From positions 20,364-84,363 of the forward strand of contig JALVAT010000013.1 of NCBI GenBank assembly GCA_027011045.1: a stretch of 64,000 nt of DNA, read 5' to 3'. Source of the stretch: Candidatus Micrarchaeota archaeon (GTDB lineage: Archaea; Iainarchaeota; Iainarchaeia; JAADDC01). Position numbers and translations under genes: made by a program. Below the pieces are notes generated by a model. It searched no databases. It worked only from the letters and a program-made list of their open reading frames with translations, and was not told the DNA's origin. This document shows positions 1 through 64,000 of this stretch, one piece after another (the first letter of the stretch is position 1; each line of letters starts with the position of its first letter).

Positions 1-357
1 GTGGTGCGCGGTGGCAAGGCGGTGCGCCGAATGATCTCGATTACGGAGATAGAGCGGTACCACGCACCCAGCGGGAGTATTATTACGCGTGACGTCTTCC
101 TCTGGGATCCAGTCCAGGACAAGCACGACTTCCGCGCATGGTATAACTCGTACATCCTGGAGCAGATGGTAGCCCCGGTCCTTGGGCTGGCAAAGGATGA
201 GCTCTATCAGGAGCTTCAGACCCGCGCATCCGTGCTCGAGGAGATGGCAAAGCGCCACATAACCGACTACTTCCAGGTATACGACCTCATCCGAAGGTAC
301 ACCGAGTTCGGGCTGGAGGGACTCCCGTTCCCCGTCGAGGTGAGAGAATGGCAATGA
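1..357 (+). CDS. flaI: Archaellum assembly ATPase FlaI, C-terminal fragment (gene begins upstream of window)
   Basis: C-terminal region typical of FlaI / type II-IV secretion ATPases; overlaps the following flaJ-like gene by 10 nt, as flaI-flaJ pairs usually do. Confidence 0.55.
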   Translation: MVRGGKAVRRMISITEIERYHAPSGSIITRDVFLWDPVQDKHDFRAWYNSYILEQMVAPVLGLAKDELYQELQTRASVLEEMAKRHITDYFQVYDLIRRYTEFGLEGLPFPVEVREWQ

Positions 358-2063
358 ACATCGAGAAATACGTCCACATCCTGGGCGTAGACACCATAAG
401 CGGCCTGGTACAGTACATAGGCATAGTCTGGCTAGCGTCCTTCATCGCGCTCATCATTATGACGTACCCTTTCTATCTCCTGGGGATAATCAACGGGAGC
501 AACCTTCCAGCCATAATCGCGGTCGACTTCTTCCTTGCACTAATCGCCGCAGTCCTGGCAGTCAAGATACCGGCAAGCATAAAGGCGGTAAACATCGAGA
601 AGAACTTCCCGGCATTCCTCGCATACCTTGGCGCCATGACAACCGCCAAGAGCAACTACGAAGAGTTCTTCCGGGCGCTGGCAGAGACAGAGGAATACGG
701 AGAAATTTCCAAGGAGATGAAGCGACTATACCACCTGGCGAAGGACTGGAAGCTCGGGTACGCAAGAGCGTGCCGCGTGGTGGCAGATACAACGCCGTCA
801 CCCCTCTTCTCAAACTTCCTGGCAAGGCTATCGCAGGTAGTGGAGTACGGTGAAGACATAGAGTCCTTCTTCAAGAACCAGTACCACGACATCATGCGCG
901 ACATGACAACGCGCTACCAGCAGACCGCACACAAGATAAACACAGTCGCCGAGCTTTTCTCCGCGCTCTTCGTGTCGGTAGCATTCCTGCTTGCCTTCGC
1001 CATGCTCATGCCAATCTTCTTCCCCATAAGCTCCACGGCCATCGCCATCGGCGCAACGGTGCTCGTCCTCATGATCGACGGAATTATAATAGGAATGGCG
1101 AAGGCGTCCACACCCAGCGAGGAATTCGTCCTCCCCTTCTGGAGGGGCGCGCCGGAGCACATGATGGCCGTTGCCGCAACGGTGTTCGGCATACTCGCCT
1201 CCGTTCTAGCATTCCTCATCCTCTGGGTAATTGGCGTTCCCCCCATCCTCCAGGTGCTCATCTCCGCAATACCCCTGGCAGTGCCCGCATACCTCACAAC
1301 ACACGTGGAGAACCTCATAAGACGAAGGGAAAAGTCATACATCCCGTTCATACGCACCCTGGGTGACCTCACGGCCATTAGAGAGGGTGCGGTTACCCCA
1401 GTACTCAGGAGGCTGCGCAGGCACATATATCCGGGCCTGAACAGGGGTCTGGATAGGCTCTACAAGAGGTTGGCGATAACGAGGCAAATCTTTGACGCCT
1501 TCGATCTGTTCTCCAGGGAAATGGGGTCGGCATTGATATCGAAGTTCAACGAGCTCTTCGTCAACGCACTGTACGCCGGTGCGGACCCTAAGAGAACAGG
1601 AGAAATCATAGGAGATCAGATGCACGCAATGCTGGATTCAAGGAAGCTGAGGCTGCAAATAGCCTCCGGCGCACGGGGCGTCATATACGGCACGTACATT
1701 GGAGTAGCCCTGGGCGTCTTCCTGGCTGTAAAGTCCATAGCACAGGTGTTCAACATCTTCGCATCGGTTCTTAACACGATACAGAGCAACGTCATGGCGT
1801 ATTTCAGCTTCTTCAACTTCAGCGTAAACTTGAACCCCCTCGTTGACTACATGGTGTACCTTTTCGCCATGGAGGCAGCAGCCCTTGCCGTGGTAATAAA
1901 GATACTTGACGGGGGGCTCATGAGCAACGCGACAAAGCACTACCTCGTCATGATTATCGCCCTCACCATCGTCTACTACATAACGGACTACGTCGTCCGA
2001 ATGCTCTTCCCCCTTACTGCAGAGGCTGCCAGCGTCAGCGTGCCCGGCGCCAGCGGACCGTAA
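348..2063 (+). CDS. flaJ: Archaellum polytopic membrane protein FlaJ (TadC/GspF-like)
   Basis: 571 aa with many predicted TM helices and cytoplasmic helical domains; directly follows the FlaI fragment. Confidence 0.75.
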   Translation: MAMNIEKYVHILGVDTISGLVQYIGIVWLASFIALIIMTYPFYLLGIINGSNLPAIIAVDFFLALIAAVLAVKIPASIKAVNIEKNFPAFLAYLGAMTTAKSNYEEFFRALAETEEYGEISKEMKRLYHLAKDWKLGYARACRVVADTTPSPLFSNFLARLSQVVEYGEDIESFFKNQYHDIMRDMTTRYQQTAHKINTVAELFSALFVSVAFLLAFAMLMPIFFPISSTAIAIGATVLVLMIDGIIIGMAKASTPSEEFVLPFWRGAPEHMMAVAATVFGILASVLAFLILWVIGVPPILQVLISAIPLAVPAYLTTHVENLIRRREKSYIPFIRTLGDLTAIREGAVTPVLRRLRRHIYPGLNRGLDRLYKRLAITRQIFDAFDLFSREMGSALISKFNELFVNALYAGADPKRTGEIIGDQMHAMLDSRKLRLQIASGARGVIYGTYIGVALGVFLAVKSIAQVFNIFASVLNTIQSNVMAYFSFFNFSVNLNPLVDYMVYLFAMEAAALAVVIKILDGGLMSNATKHYLVMIIALTIVYYITDYVVRMLFPLTAEAASVSVPGASGP

Positions 2064-2136
2064 CTACTACACAGTTACGAAAAAGAACGCAGACACGAGA
2101 TCTACGTTTAAAACAGGGTGAGGAGCTATTTTTACG

Positions 2137-2946
2137 ATGCGTGGCCAGTCCGGGATAGGCACCATTATCGTATTCATCGCCATGATCCTCGCCGCCGTTG
2201 TGGTAGCCATTGTCATTCTCCAGATAACAGATTCGCTCCGCGGACAGGCCATGCTCACGAACAGACAGGCCCAACAGACCATGAGCGCGCGCTACGACAT
2301 AATAGGCGTCTCCGCGGTAGCATACAAGGACGCAAACACTGGGGACTATAAAGTCTATTACCTAATACTCCGCGTCCGTCCCGGACTGGGCGCGCGCAGC
2401 CTGGACCTCAAGAAAACGTACCTCACGTATAACGGTCCACAGGTAACGATTCCGGGCGTCAAGTACGAACCGATTACGGAGGTCCTCAAGAACAATGCCA
2501 CGTACATCGCAGCGGCGGCGGACTTGGGAAACACAGACGTGAACGACATACTCTCCAAGATCACGGGGGCGTGCAGTGCGTCCATGTATAACATAATGAC
2601 CGCCCTGGGGACGTATAACTACATCACTGTGGTCCCTTACATCGCGCCAGCCAGAAAATCGGACGTTGCGTACGCCCCAGGTACAGTGACAGCCGCAACG
2701 GTTGTGGCGAACAGAGATCCCGCGCACTTCACTGCAATCTGGGAGGAGTGCGCGGGAAAGGACGACCTCGGAAGCGTTTCTGATGGTCAAACCGTGTACA
2801 TAATATACCCCCTCCCCAAGCCCGTGGGCTCGAGCACATACATAACCATAAGCCTGGAAACGGCAGACGGCTGGAGCGCCCCCATGACGCTCCGCATCCC
2901 CGCGGGCCTGGATCAGGGGTACGTCACGATCTACCCCGCAACCTAA
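2137..2946 (+). CDS. flaB: Archaellin (FlaB) with class III signal peptide
   Basis: N-terminus MRGQSGIGTIIVFIAMILAAVVVA matches the archaellin prepilin motif (basic residue-G-x-GIGTLIVFIAM). Confidence 0.8.
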   Translation: MRGQSGIGTIIVFIAMILAAVVVAIVILQITDSLRGQAMLTNRQAQQTMSARYDIIGVSAVAYKDANTGDYKVYYLILRVRPGLGARSLDLKKTYLTYNGPQVTIPGVKYEPITEVLKNNATYIAAAADLGNTDVNDILSKITGACSASMYNIMTALGTYNYITVVPYIAPARKSDVAYAPGTVTAATVVANRDPAHFTAIWEECAGKDDLGSVSDGQTVYIIYPLPKPVGSSTYITISLETADGWSAPMTLRIPAGLDQGYVTIYPAT

Positions 2947-2950
2947 GGAG

Positions 2951-3673
2951 GTGTATGCTGTGTTCGAAAACCTGTTTGGAGGCGGCGGAAAGCAGCAGAA
3001 TAAAAGCCCAAAGAAGCCAGCTGCTGGAATAAAGCCTGCTATTCAGATCGGCGTTGGAGCTCCGACAGTTGGTAGTCCCGCTACAAACGCCGGCGGTCAG
3101 GATCTCGCCGCAGAGCTCGAGAACGTCAAGCAGGACGTTGAGAAGCTCAAGGACTCCGTCAACGCGATTAGGTCCTCACTTAAGAACCTGAACGAAAAAA
3201 TGGACAAACTCGAAAAGCACATTGCAGAGCTCGCATCCATCTACGAGCTTGTTACAAACCAGACAAACCCATTCCTTGACGAAGACGAGAGAAAAGCCGC
3301 TGCAAAAAAGGTTGGGACCATTCAGACAGTCCCAGCGGCAGCGCCAGCTGCCCCCGTAGCACCAAAGGAAGAGGAGCCTGAGGTCGTGCTGCCCAGCGTG
3401 GATCTCACGAATCCAAAGGTAATTCAGACGATCCTTGACTGGATGCAGTTCATCGTGGAACGTGTGGGCCACGCCGGCGTCGATGACGTGCTCCAGTACT
3501 ACGTGGACATCCACTGGATCTCCCAGGAAGTAGCGGAGATCCTCAAGCGCTACGCAGACGGAATAAGGGTTGAAATTGAGCCAGAGGTGGAGGAACCCGT
3601 GCAGCTCGATCCCGAGGACCACATGAAGAGCCTGGACTACATTATGCAGATCAAGGAGTTCCAGGGTCAGTGA
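2951..3673 (+). CDS. FlaD/E-domain archaellum accessory protein (FlaC/D/E family); the true start may be the GTG about 9 nt downstream of a GGAGG
   Basis: Soluble coiled-coil N-terminus plus C-terminal block ...LQYYVDIHWISQEVAEIL... resembling the FlaD/E domain signature (YY..IGWIS.EV). Confidence 0.6.
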   Translation: MYAVFENLFGGGGKQQNKSPKKPAAGIKPAIQIGVGAPTVGSPATNAGGQDLAAELENVKQDVEKLKDSVNAIRSSLKNLNEKMDKLEKHIAELASIYELVTNQTNPFLDEDERKAAAKKVGTIQTVPAAAPAAPVAPKEEEPEVVLPSVDLTNPKVIQTILDWMQFIVERVGHAGVDDVLQYYVDIHWISQEVAEILKRYADGIRVEIEPEVEEPVQLDPEDHMKSLDYIMQIKEFQGQ

Positions 3674-3674
3674 T

Positions 3675-4373
3675 ATGTTTTACTTTGACATCCCCAGGGA
3701 CGAGCTGGGCCGACGTCTCGGCAAGGGTGTGGCAGAGGGTACTGTAACCCTGATCGAGGGGGACGACGGTTCTGGAAAAACGGTGCTCACCCAGAGATTT
3801 ACCTACGGGTTCCTGCGCAACGGGCACAGCGTCACGTACATATCCACGGAACTGTCGACGAGGGACTTCGTCAAACAGATGATGTCCCTCCGCTACGACG
3901 TGACCGAGTACCTCTTGAACGGCAAGCTCCTATTTCTCCCCGTCTACCCCCCCACGGCGAGGCACCTAAAGCGCAAGAAGGACCTTCTGCGGCGAGTGGT
4001 AGACCACGCGGACCAGCTCTTCAAGAGAGACATCACGATCATCGACACACTCACGCTGCTGCTGCCGGAGGGCGGGGTGAGCGACAAGACAGCCTTCGAC
4101 TTCCTAACACTCCTGAAAAAGGTCACACTCAAGGGGAAGAGCGTCATCATCACCGCAGATCCTGGCGCCACGGATGAAAAGCTCCTGGAACCCCTACGGG
4201 AGATTGCAGACAACTACCTGATCATGAAGGCGGAGGTTTCAGGGGAGGACATCAAGAACGTCATCTACGTCCAGCGATGGAAGCGCGCAGAGACTGAGGT
4301 CTCCAAAATCGTGAAGTTCCGCGTGGAGCCCAATTTCGGAATCGTGATCGACATCTCGTCCTTCGCGATCTGA
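3675..4373 (+). CDS. flaH: Archaellum KaiC/RecA-like ATPase FlaH
   Basis: Walker A GDDGSGKT near N-terminus; ~230 aa; KaiC-like. Confidence 0.8.
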   Translation: MFYFDIPRDELGRRLGKGVAEGTVTLIEGDDGSGKTVLTQRFTYGFLRNGHSVTYISTELSTRDFVKQMMSLRYDVTEYLLNGKLLFLPVYPPTARHLKRKKDLLRRVVDHADQLFKRDITIIDTLTLLLPEGGVSDKTAFDFLTLLKKVTLKGKSVIITADPGATDEKLLEPLREIADNYLIMKAEVSGEDIKNVIYVQRWKRAETEVSKIVKFRVEPNFGIVIDISSFAI

Positions 4374-4450
4374 GGTTTTGTAACCACCGAATCGTAGAGA
4401 AAAGCTCGCCACGCCGCGGATTAGCTTTTTAAGTATGGAAAGCATATTCT

Positions 4451-5077
4451 TTGCGACAAAATACGGAGGGATATATGATGAAGGGCCAACAGGCTATCGG
4501 TACGCTGTTTATCTTTATAGCGCTGGTGATTACAGCAGCGCTTGCGGCCTTTGTTCTTGTGAGCACGACCAACACGCTGCAGTCCAAGTCCGTGGCAGTG
4601 GCCAACCAGACCATGAACAAGGCCACCATGGGCTTCTCAGCGCGCCAGGTCGAGGGCATCTCCCACGCCGACAACCAGATCAGCGAGATCCTCATGGGTG
4701 TGGAGCTCGCACCCGGTTCTGGCGTGATTGACCTCAGCGACGCCAAGATCATCTGGACCGCCAACGGCGGTAAGGTCTACGGCGAGTATGAGTACAACAG
4801 CACCCTCGTTACCTTTGACGCCACGACGCTGTCCTTCAGCCCAGCGCTCCAGGCCGGCCAGTACTACGTTGTTCAGAACAGGACCTCTGGCGACGACGAC
4901 AAGTTCCTCGAGTCTGGTGAGGTCTACGTCCTCGGCTTCCAGCTCCCACAGCCCCTGCTGAAGGGCCAGGACTGGTCCATCACCATGCGCGCGCCCTACA
5001 CACAGGACCTCTACATCACGGGCTACGCGCCTCCTGTGATCGAGGCCAACACCATCGTGACCCTGAAGTCCGCGTAA
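4451..5077 (+). CDS. flaB: Archaellin (second copy)
   Basis: N-terminus MMKGQQAIGTLFIFIALVITAALAAFVL is a class III signal plus hydrophobic helix; about 200 aa. Confidence 0.75.
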   Translation: MRQNTEGYMMKGQQAIGTLFIFIALVITAALAAFVLVSTTNTLQSKSVAVANQTMNKATMGFSARQVEGISHADNQISEILMGVELAPGSGVIDLSDAKIIWTANGGKVYGEYEYNSTLVTFDATTLSFSPALQAGQYYVVQNRTSGDDDKFLESGEVYVLGFQLPQPLLKGQDWSITMRAPYTQDLYITGYAPPVIEANTIVTLKSA

Positions 5078-5087
5078 GGGCGGACTT

Positions 5088-5105
5088 CTAAACCCCTCTT
5101 TTTCT
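5088..5105 (+). terminator. Oligo-T tract downstream of archaellin gene (putative archaeal terminator)
   Basis: ctctttttcttgttttcc immediately after the stop codon. Confidence 0.35.
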
Positions 5106-5506
5106 TGTTTTCCACAGGCAACAGGTTTATAGCGTATTCTTAGCAAAATAATTCTGCGGCCTGGCTGCGCCCGGGGAGCGCGAAGCAATGAACCGGTGTC
5201 ACGAAGGCCGCATACAACCCAAACAATAGAAAGATTCACAAGAGAAGACTGTAACAAGATAATAACCGGCTGCAAGTCCGTCTGGCAGACAATAGGAATA
5301 ATGTTAAAAGAGGGTGCCGTGCAATCAGCGCCTTGCTCTTCTTCTCCTGCGCTTAAGGCGGCGCATCTTCTTCTTTCTCCACTTCCAGCGCTGCATTGCG
5401 TGGGGCTTCTTGAAACGCGATGTGTCCTTCTTTCGTATGCCCAAGTGAGCACCTCCTGAGGTGTGAACGCTATGCTAAGGGTCAAAGGAGTTAATAAAGG
5501 TGTGGG

Positions 5507-5530
5507 TATGCTCCGGCCAGCATTTGAAGG
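5507..5530 (-). repeat. Degenerate duplicate of the tRNA-Glu 3' end (T-loop plus acceptor 3' strand)
   Basis: tatgctccggcc (12/12) and atttgaa (7/7) match the 3' part of the tRNA-Glu gene about 100 bp away. Confidence 0.5.
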
Positions 5531-5629
5531 CCAAATTCTCTGGCCGGGCGAGTGTGGGTGGGGTCTACCGACCCCACGCCCGGGCGCGGCGACAGAGACG
5601 ATATCACCGCGCCAGCAACGCAGCTGTTA

Positions 5630-5704
5630 TGCTCCGGCCGGGATTTGAACCCGGGTCTCGGGCTCGAAAGGCCCGAATGCTTGACCGGGCTACACCACCG
5701 GAGC
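5630..5704 (-). tRNA. tRNA-Glu(TTC): tRNA-Glu (anticodon TTC)
   Basis: Manual fold: acceptor GCUCCGG/CCGGAGC, T-arm CCGGG-UUCAAAU-CCCGG, anticodon stem CGGGC/GCCCG, loop CUUUCGA. Confidence 0.85.
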
Positions 5705-5830
5705 AGCCACCATCCCGGCTGGCGTGATGCTAACTGCCCGTCTTCGACAGGCAATTATGCGTTGGTTGCACGCGGGGTCAAGCACCGCCTGCGGGTGCGA
5801 AACCCGCACCCAACATCCGCCGTAGAATGC
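5705..5830 (-). repeat. tRNA-flanking structured element, copy C (shortest family member)
   Basis: Shares ccatcccgg, gatgctaactg, a hairpin, caattatgc and ggttgc blocks with the elements at 33776 and 46118; lies directly 5' of tRNA-Glu. Confidence 0.55.
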
Positions 5831-5856
5831 TTGGGAGGAATGCTTTAAATTCATGA

Positions 5857-5916
5857 GGATCAGCACTGCTATCTCTCATCATCGCTCCGCTCAGACGAAA
5901 CCTCCCTCATCACCCA
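5857..5916 (-). ncRNA. C/D-box sRNA (2'-O-methylation guide)
   Basis: Minus strand reads GUGAUGA, 12-nt guide, CUGA, spacer, GAUGAUGA, 12-nt guide, CUGA; A/T-rich TATA-like stretch about 25 nt upstream. Confidence 0.7.
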
Positions 5917-5943
5917 TAAAAAGAGATATCTCACGTTTTTATT

Positions 5944-6336
5944 ATGGCCACGACAGTCAAACTCAAGGACGTGGGACTTCTTCTGCTCGGAACGGGTGTG
6001 CTCATAGTGGCCCTGGTCGTCGCGCACTGGTACTTCTTCCAGGTACTCCCTGCATCGGAGGAATCGGCAAGGGTCAACACGTGGTGCTTTGTAGAGGACA
6101 ACCGCGCCTTTGTACACATAAGCACGGGGAACAAAATACGGGACGTTGTCATTGAGATTGGTAAAGCGCGCTGCGAGTACAATGTAATGTATCCAGGCAC
6201 AACCAACGTATGTGAAGCAAACGTATGGGGAACCACGGTGTACAGAGTAAAATACGAGGTGCACGGCAAAGCTGTGGAAGAATCGGACGTGTGCAGGTAC
6301 GGTAGCTTTGTTAAACCCATTCCGATAAGAGGATAA
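5944..6336 (+). CDS. Hypothetical small membrane-anchored protein (N-terminal TM, Cys-containing ectodomain)
   Basis: ORF with hydrophobic N-terminus LLLLGTGVLIVALVVAHWYFF; TATA-like cataaaaaga about 25 nt upstream of the ATG. Confidence 0.4.
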   Translation: MATTVKLKDVGLLLLGTGVLIVALVVAHWYFFQVLPASEESARVNTWCFVEDNRAFVHISTGNKIRDVVIEIGKARCEYNVMYPGTTNVCEANVWGTTVYRVKYEVHGKAVEESDVCRYGSFVKPIPIRG

Positions 6337-6453
6337 TGCGGCGGGATGACCGCATGAACCTCCGCAGGAGCGGGCAACGCGATGATGACGGTGAGCACTC
6401 GCGGACCGCCGCTCCCATCTCTGGCTTTTATCACCTTCGCACCCATTCTGAGC

Positions 6454-7173
6454 ATGGCAAACATGGAAACCCTTATTGAAATGGCGAAGCGGGAGATACG
6501 GGACGAAACGGTAAAGTCGACCGTATTAGATATCCTGAGGAACCCGAGGATCACCTTTGCAGATGTGGAACCAAAAATTTCCCCAGACGAGGCGCCGGCG
6601 GCTCCAAAGGCACATCATTCCTATCCAGGGGGCCTCATAGATCACACAATAGGCGTTACCATCCTTGCAAAGCACTTTTCCAACGCATTCTCCGAGCTCT
6701 ACGGCTACCAAGTAAGACGGGACTACATTATAGGGGCCGCGCTGCTGCACGACATTTTCAAGTACTACCAGTACGAGTACGACGAGGTTACGGGCGGATT
6801 CAGGCAGAGGGAGGACTGGTATCTGCAGCACGACTTCGCCCTCATAGCAGAGCTCTCGCACAGGCATGCACCAGAGTACCTGATACGTGTGTGCGCCGAA
6901 GCCCACGGTTTTAACGTGTTGGCCACGCCGGAGGGCCAGATTGTCCACCTGGCAGACTCCACGGACGCGAGGTTTGCAGCAAAGATACAGGACATCGTCT
7001 ACAGGGCTTGCGTTGATCTTGAAAGGGAAACTGACGGCGACATCCTCGCAGTAAAGGCGTACTACGCCATAGTGAGACGGCACTCACTATACGAGCTTGC
7101 AAGGATCGCCCAAGAGAAGGGAACAAAGGAACTACGTGCATTCATAAAAAGAGAGCTACTTGGGGGTCAGTAG
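6454..7173 (+). CDS. HD-domain phosphohydrolase
   Basis: H...HD motif (HSYPGGLIDHTIGV ... LLHDIFK); cttttatc TATA about 25 nt upstream of ATG 6454. Confidence 0.65.
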   Translation: MANMETLIEMAKREIRDETVKSTVLDILRNPRITFADVEPKISPDEAPAAPKAHHSYPGGLIDHTIGVTILAKHFSNAFSELYGYQVRRDYIIGAALLHDIFKYYQYEYDEVTGGFRQREDWYLQHDFALIAELSHRHAPEYLIRVCAEAHGFNVLATPEGQIVHLADSTDARFAAKIQDIVYRACVDLERETDGDILAVKAYYAIVRRHSLYELARIAQEKGTKELRAFIKRELLGGQ

Positions 7174-7568
7174 CGGCCCCCAAAGCGCCTACCACGGGAG
7201 GGCATGTCAAAGCGGCGCGGACGCTGGACCTCGCGGTCAGACACGTTGTTGTCCGTGTTCGCCTTGAAGTCCTGGGCATCCACAACCTCTATCTTCCCGT
7301 AACGCCCAACGTTGAGACGCATGTGCCCACCAACAACGGCCACATAGCCGTTCTCTATGCGGACGTAGTCACCAGGCTGGAGCATATCCGCCCTGTCATC
7401 CCATAGTGAGAGCAGAATTGATCCGCTTTGATCGCCAACAAGGTACTCCTTTACCCTGTGGGTGCTACCATCCTTGCGGGAGACGACCTCGCGGTCGTCG
7501 GCCACAGAAACAACCTCGACGGTCACGTCCACGTTGCGGGAGGACGGACCGAGATCAGCAACCTTCAT
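7167..7568 (-). CDS. OB-fold nucleic-acid-binding protein (SSB/RPA-like), RGG-like basic tail
   Basis: 133 aa with an OB-fold-like beta-rich core and C-terminal RGRRFGGRY. Confidence 0.45.
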   Translation of the reverse strand: MKVADLGPSSRNVDVTVEVVSVADDREVVSRKDGSTHRVKEYLVGDQSGSILLSLWDDRADMLQPGDYVRIENGYVAVVGGHMRLNVGRYGKIEVVDAQDFKANTDNNVSDREVQRPRRFDMPSRGRRFGGRY

Positions 7569-7602
7569 TCTTTACACCTCGGTACGTTGCTACCACTGGG
7601 AC

Positions 7603-7612
7603 ATTGGTGTAT
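7603..7612. promoter_or_regulatory. Palindromic TATA box (TTTATATAAA) between divergent OB-fold gene and the MBL / reverse gyrase operon
   Basis: tgtatataaacc; about 45 nt upstream of the minus-strand ATG and about 80 nt upstream of plus-strand ATG 7691. Confidence 0.5.
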
Positions 7613-7690
7613 ATAAACCCATTGCAGTCCCTCTCATTCGTGGCAACGCGTTTCAGGATTCTCGCGGCGGACTCCCTCGGCGTCAGATCC

Positions 7691-8515
7691 ATGGCAACGG
7701 CGGTCGAGCATTCGGGAGAGAAGATTATCATCGATCCAAGTGCAGCACTTGGGCCAAGAAGATACGGGCTGCCGCCCCACGAGCTGGAGGAGCTCGCACT
7801 CCGGCTCGCGCTAAAGAGGATTGACCGGGAACTTCAGGACGCCGATTACGTTATCTTCACGCACTACCACTGGGACCACTACAGGCCGGAGGCAGACCTG
7901 GAGGGAAAGGTTGTATACATGAAGGATCCGGAGAACTACATCAATGCGAGCCAGAGAAAGCGGGCAGCGCCGATAACAAAGCGGGAAGGCCTTGACCTGC
8001 GCATTGCAGATGGGCTGAAGGTAGATGAATTGGATATGGAGTTTTCACCACCCCTGCCGCACGGACCGGAAGGAACAAGGCTTGGATACGTCATCGGGGT
8101 AAGAATAGGGGATCTAGTCTTTACATCGGATGTGGAGGGGCCGGTAAGCGAGGCTGCGACACGGTGGATCATCGAAATGAACCCAAGAACGCTGATACTG
8201 GACGGCCCCCTTACGTACATGCTCGGATACAGATTTTCGCAGGAATCGCTGCAGCGCGCCGTGGAAAACCTCCTGGGGATCGCGGAGAGCACAAACGTGA
8301 CGGAAATTATAGCGGAGCACCATTTAGTCCGGGATATCAACGCCCACAAGAACTTCCCCGTGGGTGAAAGACTCGCTGAAATCGGAGTGGAGTATAGGAA
8401 CGCCGCGGAAGCCCAAGAGCTGGAACCGCTCCTTCTGGAACCTTGGCGCCGTATGCTGTGGAAGGGTGAAAAAGAGGTTGACCCAGATATAGTAAGGAGG
8501 GTGTACGATGCGTGA
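7691..8515 (+). CDS. Metallo-beta-lactamase-fold hydrolase
   Basis: VIFTHYHWDHY (HxHxDH motif) about 60 aa from a KIIIDPSAA strand; stop overlaps the reverse gyrase start (ATGCGTGA). Confidence 0.6.
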   Translation: MATAVEHSGEKIIIDPSAALGPRRYGLPPHELEELALRLALKRIDRELQDADYVIFTHYHWDHYRPEADLEGKVVYMKDPENYINASQRKRAAPITKREGLDLRIADGLKVDELDMEFSPPLPHGPEGTRLGYVIGVRIGDLVFTSDVEGPVSEAATRWIIEMNPRTLILDGPLTYMLGYRFSQESLQRAVENLLGIAESTNVTEIIAEHHLVRDINAHKNFPVGERLAEIGVEYRNAAEAQELEPLLLEPWRRMLWKGEKEVDPDIVRRVYDA

Positions 8516-11500
8516 AAGGGCGCTCTTCACAAAGCTCTGTCCAAACTGCGAGGGGGAAATAAACGATATCCGCCTCTCGCTCAAGAACCCGTGCAGCACC
8601 TGTTTGGAAACAGCGGTCGTAGAGAACACATACGAACAGCTTGTAGAGGCGATTTACCGGGCATTAAAGGAGGGGGACAAGCTAAGGAAGTACCAGATGA
8701 TCCACGACGTAATCCATCACCTCACAGAATTCAACGAATTTTTCGAAAGGGCCGTGGGATCCAGGCTATGGAGCGCGCAGAGGACGTGGGCCAAGCGTGT
8801 GTTCTTGGGGAGGTCCTTCTCCATCGTGGCGCCAACGGGCATTGGAAAGACGGCCTTCGGATCCGTTATGGGGATATACCTAGCGAAGCACGGCGAAAAG
8901 GCCTATTTCATCCAGCCCACGACTACGTTACTCATGCAGACAGCGGAAAGGCTGCGGGACTATGCAAAGAGGGCGGGAGTTGACGTCAGGATCGTGGAGA
9001 TCCACGGCAAGATGAAGAAGGGCGAGAAGGAAGAAGCACAGCGGGCCATTGAAGCAGGGGAATTTGATATCCTCGTAACGACCTCGCAGTACCTCACGCG
9101 AAACTTCGACACCCTCGCAAGGCACAGGTTCGACTTCATCTTTGTCGACGACGTTGACGCATTCCTCCGTGCGTCCAAAAACATAGATCGCGTGCTCCAA
9201 CTCCTGGGATTCACGGAGGAGATAATATCGGCTGCATACGAGCTGATACGCGCAAAGTTCACCCTCCTCTTCCGGAGCAACGACCAGCAGCTAAGAAAAC
9301 GCATCGAAGAGCTGCAGGAGAAGATAGATCGGTTCAAGGAAAACAACAGGGTAGGTCAGCTCATCGTTGCATCCGCCACGGGGCGAGCAAGGGGCATCCG
9401 TGTCAAGCTCTTCCGGGAGCTCCTGGACTTTGAGATCGGGAGCACAAGGGCAAACCTGAGGAACATCATCAACGCGTACACGGAGGAAAGGAACTGGAAG
9501 GAGCAGGTGCTGTCAGCGGTGACGGCGCTGGGCAAGGGCGGGCTCGTGTTCGTCCCGACGGATAGGGGCAGGGAGTTCGCGGAGCAGGTTGCACAGTATC
9601 TGCAGAGTTCTGGAGTAAAAGCAATGCTCGCAACGTCCGAAAACGCAGATCAGGTCCTTAAAGCGCTGGAAGCTGGAGACGTGGACGTAGCGGTAGGTGT
9701 TGCCGCGTACTACGGCGTGCTGGTGCGCGGAATTGACCTGCCCGAGCAGATAAGGTATACCATCTTCGTGGGGGTCCCAAAGTTCAAGTTCTCACTACGC
9801 TTCGACAACGCACCGCCCGGAAGGCTGGCGTATCTCCTGGACGTGGTGGCGGACTACGACGAGGACATTGCGAGGGAGGCGAGATCCCTTGCAAACAGGA
9901 TTAGGAGGAACCCGCGCGACGAAGATGTAGAACGGGCAAAGGAAATCCTGCGGAGGGCCTTTGAGAACAGGGAACTGGTGGAACGCATAAAGCAGAGCAA
10001 GGAAATCGCTGTGGTCGAGGAAAATGGCGAACTAAAGATCCTCATAGCAGACGTACGCACATACATCCAGGCAACGGGAAGAACATCGCGCATGTACGCC
10101 GGGGGAATTACGCCGGGGTTCTCTTTAGTCCTCGTGGACGACGAACGCGTCTTCGATCAGCTTAGAAGGTACATGCGCATAGTACTCGATGAGGAGTTTA
10201 AACCGCTGGAGGAAATAGATCTCGCCGAAATACGGCGCTGGCTAGAGGAGGGCAGAAGAAAGAGGGAAAAGCTGGCGGAAGATCCCGTTAAAACAGTTCT
10301 ATTCATCGTTGAATCGCCAAACAAGGCGAGAACAATTGCACACTTCTTCGGAACACCTTCATCATACCGCATAGGCAACATCCGGGGCTACGAGGTGGCC
10401 ACGGGCAAGTACATCCTTAACATCGTGGCTACCAGGGGGCACATGTTCGACCTAGTCACGGACCGCGGATTCCACGGGGTGCTCGTGGAGGAGGACGCGC
10501 ACTGGTTCGTACCGGTATACACGACGATCAAGCTCTGCCGCCGCTGCGGCGTACAGACGGTGGAGGATAAATGCCCAGTTTGTGGATCGGATGAGTATCT
10601 GGACGACGCAATATGGCGTGTTAACGCTCTGCGCCTCTTTGCCCTTGAAAGCGACTTCGTGATCATTGGAACGGACCCCGATCGAGAGGGAGAGAAAATA
10701 GCCTGGGATACAGCCCTCGCAATAAGCCCCTACGTCCCCACCATTGTCAGGGCGGAGTTCCACGAGGTAACGCGAAGTGCCATTCTGCGGGCCCTGGAGG
10801 AAACGAGAAACATCGACGAAAACATAGTAAACGCCCAGATCGTCCGCAGGGTGGAGGACCGCTGGATTGGATTCGAGCTGTCGCGGAAACTCTGGGAAGC
10901 ATTCGGCATAAAGATCCTGTCTGCGGGGAGAGTACAGACGCCGGTACTTGGATGGATCATAAGGCGCTATGAGGAGCACAAGGACAGCGTACGCATATTC
11001 CTCGACGTGAAAACAGAAACTGGTAGAGTTGTGTTCGAAACGCCGTTCAAGAGTGTCAAGGAGCTTCGATCAGCGGAAATACCAAGCACGTTAGAGGTGC
11101 GCGTGGAAAAAAGGGAGGAAACGGAGCTCGGGGCGCCGGCACCATTCACAACGGACACGATGCTCAGGGAGGCAGGAGAACGGATGGGCATAGGTGCAAA
11201 GGATATCATGCAGCTCGCGCAGGACCTATTCGAAGCGGGTCTCATCACATACCACAGGACCGACTCTACGCACGTGTCCGCCGCAGGGCGCGCCCTCGCA
11301 AGGGAGTACATATCGGAACGCTTCGGAGAGGAGTACTACAGGGGCCGCAGCTGGGGTGAAGAGGGTGCCCACGAATGTATTCGCCCCACAAAGCCCTTGG
11401 ATACGGACACGCTGATCCGCATGGTGCGCGAGGGCGAAATTAACGTTCAGGGGCTCCGAAAGAAGCACCACCGTCTATACTCCATCATATTCGAACGCTT

Positions 11501-12017
11501 TATGGCTTCCCAGATGCGGAATCCCACGGTAGAGAGGGCAGAAGTCGTCTACAGGCTGGGGGAGTTTGAAAAGAGGGAAACAGCAATAACAAGAATCGTG
11601 AAGGACGGGTGGAACCTCGTGAGGCCCGTGCGCACGCGAGAAGTACGGGAAGGGGCCTTCAGGGTCGTGGAGATTCGGAACTTTAAGGCGGCAACGGTCC
11701 CGCTATACACACAGGCAGACGTAGTGGCCCTAATGAAGGAGCGAGGAATAGGAAGACCCAGCACATACGCAACAATCATACAGAAGCTCCTGGATAGGAA
11801 GTACGTGCGCGAATCCCAGCAGAAGAAGCGGCTGTACCCAACCCAGCTTGGAATACGCGTATACAACTTCCTTTCCGAGAACTACGAAGATCTCGTATCG
11901 GAGGAGCGGACGAGGATTCTCGAGGAGACCCTTGACGCCATTGCCGCAGGGGAAAGGGATTATCAGGACGCGCTGCGCGAGATGTACCTCGAAATAAGGG
12001 GGGCCGTAGGTGAGTAG
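8508..12017 (+). CDS. rgy: Reverse gyrase (single-chain helicase-like plus topoisomerase IA fusion)
   Basis: 1169 aa; N-terminal Zn finger (CPNCEGE...CSTC), Walker A APTGIGKT, DEAD-like DDVD, Toprim and topo IA C-terminal half. Confidence 0.9.
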   Translation: MRERALFTKLCPNCEGEINDIRLSLKNPCSTCLETAVVENTYEQLVEAIYRALKEGDKLRKYQMIHDVIHHLTEFNEFFERAVGSRLWSAQRTWAKRVFLGRSFSIVAPTGIGKTAFGSVMGIYLAKHGEKAYFIQPTTTLLMQTAERLRDYAKRAGVDVRIVEIHGKMKKGEKEEAQRAIEAGEFDILVTTSQYLTRNFDTLARHRFDFIFVDDVDAFLRASKNIDRVLQLLGFTEEIISAAYELIRAKFTLLFRSNDQQLRKRIEELQEKIDRFKENNRVGQLIVASATGRARGIRVKLFRELLDFEIGSTRANLRNIINAYTEERNWKEQVLSAVTALGKGGLVFVPTDRGREFAEQVAQYLQSSGVKAMLATSENADQVLKALEAGDVDVAVGVAAYYGVLVRGIDLPEQIRYTIFVGVPKFKFSLRFDNAPPGRLAYLLDVVADYDEDIAREARSLANRIRRNPRDEDVERAKEILRRAFENRELVERIKQSKEIAVVEENGELKILIADVRTYIQATGRTSRMYAGGITPGFSLVLVDDERVFDQLRRYMRIVLDEEFKPLEEIDLAEIRRWLEEGRRKREKLAEDPVKTVLFIVESPNKARTIAHFFGTPSSYRIGNIRGYEVATGKYILNIVATRGHMFDLVTDRGFHGVLVEEDAHWFVPVYTTIKLCRRCGVQTVEDKCPVCGSDEYLDDAIWRVNALRLFALESDFVIIGTDPDREGEKIAWDTALAISPYVPTIVRAEFHEVTRSAILRALEETRNIDENIVNAQIVRRVEDRWIGFELSRKLWEAFGIKILSAGRVQTPVLGWIIRRYEEHKDSVRIFLDVKTETGRVVFETPFKSVKELRSAEIPSTLEVRVEKREETELGAPAPFTTDTMLREAGERMGIGAKDIMQLAQDLFEAGLITYHRTDSTHVSAAGRALAREYISERFGEEYYRGRSWGEEGAHECIRPTKPLDTDTLIRMVREGEINVQGLRKKHHRLYSIIFERFMASQMRNPTVERAEVVYRLGEFEKRETAITRIVKDGWNLVRPVRTREVREGAFRVVEIRNFKAATVPLYTQADVVALMKERGIGRPSTYATIIQKLLDRKYVRESQQKKRLYPTQLGIRVYNFLSENYEDLVSEERTRILEETLDAIAAGERDYQDALREMYLEIRGAVGE

Positions 12018-12549
12018 GCGATACAGCGACTCCGAGTACGGGGAGTTCCTGCGGGCAATAAGGGCGCACCATCCGATACAGAAGAGGTGGGAAGCGCTGA
12101 AGAGCAATTCAGAACGGCTCAGGGAATATCTGGAGGAAGTCAAAAGATACACGCTGCACGAGGGGAACCAAGATATGGCGAAGGCGTCGGGGCTTATGGT
12201 AATCCAACACCTGGAGGAGCTGGCAAGGAATCGCTGGCTACGGGAGCAGCTGAAGGACGCCCTTGGGAGCAGGGCGTTCTGGCGGGTTATGGCCATGGCT
12301 GCCGCGGCGGTGGCGCCCAAGATGGACGAAGATGATAGAATCACCCTGAATACGGCAAGGGCAATACTGGAAACGGAGGGCTGGGAGCACGTGCCGGAGG
12401 CGTGGGATACGCTCTACTTCCTGGCCCCTGCAAACAGGGGAAAACTCCAAGAGTTCCGCCGAGCTCTGCGGAGAAAGCTATGGAAAATCAACGTGGGGGA
12501 GCTCCCAGAACCTGTCCAGAAGCGGCTGCGGGAACTCAAGGAGCTTTGA
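12010..12549 (+). CDS. Hypothetical alpha-helical protein, translationally coupled to reverse gyrase (8-nt overlap, GTG start)
   Basis: Overlap GTGAGTAGG spanning the rgy stop; no recognisable domain. Confidence 0.45.
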   Translation: MSRRYSDSEYGEFLRAIRAHHPIQKRWEALKSNSERLREYLEEVKRYTLHEGNQDMAKASGLMVIQHLEELARNRWLREQLKDALGSRAFWRVMAMAAAAVAPKMDEDDRITLNTARAILETEGWEHVPEAWDTLYFLAPANRGKLQEFRRALRRKLWKINVGELPEPVQKRLRELKEL

Positions 12550-12603
12550 GGGATACCCTTTTAACGTTCTCCCAACAAAGTTTTCCCGTTAGGAGGGATG
12601 CTC

Positions 12604-12759
12604 ATGGTATCCAAGCGATGCGTTACCTGCGGGAGGGAAACAACGGACTACGTCCAGTTCAAGTGTCCAAACTGCGGCACGGTCATCGTGCGCTGCCAGC
12701 GCTGCCGTGCCAGTGGAAAGGAGTGGATCTGCCCAACCTGCGGCTTCGAGGGTCCATAA
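12604..12759 (+). CDS. Small Zn-ribbon protein (51 aa, two CxxC pairs), the conserved archaeal partner found upstream of aEF-1beta
   Basis: MVSKRCVTCG...FKCPNCG...RCQRC...CPTCG; absent from the ORF track because under 60 aa. Confidence 0.55.
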   Translation: MVSKRCVTCGRETTDYVQFKCPNCGTVIVRCQRCRASGKEWICPTCGFEGP

Positions 12760-12776
12760 TCTAAGAGGTGAAGAGA

Positions 12777-13040
12777 ATGGGAACTGTTCTTGCTGTCTTC
12801 AAGATCATGCCGGACGATATGGACCACTTTGAGGAGATTAAGGAGGCCATAAAGTCCGCAATCCCCGAAGGGGCTCAGCTCCAGGAAATCCGGGAGGAGC
12901 CCATTGCCTTTGGTCTCAAGGCGCTCAAGGTTGGCGTTACCATGGAGGACACGGGGGGCATCCTGGACAAGGTGGAGGATGCGCTCCGCAACGTGCCCCA
13001 CGTGGAGAGCGTAAACCTGGAAACGACAACCCTCATTTAA
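12777..13040 (+). CDS. Translation elongation factor aEF-1beta
   Basis: About 88 aa, MGTVLAVFKIMPDD...; typical aEF-1beta length and sequence. Confidence 0.75.
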   Translation: MGTVLAVFKIMPDDMDHFEEIKEAIKSAIPEGAQLQEIREEPIAFGLKALKVGVTMEDTGGILDKVEDALRNVPHVESVNLETTTLI

Positions 13041-13528
13041 GAGCTCTGCAGGAGGCGCTTCACCTCCTGCACCGTTTCCCTGATTTTCTTCCAATGCCTA
13101 CCTTCCCAGTAGATCTGACCGCAGCTCTGGCACATCCAGAACTTCTGGTGCGTGTCCATAACCGTGCCGGGCACGAGGCCCACAACCTCTCGCTTGGAAA
13201 CCTCCACGAGTCTGCCGTTGCACGACGGGCAGAACATGGTGGACGGCGTCTCCCTTAGCTCTATGCCAACTTCCCTGACGAGCTGTGCCAGCTGTTCAGC
13301 TATGTCCTTGCTCTGAACAAGCACTGCCTTGATACCTGCATCCTCTGCACGGGAATAAAGCTCCCGATCCATTGTCAGGAGAATTCGATCCTCATCAAGG
13401 GCGATATTGAGCAAATCGTCATCGTCAACGGGCATATCTGCGGCGCAGAGGGTATCGTAGCCCATCATTCGCAACCAGCGGGCAAGTTTGCCCAGCATCG
13501 CGTCCGCAAGGAACCGCATAAAGCTCAC
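13037..13528 (-). CDS. Mut7-C (DUF82) PIN-like RNase-domain protein with C-terminal Zn ribbon
   Basis: Hallmark MLGKLARWLRMMGYD N-terminus; C-terminal CPSCNG...CQSCG. Confidence 0.7.
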   Translation of the reverse strand: MSFMRFLADAMLGKLARWLRMMGYDTLCAADMPVDDDDLLNIALDEDRILLTMDRELYSRAEDAGIKAVLVQSKDIAEQLAQLVREVGIELRETPSTMFCPSCNGRLVEVSKREVVGLVPGTVMDTHQKFWMCQSCGQIYWEGRHWKKIRETVQEVKRLLQSS

Positions 13529-13582
13529 GCTCCACCGTCATTCAAGGTTTTTATGTTGCGTGATGCTTATAAACAGAGCATG

Positions 13583-16147
13583 ATCCACCGGCTCCACCTT
13601 GTGAACTGGAAGAGTCACGCAAAAACGGAAATACGCTTCTCTAAGGGCACCAACGTCATTGTGGGAATCAACGGAGCGGGGAAATCGTCCATTCTCGAGG
13701 CAATCCTCTTCGCGCTATACGGGGAGCTACCCGGAGGGGCCACGTACGAAAAGGTGCTACGGAGGGGAACAACAAGGGATGCAAGGGGCGTTGTGGAGCT
13801 TGAAATGGACGTCGGGGGCAAACACATCGTAATAACGCGTGAGTTCTCGCGGAAGGGGCAAACACGGGCGCGAATAAGGGGGGATGTAAAGACACTCACC
13901 GAGAAACCGTCCCAGGTAACCGAAGAGGTCATAAAGCTCCTGGGAATGGACAGAAAAACCTTTGAAAAGGCCGTTTACGGCAGGCAGGGGGAGATTGCCG
14001 CACTCCTGAACGATAGATCCGAAAGAAAGAGGCTGATAAATCGAATCTTGGGCATAGAAAAACTCCAAGTGCTCCAGACGGCAATAAACTCGGCGATAAC
14101 AAGGCTCAGGAGAATAGCCGGCAGCGCAGATCTTGGCACAATGGAAAGGGACCTGGAGAACGCCAGACAACGGCTAAAAGAAGTGTCCGCTGAGCTTGAG
14201 GGTACGCAACGACTACTGGCAGAGTGGAAGAGCAGGGAAAGGGAACTCGATACTGCGATTGCAAGGACAAGAGAAGAGCTCCAAGAGTTAGAGAAAAGTC
14301 TGGCAGAGGCGCGCTCCGCCCGCCAGGAGCTGGCACGCCTAAAAGGCATGGAGAAAAACCTTGAAGAACGGGCTCTGGAACTCAGGAGAGAAGGAATCAC
14401 ACCAAAACGCCCCGAAGACGTGGAAAAATTGCGCGGTAAGCTAAAGGAGTTGGAAAGAAGGGCAAAACAGATAGATGAGCTCCTCACACTGGAGAAACGC
14501 CTATTAGAACTGGCAAATAAGCGAGTGGAGAAGCCAGACGCCGAATCTGCAAGGAAATCGGTAGAGGAACTCGAAGGGCAACTGCAAAGAGTGAGGGAAG
14601 AGCTCGCGGAGAAAAGGAGGGCACTACAGGAAACGGAGAAGAGGATCCGCGAGCTCGAAGCTGAAGCCGCCGAGCTTGACAGGAGGATTCGCACCCTCAC
14701 GGGCGTCGAGCAAAGGATAAAGGAGCTTGAGAAGAGGGTTGAAGAGCTCGGATCTGTTGAGGAGATTGAAAAGGCACTGCGTGAGCTCTCCGAGGAAATA
14801 TCCGCCGCAGAAACGGAAATAAAGCAGGAAAGCACCTTCGTGAGCGCGCTTCGCTCCGCATCCCAATGCCCTGTATGCGGATCGGCCCTGGACGATGAGA
14901 GGAGAAGGGAACTGCTGGAGGAGCACACGAAAAGAATGGCAAAGCTAAGAGAACGCGTAGAGGAGCTCCGAAGAAAGGTTGCAGAGCTCAAGCGCAGACA
15001 AGCCGAGAGCAAAGGAATACAGGAGGAGTTGCGAAGGCTTTCCGCAAAGATCGGGATCCTTGAAGAGCTTCGGCGTAGAAGGGAGGAGATCAGGGCCAAG
15101 CTGTCCGAAGGGGCCGCCATGAGGGAGAAGCTAAGAAGAACGATCGCCGAGCTCGAGGCCAGGGCACGGGAACTGTCAGAGCAGCTCAGGGAGAAGAGGG
15201 CAGCCCTGGAACAGCTGGAAAAGCAACTACGCGAGTACGAAGAGGTTGAGAAGGCACGCAGGGAGCTGGCAAGCATAGAGGAAAGGCTGAGGATACTTGG
15301 GGAACGTCCCGACCTGGAGGACATTAGAAGACAAATCACGCTGGCGGAAAAGGGCGTAGAGCTGTCAAGAATAGAGGAAAGGCTCGCTCAGATACGCCAG
15401 AAGATCGAGGAGCTGGAGTCTCGGGCACAAAACGTGGAAGAGCTGGAGAACAAGGTCCAAACCACAAGAGATGCACTATCAAAGCTTGTGGCGGAGCGCA
15501 GGGCATTGGAGGCAAAGATTTTGACGGAAGAGAGGCGAGTCAAAAACCTTGAGGAGCTCAAGGCAACCCTTGAAAGAAGAATCGAGGAACTAGAACGCAG
15601 GATCGCCGAAATAACAGATGCAGCAGAGAGAAAGGCAATACTGGAAAACGTGGCGAAGATCGTCTCCGCCGCCGCGGAGCAGGTCAAGGAGAGCAGGCTG
15701 GCGGCGATAAACACGATCTTAAACACGGTATGGGCGACGCTCTACCCCAGGAAGGACATTACGGAGCTTCGCATTGTGCCTGAGAAGAATGACTACAGAA
15801 TATATGCAAAAACCGCGAACGGAGAAACGGTGGATGTAGACTCGTTATCTGGGGGAGAGCGCTTTGACGTGGCCCTTGCCCTGAGGATCGCTGTGGCTGC
15901 TGCGTGGGGGAGGAGCATGGGGCTGCTCGTGCTGGATGAGCCCACCCACAACCTGGACGAAGAGGCGACCGACGCGCTCGCCGAGGTGCTGAGACACCTG
16001 CCCGGGGACAGCTTTGAACAGATCATAATCATAACGCACAACGAGGCCCTCAAGAAGGCAGCAACGGGCAAAATCATCGTCGTAGAAAGGGATAAGGAAA
16101 GGGGCAGGCCGAGCATCGTGCGAGAAGTGCCCGTGACCGCGGAGTAA
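13583..16147 (+). CDS. rad50: Rad50 (SbcC-like) DNA double-strand-break repair ATPase with CxxC zinc hook
   Basis: Walker A GINGAGKSS, long coiled coil, central CPVCG hook, C-terminal LSGGE signature and DEPT D-loop. Confidence 0.8.
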   Translation: MHRLHLVNWKSHAKTEIRFSKGTNVIVGINGAGKSSILEAILFALYGELPGGATYEKVLRRGTTRDARGVVELEMDVGGKHIVITREFSRKGQTRARIRGDVKTLTEKPSQVTEEVIKLLGMDRKTFEKAVYGRQGEIAALLNDRSERKRLINRILGIEKLQVLQTAINSAITRLRRIAGSADLGTMERDLENARQRLKEVSAELEGTQRLLAEWKSRERELDTAIARTREELQELEKSLAEARSARQELARLKGMEKNLEERALELRREGITPKRPEDVEKLRGKLKELERRAKQIDELLTLEKRLLELANKRVEKPDAESARKSVEELEGQLQRVREELAEKRRALQETEKRIRELEAEAAELDRRIRTLTGVEQRIKELEKRVEELGSVEEIEKALRELSEEISAAETEIKQESTFVSALRSASQCPVCGSALDDERRRELLEEHTKRMAKLRERVEELRRKVAELKRRQAESKGIQEELRRLSAKIGILEELRRRREEIRAKLSEGAAMREKLRRTIAELEARARELSEQLREKRAALEQLEKQLREYEEVEKARRELASIEERLRILGERPDLEDIRRQITLAEKGVELSRIEERLAQIRQKIEELESRAQNVEELENKVQTTRDALSKLVAERRALEAKILTEERRVKNLEELKATLERRIEELERRIAEITDAAERKAILENVAKIVSAAAEQVKESRLAAINTILNTVWATLYPRKDITELRIVPEKNDYRIYAKTANGETVDVDSLSGGERFDVALALRIAVAAAWGRSMGLLVLDEPTHNLDEEATDALAEVLRHLPGDSFEQIIIITHNEALKKAATGKIIVVERDKERGRPSIVREVPVTAE

Positions 16148-16154
16148 ATGGTAG

Positions 16155-16227
16155 TAGCCCCGCCGGGATTCGAACCCGGGTCGCGGGATCCAAAGTCCCG
16201 CATGCTTGACCGCTACACCACGGGGCT
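16155..16227 (-). tRNA. tRNA-Gln(TTG): tRNA-Gln (anticodon TTG)
   Basis: Manual fold: acceptor AGCCCCG/CGGGGCU, anticodon stem CGGGA/UCCCG, loop CUUUGGA. Confidence 0.8.
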
Positions 16228-16261
16228 CTCCAAGATATTTAACGCAAAAAGGGGTTTTATA

Positions 16262-16888
16262 ATGGTGCTGGAGCGTTACCTCCGACAGGAGAAGCTACTG
16301 GACCAAGACGTGCTTAGCCGAAAGAGAGCTTTGGTGGTGGGAGCTGGCGGACTGGGAAATTTCGTGGCCACGGAGCTCGTTCTTGCAGGCGTAGGGCACG
16401 TGACCGTCGTAGATCCTGACGTCGTAAAGGTACATAATCTCAACCGGCAGTTCCTGTTTGCGGAAGGAGATGTGGGGCAGCCGAAGGCACGGGTGATCGC
16501 AAGGAGGCTCGCGGAGCTGAACCCGACCGTAGAGGTGCTTGGCATCATAGGGTCCTGGAGAGACGTGAACGTAAACCATTACGACGTGGTCTTCGACTGC
16601 ATGGATATCTGGGAGGAAAAGCGGGAGCTCATGCGGAAAAGGTCCGGCACCATTGTCTTCGGAAGCGTGGGGGACAGTATCGGAATGGTTTCCGTTCTAC
16701 TTCACAAAAGACTGCCTTTCGAGAAGATTTCAGGGGGGAGGCAGGTCCTAGCGGCTCAAGTGGGCATCGTGGGATCCATCATGGCGCTCGAGGGGCTCAG
16801 GGAGCTGAACGAAGTGCCTTCTCCGCTGAGGGACCGGCTGCTGCACATAGACTTCCGGAGGATGTTGTTCACAGTGCTGGAGGTATGA
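16262..16888 (+). CDS. ThiF/MoeB/TcdA-family E1-like adenylyltransferase
   Basis: Rossmann motif VVGAGGLGN, NLNRQ motif; no C-terminal CxxC pairs or rhodanese domain. Confidence 0.7.
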   Translation: MVLERYLRQEKLLDQDVLSRKRALVVGAGGLGNFVATELVLAGVGHVTVVDPDVVKVHNLNRQFLFAEGDVGQPKARVIARRLAELNPTVEVLGIIGSWRDVNVNHYDVVFDCMDIWEEKRELMRKRSGTIVFGSVGDSIGMVSVLLHKRLPFEKISGGRQVLAAQVGIVGSIMALEGLRELNEVPSPLRDRLLHIDFRRMLFTVLEV

Positions 16889-16891
16889 AAC

Positions 16892-17677
16892 GTGGGCAGA
16901 TTCGAAGGAACGCCCTGGAACGTAAACGATGTGGGTGCACTACTCCGACTGTACTCAAAATACAGGGACATTTGGCTAAAGACATATGGAAAGCGCGTTC
17001 AGGATCTGCTAAAAGCGGTGGTAGATGCCAGCAAGGCAAAAAAGATCCTCGTCCTCGGGGCAGGAACTCCCATTCGATTCCCCGAGGATTTGGACGACAG
17101 AATGACCGTTGTTGACCGCAGCCCACAGGTAAAGGAACTATGGGAACAGGAAGAGCGAAGGGCACGCTTTATACTCGACGATGTGGTAAATGCTGCACGA
17201 AACTTAACAAAGGGGCACGATATTATCGTATTGCCCGCAATACTAAGCTGGCTGCCGGAAGAAAAACGCATTGAGCTCAAGAATATCCTTAGACCCGCAC
17301 TAGAGGGGAGAAAAGTAATTCTCGCGTACGATACGACCCATCAAAGCACAGGTTATCACGGTACCGAAAAACGGGCGTCACAGGTGCTGCCAGCGGACTG
17401 GCACGATCGGTACATAGGGGGCCCAAGGCGCGTATTGCCCTGTTGCGTCTGGACAGTTGTCCCACGCCCGATAGCGACGAAGGGGCATATTGTAGATCCT
17501 GGAGAAGAGTGGGGAGTGGAGGCGAGCATCCATGGGCCGTGGGAGGTACTGGACAAGATAGAACCAAAAATTGAGGATATCGCAAGGGCTGGTTACAAGG
17601 ATTGGGCCACGCACAGCAAAGATTTGCGAAAATACGTTGAGCTCAAGCACGGGCGGTGGGCCCACAAACTCCTTTAA
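16892..17677 (+). CDS. Hypothetical protein with Rossmann-like (possible SAM-methyltransferase-like) N-terminal domain
   Basis: ILVLGAGTPIRFPE followed by acidic strand MTVVDRSP and DIIVL; C-terminal 100 aa unassigned. Confidence 0.4.
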   Translation: MGRFEGTPWNVNDVGALLRLYSKYRDIWLKTYGKRVQDLLKAVVDASKAKKILVLGAGTPIRFPEDLDDRMTVVDRSPQVKELWEQEERRARFILDDVVNAARNLTKGHDIIVLPAILSWLPEEKRIELKNILRPALEGRKVILAYDTTHQSTGYHGTEKRASQVLPADWHDRYIGGPRRVLPCCVWTVVPRPIATKGHIVDPGEEWGVEASIHGPWEVLDKIEPKIEDIARAGYKDWATHSKDLRKYVELKHGRWAHKLL

Positions 17678-17705
17678 AACTTCCCACACAACAATCATCT
17701 GGGAT

Positions 17706-17814
17706 CCGGGGGTAGCTCAACCTGGTAGAGCGGCCGGCTGTAGTCTGGCTTGGGCCCAACCTGCAACAACAGGCAGAAACCGGCAGGTTGGGGGTTCAAA
17801 TCCCTCCCCCCGGA
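17706..17814 (+). tRNA. tRNA-Tyr(GTA): tRNA-Tyr (anticodon GTA) with 35-nt intron at the canonical 37/38 position (17744..17778)
   Basis: Acceptor CCGGGGG/CCCCCGG, anticodon stem GCCGG/CCGGC interrupted by a 35-nt insert after CUGUAG. Confidence 0.8.
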
Positions 17815-17845
17815 CTCCTTTTCAAAACATTGTGGCGAATTCTTA

Positions 17846-17901
17846 TGCGATGATGACGAGGTATTACCCTGACCGGTGATGAAAAAAGCCTCAGCTGAGC
17901 A
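17846..17901 (+). ncRNA. C/D-box sRNA
   Basis: GAUGAUGA, 12-nt guide, CUGA, spacer ccg, GUGAUGA, 12-nt guide, CUGA, directly downstream of tRNA-Tyr. Confidence 0.65.
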
Positions 17902-17999
17902 CCTTTAAATATGAGAAGCGCCCCTATCATATGGATGGGTGTCCGCCTTTGCCCGTGTAACTGATCTGATTCTTGAGCGCGGGCAGCCCGTAGTAGGAG

Positions 18000-19394
18000 G
18001 TGGAAACGGTGGTTCTAAGAATATACGACACACTTAGTCGTCAGAAGAAAGAGTTCAAAACGATTGAGCCGAATCACGTCAAGATGTACGTCTGTGGACC
18101 CACCACGTACGACCACTCGCACATAGGACACATGAGAACCTTTGCGTTCTTCGACGTGGTCCGCAGGTGGCTAGAGTACAGGGGCTACCGCGTCACCATG
18201 CTCATAAACATAACAGACATCGACGACAAGACCATACGACGGGCAAACGAGGAGGGGGTCTCCTTTGCAGAGATTGCTGATCGCTACATGTTCGACTTCA
18301 TAAGGGCGCTCAGATCCTTCAACATCCGGCTACCCAACATCATGCCAAAGGCCACTAGCGTCATAGCGGACATGTACTACGTCATACAGACGCTCATAGA
18401 CAAGGGATATGCGTACGTGGCCGAAGACGGCGTGTACTTCGACGTCTCCAAGTTTGAGGACTATGGGAAGCTGTCGGGCCAGAAGAGGGAGTTCCTCCTT
18501 ACGGGAGTGCGCATAGAGCCGTCGCCGTACAAGAGAAACGCGGGTGACTTCGCACTTTGGAAGCGCAGAAAGGAGGGAGAGCCCTTCTGGCATGCACCGT
18601 GGATGGATGGAAGGCCCGGCTGGCACATAGAATGTTCCACGATGATCTGGAAGTACTTGGGAGAGCAGATTGACATCCACGGCGGAGGTACTGACCTGAT
18701 CTTCCCGCACCACGAGAACGAAATAGCGCAGAGCGAAGCGTTCACAGGGAAAAAGCCCTTCGTCCGCTACTGGATGCACGTGGGCATGCTAAAGATCGAG
18801 GGCGAGAAGATGAGCAAGAGCCTGGGCAACTTCATCACCTGGTTCAAGGCCCTCGAAATGGCGCCAGCAGCGGCGTGGCGTCTCTACTACGCAACGAACG
18901 CATATCGCCAGCCCATGAACATCACGGAGCAGGGAATACACCAGGCATACGAAACGGTAAAGAGGATCTACAGAGCACAGCAGGCGCTAAGGCAGGCCAT
19001 AGCAGATAACGAGCTAGGAGATGAGAGCGTAGACGTAACGGAATACATGAAGCGCTTCGAGGACAGAATGGACGACGACTTTGACACACCGGGAGCAGTT
19101 GCAGCGATGATGGACTTCATCAACGCATTCCAAGGCAAGATATACCGGCTCAACGAGGAATCCGCAAGGACCGTCCTGAAGACGCTGGAAACAATGATGT
19201 ATATACTAGGACTGCCAGAGGTAAGCGTGGACGAGCGCACGGCAAGGATCATCGACGAGATAGTGAGGATACGGAGCGAAATGCGCAGGGAGAAGAGGTA
19301 CGACGTTGCGGACAGGATTCGCGAGGAACTCGCGGCTGCAGGCATAGAGCTGCACGATGGGAAGGAAGGAACCCGCTGGTTTGTTCTCCCGTGA
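18000..19394 (+). CDS. cysS: Cysteinyl-tRNA synthetase
   Basis: HIGH motif (HIGH at aa ~41) and KMSKS motif, class I aaRS, 464 aa. Confidence 0.9.
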
Positions 19395-19425
19395 GGTTTT
19401 TAACCCCACAATTCCTTTTTCTTCC

Positions 19426-20217
19426 ATGGAGTTCGCTGAGGCAAAGGAGCACGGAGATATAACGATTGTTGGGATACCCTACGAGGGCATCCTCTCCGGG
19501 CTGCCGGGAATGCGGGAGGGGCCCCATTTCATACGCAAAGCATCCTACCTCCTGGAGTCCTACGTACCCGCCCTGGACATAGATCTCTCAGACGCAGCGT
19601 TTTCGGACATGGGGAACGTGGAACTCTTCGGGGCGCCGGAAAAGATCACGGAGGAAGTCTCCGAAGTTGTGGCGGGCATAAAGTATCCGGTTATACTCGG
19701 AGGAGACCACACAGTAACCATTGGCGTCGTAAAGGACCTCATACAGCGGTACGGACGGCTCAAGGTGCTATATTTCGACGCACACTGGGATCTCAGGGAG
19801 AGCTACGGCGAGTCCACCCATTCCCACGCGTGCACGGCTGCAAGGATTGTAGACCTGGGCGCAGAGGTAATCTTTTTCGGCATTCGATCGGGCAGCAAGG
19901 AGGAATGGGAACGGGGCAAAGGCTTCGAGCTCTACCCGGACGAAGGCATGCCGTGGCCCACGCGCTTCGGGGATGAGCCCGTCTACATAACAGTGGACAT
20001 GGACGTCTTCGACCCCGCCTTCGCCCCAGGGGTGGGAACACCTGAGCCAGCGGGGATAACACCCAAGGCATTCCTGAACTGGCTGTACGAACTGGATGCG
20101 AACATCGTAGGGTTCGACGTGGTTGAGACGAACCCCATGGTAGAGGATACGATCACCCCCGTCCTAGCCGCGCGAATAGTGAGGGACTTGATAGCAAAGA
20201 TGGCCGCGCGCAGGTGA
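19426..20217 (+). CDS. speB: Agmatinase / arginase-family ureohydrolase
   Basis: GGDHTVT, DAHWD and VDMDVFDP metal-binding motifs. Confidence 0.75.
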   Translation: MEFAEAKEHGDITIVGIPYEGILSGLPGMREGPHFIRKASYLLESYVPALDIDLSDAAFSDMGNVELFGAPEKITEEVSEVVAGIKYPVILGGDHTVTIGVVKDLIQRYGRLKVLYFDAHWDLRESYGESTHSHACTAARIVDLGAEVIFFGIRSGSKEEWERGKGFELYPDEGMPWPTRFGDEPVYITVDMDVFDPAFAPGVGTPEPAGITPKAFLNWLYELDANIVGFDVVETNPMVEDTITPVLAARIVRDLIAKMAARR

Positions 20218-20221
20218 TCCG

Positions 20222-20794
20222 ATGCTCCGCAGGGTCAAAGAGTGGGGGAGAAGGAAGCTCATAGAACACCGGCTGAGGGAATACCCGCACATAAGGGAGC
20301 ACGTGTATCCAAGGGTGGGGGAAGAGCACGCAAAGAACCTCGAGCAGGTGCTCAGGGAGCACGGACCGTGGATCGAAAATACGCTCTCCAGCCTTGCGCA
20401 GAGGGAGCGTGTCGACGCAGTGGAAAAAATAGCGCAGATCGTCAGCGGATACGTGCGGCAGAATCCGAGGCTCATCTCAAAGTTAAGACCGATCCTTCCA
20501 AGGGACGAGAGAGAACTCGCGCGCATCCTCGCCCTGGTAGAACCGCGGAAGGACCACCGAGAAATGGTGGGTCAGATCGTTCTGTACAGCCAGATCGGGG
20601 ACGAAGCCAAGAGGACAGAGATGAGAAAACTCCTCGACGTTCTCACTCCGGAGGAGAAGAAATTGCTGTGGATAAAAATCCACAACCACGCAGTCCTCAG
20701 CCTGCCACGCACCGCAATAAAATCCGTACTCAACGAAATAGCGCACAAACGCCCGGACCTGAGGGATACGGTGGAGCGCATATTATCGGATTAG
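20222..20794 (+). CDS. Hypothetical alpha-helical protein
   Basis: ORF only; no recognisable motif. Confidence 0.4.
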   Translation: MLRRVKEWGRRKLIEHRLREYPHIREHVYPRVGEEHAKNLEQVLREHGPWIENTLSSLAQRERVDAVEKIAQIVSGYVRQNPRLISKLRPILPRDERELARILALVEPRKDHREMVGQIVLYSQIGDEAKRTEMRKLLDVLTPEEKKLLWIKIHNHAVLSLPRTAIKSVLNEIAHKRPDLRDTVERILSD

Positions 20795-20942
20795 GGGAAC
20801 ACAGGCGTCTCGCAAGGAATATTAACCCACGGCACAATATGGATCCGTGCGTCGGGTGGGCCACGCCGACCTAAGGCTGTGCACGGGACCAGTACCACAT
20901 TACAAACAAATCGTGCAGCTTGGCGGGGCGTTGGTAGAATAT

Positions 20943-21908
20943 ATGGTGGACGAGCTGGGGCCCGCGGAAACGCTACGCCGATTCTCGCACCCCATTTGGT
21001 TCGAGGCAATGGCATCCGCCATGGGGTTCGAGTGGCAGTACTCCGGGGCTACAACAGTCACGATCCGAGCTATTGCGGAGGCAATACGCGGTAGGGAGGA
21101 CGAACTGGGCATACGCGTGGTGGGTGGCAAGGGGGAGCAGGCAAGAACGGCGGACAAGATCCCCGAAGAGTTAAGAGACCCAGATATCGTCACGACGAAG
21201 GTGGACTCCGCCCTGGTGCAGGATGGGTACCAAATATACTTCCACTCGATTCTCTACACGGATTCGGGGGAGTGGGTGGTCATAAACCAAGGGATGAACG
21301 TGGGGGAGCGTTTAGCACGGAGGTACCACTGGTCCTGGGACGAAGGGCGTTTTCTAAACGATGCAGAGGCGATAGCCGGAAAACGGGAAAAGCGGGTGCT
21401 CGATCTCCAAGCAAAATCGAGCAAAGAAGCCAGAAAAACAATATTGGACATTGTGCGCGACGAATCACCAAGGAAAATAGTATACCTTATCCTATCGCTT
21501 CGCCGCAGGCCAGGTCAGAGGACACTTGCTGACTACGGCATAGGCGGCACCGTAAAGGTAGAGTACATGCCCTTCGAATTCCGAATACCGCGGCGCATAA
21601 ACGAGGAGGCGCTACGCACAGCGAAAAACGCCGAAAGCTTCATCGAGCTCATAAAGACGCCGGGGATCGGCCCATCAACGGTAAGGGGCCTTGCATTCGT
21701 GGCATCCCTTGTGTACGGGGCGCCGGTCTCGTGGAAGGATCCCGTCAAGTATACCTACGCCTTCGGAACAAAGGCGGGAAAGCCGTGGATGGTGGAACGC
21801 GAGGAGATGACAAAGGCGGCTGCATTTCTCAGGAGTGCCATAGAAGAAGCAAAGTTGGGGGATAAAACAAAGAAAAGGGCCTTGGAGAGGCTCTCAAGGC
21901 TTGTTTAG
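20943..21908 (+). CDS. Conserved hypothetical protein (possibly DUF763-like)
   Basis: ORF with mixed alpha/beta composition; family assignment from memory only. Confidence 0.4.
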   Translation: MVDELGPAETLRRFSHPIWFEAMASAMGFEWQYSGATTVTIRAIAEAIRGREDELGIRVVGGKGEQARTADKIPEELRDPDIVTTKVDSALVQDGYQIYFHSILYTDSGEWVVINQGMNVGERLARRYHWSWDEGRFLNDAEAIAGKREKRVLDLQAKSSKEARKTILDIVRDESPRKIVYLILSLRRRPGQRTLADYGIGGTVKVEYMPFEFRIPRRINEEALRTAKNAESFIELIKTPGIGPSTVRGLAFVASLVYGAPVSWKDPVKYTYAFGTKAGKPWMVEREEMTKAAAFLRSAIEEAKLGDKTKKRALERLSRLV

Positions 21909-24838
21909 CCCTCAAGCTTGCGCACGACGATGCGCAGATAGTTCCCATCTATGCTGTCCTCAAGAACCTCTCCGTTAAGCTTGCGATCCTCGCTTACCAC
22001 GAGATCCTCGACGCCGGCACGGGAAGTGATCAGATCCCTGTACTCCTCAACCGCATCAACGAGCTCCCTGTCGCCCCAGAGCTCCACGAGGATCCTGTCC
22101 TTCTCCACAAGGCCCATGCGCTTGCGCATCTGCTGTATTCTGCGGAGCACCTCACGGGCAAGGGCCTCCCTGTAGACCTCCGGCGACAGCTGAGAAGGTA
22201 TTGCTACAATTCCATCGCTGAACTCCTTGGAAACGTAGCCCTCTGGAACGGCCTCTGCAAACTGCAGTTCCTTCGCATTGACGTAACGCAGGAATGCATC
22301 CTTGAACGTCTCAAAGGGCTCCCGGCGATCAGAAACGACCACCACGTGCTGCACTGGCCAGCGCAGACGTATCCCTGCGTCGTGACGCGCCGCGAGAACC
22401 GCCTCTGCAGCATCCATGACTGTGCGGAACTGCTCCTCGAGCTCTGGCTTCCTCAGATAGTCCAGGGGTTTAGGATAGTCGAACATGTGCACGCTCTCCG
22501 GACCGCCGAAGGGCCTCACAACGTCCTGATAGATCTTCTCCGATATGAAGGGTATGAAGGGCGCCGTGAGGACAACGGTACGCTTGAGAACGTCGTATAT
22601 TGTCTGGTACGCTGCAGTCTTGCTGGGATCGCCCTCCGGCAGCCTCATACGCTCACGGACGAGCTTAACGTACGTCCTGCTGAAGTCCTCCAGTATGAAG
22701 TCACGGAGCAGCTGCATGGCACGGTCGTGGCGGCGCTTGGACATGTAGTCGCGCACCTGCCCCGTGACGGTCTGGAGACGGGACAGGATCCACTGATCCT
22801 CCGGTGCAAGGTAGCTCGTCCTGTTCTTCTCCGGGTTAAACCTGAACTGGTCCACGTAGCGCTTGAGCAGCTGTGCCAGGTTCCAGTAGGTATTCAAAAA
22901 GTTGTAGTACTCCTTAACCTCCTCCCAATCGAAGCGTATATCCTCTCCCACTGGACGGGATATCAGGTAAGCGCGGAGCGTATCCCTCGTGTACTTCTCT
23001 ATGACATCCTCTGGCGCCACCACGTTGCCAAGGGACTTGCTCATCTTTATGCCGTGGACGTCCAGGACAAAGCCGTGCATGACGATGTTCTCGTAGGGCC
23101 TGCGGTCAAAGACAATGACGCTGGTGATCATCTGGGAGTTCCACCAGCCGCGCACCTGGTCCACACCCTCTATCTCAAGATCCGCGGGCCAATAGCGCTT
23201 GAAGAGCTCCTCGTTCTTCGGATAGCCAAGAGCTGCCCACGTGGTAATCCCCGAGTCGAACCAGACGTCCAGCACGTCCTGCGTCCTGTGCATCTCTCCG
23301 CCACACTTGGGGCATTTGAGGACCACCTGGTCCACCCAGGGGCGGTGGAGCTCCAAATGCTCGGGTAGCTTCACTGCCTTCTGGACAAGCTCCTCCTTGG
23401 ATCCAATAACCTCGACGTGGCCACATTTGTCACAGACCCAAATGGGCGTGGGTATGCCCCAGAAGCGCTGACGGCTGATGGGCCAGTCCCGAAGGTTCTC
23501 CACCCAATCCAAGAATCGATCCTTTGCCCATTCGGGGGTCCAGTTTACCTTCTTGGCCTCCTCGCGAATCTTGTCGTGGGTTTTCTCGTCTATGCGGTAA
23601 AACCACTCGTCCACGGATAGGAAGAGCAAGGGCGTCTTACAGCGCCAGCATATGGGGTACTGGTGCCGTACGGTGCCCGCGTGGACAAGATAGCCCTTCC
23701 TCTTGAGATCCTCTATTATCACGGGATCCGCGTCCTTGACGAACATGCCCGCATACTTGCCCGCCTCCTCCGTGTAAGTGCCGTCGATCTTCACGGGGGA
23801 GAAGACGGGAAGACCGTACTCCTGGCCCACGAGGAAGTCCTCGCGCCCGTGACCCGGAGCAGAGTGGACGAGGCCCGTACCATCCTCCATGCTCACGTAG
23901 CGCTCGGACATAACAACGATGTGGGGCATCTCACGCTGCTTTGGCACTTCCTCCTCGAGCACGCCCCGGTACTTCAGCCCCTTGAGCTGCTCGCCGGGGA
24001 ACTCCTCGAGTACCTCATAGTCCTCCCAGCCAACCGTCTGCGCAACGGCCTCCAATCTGGGCTTTGCAAGGATGTAGACGCGATCGCCTACGCGCACGCG
24101 GACGTAGGTCTCCTTGGGGTGCGCCATAATGGCCACGTTCGCCGGCAGGGTCCACGGAGTTGTCGTCCAGACGAGGAGGAACTCGTTTTCCTTGCCCTCT
24201 ACGGGGAACGCCACGAAGATGGACGGATCCTCCTTCTCCTTGTACTCAACCTCCGCGAAGGACACCACGGTACCGCAGTGGGGGCAGACGTGCACAGGAT
24301 ACTTTCCCTTGTAGAGCAGGCCCTTCTCGTAGGCCTTCTTGAAGGTCCACCAGCCAGACTCAATGTACTCGTCCCGCAGGGTGATGTACGGGTTCTCCCA
24401 GTCCATCCAGACGCCGAGGTTCTTGAACTGCTCCGTCATGGCATCTATGTGCTCCGTGGCGAACTCCTTGCACAGCTCCACGAAGCGCTCAACACCTATT
24501 TTCTCCTCGATCTCCCGCTTCGACGAAACGCCCAGCTTCTTCTCCACCTTGTTCTCAATGGGCGTGCCGTGGGTATCGAAACCGGGGCGGTCGAAGACGT
24601 CGTAGCCATTCATGCGGTAGAAACGAATGTACGTGTCCTTTAGGATCTTGTTCCAGGCAGTTCCAAGGTGAATGCGGCCAGTAGCATAGGGGGGGCCATC
24701 CATGAAGAAGAAGGGCTTTCCACCCTTTCGCATCTCCTTAACACGCCGATACACATCCTTATCTTCCCAAAATCTACGCACTTCAGACTCTACATCCTTC
24801 GTATACCTTGCCATAAGAATCCCTCCAAGGATGAGCAC
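21905..24838 (-). CDS. leuS: Leucyl-tRNA synthetase
   Basis: 977 aa; HIGH-like region P(Y)ATGRIHLG, KMSKS, CP1 editing domain. Confidence 0.9.
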   Translation of the reverse strand: MLILGGILMARYTKDVESEVRRFWEDKDVYRRVKEMRKGGKPFFFMDGPPYATGRIHLGTAWNKILKDTYIRFYRMNGYDVFDRPGFDTHGTPIENKVEKKLGVSSKREIEEKIGVERFVELCKEFATEHIDAMTEQFKNLGVWMDWENPYITLRDEYIESGWWTFKKAYEKGLLYKGKYPVHVCPHCGTVVSFAEVEYKEKEDPSIFVAFPVEGKENEFLLVWTTTPWTLPANVAIMAHPKETYVRVRVGDRVYILAKPRLEAVAQTVGWEDYEVLEEFPGEQLKGLKYRGVLEEEVPKQREMPHIVVMSERYVSMEDGTGLVHSAPGHGREDFLVGQEYGLPVFSPVKIDGTYTEEAGKYAGMFVKDADPVIIEDLKRKGYLVHAGTVRHQYPICWRCKTPLLFLSVDEWFYRIDEKTHDKIREEAKKVNWTPEWAKDRFLDWVENLRDWPISRQRFWGIPTPIWVCDKCGHVEVIGSKEELVQKAVKLPEHLELHRPWVDQVVLKCPKCGGEMHRTQDVLDVWFDSGITTWAALGYPKNEELFKRYWPADLEIEGVDQVRGWWNSQMITSVIVFDRRPYENIVMHGFVLDVHGIKMSKSLGNVVAPEDVIEKYTRDTLRAYLISRPVGEDIRFDWEEVKEYYNFLNTYWNLAQLLKRYVDQFRFNPEKNRTSYLAPEDQWILSRLQTVTGQVRDYMSKRRHDRAMQLLRDFILEDFSRTYVKLVRERMRLPEGDPSKTAAYQTIYDVLKRTVVLTAPFIPFISEKIYQDVVRPFGGPESVHMFDYPKPLDYLRKPELEEQFRTVMDAAEAVLAARHDAGIRLRWPVQHVVVVSDRREPFETFKDAFLRYVNAKELQFAEAVPEGYVSKEFSDGIVAIPSQLSPEVYREALAREVLRRIQQMRKRMGLVEKDRILVELWGDRELVDAVEEYRDLITSRAGVEDLVVSEDRKLNGEVLEDSIDGNYLRIVVRKLEG

Positions 24839-24924
24839 TCTTCACGGTGAGGAGATCAGAAGAAGCGCAGGATTTGGCAATCCCTCCTCACCACGGGAAG
24901 AATATGCCGCCGAAATATTTAAAA

Positions 24925-25386
24925 TTAGGCGGAGCGGCGGAGGAAAAACACCCCCAACCAGCCCCCGAGTATGCCCGGAAGTGCCGCCCAGTACGGCAGG
25001 AAGAAGAAGTCGTTGTAGACGGTCTGCCAGTAGGACCAGCCCATTATGCGAGCGGTGACGCCGCCCGTAAAGTGGAACGTAAGGTCGAATATGTAGAGAC
25101 CAACCCAGTACGCCACGAAGTATATGGCAAGAAGCACGGCCAGCGTCCAAACACTGTCAGACACGCGCTTACCAAGGTACTCGTCCAAATAGAGAAGACC
25201 GTAGAACGTGAACACTGCAATCACAAAGGGGAGAACGTAATGGGTCCACGTCAGGCGGTAGTGGACGTTTTCCCCCGCGTAGAAGGTAGCATTAACGTAA
25301 GATGCTACAAAGGGGTACATGGCGGCGAATATGGCATATGCAACAACCACAGCAACGAAGAGGAACAGCTCACGGCTCTTCTTCAT
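24925..25386 (-). CDS. Hypothetical integral membrane protein (4-5 TM)
   Basis: Hydrophobic ORF overlapping the next gene by 17 nt. Confidence 0.45.
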   Translation of the reverse strand: MKKSRELFLFVAVVVAYAIFAAMYPFVASYVNATFYAGENVHYRLTWTHYVLPFVIAVFTFYGLLYLDEYLGKRVSDSVWTLAVLLAIYFVAYWVGLYIFDLTFHFTGGVTARIMGWSYWQTVYNDFFFLPYWAALPGILGGWLGVFFLRRSA

Positions 25387-25738
25387 TCTTAATCACCTCC
25401 ACAGCAGTCCCGTAGGCAAAAGCCTCGTAAAACCCGTAGCCCACGCGGTAAAAGGAAATCCGGACTCCAACCACCGCGTTCGCCCCGAGCTTTCTCGCAT
25501 TCTCCATGAGGCGCAGAAGAGCCCTGTGGCGTATGCTCCTGAAGAGTCGATCATATGGCTCAGTCCTGCGCTCCGGGTGAATAAGAGATGCCAGGAACGA
25601 ATACAGGGCTGAATTCGCATGAACGGTGCCAGATGCGCTGCCTGTGACGAAACCGAGGCTCCTTCGAATGGAAAACCCTGGAATGGAGTCGGTTGAGGAA
25701 AGGAGCACGTTTATATCTTCTCCCTTCCCTTTTTTCAT
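25370..25738 (-). CDS. YbjQ/UPF0145-family protein
   Basis: ~120 aa, GFVTGSASGTVHANSALYSF... typical of YbjQ-like proteins. Confidence 0.6.
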   Translation of the reverse strand: MKKGKGEDINVLLSSTDSIPGFSIRRSLGFVTGSASGTVHANSALYSFLASLIHPERRTEPYDRLFRSIRHRALLRLMENARKLGANAVVGVRISFYRVGYGFYEAFAYGTAVEVIKNEEEP

Positions 25739-25770
25739 GTTAGGCTTGTGTTATAAGGTGCATATAAACC

Positions 25771-26745
25771 ATGGTGGTGCGAATGGAGTACGACTTGCCC
25801 TGGACGGAGAAGTACCGCCCAAAGACGCTGGACGAGATGGTCGGACAGGAGGACGTGGTGGCGCGCCTCAAGGCATACGCCGAAAAGAAGGAGATGCCGA
25901 ACCTCCTCTTCGCAGGCCCCCCGGGAACAGGCAAGACAACAGCTGCAATGGCCCTCGCGCGCGAAATCTTTGGAGATACCTTCGAGCAGAACTTCCTGGA
26001 GCTGAACGCGTCTGATGAGCGTGGTATTAACGTTGTGCGCGAGACAATAAAGGAGTTCGCGCGAACCCTGCCCTTTGGAGGTGCGAAGTTCAAGATCATC
26101 TTCCTGGACGAGGCGGACGCGCTCACGGCGGACGCCCAGCACGCCCTTCGCAGGACCATGGAGAAGTACGCAGCAACATCAAGGTTCATCCTCTCCTGTA
26201 ACTACTCGTCAAAGATCATAGAGCCCATCCAGTCGAGGTGTGCGATCTTCCGCTTCAGACCGCTTTCTGAGGATCAGATAAAGGCAAGACTCAAGTATAT
26301 TGCCGAGAAGGAAGGGCTAGAACTCACGGAAGACGGTGCTAATGCCCTTGTCTACGTGTCTGAAGGAGATATGAGAAAGGCCATAAATCTGCTCCAGGCA
26401 TCCGCCGCGCTCAGCAACAGAATTGACGAAAAGCTTGTCTTCCAGGTTGCGTCCAAGGCAAAACCACAGGAAATACGCAAGATGATGCAGCTGGCAATGG
26501 ATGGAAAGTTTATGGACGCACGAAAGATGCTCTACCAGATAATGATCGAATACGGCGTGAGCGGGGATGATGTGATCCGCCAGATGCACAAGGAGGTCTT
26601 CAACCTAGACGTGGACGACAAAACAAAGGTGAAACTCATAGACCTCATAGGAGAATACGAGTTCAGGCTTGTAGAGGGTGCTTCGGAGCGCATTCAGCTG
26701 GAAGCGCTACTGGCACAGTTTATGAGGGTTAAACCACAGGGTTAA
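25771..26745 (+). CDS. rfcS: Replication factor C small subunit (clamp loader), no intein
   Basis: Walker [13 protein letters not shown]-like DEADAL, SRC motif (SRCAIFRF). Confidence 0.85.
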
Positions 26746-26782
26746 ATATGAAGTCGCGATAAATAACTACGGGTGATGTGAT

Positions 26783-27442
26783 ATGCTGAGCGCACAGGCA
26801 ATATGGATCGGGTTCGTGTACCCCGCAATAATGGCGGCGATCCTTGCCGTCGTGGGCTACATAGTGGGTTGGATCGCCGAGATAATCACGAAGAAGATCC
26901 TCAAGGGTCTATATTACGAGGAGTGGTTCAAGGCGCACGGCATCGACCACGCGCTCCTCGGAATCAACACCACGGACCTCATTGCCAAGATCGTGAAGTG
27001 GTGGGTGTTCCTCGGCTTCTTCGCGCAGGCAGTGGCATTCTTCCAGCTGCCCGTGGTCGTCCAGATGGCCGCAACACTCTACGCGGCATACGTTAGCATT
27101 GCCCTTGGCATCATATACCTGGCCATCGGTGCCATCATCGCCCAGTACGTGGGCATCAAGATGAGGGAGAGCAACTTCTACGGTGGCGAGCTCGGCGTAA
27201 AGGCCGTGCAGGCAATCATCATGTATTTCGCCATCGTGACGGCCTTCCCATACTTCGGCATCAAGGACACGTACATCATAACGAAGGCCGTGGAGATATT
27301 CCTCTGGGCAGCCGCAGCAACCGTGGCCATTGGGCTAGGCATCGCCATCGGGCTCGGCGCCCAGGACGTGGTGAGGGACATTGTCAGCAAGCACAAGAAG
27401 GACATCGAGGGATTCTTCTTCGAGAAGAAGGGTGCTCGATAG
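26783..27442 (+). CDS. Hypothetical integral membrane protein
   Basis: Multiple TM helices; no assignable family. Confidence 0.45.
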   Translation: MLSAQAIWIGFVYPAIMAAILAVVGYIVGWIAEIITKKILKGLYYEEWFKAHGIDHALLGINTTDLIAKIVKWWVFLGFFAQAVAFFQLPVVVQMAATLYAAYVSIALGIIYLAIGAIIAQYVGIKMRESNFYGGELGVKAVQAIIMYFAIVTAFPYFGIKDTYIITKAVEIFLWAAAATVAIGLGIAIGLGAQDVVRDIVSKHKKDIEGFFFEKKGAR

Positions 27443-27917
27443 CGGCGCCCTTCTCAACACAAATTCTTTTTCCCACATCGAAGGGGCTATTACAACACCA
27501 CGCGTGGCCGACGAGATAAAATCAAGGGCTCCCCTAATCGAAGCGTACGTTGAAAGTGGTCTCCTGGAAATACGGGAGCCAAGGGAGCAGTCAATCGAAG
27601 AGATAAGGAAAATTGCCAAAAGCATCGGCGAACTAGACAAGCTATCGGGTGCAGACGTCGAAGTCCTTGCCCTGGCCTTGGAAACAGAGGCAACCCTCGT
27701 GACGGACGACTACCACGTGCAAAACGTAGCTGCCGCCGCAGGAATACCCTTCGAAGGGGTGACGGGAAAGATCCGAAGGGCGATACGATGGATAAAAAGG
27801 TGTACCGGTTGCGGAAGGGTCTTCCCGTATAGCTACAGGGGGAAAAGGTGCCCATACTGCGGAGGAAGAATCGTAGTCACTCCTCAAAGGCAGAGTTCTC
27901 CTCGACGTAGCGCTTAA
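27432..27917 (+). CDS. nob1: Nob1-like PIN-domain endonuclease with C-terminal Zn ribbon (16S rRNA 3'-end maturation); GTG start
   Basis: PIN-like N-terminus (VLDSGALL...TDDY) plus CTGCG...CPYCGG; the ORF-track N-terminal extension overlaps the upstream gene. Confidence 0.6.
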   Translation: MLDSGALLNTNSFSHIEGAITTPRVADEIKSRAPLIEAYVESGLLEIREPREQSIEEIRKIAKSIGELDKLSGADVEVLALALETEATLVTDDYHVQNVAAAAGIPFEGVTGKIRRAIRWIKRCTGCGRVFPYSYRGKRCPYCGGRIVVTPQRQSSPRRSA

Positions 27918-28653
27918 TCATCTGCTTGAAGTATTCTCTCTTCCAGAAGAGCGCCAGGGCGAGTAGCACCATTACCACGCCGAAGTAAAAGCCGTAGCCG
28001 GGTCTGGTAAGGAAGGATACGAGGGATGGCGCCGCAACAGGCCGGGGAATGGCGTACCTTATGAACCACTGGTTCGTGCTCATGGGCCCCTCCCAGCTCA
28101 CAATGTTCGTGCTTCGCAGGGCAGATTCCGTCTGGGGGGCGTAGGAGAGGATCTTGGCGTTCGACGGGAGGACAATCTCCACAGAGTATCCCGCCGGGAG
28201 CTCGTATGTGCCGCCAGGACCGCGGGGAAAGTGGAAGCGGTTGAGCAGATACACGAGTTCCGTGGGCTTCTCCTCCACGAGCACGGCAACGGGAACCACG
28301 TAGCGGACGGTGAGGCGGTAGACGTTATTGGACACCTTTTGCGTGTAGAGAACCACGTTACTGAGTTCCGAATAGCTGCGGCCAAGATGGAAGTCTACTC
28401 CCGGCACAGAGGCTATCCAAAGCTGGAAGGAGTATCCTGCAGTCTGGACAAGGGATTCAAAGGCATTGAGCTCGTTCTGATCGCGGAGAATGAAGAGATA
28501 ATCCTCGCGCACGTCAGCAACGCCCTTGCCGCTAACCACAGCAGTTATGGTAACGGAGGACGGTTTTAGCTGAGCTGCGGCAGACACCGGCTGTGCCACA
28601 AGCACGAAGAACGCAAAGATGACGACCGTGAGCAGCAAGAACGATGAGCGCAT
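27877..28653 (-). CDS. Hypothetical secreted protein with signal peptide and C-terminal TM anchor
   Basis: N-terminal MRSSFLLLTVVIFAFFVLVAQPVSAAA; C-terminal hydrophobic helix then KREYF. Confidence 0.4.
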   Translation of the reverse strand: MRSSFLLLTVVIFAFFVLVAQPVSAAAQLKPSSVTITAVVSGKGVADVREDYLFILRDQNELNAFESLVQTAGYSFQLWIASVPGVDFHLGRSYSELSNVVLYTQKVSNNVYRLTVRYVVPVAVLVEEKPTELVYLLNRFHFPRGPGGTYELPAGYSVEIVLPSNAKILSYAPQTESALRSTNIVSWEGPMSTNQWFIRYAIPRPVAAPSLVSFLTRPGYGFYFGVVMVLLALALFWKREYFKQMIKRYVEENSAFEE

Positions 28654-28657
28654 AGTA

Positions 28658-29557
28658 TTATTGGCGTGGGGGCTTTTTTATTTCCACCGTCAGGCCGTCG
28701 TAGGCGGCGGTCACGCTGGGAAAAACGGCGGACGCTTCCGCAACAACCTGAGCGAGGTCGTCGATACGCGGTGAAAAGTGGGTGAGCACCAGCTGGCGAA
28801 CTTCAAGTCTGGATGCAAGCTCTGCAGCCTCTTTAGCCGTGGAATGTAGACGTTCAAGGGCCATCTCGCGGTCCGCATCGAGATACGTGGCCTCATGGAT
28901 CAGAAGATCGGCCCCACGTGCAAGCTCGTTGTAAACAGGGCGCGTGTCGGTGGCGTAAACGAGTTTCCTCCCGGGCGTCGTGTATACCACGTCCTCCGGA
29001 CGGATAACGCGGTCGCCCAAGCGCACTGTTTCCCCCCGCTTTAATCGGGCAACGAGAGGTCCTTCTATCCCAAGCGCTCGGACCACGGAGCGCCGTGCAC
29101 GCACAATGGGCTTCTCCCGCAGGACGTAGGCAAGAGTGGGAACTCCGTGCTTCAGCTCGTAGGCGAGGACCTCAAAATCCCCTAGATCAAGGAGTAAACC
29201 GGGCTCGGCAGGGTGAAATTCCAGGGGATAGTCCACGCCCAGGGGTATGGCGTTCAAATAGTCGCGCAGAGCATCCAAGGATCGCGCTGGAACCCACAAA
29301 TGAAGGGGACGCCGCCTACCGTAGAGAGACATCGTGCTCAGAAGGCCGGGAAGACCAAAAACATGATCTCCGTGGATGTGAGAAATGAAAATGTGCTCCA
29401 CACGCATAAAAGAGCGTCCAAAAACCATAAACTGGCGTTGAACACCCTCTCCAGCATCGAAGAGAAGAGAACGACCCTTGAACTCTACAAGGACCCCTGG
29501 CAGCCCGCGCTCCTTTGTTGGAACCGACGCGCTGGTGCCCAGAAACGTCACCCTCAT
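28658..29557 (-). CDS. rnz: Ribonuclease Z (tRNA 3'-processing endonuclease, MBL fold)
   Basis: MRVTFLGTSASVP start, HIHGDHVFG motif, ~300 aa. Confidence 0.75.
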   Translation of the reverse strand: MRVTFLGTSASVPTKERGLPGVLVEFKGRSLLFDAGEGVQRQFMVFGRSFMRVEHIFISHIHGDHVFGLPGLLSTMSLYGRRRPLHLWVPARSLDALRDYLNAIPLGVDYPLEFHPAEPGLLLDLGDFEVLAYELKHGVPTLAYVLREKPIVRARRSVVRALGIEGPLVARLKRGETVRLGDRVIRPEDVVYTTPGRKLVYATDTRPVYNELARGADLLIHEATYLDADREMALERLHSTAKEAAELASRLEVRQLVLTHFSPRIDDLAQVVAEASAVFPSVTAAYDGLTVEIKKPPRQ

Positions 29558-30513
29558 TTCTGACACACGAAAACCCTCCTGGTAAGGCTGGAGTGCACGT
29601 ACCACTTGAAGGACCGAATCAGCTTAAATCCAGCCGCGGAGAGGGGCCCGGATATATCCTTGTCGCAGACCACAACGGCTCGCCGCCCCCGCTTCAAAAC
29701 ACGGTACATCTCGCGGAAGGAAGAGAGATAGAGCTCACGCAATCTGCCAACGACCTTGGACGAGCGACCGTAGGGAAGATCCGTGACTATTGCATCCACA
29801 GAGCTGTCCTCAAGGGGTAAATCCCGCGCATCGCCATGGAGGACATCTGCAAACAGCCCATAATGCTCAAGATTCTCGCGGGCTCCCGAAACCATTTCCT
29901 CTACGGCATCAACGCCAATTGCATGGGCACCCACCGCAGCAGCCTCCAGAAGTATGCCTCCGGCGCCGGCGAAGGGATCCAGGAGCACCTCGCCGGGCAA
30001 AACTCCCGAGACGTTGACCAAAAGGCGTGCTTCCCTCGCATTCATGGAGGTGGGGTGGTGAAACGGCCTGTTCTTCACGTCTCTTGGGAAGAAGCGCGTA
30101 GGGCTGAGCTCATGGGCAGGTGCAAGAACGTGGTATCTTCCCGAAGCGGGAACGATGTAGACAACGGTTCTTGGATTGCGAAGGTCCACGGATCCGTCGA
30201 GATACCAGCCAACACGACGGTTAAAGCCTGGCCCAAGGGGAGAACGAACGGCAAAGGGGGCATTCTGAACCACGTATCGCCTCAGCCCGCTAATCGTGGC
30301 AAGCGTGCCAAAATCCATCAACCGAGTAAAGGAAAACCAGCGCCTACCCACAATCTGTGTGTACGAGAGCCTTTGCCAAGGGTATTGGGAACACCTGCAG
30401 AGAACGAGTCGATCCGCTACGACACGGCACGGACAGCCCATACGCTGCGCCAGTGCAAGCACCTCTTCCCGGGCAAGCCCCGTAAGACGACCGGAAACCC
30501 TAAAGGCAAGCAC
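29554..30513 (-). CDS. THUMP-domain tRNA (guanine-N2) methyltransferase, Trm11/Trm-G10 family
   Basis: SAM motif I DPFAGAGGILLEAA and motif IV DLPYG; N-terminal THUMP-like region; GTG start chosen to avoid the spurious antisense extension over lon. Confidence 0.6.
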   Translation of the reverse strand: MLAFRVSGRLTGLAREEVLALAQRMGCPCRVVADRLVLCRCSQYPWQRLSYTQIVGRRWFSFTRLMDFGTLATISGLRRYVVQNAPFAVRSPLGPGFNRRVGWYLDGSVDLRNPRTVVYIVPASGRYHVLAPAHELSPTRFFPRDVKNRPFHHPTSMNAREARLLVNVSGVLPGEVLLDPFAGAGGILLEAAAVGAHAIGVDAVEEMVSGARENLEHYGLFADVLHGDARDLPLEDSSVDAIVTDLPYGRSSKVVGRLRELYLSSFREMYRVLKRGRRAVVVCDKDISGPLSAAGFKLIRSFKWYVHSSLTRRVFVCQK

Positions 30514-30562
30514 AAGAAAAGAAGGGTGAAGCAGTATAAAAGCTTCCAGCCAAGTAGCTAAC

Positions 30563-32488
30563 GTGGGCGTACTCGATGATATGGACTTCAAAACGACGGA
30601 GGAAATTCCCGTCCCCGAAAGGCTCATAGACCAGGTCATTGGACAGGAAAGAGCGGTGGAAATCGTCAAGCAAGCGGCGAAGCAGAGACGCCACGTACTC
30701 CTCCTCGGCCCGCCAGGCACGGGAAAGAGCATGCTGGCACGGGCGATGGCAGAGATCCTCCCCGCGGAGGATCTAGAGGACTTTCTGGTATATCCGAACC
30801 CAAAGGACGAAAACGAGCCCATAATAAAGACAGTTCCAGCGGCGGAAGGCAGGAAGATCGTTGAGAAGGCACGCATAGACGCAGCGGCCCGCTTCCAGAA
30901 TATGTACTTCCTGGCGCTGCTTATCCCCCTCCTGTTCTTCGCCTTCGTTACCTGGCTATGGCAGGCGGGCGTGTATCCGGACGTTGTATACGCCGCCTTC
31001 GTCCTGCTCTCCGGAATAATGGGCATTGCCACGGTTATGGGTGTTAGGCAGCGCTACAGGATAGACTACAACATTCCGAAGCTCCTCATAGATAATTCCG
31101 ACAAAAAGAGGGCCCCCTTTGTAGATGCCACAGGCGCAAGATCCTCGTCCTTGCTGGGGGACGTTAGGCACGATCCCTTCCAGTCCGGTGGGCTCGGAAC
31201 ACCTGCGCACCTGCGAGTGGAGCCGGGCGCAATCCACAAGGCTCACAAGGGCGTGCTCTTCATAGACGAGATCGGTACAATATCCTACCGCGTGCAGCAG
31301 GAGCTCCTCACAGCGATGCAGGAGAAGAGGTATCCCATCAAGGGGCAGAGCGAGCGCAGCGCAGGATCCCTTGTGCGGACAACGCCCGCACCGTGCGATT
31401 TCATACTCGTGGTGGCGGGAAACTGGGAGGACCTGAAGAAGATGCATCCCGCCCTGCGATCCAGAATAAGGGGCTACGGATATGAAGTCGTGGTTAACGA
31501 GGACATGGATGATACCCCTGAGAACAGGAAGAAGCTCGTGCAGTTCGTGGCGCAGGAAGTCCGCAGGGACGGAAAAATCCCGCACTTCACGAAGGAAGCT
31601 GTGGAGCTGATAATCCTCGAGGCAAAGAATAGAAGCGGAAAGAAGGGCAAACTCACCCTCCGGCTAAGGGAGCTCGGCGGACTCGTGAGAGCGGCAGGAG
31701 ATATCGCGGTGGAACGGGGGCACAAGTACGTGCTGCCCGAGGACGTGTATACGGCGCTGGAGCGCTCCAAGACCCTTGAGGAGCAGGAGGCGGAGCGCAT
31801 CGTAAAGCTCTACAGGGACTACTCCATCGTCCAGACAGAAGGGTACGTGGTGGGCCGCGTCAATGGGCTAGCGGTGCTCGGACAATCCAACACGGGCGTG
31901 GTCCTCCCGATAGAAGCAGAAGTAACGCCCGCGCAGTCCAAGAGCGGCGGAAAGATCATAGCAACCGGACAACTCCAGAGAATAGCCCGGGAAGCGGTTC
32001 AGAATGTCGCCGCAATCATAAAGAAGGTTGCCAACAAGAATGTGAAGGACTACGACATACACGTGCAGTTTGTCCAGGCCCCGGGTGGCGTAGAGGGAGA
32101 CTCTGCCAGCATATCCATTGCCACCGCAATAATATCGGCAATGACAGGGATTCCCGTAGATCAGAGCATTGCGATGACTGGTTCGCTGTCCATAAAGGGA
32201 GAGGTACTGCCCGTCGGAGGCGTTTCGGCGAAAATCCGTGCCGCCCACGCCGCAGGCATCAAGAGGGTAATAATACCATACGCAAACAAGGATGATGTGA
32301 TCCTGCCTCCCGAGATCGCAAAGGACATTGAAATAATACCGGTGAAAACCATTGACGAGGTGCTAAAGCACGCCCTAAAGCCAGAACCAGGTCTAAAGAA
32401 GATACTTGCACGGCTAGCTGAAATCATAGAGCCCATCGTGGATGCGGTGGTGGACGGAAACACCACCCCTACGCCCGGTGCGGCGTGA
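30563..32488 (+). CDS. lon: Archaeal membrane-bound Lon protease (LonB)
   Basis: Walker A GPPGTGKS, two TM helices inserted in the AAA+ domain, C-terminal Lon protease domain with Ser-Lys dyad (MTGSLSIKGEV). Confidence 0.9.
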   Translation: MGVLDDMDFKTTEEIPVPERLIDQVIGQERAVEIVKQAAKQRRHVLLLGPPGTGKSMLARAMAEILPAEDLEDFLVYPNPKDENEPIIKTVPAAEGRKIVEKARIDAAARFQNMYFLALLIPLLFFAFVTWLWQAGVYPDVVYAAFVLLSGIMGIATVMGVRQRYRIDYNIPKLLIDNSDKKRAPFVDATGARSSSLLGDVRHDPFQSGGLGTPAHLRVEPGAIHKAHKGVLFIDEIGTISYRVQQELLTAMQEKRYPIKGQSERSAGSLVRTTPAPCDFILVVAGNWEDLKKMHPALRSRIRGYGYEVVVNEDMDDTPENRKKLVQFVAQEVRRDGKIPHFTKEAVELIILEAKNRSGKKGKLTLRLRELGGLVRAAGDIAVERGHKYVLPEDVYTALERSKTLEEQEAERIVKLYRDYSIVQTEGYVVGRVNGLAVLGQSNTGVVLPIEAEVTPAQSKSGGKIIATGQLQRIAREAVQNVAAIIKKVANKNVKDYDIHVQFVQAPGGVEGDSASISIATAIISAMTGIPVDQSIAMTGSLSIKGEVLPVGGVSAKIRAAHAAGIKRVIIPYANKDDVILPPEIAKDIEIIPVKTIDEVLKHALKPEPGLKKILARLAEIIEPIVDAVVDGNTTPTPGAA

Positions 32489-33677
32489 ACGCAAAGCCCT
32501 CTGGAGTCCTCGGCTTTATTATCTCCCTAAGCAGAAGCGTGGCGTAGCTCCCCTTCTCCAGGAAGAACCGCACCGTATCGCCCTCTACGCGCATTTCCTT
32601 GGCAGTCTGAAGGATCTTGCGACGGCCGCCCTGTGACGATAGCTTCCGGAAACGGCGGAAAGCAGAAAGATCAACGCCCTCTTCCTCGAGAACGGCTCGC
32701 TCAATTTCTCCCTGAATACCTCCAGCAAACTTGGCCGCGTAACCGGGGATCATGGCAGTGGGGGTACCGTGTAGGAGGATATCACCCCCTGCAGGCTCCG
32801 TACCCTCTTCTAACCTCCGGGAAAGAATCACGTTGAAAAGGTAGGACTGGTACGCGTGGATAAACAGGGATAGAAGGCGGGGATGGAGCTGACGGAATGC
32901 GGACTCGTAGCTTTTCCCTCGGGCCAGCGCACGGAGTATGGTAAACTCCTGACGGAGCCTACGAGGATAGTACGAGAGCGCCTCTCGGAAATTACCCCAA
33001 TCCTCGCTGAGCCTCAGCCGAGCGGCCCTCGTCTGTGGTGGTTCCCACGGAGAGGTTCTCGCAAGGTACTCGCGGGCGGCCAGCTCCCAGTCACCGCGCA
33101 GAATCGCCCTACCAACGAGATGGGATACAAAACGGTATGATCCAAAGCGCTGGTAGCCAAAATAGTTAGGAAACCTGCGAACAACGGGTATGGGTGCCCT
33201 TGCGCCCCGAATGCGAATAGTAAAATAATTTCCAAGCAGCTGACCGAGACGAAGCCTGTGCGGAAGATATACGGGCGTGTGGAACGCCATGTCCTTTAGT
33301 TCAAGTGAGCGGAGATCGCGCCAGCGGACGCCCCGCAGGGATATCCACTGCGCAGTAACCGCAAACTTGTCCTTCGTTCCAGCGAAACCCACATGCCGCC
33401 TGGGAATCTTCAGTAGAGACGCGATACGATTTACCGCATCAATGGTCGCCCAGTCCCTCTTTTCCAGAACAACCCACAGGAAGTCTCCGCTACCTTCCGG
33501 ATCACGGGGAGCCTTTTCGCCCCTAAGAATGCGGAGCTCAGCCATCCCGAGCTCAGGATGTACCTCTTCAACGATGAAATCCTCCGAACGCTCCTTTATT
33601 CTTCCTCCAATCCCTTCAAAATCTGTGAGATAGTACAGAAGCCCAATCTCCTGCTCCCAGTCTTGTGCCTCGCGCAC
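32469..33677 (-). CDS. truD: tRNA pseudouridine synthase TruD/Pus7 family
   Basis: GIGGRIKERSEDFIVEE and FAGTKDKFAVT motifs; the ORF-track N-terminus is spurious because it runs through tRNA-Val. Confidence 0.75.
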   Translation of the reverse strand: MREAQDWEQEIGLLYYLTDFEGIGGRIKERSEDFIVEEVHPELGMAELRILRGEKAPRDPEGSGDFLWVVLEKRDWATIDAVNRIASLLKIPRRHVGFAGTKDKFAVTAQWISLRGVRWRDLRSLELKDMAFHTPVYLPHRLRLGQLLGNYFTIRIRGARAPIPVVRRFPNYFGYQRFGSYRFVSHLVGRAILRGDWELAAREYLARTSPWEPPQTRAARLRLSEDWGNFREALSYYPRRLRQEFTILRALARGKSYESAFRQLHPRLLSLFIHAYQSYLFNVILSRRLEEGTEPAGGDILLHGTPTAMIPGYAAKFAGGIQGEIERAVLEEEGVDLSAFRRFRKLSSQGGRRKILQTAKEMRVEGDTVRFFLEKGSYATLLLREIIKPRTPEGFAFTPHRA

Positions 33678-33700
33678 GCAAACACCCGGAGAATTTTGAA

Positions 33701-33775
33701 GTGGGGCCGCCCGGATTTGAACCGGGGACCTTCGCCGCGTGAAGGCGACGTCATGCCAGGCTAGACCACGGCCCC
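33701..33775 (-). tRNA. tRNA-Val(CAC): tRNA-Val (anticodon CAC)
   Basis: Acceptor GGGGCCG/CGGCCCC, anticodon stem UCGCC/GGCGA, loop UUCACGC. Confidence 0.85.
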
Positions 33776-33905
33776 AACCGCCATCCCGGTTGACATCGCA
33801 AGCTCCGCTTGCGTGCACGCGAACGGAGTTCGCGATGCGTGAGTGTGCATGGGGCTTGCAGCCCCATACTCAGCCGGTTGTGTGGTCGGTTGCTTGCAAC
33901 CGGCC
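33776..33905 (-). repeat. tRNA-flanking structured element, copy A (first 69 nt identical to copy B)
   Basis: ccaaccgccatcccggttgacatcgcaagctccgcttgcgtgcacgcgaacggagttcgcgatgcgtga is identical at 46118; contains a ~17-bp near-perfect hairpin centred on the palindrome gcgtgcacgc. Confidence 0.6.
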
Positions 33906-33998
33906 TCGCACAGCGCCGGCCAATGTGGCGGCCGCTCTACAGACCAGAGTGATTTATGGGGAGAGGAATTAAAAAACTACGAGTCTGGAAAGAACGTG

Positions 33999-34727
33999 GC
34001 CAGCTTTCTGAACGTACTTGTGGCAACGGTTATAGACAGCCTTGCGGGGCTCGTGGGGATATTCTCCCTCTACGTGAGTGAAGAAACCCTGAGAAAAATC
34101 GTTGAGTACATGGTGGCCTTCGCGGCAGGCGCAATGCTCGCGGGAGCGCTCGTACACCTGTTTCCAAAGGCGCTGAGCCTCTGGCCCCACGCACCCATCG
34201 TGGCAATCCTGGGGTTCGCCACGTTCTTCCTGCTCGAGCGAATCCTACACTGGCACCACTGCCATGAAACGGGTGTTTGCGAAGTCCATCCCGTCACAAC
34301 GCTGACGATCATTGGAGATGCGATCCACAACTTCATAGACGGTATTGTAATGGCCGCGAGCTTCCTCGTGGGTTCTGCAACAGGATGGATAACAACTGCC
34401 CTCGTCGTGGGACACGAGGTGCCCCAGGAGCTCGGAAACTTCTCGGTGCTCGTCTATGGCGGTTACGACAAGAAAAGGGCCATTGCATGGACATTCTTTT
34501 CCCAGGCCACGTGCATCCTTGGCGGTATTGTAGGGTGGTTCTTCATGCCCCTCTGGCTCAGGGGGCCGCTACTCGCGTTCGCCGCGGGCGGATTCCTCTA
34601 CATCGGTGCCTCTGACCTCGTTCCTGAGCTCCACAAGGAAAAGGACCTGAGAAAGAGCCTCAGATACTTTGGCCTCTTTCTCCTCGGCACCGCGTTCATG
34701 ATCGCAATAAAGGTGATCGCACATTGA
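33999..34727 (+). CDS. ZIP-family metal (zinc) transporter; GTG start
   Basis: HEVPQELG ZIP signature, multiple TM helices; GGGGAGAGGAA Shine-Dalgarno-like upstream. Confidence 0.7.
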   Translation, partial: ASFLNVLVATVIDSLAGLVGIFSLYVSEETLRKIVEYMVAFAAGAMLAGALVHLFPKALSLWPHAPIVAILGFATFFLLERILHWHHCHETGVCEVHPVTTLTIIGDAIHNFIDGIVMAASFLVGSATGWITTALVVGHEVPQELGNFSVLVYGGYDKKRAIAWTFFSQATCILGGIVGWFFMPLWLRGPLLAFAAGGFLYIGASDLVPELHKEKDLRKSLRYFGLFLLGTAFMIAIKVIAH

Positions 34728-35872
34728 TGCCCTTTGTAGAGGTAAACGAGCGCGCAGCCCGCGAGATAGAGCGAGGGGGGCTCCACGTATATGCGCAAAA
34801 CGTAAAGAAAGCCAAAGCAGACGACGGAGAATGGGTGGAGATCAGGTACGGGCAGAAGACCCTCGGATACGGCTTCTACAGCAAAAGGTCCTCGATACCC
34901 GTTAAACTATTTGCAAGGGAGGAAAAAGAGCCAAAAGAGGTAATTTGGGAGCGAATGGGATTTGCACATGGCTGGAAAAGCAGAATATACGGAGATGTAT
35001 ACCGCTGGATATTCGGAGAGGGCGATCTACTCCCGGGCCTTATTGTAGATAGGTACGGCGATGTAGCCGTTGTAAAGAACAACACCCTCGGGCTAGAAAG
35101 GTATTTAGACACGGTGGTGGAAGTTCTCTCGGACCACGGGGTGGAACACGTTCTACTCCGCGGAGAGGGTCAGGCACGACTAAGAGAAGGGCTCCCAAAG
35201 CGCGTGGAGTGGCTATTGGGGAGGAAGGACAGGACCATCATCGAAGAGGGGCATGCTAGGTTCATCGTGGACGTGTCCGGCGGGCAAAAGACGGGGTTCT
35301 ATTTGGACCAAAGGGAGAACAGAAAGGAGCTCGAGAGATACGTCGAAAGAGGGGATCGGGTTCTAGACGTGTTCGCATCAACGGGAGGATTTGGCATACA
35401 CGCGGCCGTAGCCGGCGCGTCCGTGGAATTCGTGGAGCTCGGAAAGCTGGCAACGGAGCTTATTGGGGAAAATCTGAAGCTAAACGGGGTTAAGGGCAGA
35501 ATCCGCCAGGGAGACGCCCTGGATATAATGAAGCGCCTCGCGGAAAAGGGTAAAAAATACGATGTCGTCGTTCTGGACCCACCAGCACTTGCGAAGGGAA
35601 AAGCAGACCTCAACAGGGCAAAAAAGATGTACTTCCGGATTAACGAGCTTGGAATCGGGCTTCTGAAGGAGGGCGGGCTACTCGTGACGTGCTCCTGCTC
35701 GCACCCTATCACGCCAAGGGAATTCCTGGGGATCGTGGAGGGGGCAGCGGAGAAGCACGGGAAAAACGTACAGATGCTTGGGGAGCTAAGGGGCCAGGCC
35801 CCAGATCACACGGTGTACCTCCCTCAGCCGGAAACGAAGTACCTGAAGTGCCTCTTTGCCCACATCATATAA
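34724..35872 (+). CDS. PUA-domain class I SAM-dependent RNA methyltransferase (RlmI/RlmK-like)
   Basis: N-terminal PUA-like region, central LDVFASTGGFG motif I, DPPA motif IV. Confidence 0.7.
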   Translation: MMPFVEVNERAAREIERGGLHVYAQNVKKAKADDGEWVEIRYGQKTLGYGFYSKRSSIPVKLFAREEKEPKEVIWERMGFAHGWKSRIYGDVYRWIFGEGDLLPGLIVDRYGDVAVVKNNTLGLERYLDTVVEVLSDHGVEHVLLRGEGQARLREGLPKRVEWLLGRKDRTIIEEGHARFIVDVSGGQKTGFYLDQRENRKELERYVERGDRVLDVFASTGGFGIHAAVAGASVEFVELGKLATELIGENLKLNGVKGRIRQGDALDIMKRLAEKGKKYDVVVLDPPALAKGKADLNRAKKMYFRINELGIGLLKEGGLLVTCSCSHPITPREFLGIVEGAAEKHGKNVQMLGELRGQAPDHTVYLPQPETKYLKCLFAHII

Positions 35873-35896
35873 AAACGCCCGCTTCGTATTACACCC

Positions 35897-36649
35897 ATGG
35901 GCCTGTTTGATAGGGCACGCGCATTCATAAGGGGGCTACGGGAAGGTGCAGAGATCGCAAACAGCCTCAATACAGTGGTGGCCATAGCACAGGAAGAGGG
36001 GATTGTAGACAAAATGCCCCAAGACCATGTTGACACATTCGTGGAGGCACACAGGCTGCTCAGGGACCACGAAAACAGGGATCAAATCATCCGGGAGCTC
36101 ATTAGAACCTACGCGCAGCACAAGAAGAGAAACAAGGAGGAAATTGTGGAACTCATGATGAAGCACCTCTCCAGGGCAACAAGGCGTGAGCACATCATCG
36201 CGCTCCACAGAACGCTTCGAACACTGGAGGAGCACAACGTGCCCCACGAACACAGGGCAAAAATCCTAAGGGCGATTCAGGATCCTGAAGACCTCGTGAA
36301 GGTTGCAAATGCTCTAGAAAAGCTTGAAAGAATGAACTTGAAGCACCTGCAGCCAGAGGCCCTCCTCGCAGCGATTAAATACGACAAACCAGGGGAGTTC
36401 CTGGAGCGCAGCGCCGGAGATGTTGAAATAGCAAGGAAGAAGATGTCCATGGCATTCAATAAGATATCCGAGCTAGAACCGGGGGAGTCTGGCCCGAACA
36501 GATATGAAATGCTGGCAATACTCGGAAAGGACTACAGATTGGCTAATGCAGAGGGCAAAAACGCCGAAAAAGAGTACATTGCAAGGGTGAGGGAGCTCTC
36601 CACAAACGGAGGGATAAGAAAGCTCGCTGAAAGGAGGTACGAGCTCTAA
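35897..36649 (+). CDS. Hypothetical alpha-helical protein
   Basis: ORF only. Confidence 0.4.
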   Translation: MGLFDRARAFIRGLREGAEIANSLNTVVAIAQEEGIVDKMPQDHVDTFVEAHRLLRDHENRDQIIRELIRTYAQHKKRNKEEIVELMMKHLSRATRREHIIALHRTLRTLEEHNVPHEHRAKILRAIQDPEDLVKVANALEKLERMNLKHLQPEALLAAIKYDKPGEFLERSAGDVEIARKKMSMAFNKISELEPGESGPNRYEMLAILGKDYRLANAEGKNAEKEYIARVRELSTNGGIRKLAERRYEL

Positions 36650-36716
36650 TAAAAGTCACTACCTGTCCCTGCGGCGGTAGAGGGACATATAAAAACAGTT
36701 CACCCCTCTTCCCATC

Positions 36717-37031
36717 ATGTACTTCGATAAAAACGCAATGAAGATGCTACAGCGCATGGGGCTAAAGGTAGAGGAGCTACAGGCAGAAGAAGTCGTAATA
36801 AAGCTAAAGGGGGGAAAGAAGCTCATTTTCGAAGCTCCTCAGGTGGTAAAAACCACAATGCAGGGGCAATCAGCGTTCCAAATAGTGGGAACGCCGCGGG
36901 TCGAGGAGGAGATACCCGAAGAGGACATAAAGCTCGTCATGGAAAAGACGGGAGCACCGAGAGAAGAAGTAGTACGCGTACTGAAGGAGGTAAAGGGAGA
37001 TATTGCGGAGGCGATAATGCGGCTCATGTAG
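36717..37031 (+). CDS. Nascent polypeptide-associated complex alpha subunit (NAC plus UBA)
   Basis: KKLIFEAPQV...GQSAFQIVG NAC domain and C-terminal UBA-like REEVVRVLKEVKGDIAEAIMRL; catataaaaac TATA about 30 nt upstream. Confidence 0.75.
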   Translation: MYFDKNAMKMLQRMGLKVEELQAEEVVIKLKGGKKLIFEAPQVVKTTMQGQSAFQIVGTPRVEEEIPEEDIKLVMEKTGAPREEVVRVLKEVKGDIAEAIMRLM

Positions 37032-37042
37032 TTGCGGGAACG

Positions 37043-37522
37043 CTAGCCGGTGCGCGGCCCTAGCACCTCCTGTGCCCGGGCGTAGACGTTGCCCATCTGA
37101 TCTATCGTCACCTCGTAGTAGATGGGGATAACGTCGCCTACGCGGTGATATGGGAGCACGTAGGCGTAGAGGTTCATATCCCTAACCGTACCGTCCAGGT
37201 TAACATTGGCTTCGACGATGGCATCCCTGTAAAAGAGACCCACATTGTCCTCCTTTAGGATCTGGAGCGTCTTGTTCACGTCCCCAACGGAAATGACAAC
37301 GTAACTACCGTTGCGCGAAACAACGTAAAGACCATTGGTATCCTGGGGAGATACGAGCACCCAATGCGTATCCACGAAGGAGCGGATCACGCCAAAGGTT
37401 TCTCCAGAATACGTGCCCGGTCTAACAGCGGTAGAGGGTACAGGAGAATACACAATGGCGGCGAGGGATGAAAGCGCGAGGAAAATGCCCACAGCCAAAA
37501 CAATGATTTTATTCCTTTCCAT
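37043..37522 (-). CDS. Hypothetical secreted / membrane-anchored protein
   Basis: N-terminal hydrophobic anchor; no family assigned. Confidence 0.4.
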   Translation of the reverse strand: MERNKIIVLAVGIFLALSSLAAIVYSPVPSTAVRPGTYSGETFGVIRSFVDTHWVLVSPQDTNGLYVVSRNGSYVVISVGDVNKTLQILKEDNVGLFYRDAIVEANVNLDGTVRDMNLYAYVLPYHRVGDVIPIYYEVTIDQMGNVYARAQEVLGPRTG

Positions 37523-37559
37523 GGTAGTATTCTTGGTTAAAACGTTTTAAGGTGGTTGT

Positions 37560-38201
37560 ATGGCAAGAGTTCTGCTCATCGCTTACGAAGGACGGGACAA
37601 GGAGACAGGCGAGGTTTTTGACCGCGTCGAGGAGGAGGAACCATATCCCGTCATACTCGGGGAGGATTCCCTTCTCCCTGGGCTTGCCGAGGCCCTAGAG
37701 GAGATGGGTGAGGGCGAGGAACGAGAGATCGAGCTCCCACCCGAAAAGGCATTCGGCGAGCGAAAGAAGGAACTCGTGGTGCTCATTCCACTCAAGGAGT
37801 TCAAGAAACGAGGAATAACCCCTGTTCCGGGCCTCGTCATAGAGGCCGATGGCCGCAAGGGAAGGGTGGTCTCCGTATCGGGAGGCAGAGTTCAGGTAGA
37901 CTTCAACCCCGAGCTTGCAGGCAGAACCGTTGTATACAAGGTCAAGGTGCTGGCAGAGCTCAAGGAAGTCAAGGAAGTGGCCGAGGCTCTCTTCCGCAGG
38001 TACTTCCGGACCAAGCTGGACAGCGTCGACTTCAAGGACGGCGTGCTCGAAGTGGTATATACGCCGACGAGCGCCAAGGACATTCAGCTCCAGAAGCTGC
38101 TCTTCGTGAGCACCATGCTCAAGGCGTTCCCAGAGATAAAGGAAGTGCGGATTGTGGAGCGCTACGTGCGCCGCGAGGAAAAGGAGAGCGAGGAGCAGTA
38201 A
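37560..38201 (+). CDS. FKBP-type peptidyl-prolyl cis-trans isomerase (long archaeal SlyD-like type)
   Basis: FKBP core with insert-in-flap, ~213 aa. Confidence 0.75.
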   Translation: MARVLLIAYEGRDKETGEVFDRVEEEEPYPVILGEDSLLPGLAEALEEMGEGEEREIELPPEKAFGERKKELVVLIPLKEFKKRGITPVPGLVIEADGRKGRVVSVSGGRVQVDFNPELAGRTVVYKVKVLAELKEVKEVAEALFRRYFRTKLDSVDFKDGVLEVVYTPTSAKDIQLQKLLFVSTMLKAFPEIKEVRIVERYVRREEKESEEQ

Positions 38202-38202
38202 A

Positions 38203-38260
38203 GGGTCAGGGGGTAACAGAGTCATCACGGCCTCAGCGAGGTCGTAGACTCATCATCCCC
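38203..38260 (-). ncRNA. C/D-box sRNA; D-guide complementary to 23S rRNA 59125..59136
   Basis: Minus strand: GGAUGAUGA, 13-nt guide, CUGA, ggcc, GUGAUGA, cucuguuacccc, CUGA; TTTATTTT TATA box 20-28 nt upstream. Confidence 0.75.
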
Positions 38261-38285
38261 CTCTTCTTTGAACCGATGAAAATAA

Positions 38286-38346
38286 AGGTCAGCTACCCCA
38301 GGGAGCATCATCGCCGCGCTCAGGGGTGCTGTCTCTCATCATCCCG
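38286..38346 (-). ncRNA. C/D-box sRNA (tandem with the previous one)
   Basis: Minus strand: GGAUGAUGA, 12-nt guide, CUGA, gcgcgg, CGAUGAUG, 12-nt guide, CUGA; cttttatg TATA-like about 22 nt upstream. Confidence 0.7.
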
Positions 38347-38375
38347 CTTCTAAGAAGGCAGAGGTGCATAAAAGC

Positions 38376-38630
38376 ATGGCGCGCTTAAGGGTGCGGGCAC
38401 ACCCCGGAGCAAAGCGAAACGAGATACGAGTAGAGGGAGATACGATCCACATCTGGGTAACAGCCCCCGCAAGGGAGGGTAAAGCAAACAGGGCGATCAT
38501 AGAGCTGCTCGCAAGGGAAATGGGGGTAAAGAAATCGGAAGTAAGCATCGTACGGGGCGAGCACGGGAGAGAAAAAATTATAGAAGTCCCCGACGACGCA
38601 GCCAGTCGTCTATTGGGCCGGACTGCTTGA
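38376..38630 (+). CDS. DUF167 / YggU-family small protein
   Basis: ~85 aa MARLRVRAHPGAKRNEIRVEGDTIHIWVTAPAREGKAN pattern. Confidence 0.55.
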   Translation: MARLRVRAHPGAKRNEIRVEGDTIHIWVTAPAREGKANRAIIELLAREMGVKKSEVSIVRGEHGREKIIEVPDDAASRLLGRTA

Positions 38631-39114
38631 TTATTTCCCCAAACCACGGCGTGTAGACCTCAGGGTGCTTTTTCACATCCTCTTTCACCCAGTCCCAGCG
38701 CACCCAGGCATATCCGTCCGCTTCCTCCGGATCCGGGCGCACGTCACCGTCGTACACCCCGACGAGAACGTGATCATACTCGTACTCCGTGAGGCCGTTG
38801 CCCAGGTCTGCCCTGTAAATGAAGGAGAAGATCTCCTCGAGTTCCGTGTCAAAGCCCATCTCCTCTCGAAGGCGACGGTGGGCCGCATCCACCACGGATT
38901 CGCCGGGCAGGGGATGGGAGCAGGTGGTATTTGTCCACAATCCGCCAGCGTGGTACTTCTTTCGGGCGCGGAGCTGAAGGAGAAACAGACCGTCAGGGTT
39001 GAAAACGAAGATCGAAAATGCCCTGTGGAGATGTCCGCCGTTCCTATGGGCTTCTATCTTCTCCATGGTGCCAATCTCACGATCCTGTTCGTCAACGAGT
39101 ACAACATCGACCAT
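38578..39114 (-). CDS. idi: Isopentenyl-diphosphate delta-isomerase, type 1 (Nudix fold)
   Basis: WTNTTCSHPLPGES and Nudix-box-like REEMGF, clearly alignable to bacterial Idi by eye. Confidence 0.7.
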   Translation of the reverse strand: MVDVVLVDEQDREIGTMEKIEAHRNGGHLHRAFSIFVFNPDGLFLLQLRARKKYHAGGLWTNTTCSHPLPGESVVDAAHRRLREEMGFDTELEEIFSFIYRADLGNGLTEYEYDHVLVGVYDGDVRPDPEEADGYAWVRWDWVKEDVKKHPEVYTPWFGEIIKQSGPIDDWLRRRGLL

Positions 39115-39144
39115 GAAAAGAAGGGGGAGGGGCAGAATAAAAAA

Positions 39145-39336
39145 TCACTCCTCGATCTTGATGGACTGTGTGGGGCATGACATGGCTGCGTTACGCACCT
39201 TCTCCTCGTCACCGGGGGCAACTTCCTCCTTAATAGCAACGGACTTTCCGTCAGAATCTATCTTGAAGTACTCCGGTGCGAGGGCAACACAGACACCACA
39301 GCCAATGCAGGTTTCCTTGTCGACGTGGACCTTCAT
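39145..39336 (-). CDS. Small 4Fe-4S ferredoxin
   Basis: 63 aa; CIGCGVC ... CP cluster ligands. Confidence 0.7.
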   Translation of the reverse strand: MKVHVDKETCIGCGVCVALAPEYFKIDSDGKSVAIKEEVAPGDEEKVRNAAMSCPTQSIKIEE

Positions 39337-39382
39337 GGTATCACCACTTTCAATTGGGGGCGGCGGATTTAAACCTATGGGA

Positions 39383-39802
39383 TCAAAGGTCGAGGAGCAC
39401 CTCGGCGTGCCAGCCAGAGGCGTCGCGCCAAACCCTAAAACCGTGCCAGGATATTGCCTTCACGTCGGCACGGGGATTGTGCTCCGGACGGACCCGCTCA
39501 CCGCAGGCGCGAACCAGGGCGATCAAGCTGCCACCCTCGCGGGACAGGGAGACGTCAAACCGGGAAAAAACGAGGGCATCTGCATCCTTGTAGACAAGGA
39601 GCTCCTCCAGAAAATTGTACAGAAGATCCTGCTCATCACGGCCCGAAACGGAGAACTCCACGCAATCCACGGGCCTAACAGCATCCAAATCAACCATCAC
39701 AGCGGTAAGAGCCCTGCCAGCATCGGAAAGAAGGGATTCGAGATCAGGGGCATCCACGCGGATAACGATATCGGCCACGTGATCCAGAAACCTGAAGGGC
39801 AT
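39383..39802 (-). CDS. Archease (RtcB tRNA-ligase cofactor family)
   Basis: MPFRFLDHVADIVIRV N-terminus (FxxHTAD-type motif), ~140 aa. Confidence 0.65.
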   Translation of the reverse strand: MPFRFLDHVADIVIRVDAPDLESLLSDAGRALTAVMVDLDAVRPVDCVEFSVSGRDEQDLLYNFLEELLVYKDADALVFSRFDVSLSREGGSLIALVRACGERVRPEHNPRADVKAISWHGFRVWRDASGWHAEVLLDL

Positions 39803-39833
39803 GCATAAAAGGAGCACGGGAGATGATAAAAGC

Positions 39834-40034
39834 ATGAAGATTCGCTGGAGGATCCTCGGCGCAGGATGGAATGAGGCTGAAACACAGGCAAAAACAGTAA
39901 AGGAGCTCATGGAGGAGCTAAAGCTGTCCTCAGAGGAGTACGTGGCTACAATCGGCAACAGGATCGTCACGGAGGACCACCCGATAAAAGAGGGGGATGA
40001 GATAACCTTCGTTCCGGTGGTATCCGGTGGCTAA
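39834..40034 (+). CDS. Small ubiquitin-like sulfur carrier (SAMP/TtuB/MoaD-ThiS fold) ending in Gly-Gly
   Basis: 66 aa ending ...ITFVPVVSGG immediately upstream of and overlapping the TtuA-like gene. Confidence 0.65.
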   Translation: MKIRWRILGAGWNEAETQAKTVKELMEELKLSSEEYVATIGNRIVTEDHPIKEGDEITFVPVVSGG

Positions 40035-40992
40035 GTGTTCCGTCTGTGGAAAACCAGCTGTATACGTGGCAAAGTACGAAGGAAAGGCGTACTGCGCAGA
40101 TCACTTCCTCAAGTGGTTCGACAAGCGCGTGCGGAAAACCATAAGGAAGTACAGGATGTTCGGGCCGAAGGAACACATAGTGGTGGCCGTTTCCGGCGGC
40201 AAGGACTCCCTCGCAGCACTCCACTACATGAGCAGGCTATCCAAGCGCGTTCCAGGGTGGACCGTCGAAGCCTTGCTCATAGACGAGGGGATTGAAGGGT
40301 ATAGACCCATCACGATCCGGGATTTCAAGCGCTGGGCAGAGGAATGGGGCGTATCGTACCGCATCGTGTCCTTCAAGGAAGAAATAGGGGCAAGCCTTGA
40401 CGAAATCATAAAGCTTGGCCTGGAAAAGGGCCTGCCGTATCAACCGTGCACATACTGCGGCGTCTTTCGAAGGTACCTCTTGAACAAGGCAGCTCGGGAA
40501 ATGGATGCCACGGTCCTCGTGACGGGGCACAACCTGGACGACGAGGTTCAAACATTCATGATGAACATCCTGCGCCACGATATGGATAGAATGTCGCGTC
40601 TGGGGCCAACAACGGACGCCGGAACGGAGTACTTCGTAAGGAGGGCAAAGATCTTCTACGAGATCCCCGAAAAGGAGATCGTAATATACTCCATGCTCCA
40701 CGGCTTCTTCCCCGAGTTTGTTGAATGTCCCTACGCGCGGCTGGGCTTCAGATGGGACGTTAGACACTACATAAACCTCCTGGAAGAGCGGTACCCGGGC
40801 ATAAAGTACAACATCCTCAAATCAGCGCTCGACGTATCCCAAGCGGTGAGGAAGACGCGGCCGCCCCAGCACCCCCAGCTCTGCAAGATCTGTGGAGAGC
40901 CGTCCAAGGGCCCGGTATGCCGCGCCTGCGAGCTGCGCATTATGCTGGGGCTCCTTGAGAAGCCAGACTGGTTCGAACTCCCGAAAAAATGA
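40027..40992 (+). CDS. ttuA: TtuA/NcsA-family tRNA 2-thiolation PP-loop ATPase with N- and C-terminal Zn fingers
   Basis: SGGKDS PP-loop; CSVCG...C..H and CKICG...CRAC zinc fingers; GHNLDD motif. Confidence 0.8.
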   Translation: MAKCSVCGKPAVYVAKYEGKAYCADHFLKWFDKRVRKTIRKYRMFGPKEHIVVAVSGGKDSLAALHYMSRLSKRVPGWTVEALLIDEGIEGYRPITIRDFKRWAEEWGVSYRIVSFKEEIGASLDEIIKLGLEKGLPYQPCTYCGVFRRYLLNKAAREMDATVLVTGHNLDDEVQTFMMNILRHDMDRMSRLGPTTDAGTEYFVRRAKIFYEIPEKEIVIYSMLHGFFPEFVECPYARLGFRWDVRHYINLLEERYPGIKYNILKSALDVSQAVRKTRPPQHPQLCKICGEPSKGPVCRACELRIMLGLLEKPDWFELPKK

Positions 40993-42193
40993 CCCGTTCC
41001 AGAATGCCAAGTACCTTGCGCGGCTCCGGACCCGCAACGGACACACGAAGCTTGGGTTCTGTGTTTGAAGGACGAACTAGCACCCAATGGCCGTCTACGC
41101 TGAGCTCAACCCCGTCGATCTCGGAGACGACTGGAAACGAGCTTCGCAAGCGCGACATCGCCGCACCTGGATCCGAAATGCGATAGGATTTCGTAACGTG
41201 GGGGATCCTCGGAATCTCCGGGCGAAGCACTTCGGTCTGAAGGGCAAGGAGCCCGAAGTATATGGGATCTGAGCTGTAGGAGAAATCATAGGCCGTAAAG
41301 TGGCCGGACATCTCCGCTGAGAAGCGAGCCCCAACATCAAGAGCCATGGAAACAATGTTACTCGTTCCAACGGGTGCCCGGTAAACGTTTTCCCCATTTG
41401 GGAGGAACATTGGGGGAATATCGATAGAGGCGACCACGGGACCTCCAAGAGCGCGGTAAAAGGCGTGCAACAATTGATACGACGGGATAACGCCCTGCTC
41501 ATCCACTATAACGACGCGATCCCCGTCTCCATCTGTGGCAATGGCCAAGTCCGCCGCACCGTTGCGCAGGAGATCCACTAAATCCGACACACGGTCGTGA
41601 GTTGGTTCCGGCCCCCTATCCGGAAACCCAGGGTGGATGTCTGGACGCACATGAACAACCCGCACAAAACGCCTCAACACATCGCCGTAAAGGGCACCAA
41701 CGCCGTTCCCTGAGTCTAAAAGAATTGATGCATCCGTTCGAGGAAAGCGGCGAGAAAGGGCATCTGCGTAAAGACCCCATGCATCCACACGGGCAAGCGT
41801 TCCCCCTTCCTTCCGATCAACAGCATCTAAGCTCCGCCAGAAGGACCTCATCTGATCCATAGAAAGCGGCAGGCCATCCCGTCCAAAGAGCTTGAACCCG
41901 TTATACTCGGGCGGGTTGTGGGATGCGGTTACCATAACAGCGGCATCTGTGGCAAGCCCCTTCGCCGCGTAGACAAGCACGGGGGTGGTAACCAGCCCCG
42001 CAGCAAGGGCGCTCCCGCCAGCATCTATAACGCCGTCGACAACCGCCCGGTAAAGGGATACGCTGCCCCTCCGGGCGTCGTGACCGACGATCACATTGCC
42101 AGCGCCGCCAACCCTCAGGCCAACCCTGTAGGCAAGCTCCTCATCTATGTCCTCGCCGTAGATTCCCCTGATATCATAGCCAACCCTCAGCAT
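40940..42193 (-). CDS. Phosphohexomutase (phosphoglucosamine mutase / phosphomannomutase family)
   Basis: Active-site TASHNPPEYNG and metal-binding DGDGDR. Confidence 0.8.
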   Translation of the reverse strand: MLRVGYDIRGIYGEDIDEELAYRVGLRVGGAGNVIVGHDARRGSVSLYRAVVDGVIDAGGSALAAGLVTTPVLVYAAKGLATDAAVMVTASHNPPEYNGFKLFGRDGLPLSMDQMRSFWRSLDAVDRKEGGTLARVDAWGLYADALSRRFPRTDASILLDSGNGVGALYGDVLRRFVRVVHVRPDIHPGFPDRGPEPTHDRVSDLVDLLRNGAADLAIATDGDGDRVVIVDEQGVIPSYQLLHAFYRALGGPVVASIDIPPMFLPNGENVYRAPVGTSNIVSMALDVGARFSAEMSGHFTAYDFSYSSDPIYFGLLALQTEVLRPEIPRIPHVTKSYRISDPGAAMSRLRSSFPVVSEIDGVELSVDGHWVLVRPSNTEPKLRVSVAGPEPRKVLGILERVIFSGVRTSLASQGAPA

Positions 42194-42281
42194 ACAAACC
42201 GCTCGCCCCCGGCGTTTAAAAGCGCTCCTTAAGCGGGCCCTTTAGGGAAAACCTCTTTTTGTTATTGCACCCAATGGATAC

Positions 42282-43937
42282 ATGAACGCGTTTCTTGACG
42301 TTAAAAGATACCTTGAAGAGCTCGCAAGGGAAAGCAACGCAGGGGTTCCTGTTCAGTATCCGCCAGAGGAAAAGATGGGGGATCTCGCACTTCCAGTTGG
42401 TTTTAAGCTCGCAAAGATCCTAAAAAAGAGCCCACAGGAGGCCGCAGCAGAATTTTCCAAGAAAATAGAGCACCCGCTCATAGAAAGGGTTGGTGTGGTG
42501 GGCGGGTACGTGAACGTGTTCCTCCGCAGGGCAGAGATTGCTAAGGACGTGCTGAAAAGGGCAGTAAGTGAGGACTACGGAAAGGAAAAGCCCACGGGGG
42601 AGCGCGTGGTCATAGACTACTCCTCCATCAACGTGGCGAAACCCATGCACGTGGGGCACCTCCGCTCCACGATCATCGGAGGATCGCTGAGAAGAATCTA
42701 CCGATTCAGAGGCGTAGAAGCTATCGGAATAAACTATCTCGGGGATATCGGAACGCAGTTCGGAAAGCTCATCGTCGCATACAAGAAATGGGTCGACGAG
42801 GATGCCCTTGAAAGAGAACCCATAAAGGAACTCCTCAGAATATACGTCAAATTCCACGAAGAAGCCGAAAAGAACCCAGATCTTGAGAGGGAGGCACGAG
42901 AGGCATATAAGAGGCTGGAAGAGGGGGACGAGGAGTACGTTCAGCTCTGGAAGCGCTTCAGGGAGCTCACTATCAAGTACGCAGAGAAAATATACAGGCT
43001 CCTGGGGGTGGAGTTTGACGAAATCAGCGGAGAGTCGTTCTACGTGGAGAAGGCAAGAGAACTGGCGGAAACGCTCCTGAAGATGGGAATAGCCGAGAGA
43101 GATCCGGAAACGGGGGCAATACTTGTCGATTTTGGAAATCTCGGCAAGGATATCATCCTGAAGTCCGACGGAACAACTCTTTACCTTTCCAGGGATCTCG
43201 CAGCCCTCCTGGACCGCGTAGAGCGCTACAACCCCAAAAAGCTCGTATACGTCGTTGGCTCGGAGCAGAGTGACCACTTCAGAAAGCTATTCTGGCTGGC
43301 AAGAAAGCTCGGGGTGGACAGAGAGCTCGTGCACGTGTCCTTCGGTCTCATAAACCTCCCAGAGGGAAAAATGTCCACAAGGAAGGGGCGCGTCATTTTC
43401 CTGGAGGACGTGCTGAACAAGGCAATCGCCCTTGCAGGGGAAGAAATGAGAAAGAGGGGCACATACAACGAAGAGGACGCGAGAAAAATAGGGGTAGGCG
43501 CCCTCAACTACGCGATACTCAAGGTGGAGCCGGAGAAAAACATCACGTTCCAGTGGTCAAGGGTGCTCTCCTTCGAGGGCGACACCGGGCCGTATCTGCA
43601 GTACTCGGCGGTCAGGGCCAGGAAAATACTTGAAAAGGCGGGAGATTGGGAATTCAAGGCAGCAGACACGGTGAACGATGACGAATGGCGATTAATAAAG
43701 CTGATAGCAAGGTTCCCAGAGACGTTGAGCGACGTTATGGCAAAGGACAGGCCCCACATCCTCGCCAGATACGCCTACGATCTTGCAAGGACGTTCCACA
43801 GCTTCTACGACAGAAATCCCGTCCTGCAGTCCGACGAACCCACAAGATCCTTCAGGATTGGCATTGTCAAGGCGTTCTACAACGTGCTCTCGAGGTCACT
43901 AAACCTGCTGCTCATAGACGTGCCGGAGAGGATGTAA
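42282..43937 (+). CDS. argS: Arginyl-tRNA synthetase
   Basis: 551 aa; class I aaRS with HVGH HIGH-variant and C-terminal anticodon-binding domain. Confidence 0.9.
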   Translation: MNAFLDVKRYLEELARESNAGVPVQYPPEEKMGDLALPVGFKLAKILKKSPQEAAAEFSKKIEHPLIERVGVVGGYVNVFLRRAEIAKDVLKRAVSEDYGKEKPTGERVVIDYSSINVAKPMHVGHLRSTIIGGSLRRIYRFRGVEAIGINYLGDIGTQFGKLIVAYKKWVDEDALEREPIKELLRIYVKFHEEAEKNPDLEREAREAYKRLEEGDEEYVQLWKRFRELTIKYAEKIYRLLGVEFDEISGESFYVEKARELAETLLKMGIAERDPETGAILVDFGNLGKDIILKSDGTTLYLSRDLAALLDRVERYNPKKLVYVVGSEQSDHFRKLFWLARKLGVDRELVHVSFGLINLPEGKMSTRKGRVIFLEDVLNKAIALAGEEMRKRGTYNEEDARKIGVGALNYAILKVEPEKNITFQWSRVLSFEGDTGPYLQYSAVRARKILEKAGDWEFKAADTVNDDEWRLIKLIARFPETLSDVMAKDRPHILARYAYDLARTFHSFYDRNPVLQSDEPTRSFRIGIVKAFYNVLSRSLNLLLIDVPERM

Positions 43938-44830
43938 TGGCAAAGAGCATAGAGGAGCGAGTCCTTGGACTAATACGGGGGCAACGTCTCGTCAAGCGCG
44001 GCGACAGGGTAATGGTGGCCGTCTCCGGGGGCAAGGATAGCAGCACAACGGCGTGGATCTTGGCGAAGCACGCCGAAGACCTCGGGATAAAGGTAGCCCT
44101 GCTCCACCTCTATCAGGGGATCCCCAGATACTCCGACAACGCCCTAAAGGACGTCAAAAAGCTTGCTGATAAGCTAAAGGTGCCGCTCTACGTTCACCAC
44201 TGGGAAGACGAATGGGGAATGGGGCTGCCGGGCATCGTCGGCCGTATGAGAAAGGCGTCCTGCTACATCTGCGGCATCCTGAAGAGGTATTACCAGAATG
44301 TACTGCCCCTCGAAATGGGGTATAACGTGGTGGCCACGGGACACAACCTGGATGACGCCGTGGGATTTACCATAAACAACCTCATAACGGGCCAGTTTGA
44401 GTACATAGCTCGCCTCTCCCCCGTGCTGCCAGAAAGCGAGCTCACGCCGAGAAAGATAAAACCGCTCTTCTGGATACAGGAGAAGGAAATCCTCGCCTTT
44501 GCGGAGGAGAATAACATCCCGTTCTCCCGCTGCCAGTGTCCCTTCCAGCAGCTCGCCCCTACGTACCACATACGGCGCGCCTTTGACGTTGTGGAGGAGA
44601 GGCGCCCGGGAACAAGAAAGGCCTTCGTAAAGAACGTGATGCGGCTCGTGGAAAGGGCAAAGGTAGCGCCAGAGGAATCGAAGCCCAACAAATGCAAGTA
44701 CTGTGGAGCCCCAACGCGCGGGAAGGTATGCGCGGTCTGTAAGATGAAGATAAGGCTCGGGATAAAGCCAGAGCGCCCAAGGATCCAAAAGGAGCACGTC
44801 TACGTGCCCGAGGGAGCAGAGGGTATTTAA
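43937..44830 (+). CDS. Second PP-loop tRNA-thiolation paralogue (NcsA/Ncs6/Ctu1-like); ATG overlaps argS stop (TAATG)
   Basis: SGGKDS PP-loop, GHNLDD, C-terminal CKYCG...CAVC. Confidence 0.7.
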   Translation: MAKSIEERVLGLIRGQRLVKRGDRVMVAVSGGKDSSTTAWILAKHAEDLGIKVALLHLYQGIPRYSDNALKDVKKLADKLKVPLYVHHWEDEWGMGLPGIVGRMRKASCYICGILKRYYQNVLPLEMGYNVVATGHNLDDAVGFTINNLITGQFEYIARLSPVLPESELTPRKIKPLFWIQEKEILAFAEENNIPFSRCQCPFQQLAPTYHIRRAFDVVEERRPGTRKAFVKNVMRLVERAKVAPEESKPNKCKYCGAPTRGKVCAVCKMKIRLGIKPERPRIQKEHVYVPEGAEGI

Positions 44831-44852
44831 TCCAGTACTGCGATATACTAGC

Positions 44853-46085
44853 GTGGTAAGCATCGAAGAGATCACGCACAGGTATCCGGGCTTCGAGCGG
44901 GGCTACCGGCGGGGTAGGGAAGAGGCTGCCCTCCTCCACGACAGCGAGCAGGACATCAGGCAGATTCTCACCACACTCAAGGAAGTGAACGATCAAGAAA
45001 AGTACGTGCCGCCAGCAGTTGCAGAATACCTTAAGCAGCTCGAGGGCGTGCCGCTCAGCGAAGAGGCCCTGCGAGAATACGGGACATCCAACGCGGGAGA
45101 AGCACTGGGGTATATCGTAGGACACGCTGTAGGGCTTTTGGGAAAGAAGGGTCTGAAGCACGCAAAAAACATCCTGATGAGCATCACCGCACTACCCCCC
45201 GAAGCAGCCGCGAGAATTCTGGAAGAGCACATACTCCCCCTGGTCAAGACCCCAAGATACCTCTTGGGGGAAGCGCGCAGAGAACACCGGGATCCAAGAA
45301 TAGATCGTGCCCTGCGCGCGATTACGCGGATAAGAAAGAAGGCCGCAATACGCACCACAGCAAGGCACCTGCAAGAAGTATACGCCGCCACAGGAGGCAA
45401 GCTACACCAGCTTGAACGGGCAAAGAAGGATATTTCAGCAGCGAGAGCCTCCCTCGAGCAGGGGAGCACAGCCGCCGCGAAAAAGGCGATACAGTCAAGG
45501 ATCGAAGCAATTAGAAGCCGGGAGGATCTGCGAGAGTATCAGAAAACCAGGGCAATTGAGCGATACCAACGAATCATGGAAGCCATCGACAGGGGCAGCC
45601 ACCAGGCAGCCGTTGCAGAGTTAAAGCGCATAGAGAAGGCAATTGACCACGACATTTCGATCCTGAGCAAAAACGGGGACCGCTACAGCAGAAGCTCAAT
45701 GCGACACATGGGAAAGACAGCCGCCCTGAGCATAGGCCGCAGCGAGTTCGACGTAGAAGACTATACACGGGTGAAACACCTGGCAGAATCCGATGTGGAA
45801 CTCATAAAACTTATAGAGAATTCTCTGGATGAAATGGACGCCGAGATCGGACACGCAAACAGATTGTCACACTACCTGCGCGATGAAAGGATCTTGAAAA
45901 ATCTGGCAAAGCTCCACGGGATATACTGGATGATGCGCGACGAGAATGGGCTGAGAGTGCTCAAGGAAACAATAGGGGAACTTGCAAAGGGCAACAGCAC
46001 AGTCGCCGAAAGATTACGTGAACAGTACAAAAATACCCGTGAGCTAGAAGAAGCAGTCCGTTCAGTCGTAGAGCCAAGGGAATAA
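44853..46085 (+). CDS. Hypothetical alpha-helical protein
   Basis: ORF only. Confidence 0.4.
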   Translation: MVSIEEITHRYPGFERGYRRGREEAALLHDSEQDIRQILTTLKEVNDQEKYVPPAVAEYLKQLEGVPLSEEALREYGTSNAGEALGYIVGHAVGLLGKKGLKHAKNILMSITALPPEAAARILEEHILPLVKTPRYLLGEARREHRDPRIDRALRAITRIRKKAAIRTTARHLQEVYAATGGKLHQLERAKKDISAARASLEQGSTAAAKKAIQSRIEAIRSREDLREYQKTRAIERYQRIMEAIDRGSHQAAVAELKRIEKAIDHDISILSKNGDRYSRSSMRHMGKTAALSIGRSEFDVEDYTRVKHLAESDVELIKLIENSLDEMDAEIGHANRLSHYLRDERILKNLAKLHGIYWMMRDENGLRVLKETIGELAKGNSTVAERLREQYKNTRELEEAVRSVVEPRE

Positions 46086-46097
46086 AACGTGTGGAAA

Positions 46098-46112
46098 AAG
46101 CCGCGGGCGGGA
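46098..46112 (-). repeat. Duplicate of the last 15 nt of tRNA-Thr (acceptor 3' strand plus T-stem), followed on the minus strand by TTTTT
   Basis: agccgcgggcgggat is identical to 46322..46336 of the intact tRNA-Thr gene 208 bp away. Confidence 0.55.
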
Positions 46113-46117
46113 TCCAA

Positions 46118-46262
46118 ACCAACCGCCATCCCGGTTGACATCGCAAGCTCCGCTTGCGTGCACGCGAACGGAGTTCGCGATGCGTGACGCTAACTGGGGA
46201 TCTGCGATCCCCAATTATGCACCGGACGTGTAGTCGGTTGCTTGCAAAAGGTGTGCGCGGTG
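46118..46262 (-). repeat. tRNA-flanking structured element, copy B
   Basis: First 69 nt identical to copy A; distal part shares gctaactg, a hairpin, caattatgc and ggttgc with copy C. Confidence 0.6.
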
Positions 46263-46322
46263 GCCAGAAACTGCGATAGTAAAGCTCGGCAGCAGTAAGA
46301 ACAGGCCATAATTAAGAAGAAG

Positions 46323-46396
46323 AGCCGCGGGCGGGATTTGAACCCGCGACCTGCCGCTTACAAGGCGGCCGCTCTACCGGACTGAGCTACCGCGGC
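46323..46396 (-). tRNA. tRNA-Thr(TGT): tRNA-Thr (anticodon TGT)
   Basis: Acceptor GCCGCGG/CCGCGGC, anticodon stem GCCGC/GCGGC, loop CUUGUAA. Confidence 0.85.
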
Positions 46397-46439
46397 ACCC
46401 CCTTCGCAATAGGATGAAATAAAACAACGGTTAAAAGGG

Positions 46440-48668
46440 TTAGCCGAAGTAGTCGGGCTCGTGCTTCTTGCGCTTCACCAGCTTCTTGATGACCTTCTGG
46501 GAGAGCGCCTTCGCCATGGCCTCGTAGAGTAGAACCGTGTCCTTATCCAGCGAGGGGCCCACCACAGCCATTGCCTTCCTGAAATCCTCCATGGTAACCG
46601 CTGTGGGCTCCAGGTTGTTCCTGCGAAGCGCGTTAAGAGCAGCCTCACGTACAAGGGCTTCTAGATCCGCTCCCGTGTAAAACTCCGTCTCCTTGGCGAT
46701 CTCCGCAAGATCCACATCATCCGCGAGCGGCACGTTGCGCGTGTGCACCTTCAAAATCTCAAGACGCGCCTTCTCATCGGGTGGCGGCACGTAGATGATC
46801 CTGTCGAAGCGCCCGGGCCTGAGAAGGGAGGGGTCCAGGATATCGGGCCTATTTGTGGCTGCGATGACGACCACGTCCTTCAGTTCTGAGATACCGTCCA
46901 TCTCGGTTAGCAGCTGGTTCACAACACGGTCCGTAACGTGCGTAACATCCGTACCCCTCATGCCCGCAATGGCATCGATCTCATCAATGAATACAACACA
47001 AGGAGCCGCCTGTCTGGCCTTCTGGAAGATTTCTCGTATCGCACGCTCGCTTTCGCCCACCCACTTGCTCAGGATCTCAGGGCCCTTAACGGAGATAAAG
47101 TTAGCCTCGGACTCCGTGGCAACAGCCTTCGCCAGGAGGGTCTTGCCCGTTCCAGGTGGACCGTAGAGGAGTATGCCGCGTGGGGGACGTATGCCCATCT
47201 TCTCAAAGGCTTCCCTGCGCTTCAACGGCAGCTCTACAGCCTCGCGCAGCTTCTCCTTTACCTCTTCAAGGCCGCCAACATCCTCCCAGTGAACCGATGG
47301 AACCTCCACGAACACCTCGCGGAGAGCGGAGGGCTTTACCTCCTTGAGCGCAGCCTCGAAGTCCTTTCGGGTAACCTTTAGCTGCTCCAGGACCTCCGGG
47401 GGGATTTCCTCCTCATCGAGATCTATCTTGGGCAGGATACGGCGGATCGCCTTCATAGCAGCCTCCTTGACGAGAGCTGCCAGATCTGCACCCACAAAGC
47501 CGTGCGTTACCTCGGCCAACCAGTCCACATCCACATCCTCGGCAAGGGGCACATTCCTCAAGTGTATCTGAAGGATTTCCTTTCTCGCGTTCTTATCGGG
47601 AACGGGGAGCTCAATTTCCCTGTCGAAGCGCCCAGGACGGCGAAGCGCGGGGTCTATCGCGTTGGGCCTGTTTGTAGCAGCAATGACGACAACGTTGCCG
47701 CGACTCTCCATGCCATCGAGGAGCGTAAGGAGCTGGGCAACAACGCGCCGCTCCACCTCGCCCAAAACATCCTCGCGCTTGGGCGCAATGGCGTCGATCT
47801 CATCGATGAAGATGATTGCAGGGGCATTCTCCTGGGCCTCCTCGAAGACCTTCCTGAGCCGCTCCTCCGCCTCACCCACGAACTTGCTCATGATCTCCGG
47901 CCCGTTAATGGCTATAAAGTAGGCGTTGGCCTCGTTGGCAACCGCCTTCGCCAGGAGGGTCTTGCCCGTGCCGGGTGGGCCGTAGAGCAGCACGCCCTTG
48001 GGCGGTTCGATACCCAGACGGTTGAATATTTCCGGGTGTCTCAATGGGAGCTCGACCATCTCCCGGATCTTCTGGATCTGATCCCTGAGACCCCCAATAT
48101 CATCGTATGTGATGTTGGGGACGTTGCTCGTCTTCACGGGCTTGTCCATCACCACAAGCTGCGTCTTGGGCCCTACCCGCACCACACCGGTGGGCTTAGT
48201 GGATACCACAACGTATATGCTCTTGCGGAAGAAGGGAACGAGTACCTTGTCGCCCTTCACAAAGGGCCTGCCCAAAAGATGCTTCTTCAGGTATCCCTCG
48301 TAGCCACGGAGAATAACCTCGTTCTCTGACGCCGGGGCGAGCACAATCTTTTCAGCATCCTTCCATTTTGCCGGACGGACAACCACCTTGTCTCCAATGG
48401 ACACGCCGGCATTGTTGCGTATTATAGAGTCCATATGGATGACATTCTGGCCCCTCTCCTCCGCAGGGGACGGCCAAACGATGGCTGCGGTCTTCCGGCT
48501 GCCCTCTATCTCAACTATATCTCCAGAGGTCAACCCGAGACGGTTCTTTACGTCAAGATCTATGGCAACGATTCCCCTGCCGACGTGGGACGGCAGCGCC
48601 TCCAGAACGCGAAGAACAGCCTCATTCTTGTCCTTTCCTGCCAGGTCCGCCCCGGCCGATTCCGCCAT
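46440..48668 (-). CDS. Cdc48/VCP-like AAA+ ATPase (two AAA domains)
   Basis: 742 aa; N domain plus two Walker A GPPGTGKT blocks. Confidence 0.9.
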
Positions 48669-48747
48669 GAAACAAGGTATCCCAAAAGATCATATAAAGC
48701 GACACGCGGTTTCCCCTGTTTTAAAGGGTTCGGCGCAAATATCTCCC

Positions 48748-49203
48748 ATGGAATGGAGGCTCCGCATAGAGGCGCAAGCAGTGGCGTTCACGGTTGATGA
48801 GAGCGGGGCCTATTTTCTGCTCGTCAAAAAGCACAACGGGTGGAGAATACCCAAGGGCGGCGTGGAAAAGGGGGAAACCTTCGAGGAAACAATAAAGCGA
48901 GAGCTCTGGGAGGAGGTTGGCTTTAAACCGGAGGACATCGTAGTGCTCCAGAAGTTCAATGAGTATATGTACGAGGACCACAGGGCACAGATCCTCCGAA
49001 ACCCCCACGTCTACCTCGTCTACATCCGAGGGAAACCAAAGCCCCGTCCAGACTACGAAGAAATAAGCGACGCAATGTGGGTCCCGTACCGGCGAGCTCT
49101 GCAAATGCTGAGGTTCAGAGAGGAGAAAAACACCATTAGAATGGCTCGAGATCTTATCGGGAAGCTTTCTCAAGAACTTTTGAGCCGCCTGGAGGCAAAA
49201 TAG
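48748..49203 (+). CDS. Nudix hydrolase
   Basis: Nudix box GGVEKGETFEETIKRELWEEVG. Confidence 0.7.
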   Translation: MEWRLRIEAQAVAFTVDESGAYFLLVKKHNGWRIPKGGVEKGETFEETIKRELWEEVGFKPEDIVVLQKFNEYMYEDHRAQILRNPHVYLVYIRGKPKPRPDYEEISDAMWVPYRRALQMLRFREEKNTIRMARDLIGKLSQELLSRLEAK

Positions 49204-49936
49204 CCATTAAATAATCATAAAGATCCCTTCTACCCTTAAGACCCAGAATCGCAAGTATGCGGCGTGCAACCTCCGACTTATCCGTATCCCCTGGGACGAT
49301 CGCCACCGAGCCTTCTGCAGGAAAGGGAGATGCAAACACGCGATCCCTTTCAGAGTCGTAGCCAAAATACAGCTGTAGGGGGACCTTCCTTACCCAACGT
49401 TTTTCCCCGTAGACCATCACACCGCCCTTGGGCCTGTACTCGCCGGATGGGGGTGCCAGGGATGCCTGATCCGGCGGAACGTAGAAGACATCCACCGTTG
49501 GCCAGCCAGCCTTCCACGCACGGGAGTAAGAGGCAGCAATCACGGCAGCGTCGAAAATATCGTCCTCTGTGGCGTCTATACCTCCCTTCAAGACCGTGGC
49601 GGGGGCACCAACCACGTCGGCATGGAAAAACAGATCCTTATCGTCCAGATACTTGCGCACGATGATCTCGTTGGTCCTGGCATCCCGCCCTGCAATGACA
49701 AGAAGTCCGTTCCGGGTAAACGCCCAGCGGAAGCGTTCATACCAGTCGCGCTTCCTTTTCCGGAGGAGCTGAACTTCACCCGGGGATTCCCTGGGCTCAT
49801 CGCGCTTCGGGGGGTTGCGAATAAGCTCTTCGAGCTTCCGGATCTTCCTCTTCAGCTTCTTGGCCCGCTCGTGATAATCCCCGAGGTTCTCCCAGAGGCT
49901 CCTGGAAAGGTCAAGACGAAGCTCCACCGAAGGCAC
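49154..49936 (-). CDS. Stand-alone NFACT-R/NFACT-C (DUF814) protein lacking the NFACT-N domain
   Basis: ...ERFRWAFTRNGLLVIAGRDARTNEIIVRKYLDDKDLFFHADVVGAP... matches the DUF814 core; 5' end overlaps the topo IA stop by about 26 nt. Confidence 0.5.
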   Translation of the reverse strand: MPSVELRLDLSRSLWENLGDYHERAKKLKRKIRKLEELIRNPPKRDEPRESPGEVQLLRKRKRDWYERFRWAFTRNGLLVIAGRDARTNEIIVRKYLDDKDLFFHADVVGAPATVLKGGIDATEDDIFDAAVIAASYSRAWKAGWPTVDVFYVPPDQASLAPPSGEYRPKGGVMVYGEKRWVRKVPLQLYFGYDSERDRVFASPFPAEGSVAIVPGDTDKSEVARRILAILGLKGRRDLYDYLMAILPPGGSKVLEKASR

Positions 49937-51674
49937 CCCGCACCTCGTCGCCGCGCTCCAAGAGCTCCTTCAGAACGCGCTCAAGAACGGTCTTGGACTC
50001 CTGGACAACGGCACCGCGGTCTTTTTCACCCTTAGCAACGGCCTCAAGTTCCTGCTCGAGCTTTGCCGTCATATCCGCCGTAACAATATCGGGGGCGAAA
50101 CGGCGGAGAAGATCCACGAGCTGCTCCCCTAGCTCTGTGGGCTTTATGCGACGCTTCCCAGACAAGTACTTGCGGGAGAAAAGCTTAGCCAAAATTTCAG
50201 CCCGAGTACTCTTGGTGCCAAGCCCCAGTGCCTCCATACGCTTTATGAGCTCGCCCTGCGTGTAGCGAGAGGGTGGCTGCGTCTTCTTGGCAAGCAGCTG
50301 AATACGTACGATGCCCAGTCGATCGCCCTCTACAAGCTCCGGGATTATTACCTCCCGGACAGATGCGGGATAAACTGCGGTCCAGCCCTTCTGCGTGATA
50401 ACGCGGCTCTCCGCAACGAAGGGCACGCCATTGATGTTTATGTACGCCCGGTTGCGCTGAAGAGTGCCAGGGGCCATCAAAGTGGCCAAGAAACGGCGCG
50501 CGATGAGATCATAGACCTTGCGCTCCTTCTCGGAGAGCTTGCCCTTGGGAATGCCCACGGGGTGTATAGGCGGGTGATCCTCGGCTTTTCTCCCGGAAGA
50601 GGGACGGAACACGTCCTGCTGTAGCAACTCCTCGGCATAGGGCTTGTATTCGGGAACCTTCGAAAGCATGGAAACGATCTTGCGAAGATTCAGGGAAGGT
50701 GGATACGTCTGATTGTCCGTTCGCGGATAGGAAATGAGACCCTTCATATACAGGGATTCCGCGACGGATAGCGCCTCCGCGGCGGAAAGCCCAAGCTGTG
50801 CGTTGGCCTCCTTCAGGAACGTGGTCGTATCAAAGGGTACCGGGCGCGGGATCTTGTCAGACCGCCGCTCAATGCGCTGAACAACCGCCTCCTTCGCCCC
50901 TGCAGCCGTGCGGTAGAGCATCTGCGCCATGGGCTCCTGCCAGATCTTCCCCTCGGCGTACTCGGCTGAGAACTCCCCAGATCCCTTCTTCAGACGTGCG
51001 AGGATAGTCCAGTATGGAATGGGCACAAAGTTCCGGATCTCCCGTTCCCGCTCAACAACGAGCGCAAGCGTGGGGGTCTGCACACGTCCAACGGAGAGGA
51101 AATCCTTGCCACGGCGATCGGTGAGCAAAGATACAGCCCGTGTGAGCACCGCGCCCCAGAGGAGGTCCACCTCTCGGCGGGCAAAGGCAGAGGCAGCGAG
51201 GTTGTAGTCGGGCTCCCGCAAGTTCTCGAAGGCACGGCGTATTTCCTCCTCCGTAAGGGCAGAAAAGTAGGCACGCTTCACGGGGATATCCCTGCCAGCA
51301 GCTTCGCGCACGATTTCATACGCCTCGAGACCGATGGCCTCCCCCTCGCGATCGGCGTCAGTGGCAATGATCACAAGGTCAACGGAGGGAGCAAGCTTCT
51401 TGAGCAGGTTAACAATAGTGGGGTTTGTGGTCCTCCTCTGAAGATCCGCCTCCAGAAGCTCGTGAATTGTCTTGAGATCCCACCGATTCAGCTCTGGGGG
51501 AAAGTCCACGTCCACAACATGGCCCTTCAGAGGAACAAGGACTGCTGGCTGTCCATTCAGCGTGAACTCCCAGTATGGGTGCTTTCGATAGGTCTTCTGC
51601 GCCATCTTGCCCCCAGACAGGATTTTAGCAATGCGCCTACCTGCAATGGGCTTTTCAGCCAGTATCAAGATCAT
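49911..51674 (-). CDS. DNA topoisomerase IA (archaeal Topo III-like), no C-terminal Zn ribbons
   Basis: Toprim IIATDADREGEAIGLE, catalytic-Tyr region GLISYPRTDNQ. Confidence 0.85.
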   Translation of the reverse strand: MILILAEKPIAGRRIAKILSGGKMAQKTYRKHPYWEFTLNGQPAVLVPLKGHVVDVDFPPELNRWDLKTIHELLEADLQRRTTNPTIVNLLKKLAPSVDLVIIATDADREGEAIGLEAYEIVREAAGRDIPVKRAYFSALTEEEIRRAFENLREPDYNLAASAFARREVDLLWGAVLTRAVSLLTDRRGKDFLSVGRVQTPTLALVVEREREIRNFVPIPYWTILARLKKGSGEFSAEYAEGKIWQEPMAQMLYRTAAGAKEAVVQRIERRSDKIPRPVPFDTTTFLKEANAQLGLSAAEALSVAESLYMKGLISYPRTDNQTYPPSLNLRKIVSMLSKVPEYKPYAEELLQQDVFRPSSGRKAEDHPPIHPVGIPKGKLSEKERKVYDLIARRFLATLMAPGTLQRNRAYININGVPFVAESRVITQKGWTAVYPASVREVIIPELVEGDRLGIVRIQLLAKKTQPPSRYTQGELIKRMEALGLGTKSTRAEILAKLFSRKYLSGKRRIKPTELGEQLVDLLRRFAPDIVTADMTAKLEQELEAVAKGEKDRGAVVQESKTVLERVLKELLERGDEVRGAFGGASS

Positions 51675-52162
51675 TGAGTCCTCGCCCCCAGGGGTCTTTG
51701 GGCTATCTTGCTCGATATATCCAGGGGCTTCATCCTGTGATCGAGGGAAACCGCCGTCTTGAGCTCAAGGACGCCGTCCAGCTTTGATATTTGGTCAACA
51801 AGGGATCTAATTGCCGCCACATCGGGAGCAACAGCCTTAACAAGAATGGGATACTCTCCAACGAGCATATGCGCCTCCACAACCGTCGGAATGGAGAGGA
51901 CCTTTTCGAACACGGCATTTGCAAGGGGCGGGTCTGGTTTTATTTCGATGAACACCACGTACGGATACCCCACCTTCTTGAGGTCGAGATCCACAACAAA
52001 GCCCCGGATTATGCCCCGCTGGATGAGTTTTTCAACGCGCTTCTTCACAGCCACGTCTGAAATGTTGAGATTCCTCGCAATGTGGGAAAACGGTATCCTG
52101 GCGTCGTTCATGAGGAATCGAAGGATCTTCACATCCAGTGGGTCTGGTCCCTGCTGATCCAT
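51671..52162 (-). CDS. lrp: Lrp/AsnC-family transcriptional regulator (start likely internal Met at 52162), stop overlaps the topo IA start
   Basis: HTH LDVKILRFLMNDARIPFSHIARNLNISDVAVKKRVEKL plus C-terminal RAM domain. Confidence 0.7.
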   Translation of the reverse strand: MDQQGPDPLDVKILRFLMNDARIPFSHIARNLNISDVAVKKRVEKLIQRGIIRGFVVDLDLKKVGYPYVVFIEIKPDPPLANAVFEKVLSIPTVVEAHMLVGEYPILVKAVAPDVAAIRSLVDQISKLDGVLELKTAVSLDHRMKPLDISSKIAQRPLGARTQ

Positions 52163-53309
52163 GGCAGTAGAAATATGGGGTGAAGCCATTAATACGGTTT
52201 GCTTTCCAATCTTAGAGATGGGTGTTCCGGAAAGATTTCTATCCGTGGCTGCCAAGCTAAGGGAACTGGGAGCAGATAACGTGGAGATTGCCTACGTTTG
52301 GGAGCGAACAAAGGCCGGTGACGCGTATCTGAACGACGAGAGAATCCACGAAGCGCTTAAGGAAATAAACCCAGAGCTCGCAGAAAAGTTCTTCAGGGAA
52401 ATGCGCATCAAGGTGTGGAGGACCGATCTCCGACAGGAGCACTTTAACAGGAGGCGCATCGTGGAGTCGCTGCTGAGGGAGACGCACATTCCCCGTTCCC
52501 TTGCCGAGAGGATTGCCCGGGACGTGGAGCAAAAGATTCGCGAAACGGACATAACGATCATCACATCGCCCCTCATAAGGGAGCTCGTTCTGGCTCGCCT
52601 CATAGAGATGGGCCAGACTGACGCGTATTCGAGATACATGCGCCTCGGAATCCCTGTTTTTGACCTCGAGAAGGCCATGGAACGGGGTAACGCCGACGAT
52701 GAGATCCTAAAGCGCATATTCACGCAGTACGTGATCTTCGAAATACTGCCCCAGCCTGCCGCAGAGCTTCTTATGTGCGGATGTTGGGAGATTGCAGGCA
52801 TAGGAAGACCATACGTGCCGTACGCCCGCGCCTTCGTCATGAGAACCCCAAGCAAGGCGGCGTGGCTCCGAGAGCTAATGAAATACCTGATGCACATGGA
52901 TTACATATCAAAACCCTCCGTCATGGTGCCGGAGCACCTAAAGAACGACAGAACGGTTCAGGAGCTCATATCCGCCCTCAAGTCAGAGGTCATATTCTGG
53001 ACGGGGAACGGGAATGAAGCACAGTACGAGTTCGGAACAGGCCCAAGGGTGGTTGCAGACGTAATCACCGTGCACGCAGACAGACTCGCCGGAAAAGCCA
53101 CCACCCTGGCGCATATGTCCCTGAACGCAGAGAAAATAGCAAAGGGCATCCAGAGCTACAAGGAATTCAAGAGGCGCTTCGTGAAGCGGGGAGAGATAAT
53201 AGTGCTGGTGCAGGGGATAGACAGGGCTGCCGAGAGACTAGTGGTTAAAAGGGAGGATGTGGAGGAGGCCCTTGCGCCGCTAAACCCCTTCGAGCCTAGA
53301 TTCTCCTAA
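52161..53309 (+). CDS. ATP-cone-domain protein of unknown function (start probably the Met near 52218)
   Basis: N-terminal segment resembles the ATP-cone (as in NrdR / RNR regulatory domains); no P-loop found downstream. Confidence 0.45.
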   Translation: MAVEIWGEAINTVCFPILEMGVPERFLSVAAKLRELGADNVEIAYVWERTKAGDAYLNDERIHEALKEINPELAEKFFREMRIKVWRTDLRQEHFNRRRIVESLLRETHIPRSLAERIARDVEQKIRETDITIITSPLIRELVLARLIEMGQTDAYSRYMRLGIPVFDLEKAMERGNADDEILKRIFTQYVIFEILPQPAAELLMCGCWEIAGIGRPYVPYARAFVMRTPSKAAWLRELMKYLMHMDYISKPSVMVPEHLKNDRTVQELISALKSEVIFWTGNGNEAQYEFGTGPRVVADVITVHADRLAGKATTLAHMSLNAEKIAKGIQSYKEFKRRFVKRGEIIVLVQGIDRAAERLVVKREDVEEALAPLNPFEPRFS

Positions 53310-53970
53310 GGGCTGCCACGACGATGGGATACCGGCGCAGGTAGGAAACAACGACAAACCCAACGAGCCAGGGCAGTACTATGAGCACGGAGAGCGTCGT
53401 CGCAACGATGGGCCCAACGATACCACCAAGCTGATCGAGCACGGCGAGAACGGAGAACAGCACGAAGGAAAGGGCGATGAACTCAAAAACATCCACGTAA
53501 ACATCCCGTATAACGTAGAGGGCCTCTAGCAAGGCGCCGGTTATGGAATATCCGTCGATGGCCACGATTACCGAAGCGTACAGGGCAATCAAAGATACGG
53601 GGAGCCCCAAGACGAGGAGTACAAGGGGCCCCACATAGGAAAGAGCAAACAGCACCGCAAAACCAACAAGTAGAATGAGGAATACCCTTGCACTCCTGAG
53701 GAAAAAGGATTCACGGTCCAAATACGTGTTATGGCCGAGCTCCTCAGAGATCTCGGTGGACAGGTACACAACAAGCATTGCAAGAAGGAATAGATACGCA
53801 AGGAACAGCACCACAAGATATGTGGGCTCCCACGGGTTCAGTGCTGCCTGTCCGGCAAGCAGAAAGCCACCTCCCCAGACGAAAACCGCGAGGAGCACGA
53901 GCAGAAGTCCGAAGGATAACGGGCGATCGAGCCTGCCAAGGGCCATTCGAGCAGCGGAGAGTGACAGCAT
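53296..53970 (-). CDS. Hypothetical integral membrane protein
   Basis: 6 or more hydrophobic helices. Confidence 0.45.
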   Translation of the reverse strand: MLSLSAARMALGRLDRPLSFGLLLVLLAVFVWGGGFLLAGQAALNPWEPTYLVVLFLAYLFLLAMLVVYLSTEISEELGHNTYLDRESFFLRSARVFLILLVGFAVLFALSYVGPLVLLVLGLPVSLIALYASVIVAIDGYSITGALLEALYVIRDVYVDVFEFIALSFVLFSVLAVLDQLGGIVGPIVATTLSVLIVLPWLVGFVVVSYLRRYPIVVAALRRI

Positions 53971-54001
53971 AGTAATAAAGGAACACGCACATATTTAAAC
54001 C

Positions 54002-54934
54002 GTGGAGCGAAACTGGGCAGACCTCAGTTCATACGTAAGAAAGGGGGATGTGCAGGGAAAGGTCGTGGCGCTTCAGCTACCAGAGGGTCTAAAACACAAG
54101 ATGAGCCTATTTGTAGATCAGCTAAAGGAGATGGGGGCACGTGAAGTCATTGCGTTCGTGGATCCCAACTACGGGGCCTGCGACGTAAGAGATGCGGAAG
54201 CTAAGCGGCTCGGTGCGGATATACTCGTCCACGTGGGACACAATCGCTTTGGCAACGTCAAAAAAACGGATCTTCCCGTGATATACGCCCCCCTTGAGCT
54301 ACCTGCAGATGTAGACGCCATAGAAAAGAGCATACGCGAAATAGAGGGCAAGGTTGCCCTGTGCGCGACTGTTCACTACCTTTGGGTGATCCGGGAGCTA
54401 AAGGGGCGTCTGGCGGACAAGGTAGTGGTGGGAAGGGGTAGCCTAGCCACGGAAGAGGGACAGGTGCTCGGCTGCGATCCCGGCGCCTGTAATGTAGACT
54501 CTGACGCTGCCGCAATCATAACGGACGGGCAGTTCCACACGATCCTTGCCGCGCTCGGGGCGAAAAAGCCCGTATACATCATCCGGCCAGATGGGAGCGT
54601 GGAAAGAATCGACACGAAGATGGACAGCATACTGCGTCAGAGAGAGGCTGCCAAGGCAATAGCCGCGTCCGCCAGATCTGTGGCAATAGCCATTTCCACG
54701 AAAAGAGGGCAGATGAACGTGGAAGTGGCGAAGAAACTGGCGGAGCTCATCAGGAAGAGGGGACTGCGCGCGGATATAATCGCCTCCGACTTCCTGTTCC
54801 CCGAATATGTCGAATATCTACCGCACGACATCCTTGTATTCACTGGGTGCCCCAGGGTGCCCATTGACGATTACACACGCTTCAAGAAGCCGATTCTGAC
54901 GGTGGCGGAGGCTGTAGAAGTATGGGGAAGGTAG
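54002..54934 (+). CDS. dph2: Diphthamide synthesis radical-SAM-like enzyme Dph2
   Basis: ~310 aa; Dph2-family sequence with three conserved Cys in separate domains. Confidence 0.7.
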   Translation: MERNWADLSSYVRKGDVQGKVVALQLPEGLKHKMSLFVDQLKEMGAREVIAFVDPNYGACDVRDAEAKRLGADILVHVGHNRFGNVKKTDLPVIYAPLELPADVDAIEKSIREIEGKVALCATVHYLWVIRELKGRLADKVVVGRGSLATEEGQVLGCDPGACNVDSDAAAIITDGQFHTILAALGAKKPVYIIRPDGSVERIDTKMDSILRQREAAKAIAASARSVAIAISTKRGQMNVEVAKKLAELIRKRGLRADIIASDFLFPEYVEYLPHDILVFTGCPRVPIDDYTRFKKPILTVAEAVEVWGR

Positions 54935-56037
54935 AACGCTCGCTGGAAAGCTTCAGGGAGATCCTTCGGCGCTCAGGGGTAGAGGGCACAGTGGACATAG
55001 CCAAGATGCCCAAGCATGGAAAGTACGTTCGCGTGCGAGCAAGGCTGGCCGGAACGGATTTACCGGAGCTCTTCGAGCTGGCTGAAAATGTAAGAAGGCT
55101 GGCAGAGGAAGCAAAGCTCCACGCAGCAACACAGATAGGGATCCCTGGACCGCCAAGATACATACTCCACGTTCCCGCAAACTACAGCAGAAAAAGGGAG
55201 CCTTTACCGATAGTGGGCGGCAGAACATACCACCACGGACCCCCCAGCGAAAGACCAGGCAAGGTTGTCCTTGCGGTGCCCCTCTCCAAGAATAGGGGTG
55301 TGGGGGCACGAATATTCGACGATGTGGGCGTTTTCAGGGCGGGAGATAACGGAAGGCTCCGCGTTCTGACAGACTTCGATATCCTGCAGGTGATTCCTCA
55401 GCGAAAGGGAGCAAAACTCATAACAGGAGAGGTTCTAACGAGCAAACACGGAAGAATAAACCACAAGGCGGTCGTTTGGCGCGACGTACTTGAGCAGATT
55501 GAGCACGTGAACGACGTAGAACCGCTTATTCTCGTAGTGCGGCCAGAGAACGAGTTGTTAGCAAAGGATATCGACGAGGAAATACGCAGGGCGATGAGAG
55601 CGACGGGCTTCAAGAACTTCGGGGACATACACGTGAACAGGGGGATCTATAGGATGTGGGGAGAACTCGTCCGACGGGCCGCAGGACTACGATTCCCAGA
55701 CCATACTGCAGTGCTGGCCCCAGCAAGGCGGGCACTGGTGGAGGGAAGGAGTACGGAGCTAGCCCTTTGGAACCAACTGTTTGGCACGCTTGCCAGCGTA
55801 CGCAAGGAAATAAACAAGGGCAAGGAAATAAACAAGGGTATAAAAGCCCAGAAAGCGTGGGCAATACAAACAGAGATTCTTCGATTCCCGGAGTACCTGC
55901 AGAGCGCTGGGAATGTAAACGACGCCCTCGAACGCGTGATATGGGGAATAACTCAGCATCTCCCGCCAGACGCGGCAAACAGGCTAAAGAAAAAGTATCC
56001 GAGCAGGAGCATAAAATATAAGAGCTTGCACAACTAA
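54922..56037 (+). CDS. Hypothetical protein with internal in-frame tandem duplication (KEINKG x2)
   Basis: ORF; 18-bp perfect tandem repeat at about 55803..55838. Confidence 0.4.
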   Translation: MGKVERSLESFREILRRSGVEGTVDIAKMPKHGKYVRVRARLAGTDLPELFELAENVRRLAEEAKLHAATQIGIPGPPRYILHVPANYSRKREPLPIVGGRTYHHGPPSERPGKVVLAVPLSKNRGVGARIFDDVGVFRAGDNGRLRVLTDFDILQVIPQRKGAKLITGEVLTSKHGRINHKAVVWRDVLEQIEHVNDVEPLILVVRPENELLAKDIDEEIRRAMRATGFKNFGDIHVNRGIYRMWGELVRRAAGLRFPDHTAVLAPARRALVEGRSTELALWNQLFGTLASVRKEINKGKEINKGIKAQKAWAIQTEILRFPEYLQSAGNVNDALERVIWGITQHLPPDAANRLKKKYPSRSIKYKSLHN

Positions 56038-56049
56038 GATTGTCGGCAA

Positions 56050-56144
56050 TTTTTAGGAGCCGGGGTGCCCGAGTGGTCTAAGGGGTCGGACTTGAGATCC
56101 GATGGGCCGACTGGCCCGCAGGGGTTCAAATCCCCTCCCCGGCG
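56050..56144 (+). tRNA. tRNA-Ser(TGA): tRNA-Ser (anticodon TGA), class II with long variable arm
   Basis: Acceptor GCCGGGG/CCCCGGC, anticodon stem UCGGA/UCCGA, loop CUUGAGA, 16-nt variable arm. Confidence 0.85.
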
Positions 56145-56173
56145 TGCACCCCTTCTACCAAACGCAAGCAAGA

Positions 56174-56252
56174 TCAGCCAAGGCTGAAGTCATCATCGGT
56201 CAGACGCGCCTTACTTCATCACACCTCAGCATTGGACTCATTCATCATCCCG
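56174..56252 (-). ncRNA. C/D-box sRNA with an abutting extra C-guide-D half-unit (56174..56197)
   Basis: Minus strand: GGAUGAUGA, 12 nt, CUGA, ggu, GUGAUGA, 12 nt, CUGA, cc, GAUGAUGA, 12 nt, CUGA; AAATTTATTT TATA box about 22 nt upstream. Confidence 0.65.
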
Positions 56253-56297
56253 TAGAACCGTAACATGGTAAGAAATAAATTTTGTAATAGAAGTTTG

Positions 56298-56354
56298 AGG
56301 TCAGGGGGTAACAGATTCATCACCCGTCAGGGGAACGACCGACTCATCATCCCA
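56298..56354 (-). ncRNA. C/D-box sRNA, paralogue of 38203..38260 (same D-guide cucuguuacccc)
   Basis: Minus strand: GGAUGAUGA, 13 nt, CUGA, cgggu, GUGAUGA, ucuguuaccccc, CUGA; ATATTTTTT TATA-like about 25 nt upstream. Confidence 0.7.
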
Positions 56355-56556
56355 GTTTCTTTAAGAGGGGTGCAAAAAATATGCTTAACCCCTGCCAAGA
56401 TGGGTGCAGATTCCCGCTTAGGTACCTTTAAAAACGCTACTATCCTACCATACTACCGGAGCCGAGGGGTGACGGTGGCTGATTTTAACCCCGCGGCGCA
56501 GGTGGGTATCACACTCACACTGCTTTCAAGATGCACCTCGTGAGCTCACGCTCGCG

Positions 56557-56575
56557 GGGGAAGGGCAGACGGCGG
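56557..56575 (+). other. 5' strand of the 23S processing helix (pairs with 59623..59644)
   Basis: gggaagggcagacggcg upstream versus cgtttgccgtctgcctttctcc downstream: 10 contiguous bp (GGCAGACGGC/GCCGUCUGCC) plus flanking partial pairing. Confidence 0.5.
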
Positions 56576-56576
56576 G

Positions 56577-59620
<3,044 letters not shown>

Positions 59621-59849
59621 GGCGTTTGCCGTCTGCCTTTCTCCGAATTTTCGCCATCAGAAATAGCCTAGTTCTAGCCGATAGGTTCCCTGTGCGTGGC
59701 TGCACATTTATACATAACAATGTGAAAAATAGTCTGACCATTTTGAAATAGAAATTAAAAATGGTCGCCAGCAGAAACGCAGTATCACAGAAAAACGTGT
59801 GGTACAAAAAACATCACAAAATAAAATCCAGGAAAAACTGAATATACAC

Positions 59850-60425
59850 ATGGCCAGATCCATAATTCTCACCGACGGAGAAGTGGCCCTCGCCGTTCCA
59901 GAACGAGGGGATTTTCAGCTGGACGTTCTAAACGACCCCTTCGTCCGCACGTGGGCGAGCAACCCCGCGCTCTTCTACACGGATTCGGAGGAAGCGTATA
60001 AGGAAGCAAAACAGAACGGACCAGAGAAGACATTCTCAATACTTTACAAGGGAGAGTTCGTGGGGCTCTGCGGATGGAAGTGGAAGGAGGCGCCCATCCC
60101 ACAGATATGGTTCGGGCTATACAGGAACCGCTTTCAGGGAATTGGAACTCGAACAATAAAGCTCCTACTGCTGTTCCTCTTCCTCTTCGATAATCAGGAC
60201 GCGGCATTTGCAATAACGAGGGAAAGCAATGTAGCGGCGCAGCGAGCAATGGAAAAGGCGGGAATGAAGATATTTGGAAAAACACGGAAATCCTTCAGAA
60301 CAGGAAGAAAGGTGGAAGGTGCAGTGTGGATGATCGCCTACGCAGATCGCTGGCTCAGGGAAAACAGAGAATACGTGAAAAGAGTCCTCGAAGTCTCTGG
60401 GTATCCGTCTGAGATTCTCGTCTGA
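59850..60425 (+). CDS. GNAT-family N-acetyltransferase
   Basis: Acetyl-CoA-binding-like RFQGIGTRTIKLL; lies in a lower-GC segment. Confidence 0.6.
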   Translation: MARSIILTDGEVALAVPERGDFQLDVLNDPFVRTWASNPALFYTDSEEAYKEAKQNGPEKTFSILYKGEFVGLCGWKWKEAPIPQIWFGLYRNRFQGIGTRTIKLLLLFLFLFDNQDAAFAITRESNVAAQRAMEKAGMKIFGKTRKSFRTGRKVEGAVWMIAYADRWLRENREYVKRVLEVSGYPSEILV

Positions 60426-60436
60426 GGTGTGTACGG

Positions 60437-61111
60437 ATGGAGGGAATCTCGCTGGATGAACGTGCGGTCAGAAGGATACGGCGCGCTAAAGATCCAGTAA
60501 GAATAAACCTTGAGGCAGCAAGCTTCAGGAACTACAGCATAGGAAGCATAGGGATAATTCCCGCCAAGGAATTCGTTAGACAGTTTCCGCGAAACGCAGT
60601 GCCAGTATACATTATAAGTAAAACCGGTAAAAGAGTGCTGCCCGCCGTCGTGAAGAACGCGAGATCGACAAGTATAGAAGTAATGAAGCGTATAATGCCA
60701 ACGGTAGTTGCAGCGAACCCGTATCTGAACATTCACAACACAGTCCATTACTCAGAAGGCCCCATTATACAAATCGCTAGCTTTCCGAAACCAAAGAACC
60801 CTGAAATACTCGTGGAGAGATATTTGAAGAAGGCAGAGGAGGCTACAGCCGTTAACGTCATGCTCACGGATCCACGACCCGAAAACACGAGCTACTTGGA
60901 GCACTTCGACCCGATAACCATAGACATACCAGAGGGCACGTCAAAGCGAAGAGCCCTCCAAATGCAGCTGGCGGACGCGCTAGCAATGGTGGGCATGCGG
61001 GACGCCCCCGAGTGGGCACTCCGCAGAATCAAAACGTACGATGAAACAGAAGCACGGCGTCGGATAATCGAAACAAAACGATGGATAGCACGGATCCTCG
61101 AGGGCATATAG
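60437..61111 (+). CDS. Hypothetical protein
   Basis: ORF only. Confidence 0.4.
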   Translation: MEGISLDERAVRRIRRAKDPVRINLEAASFRNYSIGSIGIIPAKEFVRQFPRNAVPVYIISKTGKRVLPAVVKNARSTSIEVMKRIMPTVVAANPYLNIHNTVHYSEGPIIQIASFPKPKNPEILVERYLKKAEEATAVNVMLTDPRPENTSYLEHFDPITIDIPEGTSKRRALQMQLADALAMVGMRDAPEWALRRIKTYDETEARRRIIETKRWIARILEGI

Positions 61112-61146
61112 ACAAAGCATTTTAACGCACAAATCCCTTTTTTACC

Positions 61147-61410
61147 ATGGGCTTCGATAAATTCGTTTGGCACGTGGACGCAAGGGAAGATCGGAGCGAG
61201 ATAGAGGCTGCTTATATTCACGGGATCACAGAGTGGGCATCAAGGAAGCTGGGCAAAAAATACAGGCGAATACTTGACGTGCCCTGTGGAACTGGTCGTC
61301 TGCATCCATTCCTGCGGGATTGCGGCTACGAAGTGGAGGGTATGGACCTTTCAGAGGAGATGGTCGGGGAAGCGAAGGAGCGGGGACTGAACTGCTCTGA
61401 GGAATGCTAA
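61147..61410 (+). pseudogene. N-terminal fragment of a class I SAM-dependent methyltransferase (truncated after motif I)
   Basis: ILDVPCGTGRL motif I, then stop after 87 codons. Confidence 0.4.
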
Positions 61411-61422
61411 TGCGGTGGTTTC

Positions 61423-62229
61423 ATGAAGAGGTTAGTAGTACTCATTCCATCCACGCTCACATCGGTGGAAAAGAACCGCCTCGTAAGGGCCAGGATTATC
61501 GGGGAGCTCGCGCGCTTCCTTGGGATGTACAGGGTTACCCACGTGGTCGTTTACCATGATGAGGATCCGTACTTCGACTCCCATGCCCTGGGCAAGTACA
61601 TCGTAAAAACGCTGAAGTACGCGGTAACACCGCCCTGGCTAAAGAAGGAAGCGTTCCCCCTTGGTTCTACGGACAGGAACTGGGGGGTAATGCCTCCGTT
61701 GCAGATAAGGAGCCACATAAAGCCAGGAAAGCGACGGTGGGCAGTCTGGAAGGATGGGATAGTCACGGACGGGAAGGAGCGCTGGAGAGTAGAAGAGCAC
61801 GTACTCAAGGGGGCGGGGATAAAGCCGGTCAGCCCCAGCCTCGTACCCGTAGAGGGGAAGCGCGTAATACCCGTGGACAGACTCGACAGAATGCAGTACA
61901 TTGGATTCTGGCCAGAGTATTGGAACGTAGGACTCCACAGGGCGATAGTAAGGCTAAGAAAGAGATTCAAGGGAATTTACGTGCTGGGCACGACAAGACA
62001 CGGGGAAACGGCGGAGCGCGCCATGGCGGGATGCGAGGGGCCGAGGGATCTGGCGCTCATCTTCGGGGGACACCACAGGGGCATTCTGGAGATGGCAGAC
62101 TACAGGGAAAGCGATTACGACGGACTTCTAAACCTATTTGAACGTCAGGAGACGAAAACGGTGCGCACGGAAGAAGCGGTACCCCTCGTCCTTGAGCACC
62201 TGCACGCAAGGGGATACGTTGATGTATAA
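61423..62229 (+). CDS. Hypothetical protein, possibly a SPOUT-class RNA methyltransferase (DUF171/COG2106-like)
   Basis: Weak recollection-level similarity only. Confidence 0.3.
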   Translation: MKRLVVLIPSTLTSVEKNRLVRARIIGELARFLGMYRVTHVVVYHDEDPYFDSHALGKYIVKTLKYAVTPPWLKKEAFPLGSTDRNWGVMPPLQIRSHIKPGKRRWAVWKDGIVTDGKERWRVEEHVLKGAGIKPVSPSLVPVEGKRVIPVDRLDRMQYIGFWPEYWNVGLHRAIVRLRKRFKGIYVLGTTRHGETAERAMAGCEGPRDLALIFGGHHRGILEMADYRESDYDGLLNLFERQETKTVRTEEAVPLVLEHLHARGYVDV

Positions 62230-62247
62230 GAAGAGAACGGATCCGTT

Positions 62248-63544
62248 ATGAACGTGGATCCCCTGCTAACAATCTCCGCCATCATCTCAGGATTCTTCCT
62301 CTTTGTCTACATAAGTGCAGCGCTTTCCTGGCACAGGGGAGCGAGGAAAATCCCCGACGATGAGCTACCGGGCGTCAGCATAGTTGTACCTGCATACAAC
62401 GAGGAGGGGAACATAGGGGATACCATAGAATCGCTTCTTCGCCTCGACTATCCAAAGGACCGGCTGGAAATCATTGTGGTGGACGATGGGAGCACCGACG
62501 GGACCTACGCGGAAGCAAAAAGATACGAGGGGCCAAACGTAAGGGTAATACGGAAGGAAAACGGTGGAAAGAGCTCAGCCCTCAACCGGGGAATCAGGGA
62601 GGCAAAGTATGAGATCGTGGCGTGCATGGACGCAGATTCCGTGGCAACGCCCGGAGCCCTAAGGGAACTGGTGTATCACCTTGTCGGAGAAGACGGAGAT
62701 GCGGCAACGCCAGTCATGCACGTCTGGAAACCGAGAAACCTCGTGGAAAAATTCCAGTGGGCGGAGTACATACTGTCGAACCTCTTCAGAAGGGCGCTTG
62801 ACGGTCTAAACGCACAGTACGTAACCCCAGGACCGTTCTCGATATTCAGACGCGACGCCTTCGAGCGCTTCGGCGGGTTCGACGAGGAAAACATCACCGA
62901 AGATATGGAGATGGCCATGCGCATACAGGCGGCGGGCGGAAAGGTGATCCACGTCCCCACGGCCATCGTGTATACAAAGGTGCCCCGAAGCATTGTTGCC
63001 CTCATAAAGCAGAGGGTGCGATGGAACCTGGGCTTCGTGGACAACGCCATAGCGTACAGAAAACGCATACGCGAGCGGGGCGGCGACTTGGGGTACTTCG
63101 TGATGCCAGCAATATGGCTTGGGCTTGCAATCATGTCCCTGCTGACGTACAAGCTCGTGAAGGACCTGCTCACCCAGACGTATGTGCTCGTGCAGAGTCT
63201 GCTGAACGGGGGAATCTGGGCAGTTATTCATCCCGAGTCCTGGAGCCTAAACAACATTGCCCCTCAACACAGCCTTTGCGTGGGCATCCTTCAACCCCAT
63301 CTACTACGCAACCCTTGCGTTCACGGTGCTCACTGTGCTCATGATCGTATACTACGCGAAGCAAACGGGGGAGGATAAAATATACTGGTCGGGCATCGTG
63401 CTCTTCCTGCTCTTCTACTTCGTTTTTATGGCCGTCGTGTGGAGCATTATATTGGCAGTCAAGATCTTTGGCAAGGAGCTCCGATTCGGGGGAGTAGTAT
63501 GGAGGAACAGCATAAGAAACCGCTTAGCTGGCATGTCTACGTAG
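62248..63544 (+). CDS. Processive family-2 glycosyltransferase (DxD, QxxRW) with an apparent +1 frameshift near 63255 separating the catalytic domain from its C-terminal TM region
   Basis: VVPAYNEE, DDGSTDGT, DADS, QRVRW; the C-terminal TM helices continue in ORF 63257..63544 in another frame. Confidence 0.55.
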
Positions 63545-64000
63545 CGGCCCTCGCGGCAACGGCACTCGTGTTCCTCATTGGAGCTGGCGTGGGGTGGACA
63601 GCGGCCAGCTGGAGGGCAAGCTACGTTCAGAACCGCCTCACGAGCCTTTTCATCAATATGCTATCATATACGGAGATCGCCAACGTGCAGAACCCCTGCG
63701 ACACCAGCCAGTACGTGTGGATCATGGGCGGAGAGCTTGACAAGATCGGAGAAAGGCTCTCCCAGGGCGACTACCCCCCGTACCTGTTGAACTACTACGT
63801 TCTCCTCGAGTACAAGCACGCCGAGCTGATAAGAAGGATTAAGGAAGAGTGCAACAGGCCTGTAAACTGGATATTCTACTTCTACGGCCCCCAGTGCTCC
63901 CAGTGTGACGCCCAGGCGAACGTCCTCTCCGCAGTAAAGAGGCTTGCACAAAAGAAAATTTTCATATACTCCTTCAGGACGAACCTCGATTCGCCGATCA
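63499..64000 (+). CDS. Membrane-anchored thioredoxin-fold protein with CxxC (partial, runs off window end)
   Basis: N-terminal TM helix then ...FYFYGPQCSQCDAQ...; not in the ORF track because no stop within the window. Confidence 0.4.
   Translation, partial: MEEQHKKPLSWHVYVAALAATALVFLIGAGVGWTAASWRASYVQNRLTSLFINMLSYTEIANVQNPCDTSQYVWIMGGELDKIGERLSQGDYPPYLLNYYVLLEYKHAELIRRIKEECNRPVNWIFYFYGPQCSQCDAQANVLSAVKRLAQKKIFIYSFRTNLDSPI

Follow-up and report, generated by a model that had tools for sequence, protein, structure and literature searches.

A hairpin-rich non-coding repeat between a tRNA-Thr gene and a displaced copy of its 3' end in an uncultured hyperthermophilic archaeon

The tRNA-Thr locus and its repeat element

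The window, the whole stretch of 64,000 nucleotides that was analysed, is part of a 126-kb metagenomic contig and carries an archaeal 23S rRNA gene, six tRNAs, reverse gyrase, and archaellum genes. The reverse gyrase gene (8508-12017, plus strand) points to a hyperthermophile. The 23S rRNA gene (56607-59598, plus strand) is accompanied by an inverted repeat that would form its processing stem (56582-56604 and 59678-59700) and has tRNA-Ser(TGA) upstream; the window contains no 16S gene, and the 16S and 23S genes therefore appear to be unlinked. An intron-containing tRNA at 17706-17814 (plus strand) scored 56 bits with the Rfam tRNA model and was missed by ARAGORN. Other features of the window include a metallo-beta-lactamase protein with an RNase Z-type domain (28658-29605, minus strand), a LonB whose closest solved structure is 3k1j, and three sequences that resemble C/D-box sRNAs (5858-5917 on the minus strand, 38289-38355, and 56225-56252), with boxes in the order GUGAUGA...CUGA...UGAUGA...CUGA. 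The first of these, which immediately precedes the tRNA-Glu promoter, is conserved in the related loci L033, L034, and L032; its best Rfam match is sR2, at 28 bits, which is under the gathering score.

The tRNA-Thr(TGT) gene lies beside CDC48 and is followed by a repeat element, termed copy B, and then by a displaced stub of the gene's own 3' end (Table 1). A reading of this DNA made earlier from its letters (the sequence-only reading) had noticed a 15-nt duplicate of the end of tRNA-Thr. The duplicate is real, but the coordinate given for it, 46098, was one base off: the exact 15-mer AGCCGCGGGCGGGAT occupies 46099-46113 and 46323-46337 on the plus strand. Whether it might be a dispersed repeat, a possibility raised at the same time, was checked throughout the window, where these are the only two sites even when up to two mismatches are allowed, and the pattern GGTTNNNATCCCGCCCGCGGCT has two matches in the window against 0.00 expected from 100 shuffles. 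The degenerate similarity described beyond the 15-mer extends the match, since GGTTtggATCCCGCCCGCGGCT and GGTTcaaATCCCGCCCGCGGCT agree on the tRNA strand at 19 of 22 positions and span tRNA positions 52-73. The T-run said to follow the distal copy on the tRNA strand was also seen, as TTTTT, and is likely an archaeal terminator.

The junction that leads from a conserved 410-aa gene across the stub and into the first part of the element is also present in Logan contig L002 (SRR8439022), which comes from a separate assembly, though not necessarily from reads separate from those of the window's ENA assembly, and which stops 30 nt into the 69-nt repeat shared with copy A. Both flanks of the insert, with CDC48 and the 410-aa gene as neighbours, are syntenic with a related genome (L003), and the tRNA-Thr/copy B arrangement is therefore not a chimeric join. 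Five related genomes have the same tRNA-Thr gene beside CDC48, identical as far as each contig reaches; the CDC48-bearing contig of the REYS20-1 relative (L031) breaks at 3358, the contig end, inside the T arm of tRNA-Thr. In the same relative, positions 1671-2158 of contig L004 hold the orthologue of the 410-aa gene, then AT-rich DNA with a different ORF and no stub, and a larger foreign insertion may be present at its tRNA-Thr. The protein-cluster members of CDC48 were set aside, most of them being unrelated 52-aa proteins.

Table 1. Features at the tRNA-Thr, tRNA-Val, and tRNA-Glu loci of the window, and structures of the same layout on related contigs
Feature	Coordinates	Strand	Remarks
Intact tRNA-Thr(TGT)	46323..46396	-	ARAGORN; Rfam tRNA, 74.8 bits
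Proximal repeat copy: last 15 nt or last 22 nt of tRNA-Thr	46323..46337 or 46323..46344	-	Sequence match
Copy B, inserted repeat element	46121..46322	-	22-nt repeats 202 nt apart; exact 15-mers 209 nt apart
Module P2 of copy B, hairpin (TAACTGGGGATC / GATCCCCAATTA)	46191..46217	-	Compensatory changes among family members
Module P3 of copy B, 44-nt near-perfect palindrome	46139..46182	-	In long copies, missing from short ones
Terminal hairpin of copy B, CAACCGGGATGGCGGTT, end abutting the stub	46121..46137	-	Conserved in eight copies
Stretch of 69 nt 100% identical to copy A (33774-33842)	46119..46187	-	Sequence comparison
Displaced stub of the tRNA-Thr 3' end, tRNA positions 52-73	46099..46120	-	Exact over 46099-46113; 3 T-loop mismatches
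TTTTT run on the tRNA strand	46095..46099	-	First T is the last base of the stub; sequence
Copy A, abutting position 1 of tRNA-Val(CAC) (33702-33775)	33776..33990	-	5' limit approximate
Divergent family member between promoter and tRNA-Glu	5706..5826	-	Absent from L033 and L034; 5' limit approximate
Insert between tRNA-Glu (5630-5704) and its stub, 99-nt hairpin element ending GGCCAGAGAATTTGGCC	5529..5627	-	Missing in sister genome
Second stub of the window: 3' end of tRNA-Glu with 2 nt of trailer, TTCAAATGCTGGCCGGAGCATA	5507..5528	-	20/22 identical to 5628-5649
L022, tRNA-Ser(CGA)			64-nt short-form element; 35/35 repeat from G52, including 12 nt of trailer
L034, tRNA-Glu			94-nt element; 37/37 repeat from A58, including 21 nt of trailer
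L003, tRNA-Thr, 3' side			Different element; degenerate stub TTCAGATTCCGCCCGCG-CT
L003, tRNA-Thr, 5' side			117-nt element; exact 14-nt repeat of the tRNA 5' end, GGTGCCGCGGTAGC
L028/L029, tRNA-Thr			5' stub GGTGCCGTGGTAGC

The 202-nt insert formed by copy B holds no ORF of note and has a fold stability above that of shuffled sequences (z = -3.3). A TATA-like TTAATTAT is found behind tRNA-Thr and a T5 run after the stub, and the stub is predicted, from a reading by eye, to be able to pair with the CGGGAT motif of the element in a 6-bp hairpin. Over 108 nt, copy B shares 97% identity with the element before tRNA-Arg(TCG) on JGI contig L022, which belongs to another metagenome. A pattern search with the terminal hairpin found three contigs, all from one JGI metagenome, and elements ending CAACCGGGATGGCGGTT stand on JGI contigs directly before tRNA-Pro, tRNA-Val, two tRNA-Arg, and one intron-containing tRNA. 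Eight copies, from two sources, share this end with few or no differences; six of them lead into an intact tRNA and two into a stub starting GGTT. Copy B belongs to a lineage-specific, mosaic, hairpin-rich family that occupies tRNA gene ends in uncultured hyperthermophilic archaea.

The family comprises a long form and a short form, the latter without the 44-nt palindrome (CATCGCGAACTCCG...CGGAGCTTGCGATG, at 46139-46182 in copy B and at 33794-33837 in copy A), which looks in the sequence like an optional module inserted within the repeat family. The terminal hairpin is invariant in the element alignment, with five paired positions retained in eight of eight sequences, and the P3 palindrome is likewise invariant; neither covaries, and the other hairpins show a few compensatory changes. 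Family members also occur before tRNAs and between the tRNAs of operons, with no direct repeat. Their CCGGGAT motif is generally complementary to the AUCCCGG of T arms, and the element before tRNA-Glu has a 3' end (CCAGCCGGGAT, 5712-5722) that is complementary at 10 of 11 positions to the 3' strand of that tRNA's T-stem/acceptor (ATCCCGGCCGG, 5634-5644).

Searches of reference collections with the element returned no relatives. The covariance models of Rfam 15 placed the element in no family, only tRNA and a C/D-box candidate appearing at the gathering and E-value thresholds, and the best match to the stub/element end, PyrR210, scored 15.2 bits where the gathering score is 59. The element was inspected by eye for hammerhead, H/ACA, C/D-box, and bulge-helix-bulge motifs, and none was seen. 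A genome collection scanned with CAACCGCCATNNCGGTTGRCA yielded 16 bacterial chance matches, the lineage being outside that collection's species representatives; viral contigs gave two chance matches in coding DNA for the terminal hairpin and 0 for the type-2 junction, and blastn with the elements against plasmid and phage records gave no match. No donor locus was found for the 5' half of copy B. A 14-nt match to the D arm/anticodon stem of tRNA-Thr upstream of copy A (E = 0.048) was considered as a tRNA 5' fragment and dropped, the segment aligning with the element's own 5' module in L021.

The same layout at other tRNA genes

An intact tRNA flanked by an element and then by a stub of that tRNA's own end is a layout found in seven events at five tRNA loci, among about two dozen tRNA genes examined, so that the connection drawn in the sequence-only reading between the structured-element family and tRNA-gene rearrangement is borne out and considerably extended. 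The direct repeats measure 12, 14, 15, about 17-20, 22, 35, and 37 nt in the different events, and the inserts, which range from 64 to 209 bp, consist wholly of the repeat family. Five of the stubs are tRNA 3' ends from the T loop, all starting within tRNA positions 52-58; the remaining two are tRNA 5' ends that bracket inverted elements, and both stop at +11. In the stub-bearing events, the conserved hairpin end of the element adjoins the displaced stub, and the opposite end adjoins the intact gene. Decay of the stubs differs by site, affecting the T loop beside copy B, the T stem at tRNA-Glu, and the acceptor, through an indel, in L003.

The tRNA-Glu gene of the window carries an element upstream and a second element with a stub downstream, whereas neither is present in the sister genome (L003/L033), which shares 75-79% nucleotide identity with the window over 18 kb. 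In L033, the promoter leads into tRNA-Glu, then CTAACCCCCACATTTATTAAC, then the putative L41e gene, with no insert on either side. The DNA behind the Glu stub in the window has its homologue behind the tRNA in L033, which identifies the stub and its native flank as the original end of the gene. Right after this stub lies a highly basic 39-aa ORF (MGIRKKDTSRFKKPHAMQRWKWRKKKMRRLKRRRRRARR, 5325-5444, minus strand), conserved in L033 and L034, which was taken by eye for ribosomal protein L41e.

Comparison of the tRNA-Thr locus among related genomes, a step that the sequence-only reading had proposed, added further empty sites. In L030, tRNA-Thr has a plain promoter and no insert on either side; in L028, its downstream side is empty, as is its upstream side in the window and in L031. 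Because orthologous sites are thus found both empty and occupied, the tRNA/element/stub structures come or go on the time scale of species divergence. Empty sites could also arise by exact deletion between direct repeats, which leaves gain and loss partly separated.

The elements occur in both orientations. In L028, the element before tRNA-Thr corresponds, as reverse complement, to the element behind tRNA-Glu in L034, from the same metagenome, with about 92% identity over 51 nt and an alignment score of 75 in this orientation versus 25 in the same sense. The upstream element of L003 matches the reverse complement of the type-1 end as well. A same-sense reading of this element, which drew on the resemblance of the leader's 5' strand to the reverse complement of the 3' strand, was rejected, because alignment in the two orientations and the L028/L034 case favour inversion. 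With both orientations represented, a purely strand-specific RNA role, as leader only, cannot explain the family, which behaves like DNA that is copied into the ends of tRNA genes. At the junctions, L022 shows what in our own reading is microhomology (left, ATCCCTG versus ATCCGG; right, GG), mismatched filler adjoins the junction in copy B and in L034, and a search for terminal inverted repeats at the insert ends found none.

Origin of the displaced tRNA ends

The arrangement behind tRNA-Thr was probably produced by duplicative insertion of a non-autonomous, non-coding repeat with duplication of its target, whatever the molecular route. In such an insertion, the distal 15-22 nt would represent the original 3' end of tRNA-Thr, still joined to its T-run terminator, and a hairpin-rich repeat of about 200 bp would have been copied in just behind tRNA-Thr, displacing this old end. 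A fresh copy of the last 15-22 nt of the tRNA would have arrived with the repeat, which would keep the working gene intact. Upstream copies, whose end coincides exactly with the start of the tRNA (position 1), would enter transcripts as 5' leaders or as spacers in operons; copies downstream run up to a stub with its start in the T loop, and some upstream copies lie inverted, bracketed by the duplicated 5' end of the tRNA. We infer that the stub is a passive scar, because the stubs have decayed to different degrees and are absent from close relatives. The att-like geometry that the sequence-only reading recognised, a regenerated tRNA and a displaced 3' fragment around an insert, was right, and the empty orthologous sites fit insertion. 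On the best reading, the footprint is of the integration type in its geometry, and its agent is a small non-coding repeat family, not an integrase-bearing element.

Genes for mobility were sought in the window and around it. Integrase, transposase, reverse transcriptase, and Cas1 are all lacking among the 30 window ORFs scanned with Pfam, a set that holds housekeeping genes only and leaves about 30 shorter or overlapping window ORFs outside it, and the precomputed Pfam lists of the fetched related loci (roughly 150 kb, a fraction of any genome) likewise show housekeeping genes and no mobility gene. It is possible that a recombinase or reverse transcriptase is encoded elsewhere in the genome. 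The earlier suggestion of a remnant left by a decayed or excised integrated element found no support, since no recombinase occurs in the scanned ORFs and loci, synteny is unbroken on both sides, and the insert is repeat family throughout.

The same search bears on a true att scar, in which the repeats would be attL and attR, the integrase would be encoded elsewhere or lost, and the insert would be a miniature element or a larger one deleted to its arm. The tRNA-end direct repeat, with one copy in the intact tRNA and the other displaced, is what this explanation calls for, as are constant stub boundaries and relatives with both empty and occupied sites. The places of the repeats within the tRNA, either the T loop/3' end with variable 5' limits or the 5' half, are those of archaeal integrases (PMC8371274), a regenerated gene with a displaced fragment is the standard footprint of an island (Islander; PMC4383910), and a 5' fragment of tRNA-Thr flanks a 1.8-kb recombinase element in Caldiarchaeum (PMC3293823). 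However, no integrase was found in the scanned window ORFs or the roughly 150 kb of related loci, and no recombinase gene or fragment lies within or beside the bracketed segment. An element together with one repeat copy amounts to 99-231 bp, a very small circular substrate for recombination; the inserts are mosaic and differ from event to event; and the repeat of L034 includes 21 nt of locus-specific trailer, which attP would need to carry. The T-loop segment beside copy B also differs from the tRNA, and family members stand before tRNAs and between operon tRNAs without any repeat. An att scar is consequently judged unlikely.

The stub and copy B might instead be maintained for their transcript, copy B being a functional small RNA, an independently transcribed paralogue of a pre-tRNA leader, with the tRNA-like tail acting as a signal for processing, stability, or termination or as a decoy. 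The probability of such a role is low, though kept from zero by the TATA-like box, the T5 run, and the possible hairpin between the stub and the CGGGAT motif, a pairing of our own reading that leaves room for a possible RNA-level role against the view of the stub as a scar only. The stability of the fold relative to shuffles and the compensatory changes in some hairpins are also in keeping with an RNA function, but P3 and the terminal hairpin are invariant, with no covariation, the same element is also found inverted, the unit is missing in close relatives, and the stubs have decayed at different places in copy B, tRNA-Glu, and L003.

It is very unlikely that copy B and the stub are a truncated tandem unit, the other origin offered in the sequence-only reading, in which an ancestral second copy of leader and tRNA-Thr would have lost tRNA positions 1-51 by a deletion like that envisaged for tyrT. 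The element does end exactly where a tRNA would start and is then followed by the stub. Yet in the window, L030, and L031 a plain promoter precedes tRNA-Thr and a leader of this kind is missing, and copy B is closest to the elements of other tRNAs, namely those of tRNA-Arg and tRNA-Val. One deletion endpoint would be needed repeatedly, up to five times; L022 and L034 lack this element upstream of the supposedly duplicated tRNA; perfect 35-37-nt repeats flank elements very unlike the neighbouring leader; and the L034 repeat holds 21 nt of trailer specific to its locus. A transposon with a fixed target-site duplication, derived from a casposon or another miniature inverted-repeat element, is less probable again. 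Casposons duplicate 14-15 nt of their target and insert at tRNA 3' ends, and two of the repeats, of 14 and 15 nt, have this size, but repeat lengths are spread over 12-37 nt, the insert ends are without terminal inverted repeats, and neither Cas1 nor a transposase was found among the 30 Pfam-scanned window ORFs. Split tRNAs exist in some archaea, and an isolated 3' piece after a structured leader that may have its own promoter would suit a gene trans-spliced to a 5' piece elsewhere, but this idea is scarcely credible for a decayed piece of only 22 nt from the T arm, with a complete tRNA-Thr(TGT) gene 202 nt away and no complementary 5' partner in the window or fetched loci.

Duplicative insertion could have proceeded in several ways. 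The most plausible, with some reserve, is that a fork stalled or the DNA broke in the tRNA gene and that template switching guided by microhomology, or illegitimate recombination, then brought in sequence from another copy beside a tRNA; this route fits the repeat lengths of 12-37 nt, the locus-specific trailer, the mosaic inserts in both orientations, the microhomology in L022, and the filler in copy B and L034. Against illegitimate joining stands the regularity of the stub limits, with 3' stubs from 52-58 and 5' stubs to +11, which is what a site-specific enzyme gives and which microhomology explains loosely. This regularity fits a tentative second possibility, in which a site-specific recombinase would act in trans on a miniature element. 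An RNA-mediated, target-primed route would also leave the 3' end intact and let the 5' extent and the duplications vary, but with no reverse transcriptase seen it is regarded as improbable.

A bolder and still speculative reading takes the elements for an undescribed miniature non-coding mobile DNA that homes to tRNA gene ends in either orientation and duplicates 12-37 bp, so that the gene survives. Landings upstream would become the 5' leader of a pre-tRNA or an operon spacer, and the enzyme, either a recombinase that cuts the T loop or D arm or a target-primed reverse transcriptase, would be encoded elsewhere.

Significance and comparison with known systems

Displaced fragments of tRNA ends are usually taken as marks of integrated viruses or plasmids. 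Since the same footprint has been made repeatedly by non-coding hairpin repeats of 64-209 bp, with no mobility gene seen, automated island finders would misread such loci. If these repeats really do move, they would constitute an archaeal miniature element that targets tRNA genes. Long structured leaders of pre-tRNAs and stray tRNA fragments would then stem naturally from them, as possibly would the disruption of tRNA genes. If template switching gives rise to them, they would record tRNA genes as hot spots of replication or repair in a hyperthermophile.

Bacterial REP/BIME and miniature inverted-repeat elements are small non-coding hairpin mosaics that lie between genes and are co-transcribed with their neighbours. 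The copy B family is likewise small, non-coding, hairpin-forming, mosaic, and intergenic; unlike REP/BIME, no RAYT or IS200-type gene was seen with it, and it is confined strictly to tRNA gene ends, with target duplications of 12-37 nt. The tyrT locus of E. coli, for which Egan and Landy reportedly described in 1978 repeats of 178 bp that each end in the last 19 nt of tRNA-Tyr, resembles the present one in that part of a tRNA 3' end recurs about 180-220 bp behind the gene. There, tandem copies of the gene's own flank are involved, whereas the repeat behind tRNA-Thr is dispersed and common to other tRNA loci.

Two archaeal cases come nearer. At tRNA-Thr(GGU) of Caldiarchaeum subterraneum, a 5' tRNA fragment lies 1.8 kb upstream of the gene and flanks a recombinase-encoding insertion (Sugahara et al., 2012; PMC3293823). 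That locus shares with the present one an uncultured archaeal population, heterogeneity at tRNA-Thr, and a stray tRNA fragment that marks an insertion; in place of a 1.8-kb insertion with a recombinase, the inserts here are about ten times smaller and non-coding. The attL/attR sites of archaeal tyrosine recombinases (of the SSV type, the pTN3/pT26-2 type, and SNJ2) also consist of a regenerated tRNA and a displaced end around an insert (PMC8371274; PMC4383910). [quoted passage not shown] The repeats of the present family lie in the same T loop/3' end or 5' part, the core lengths of 14-40 nt are comparable, and relatives again vary in presence. The present inserts differ from those archaeal systems in having no integrase and no cargo and in their size of 64-209 bp, and in belonging to a mosaic host repeat family whose members also stand directly before intact tRNAs and lie in both orientations.
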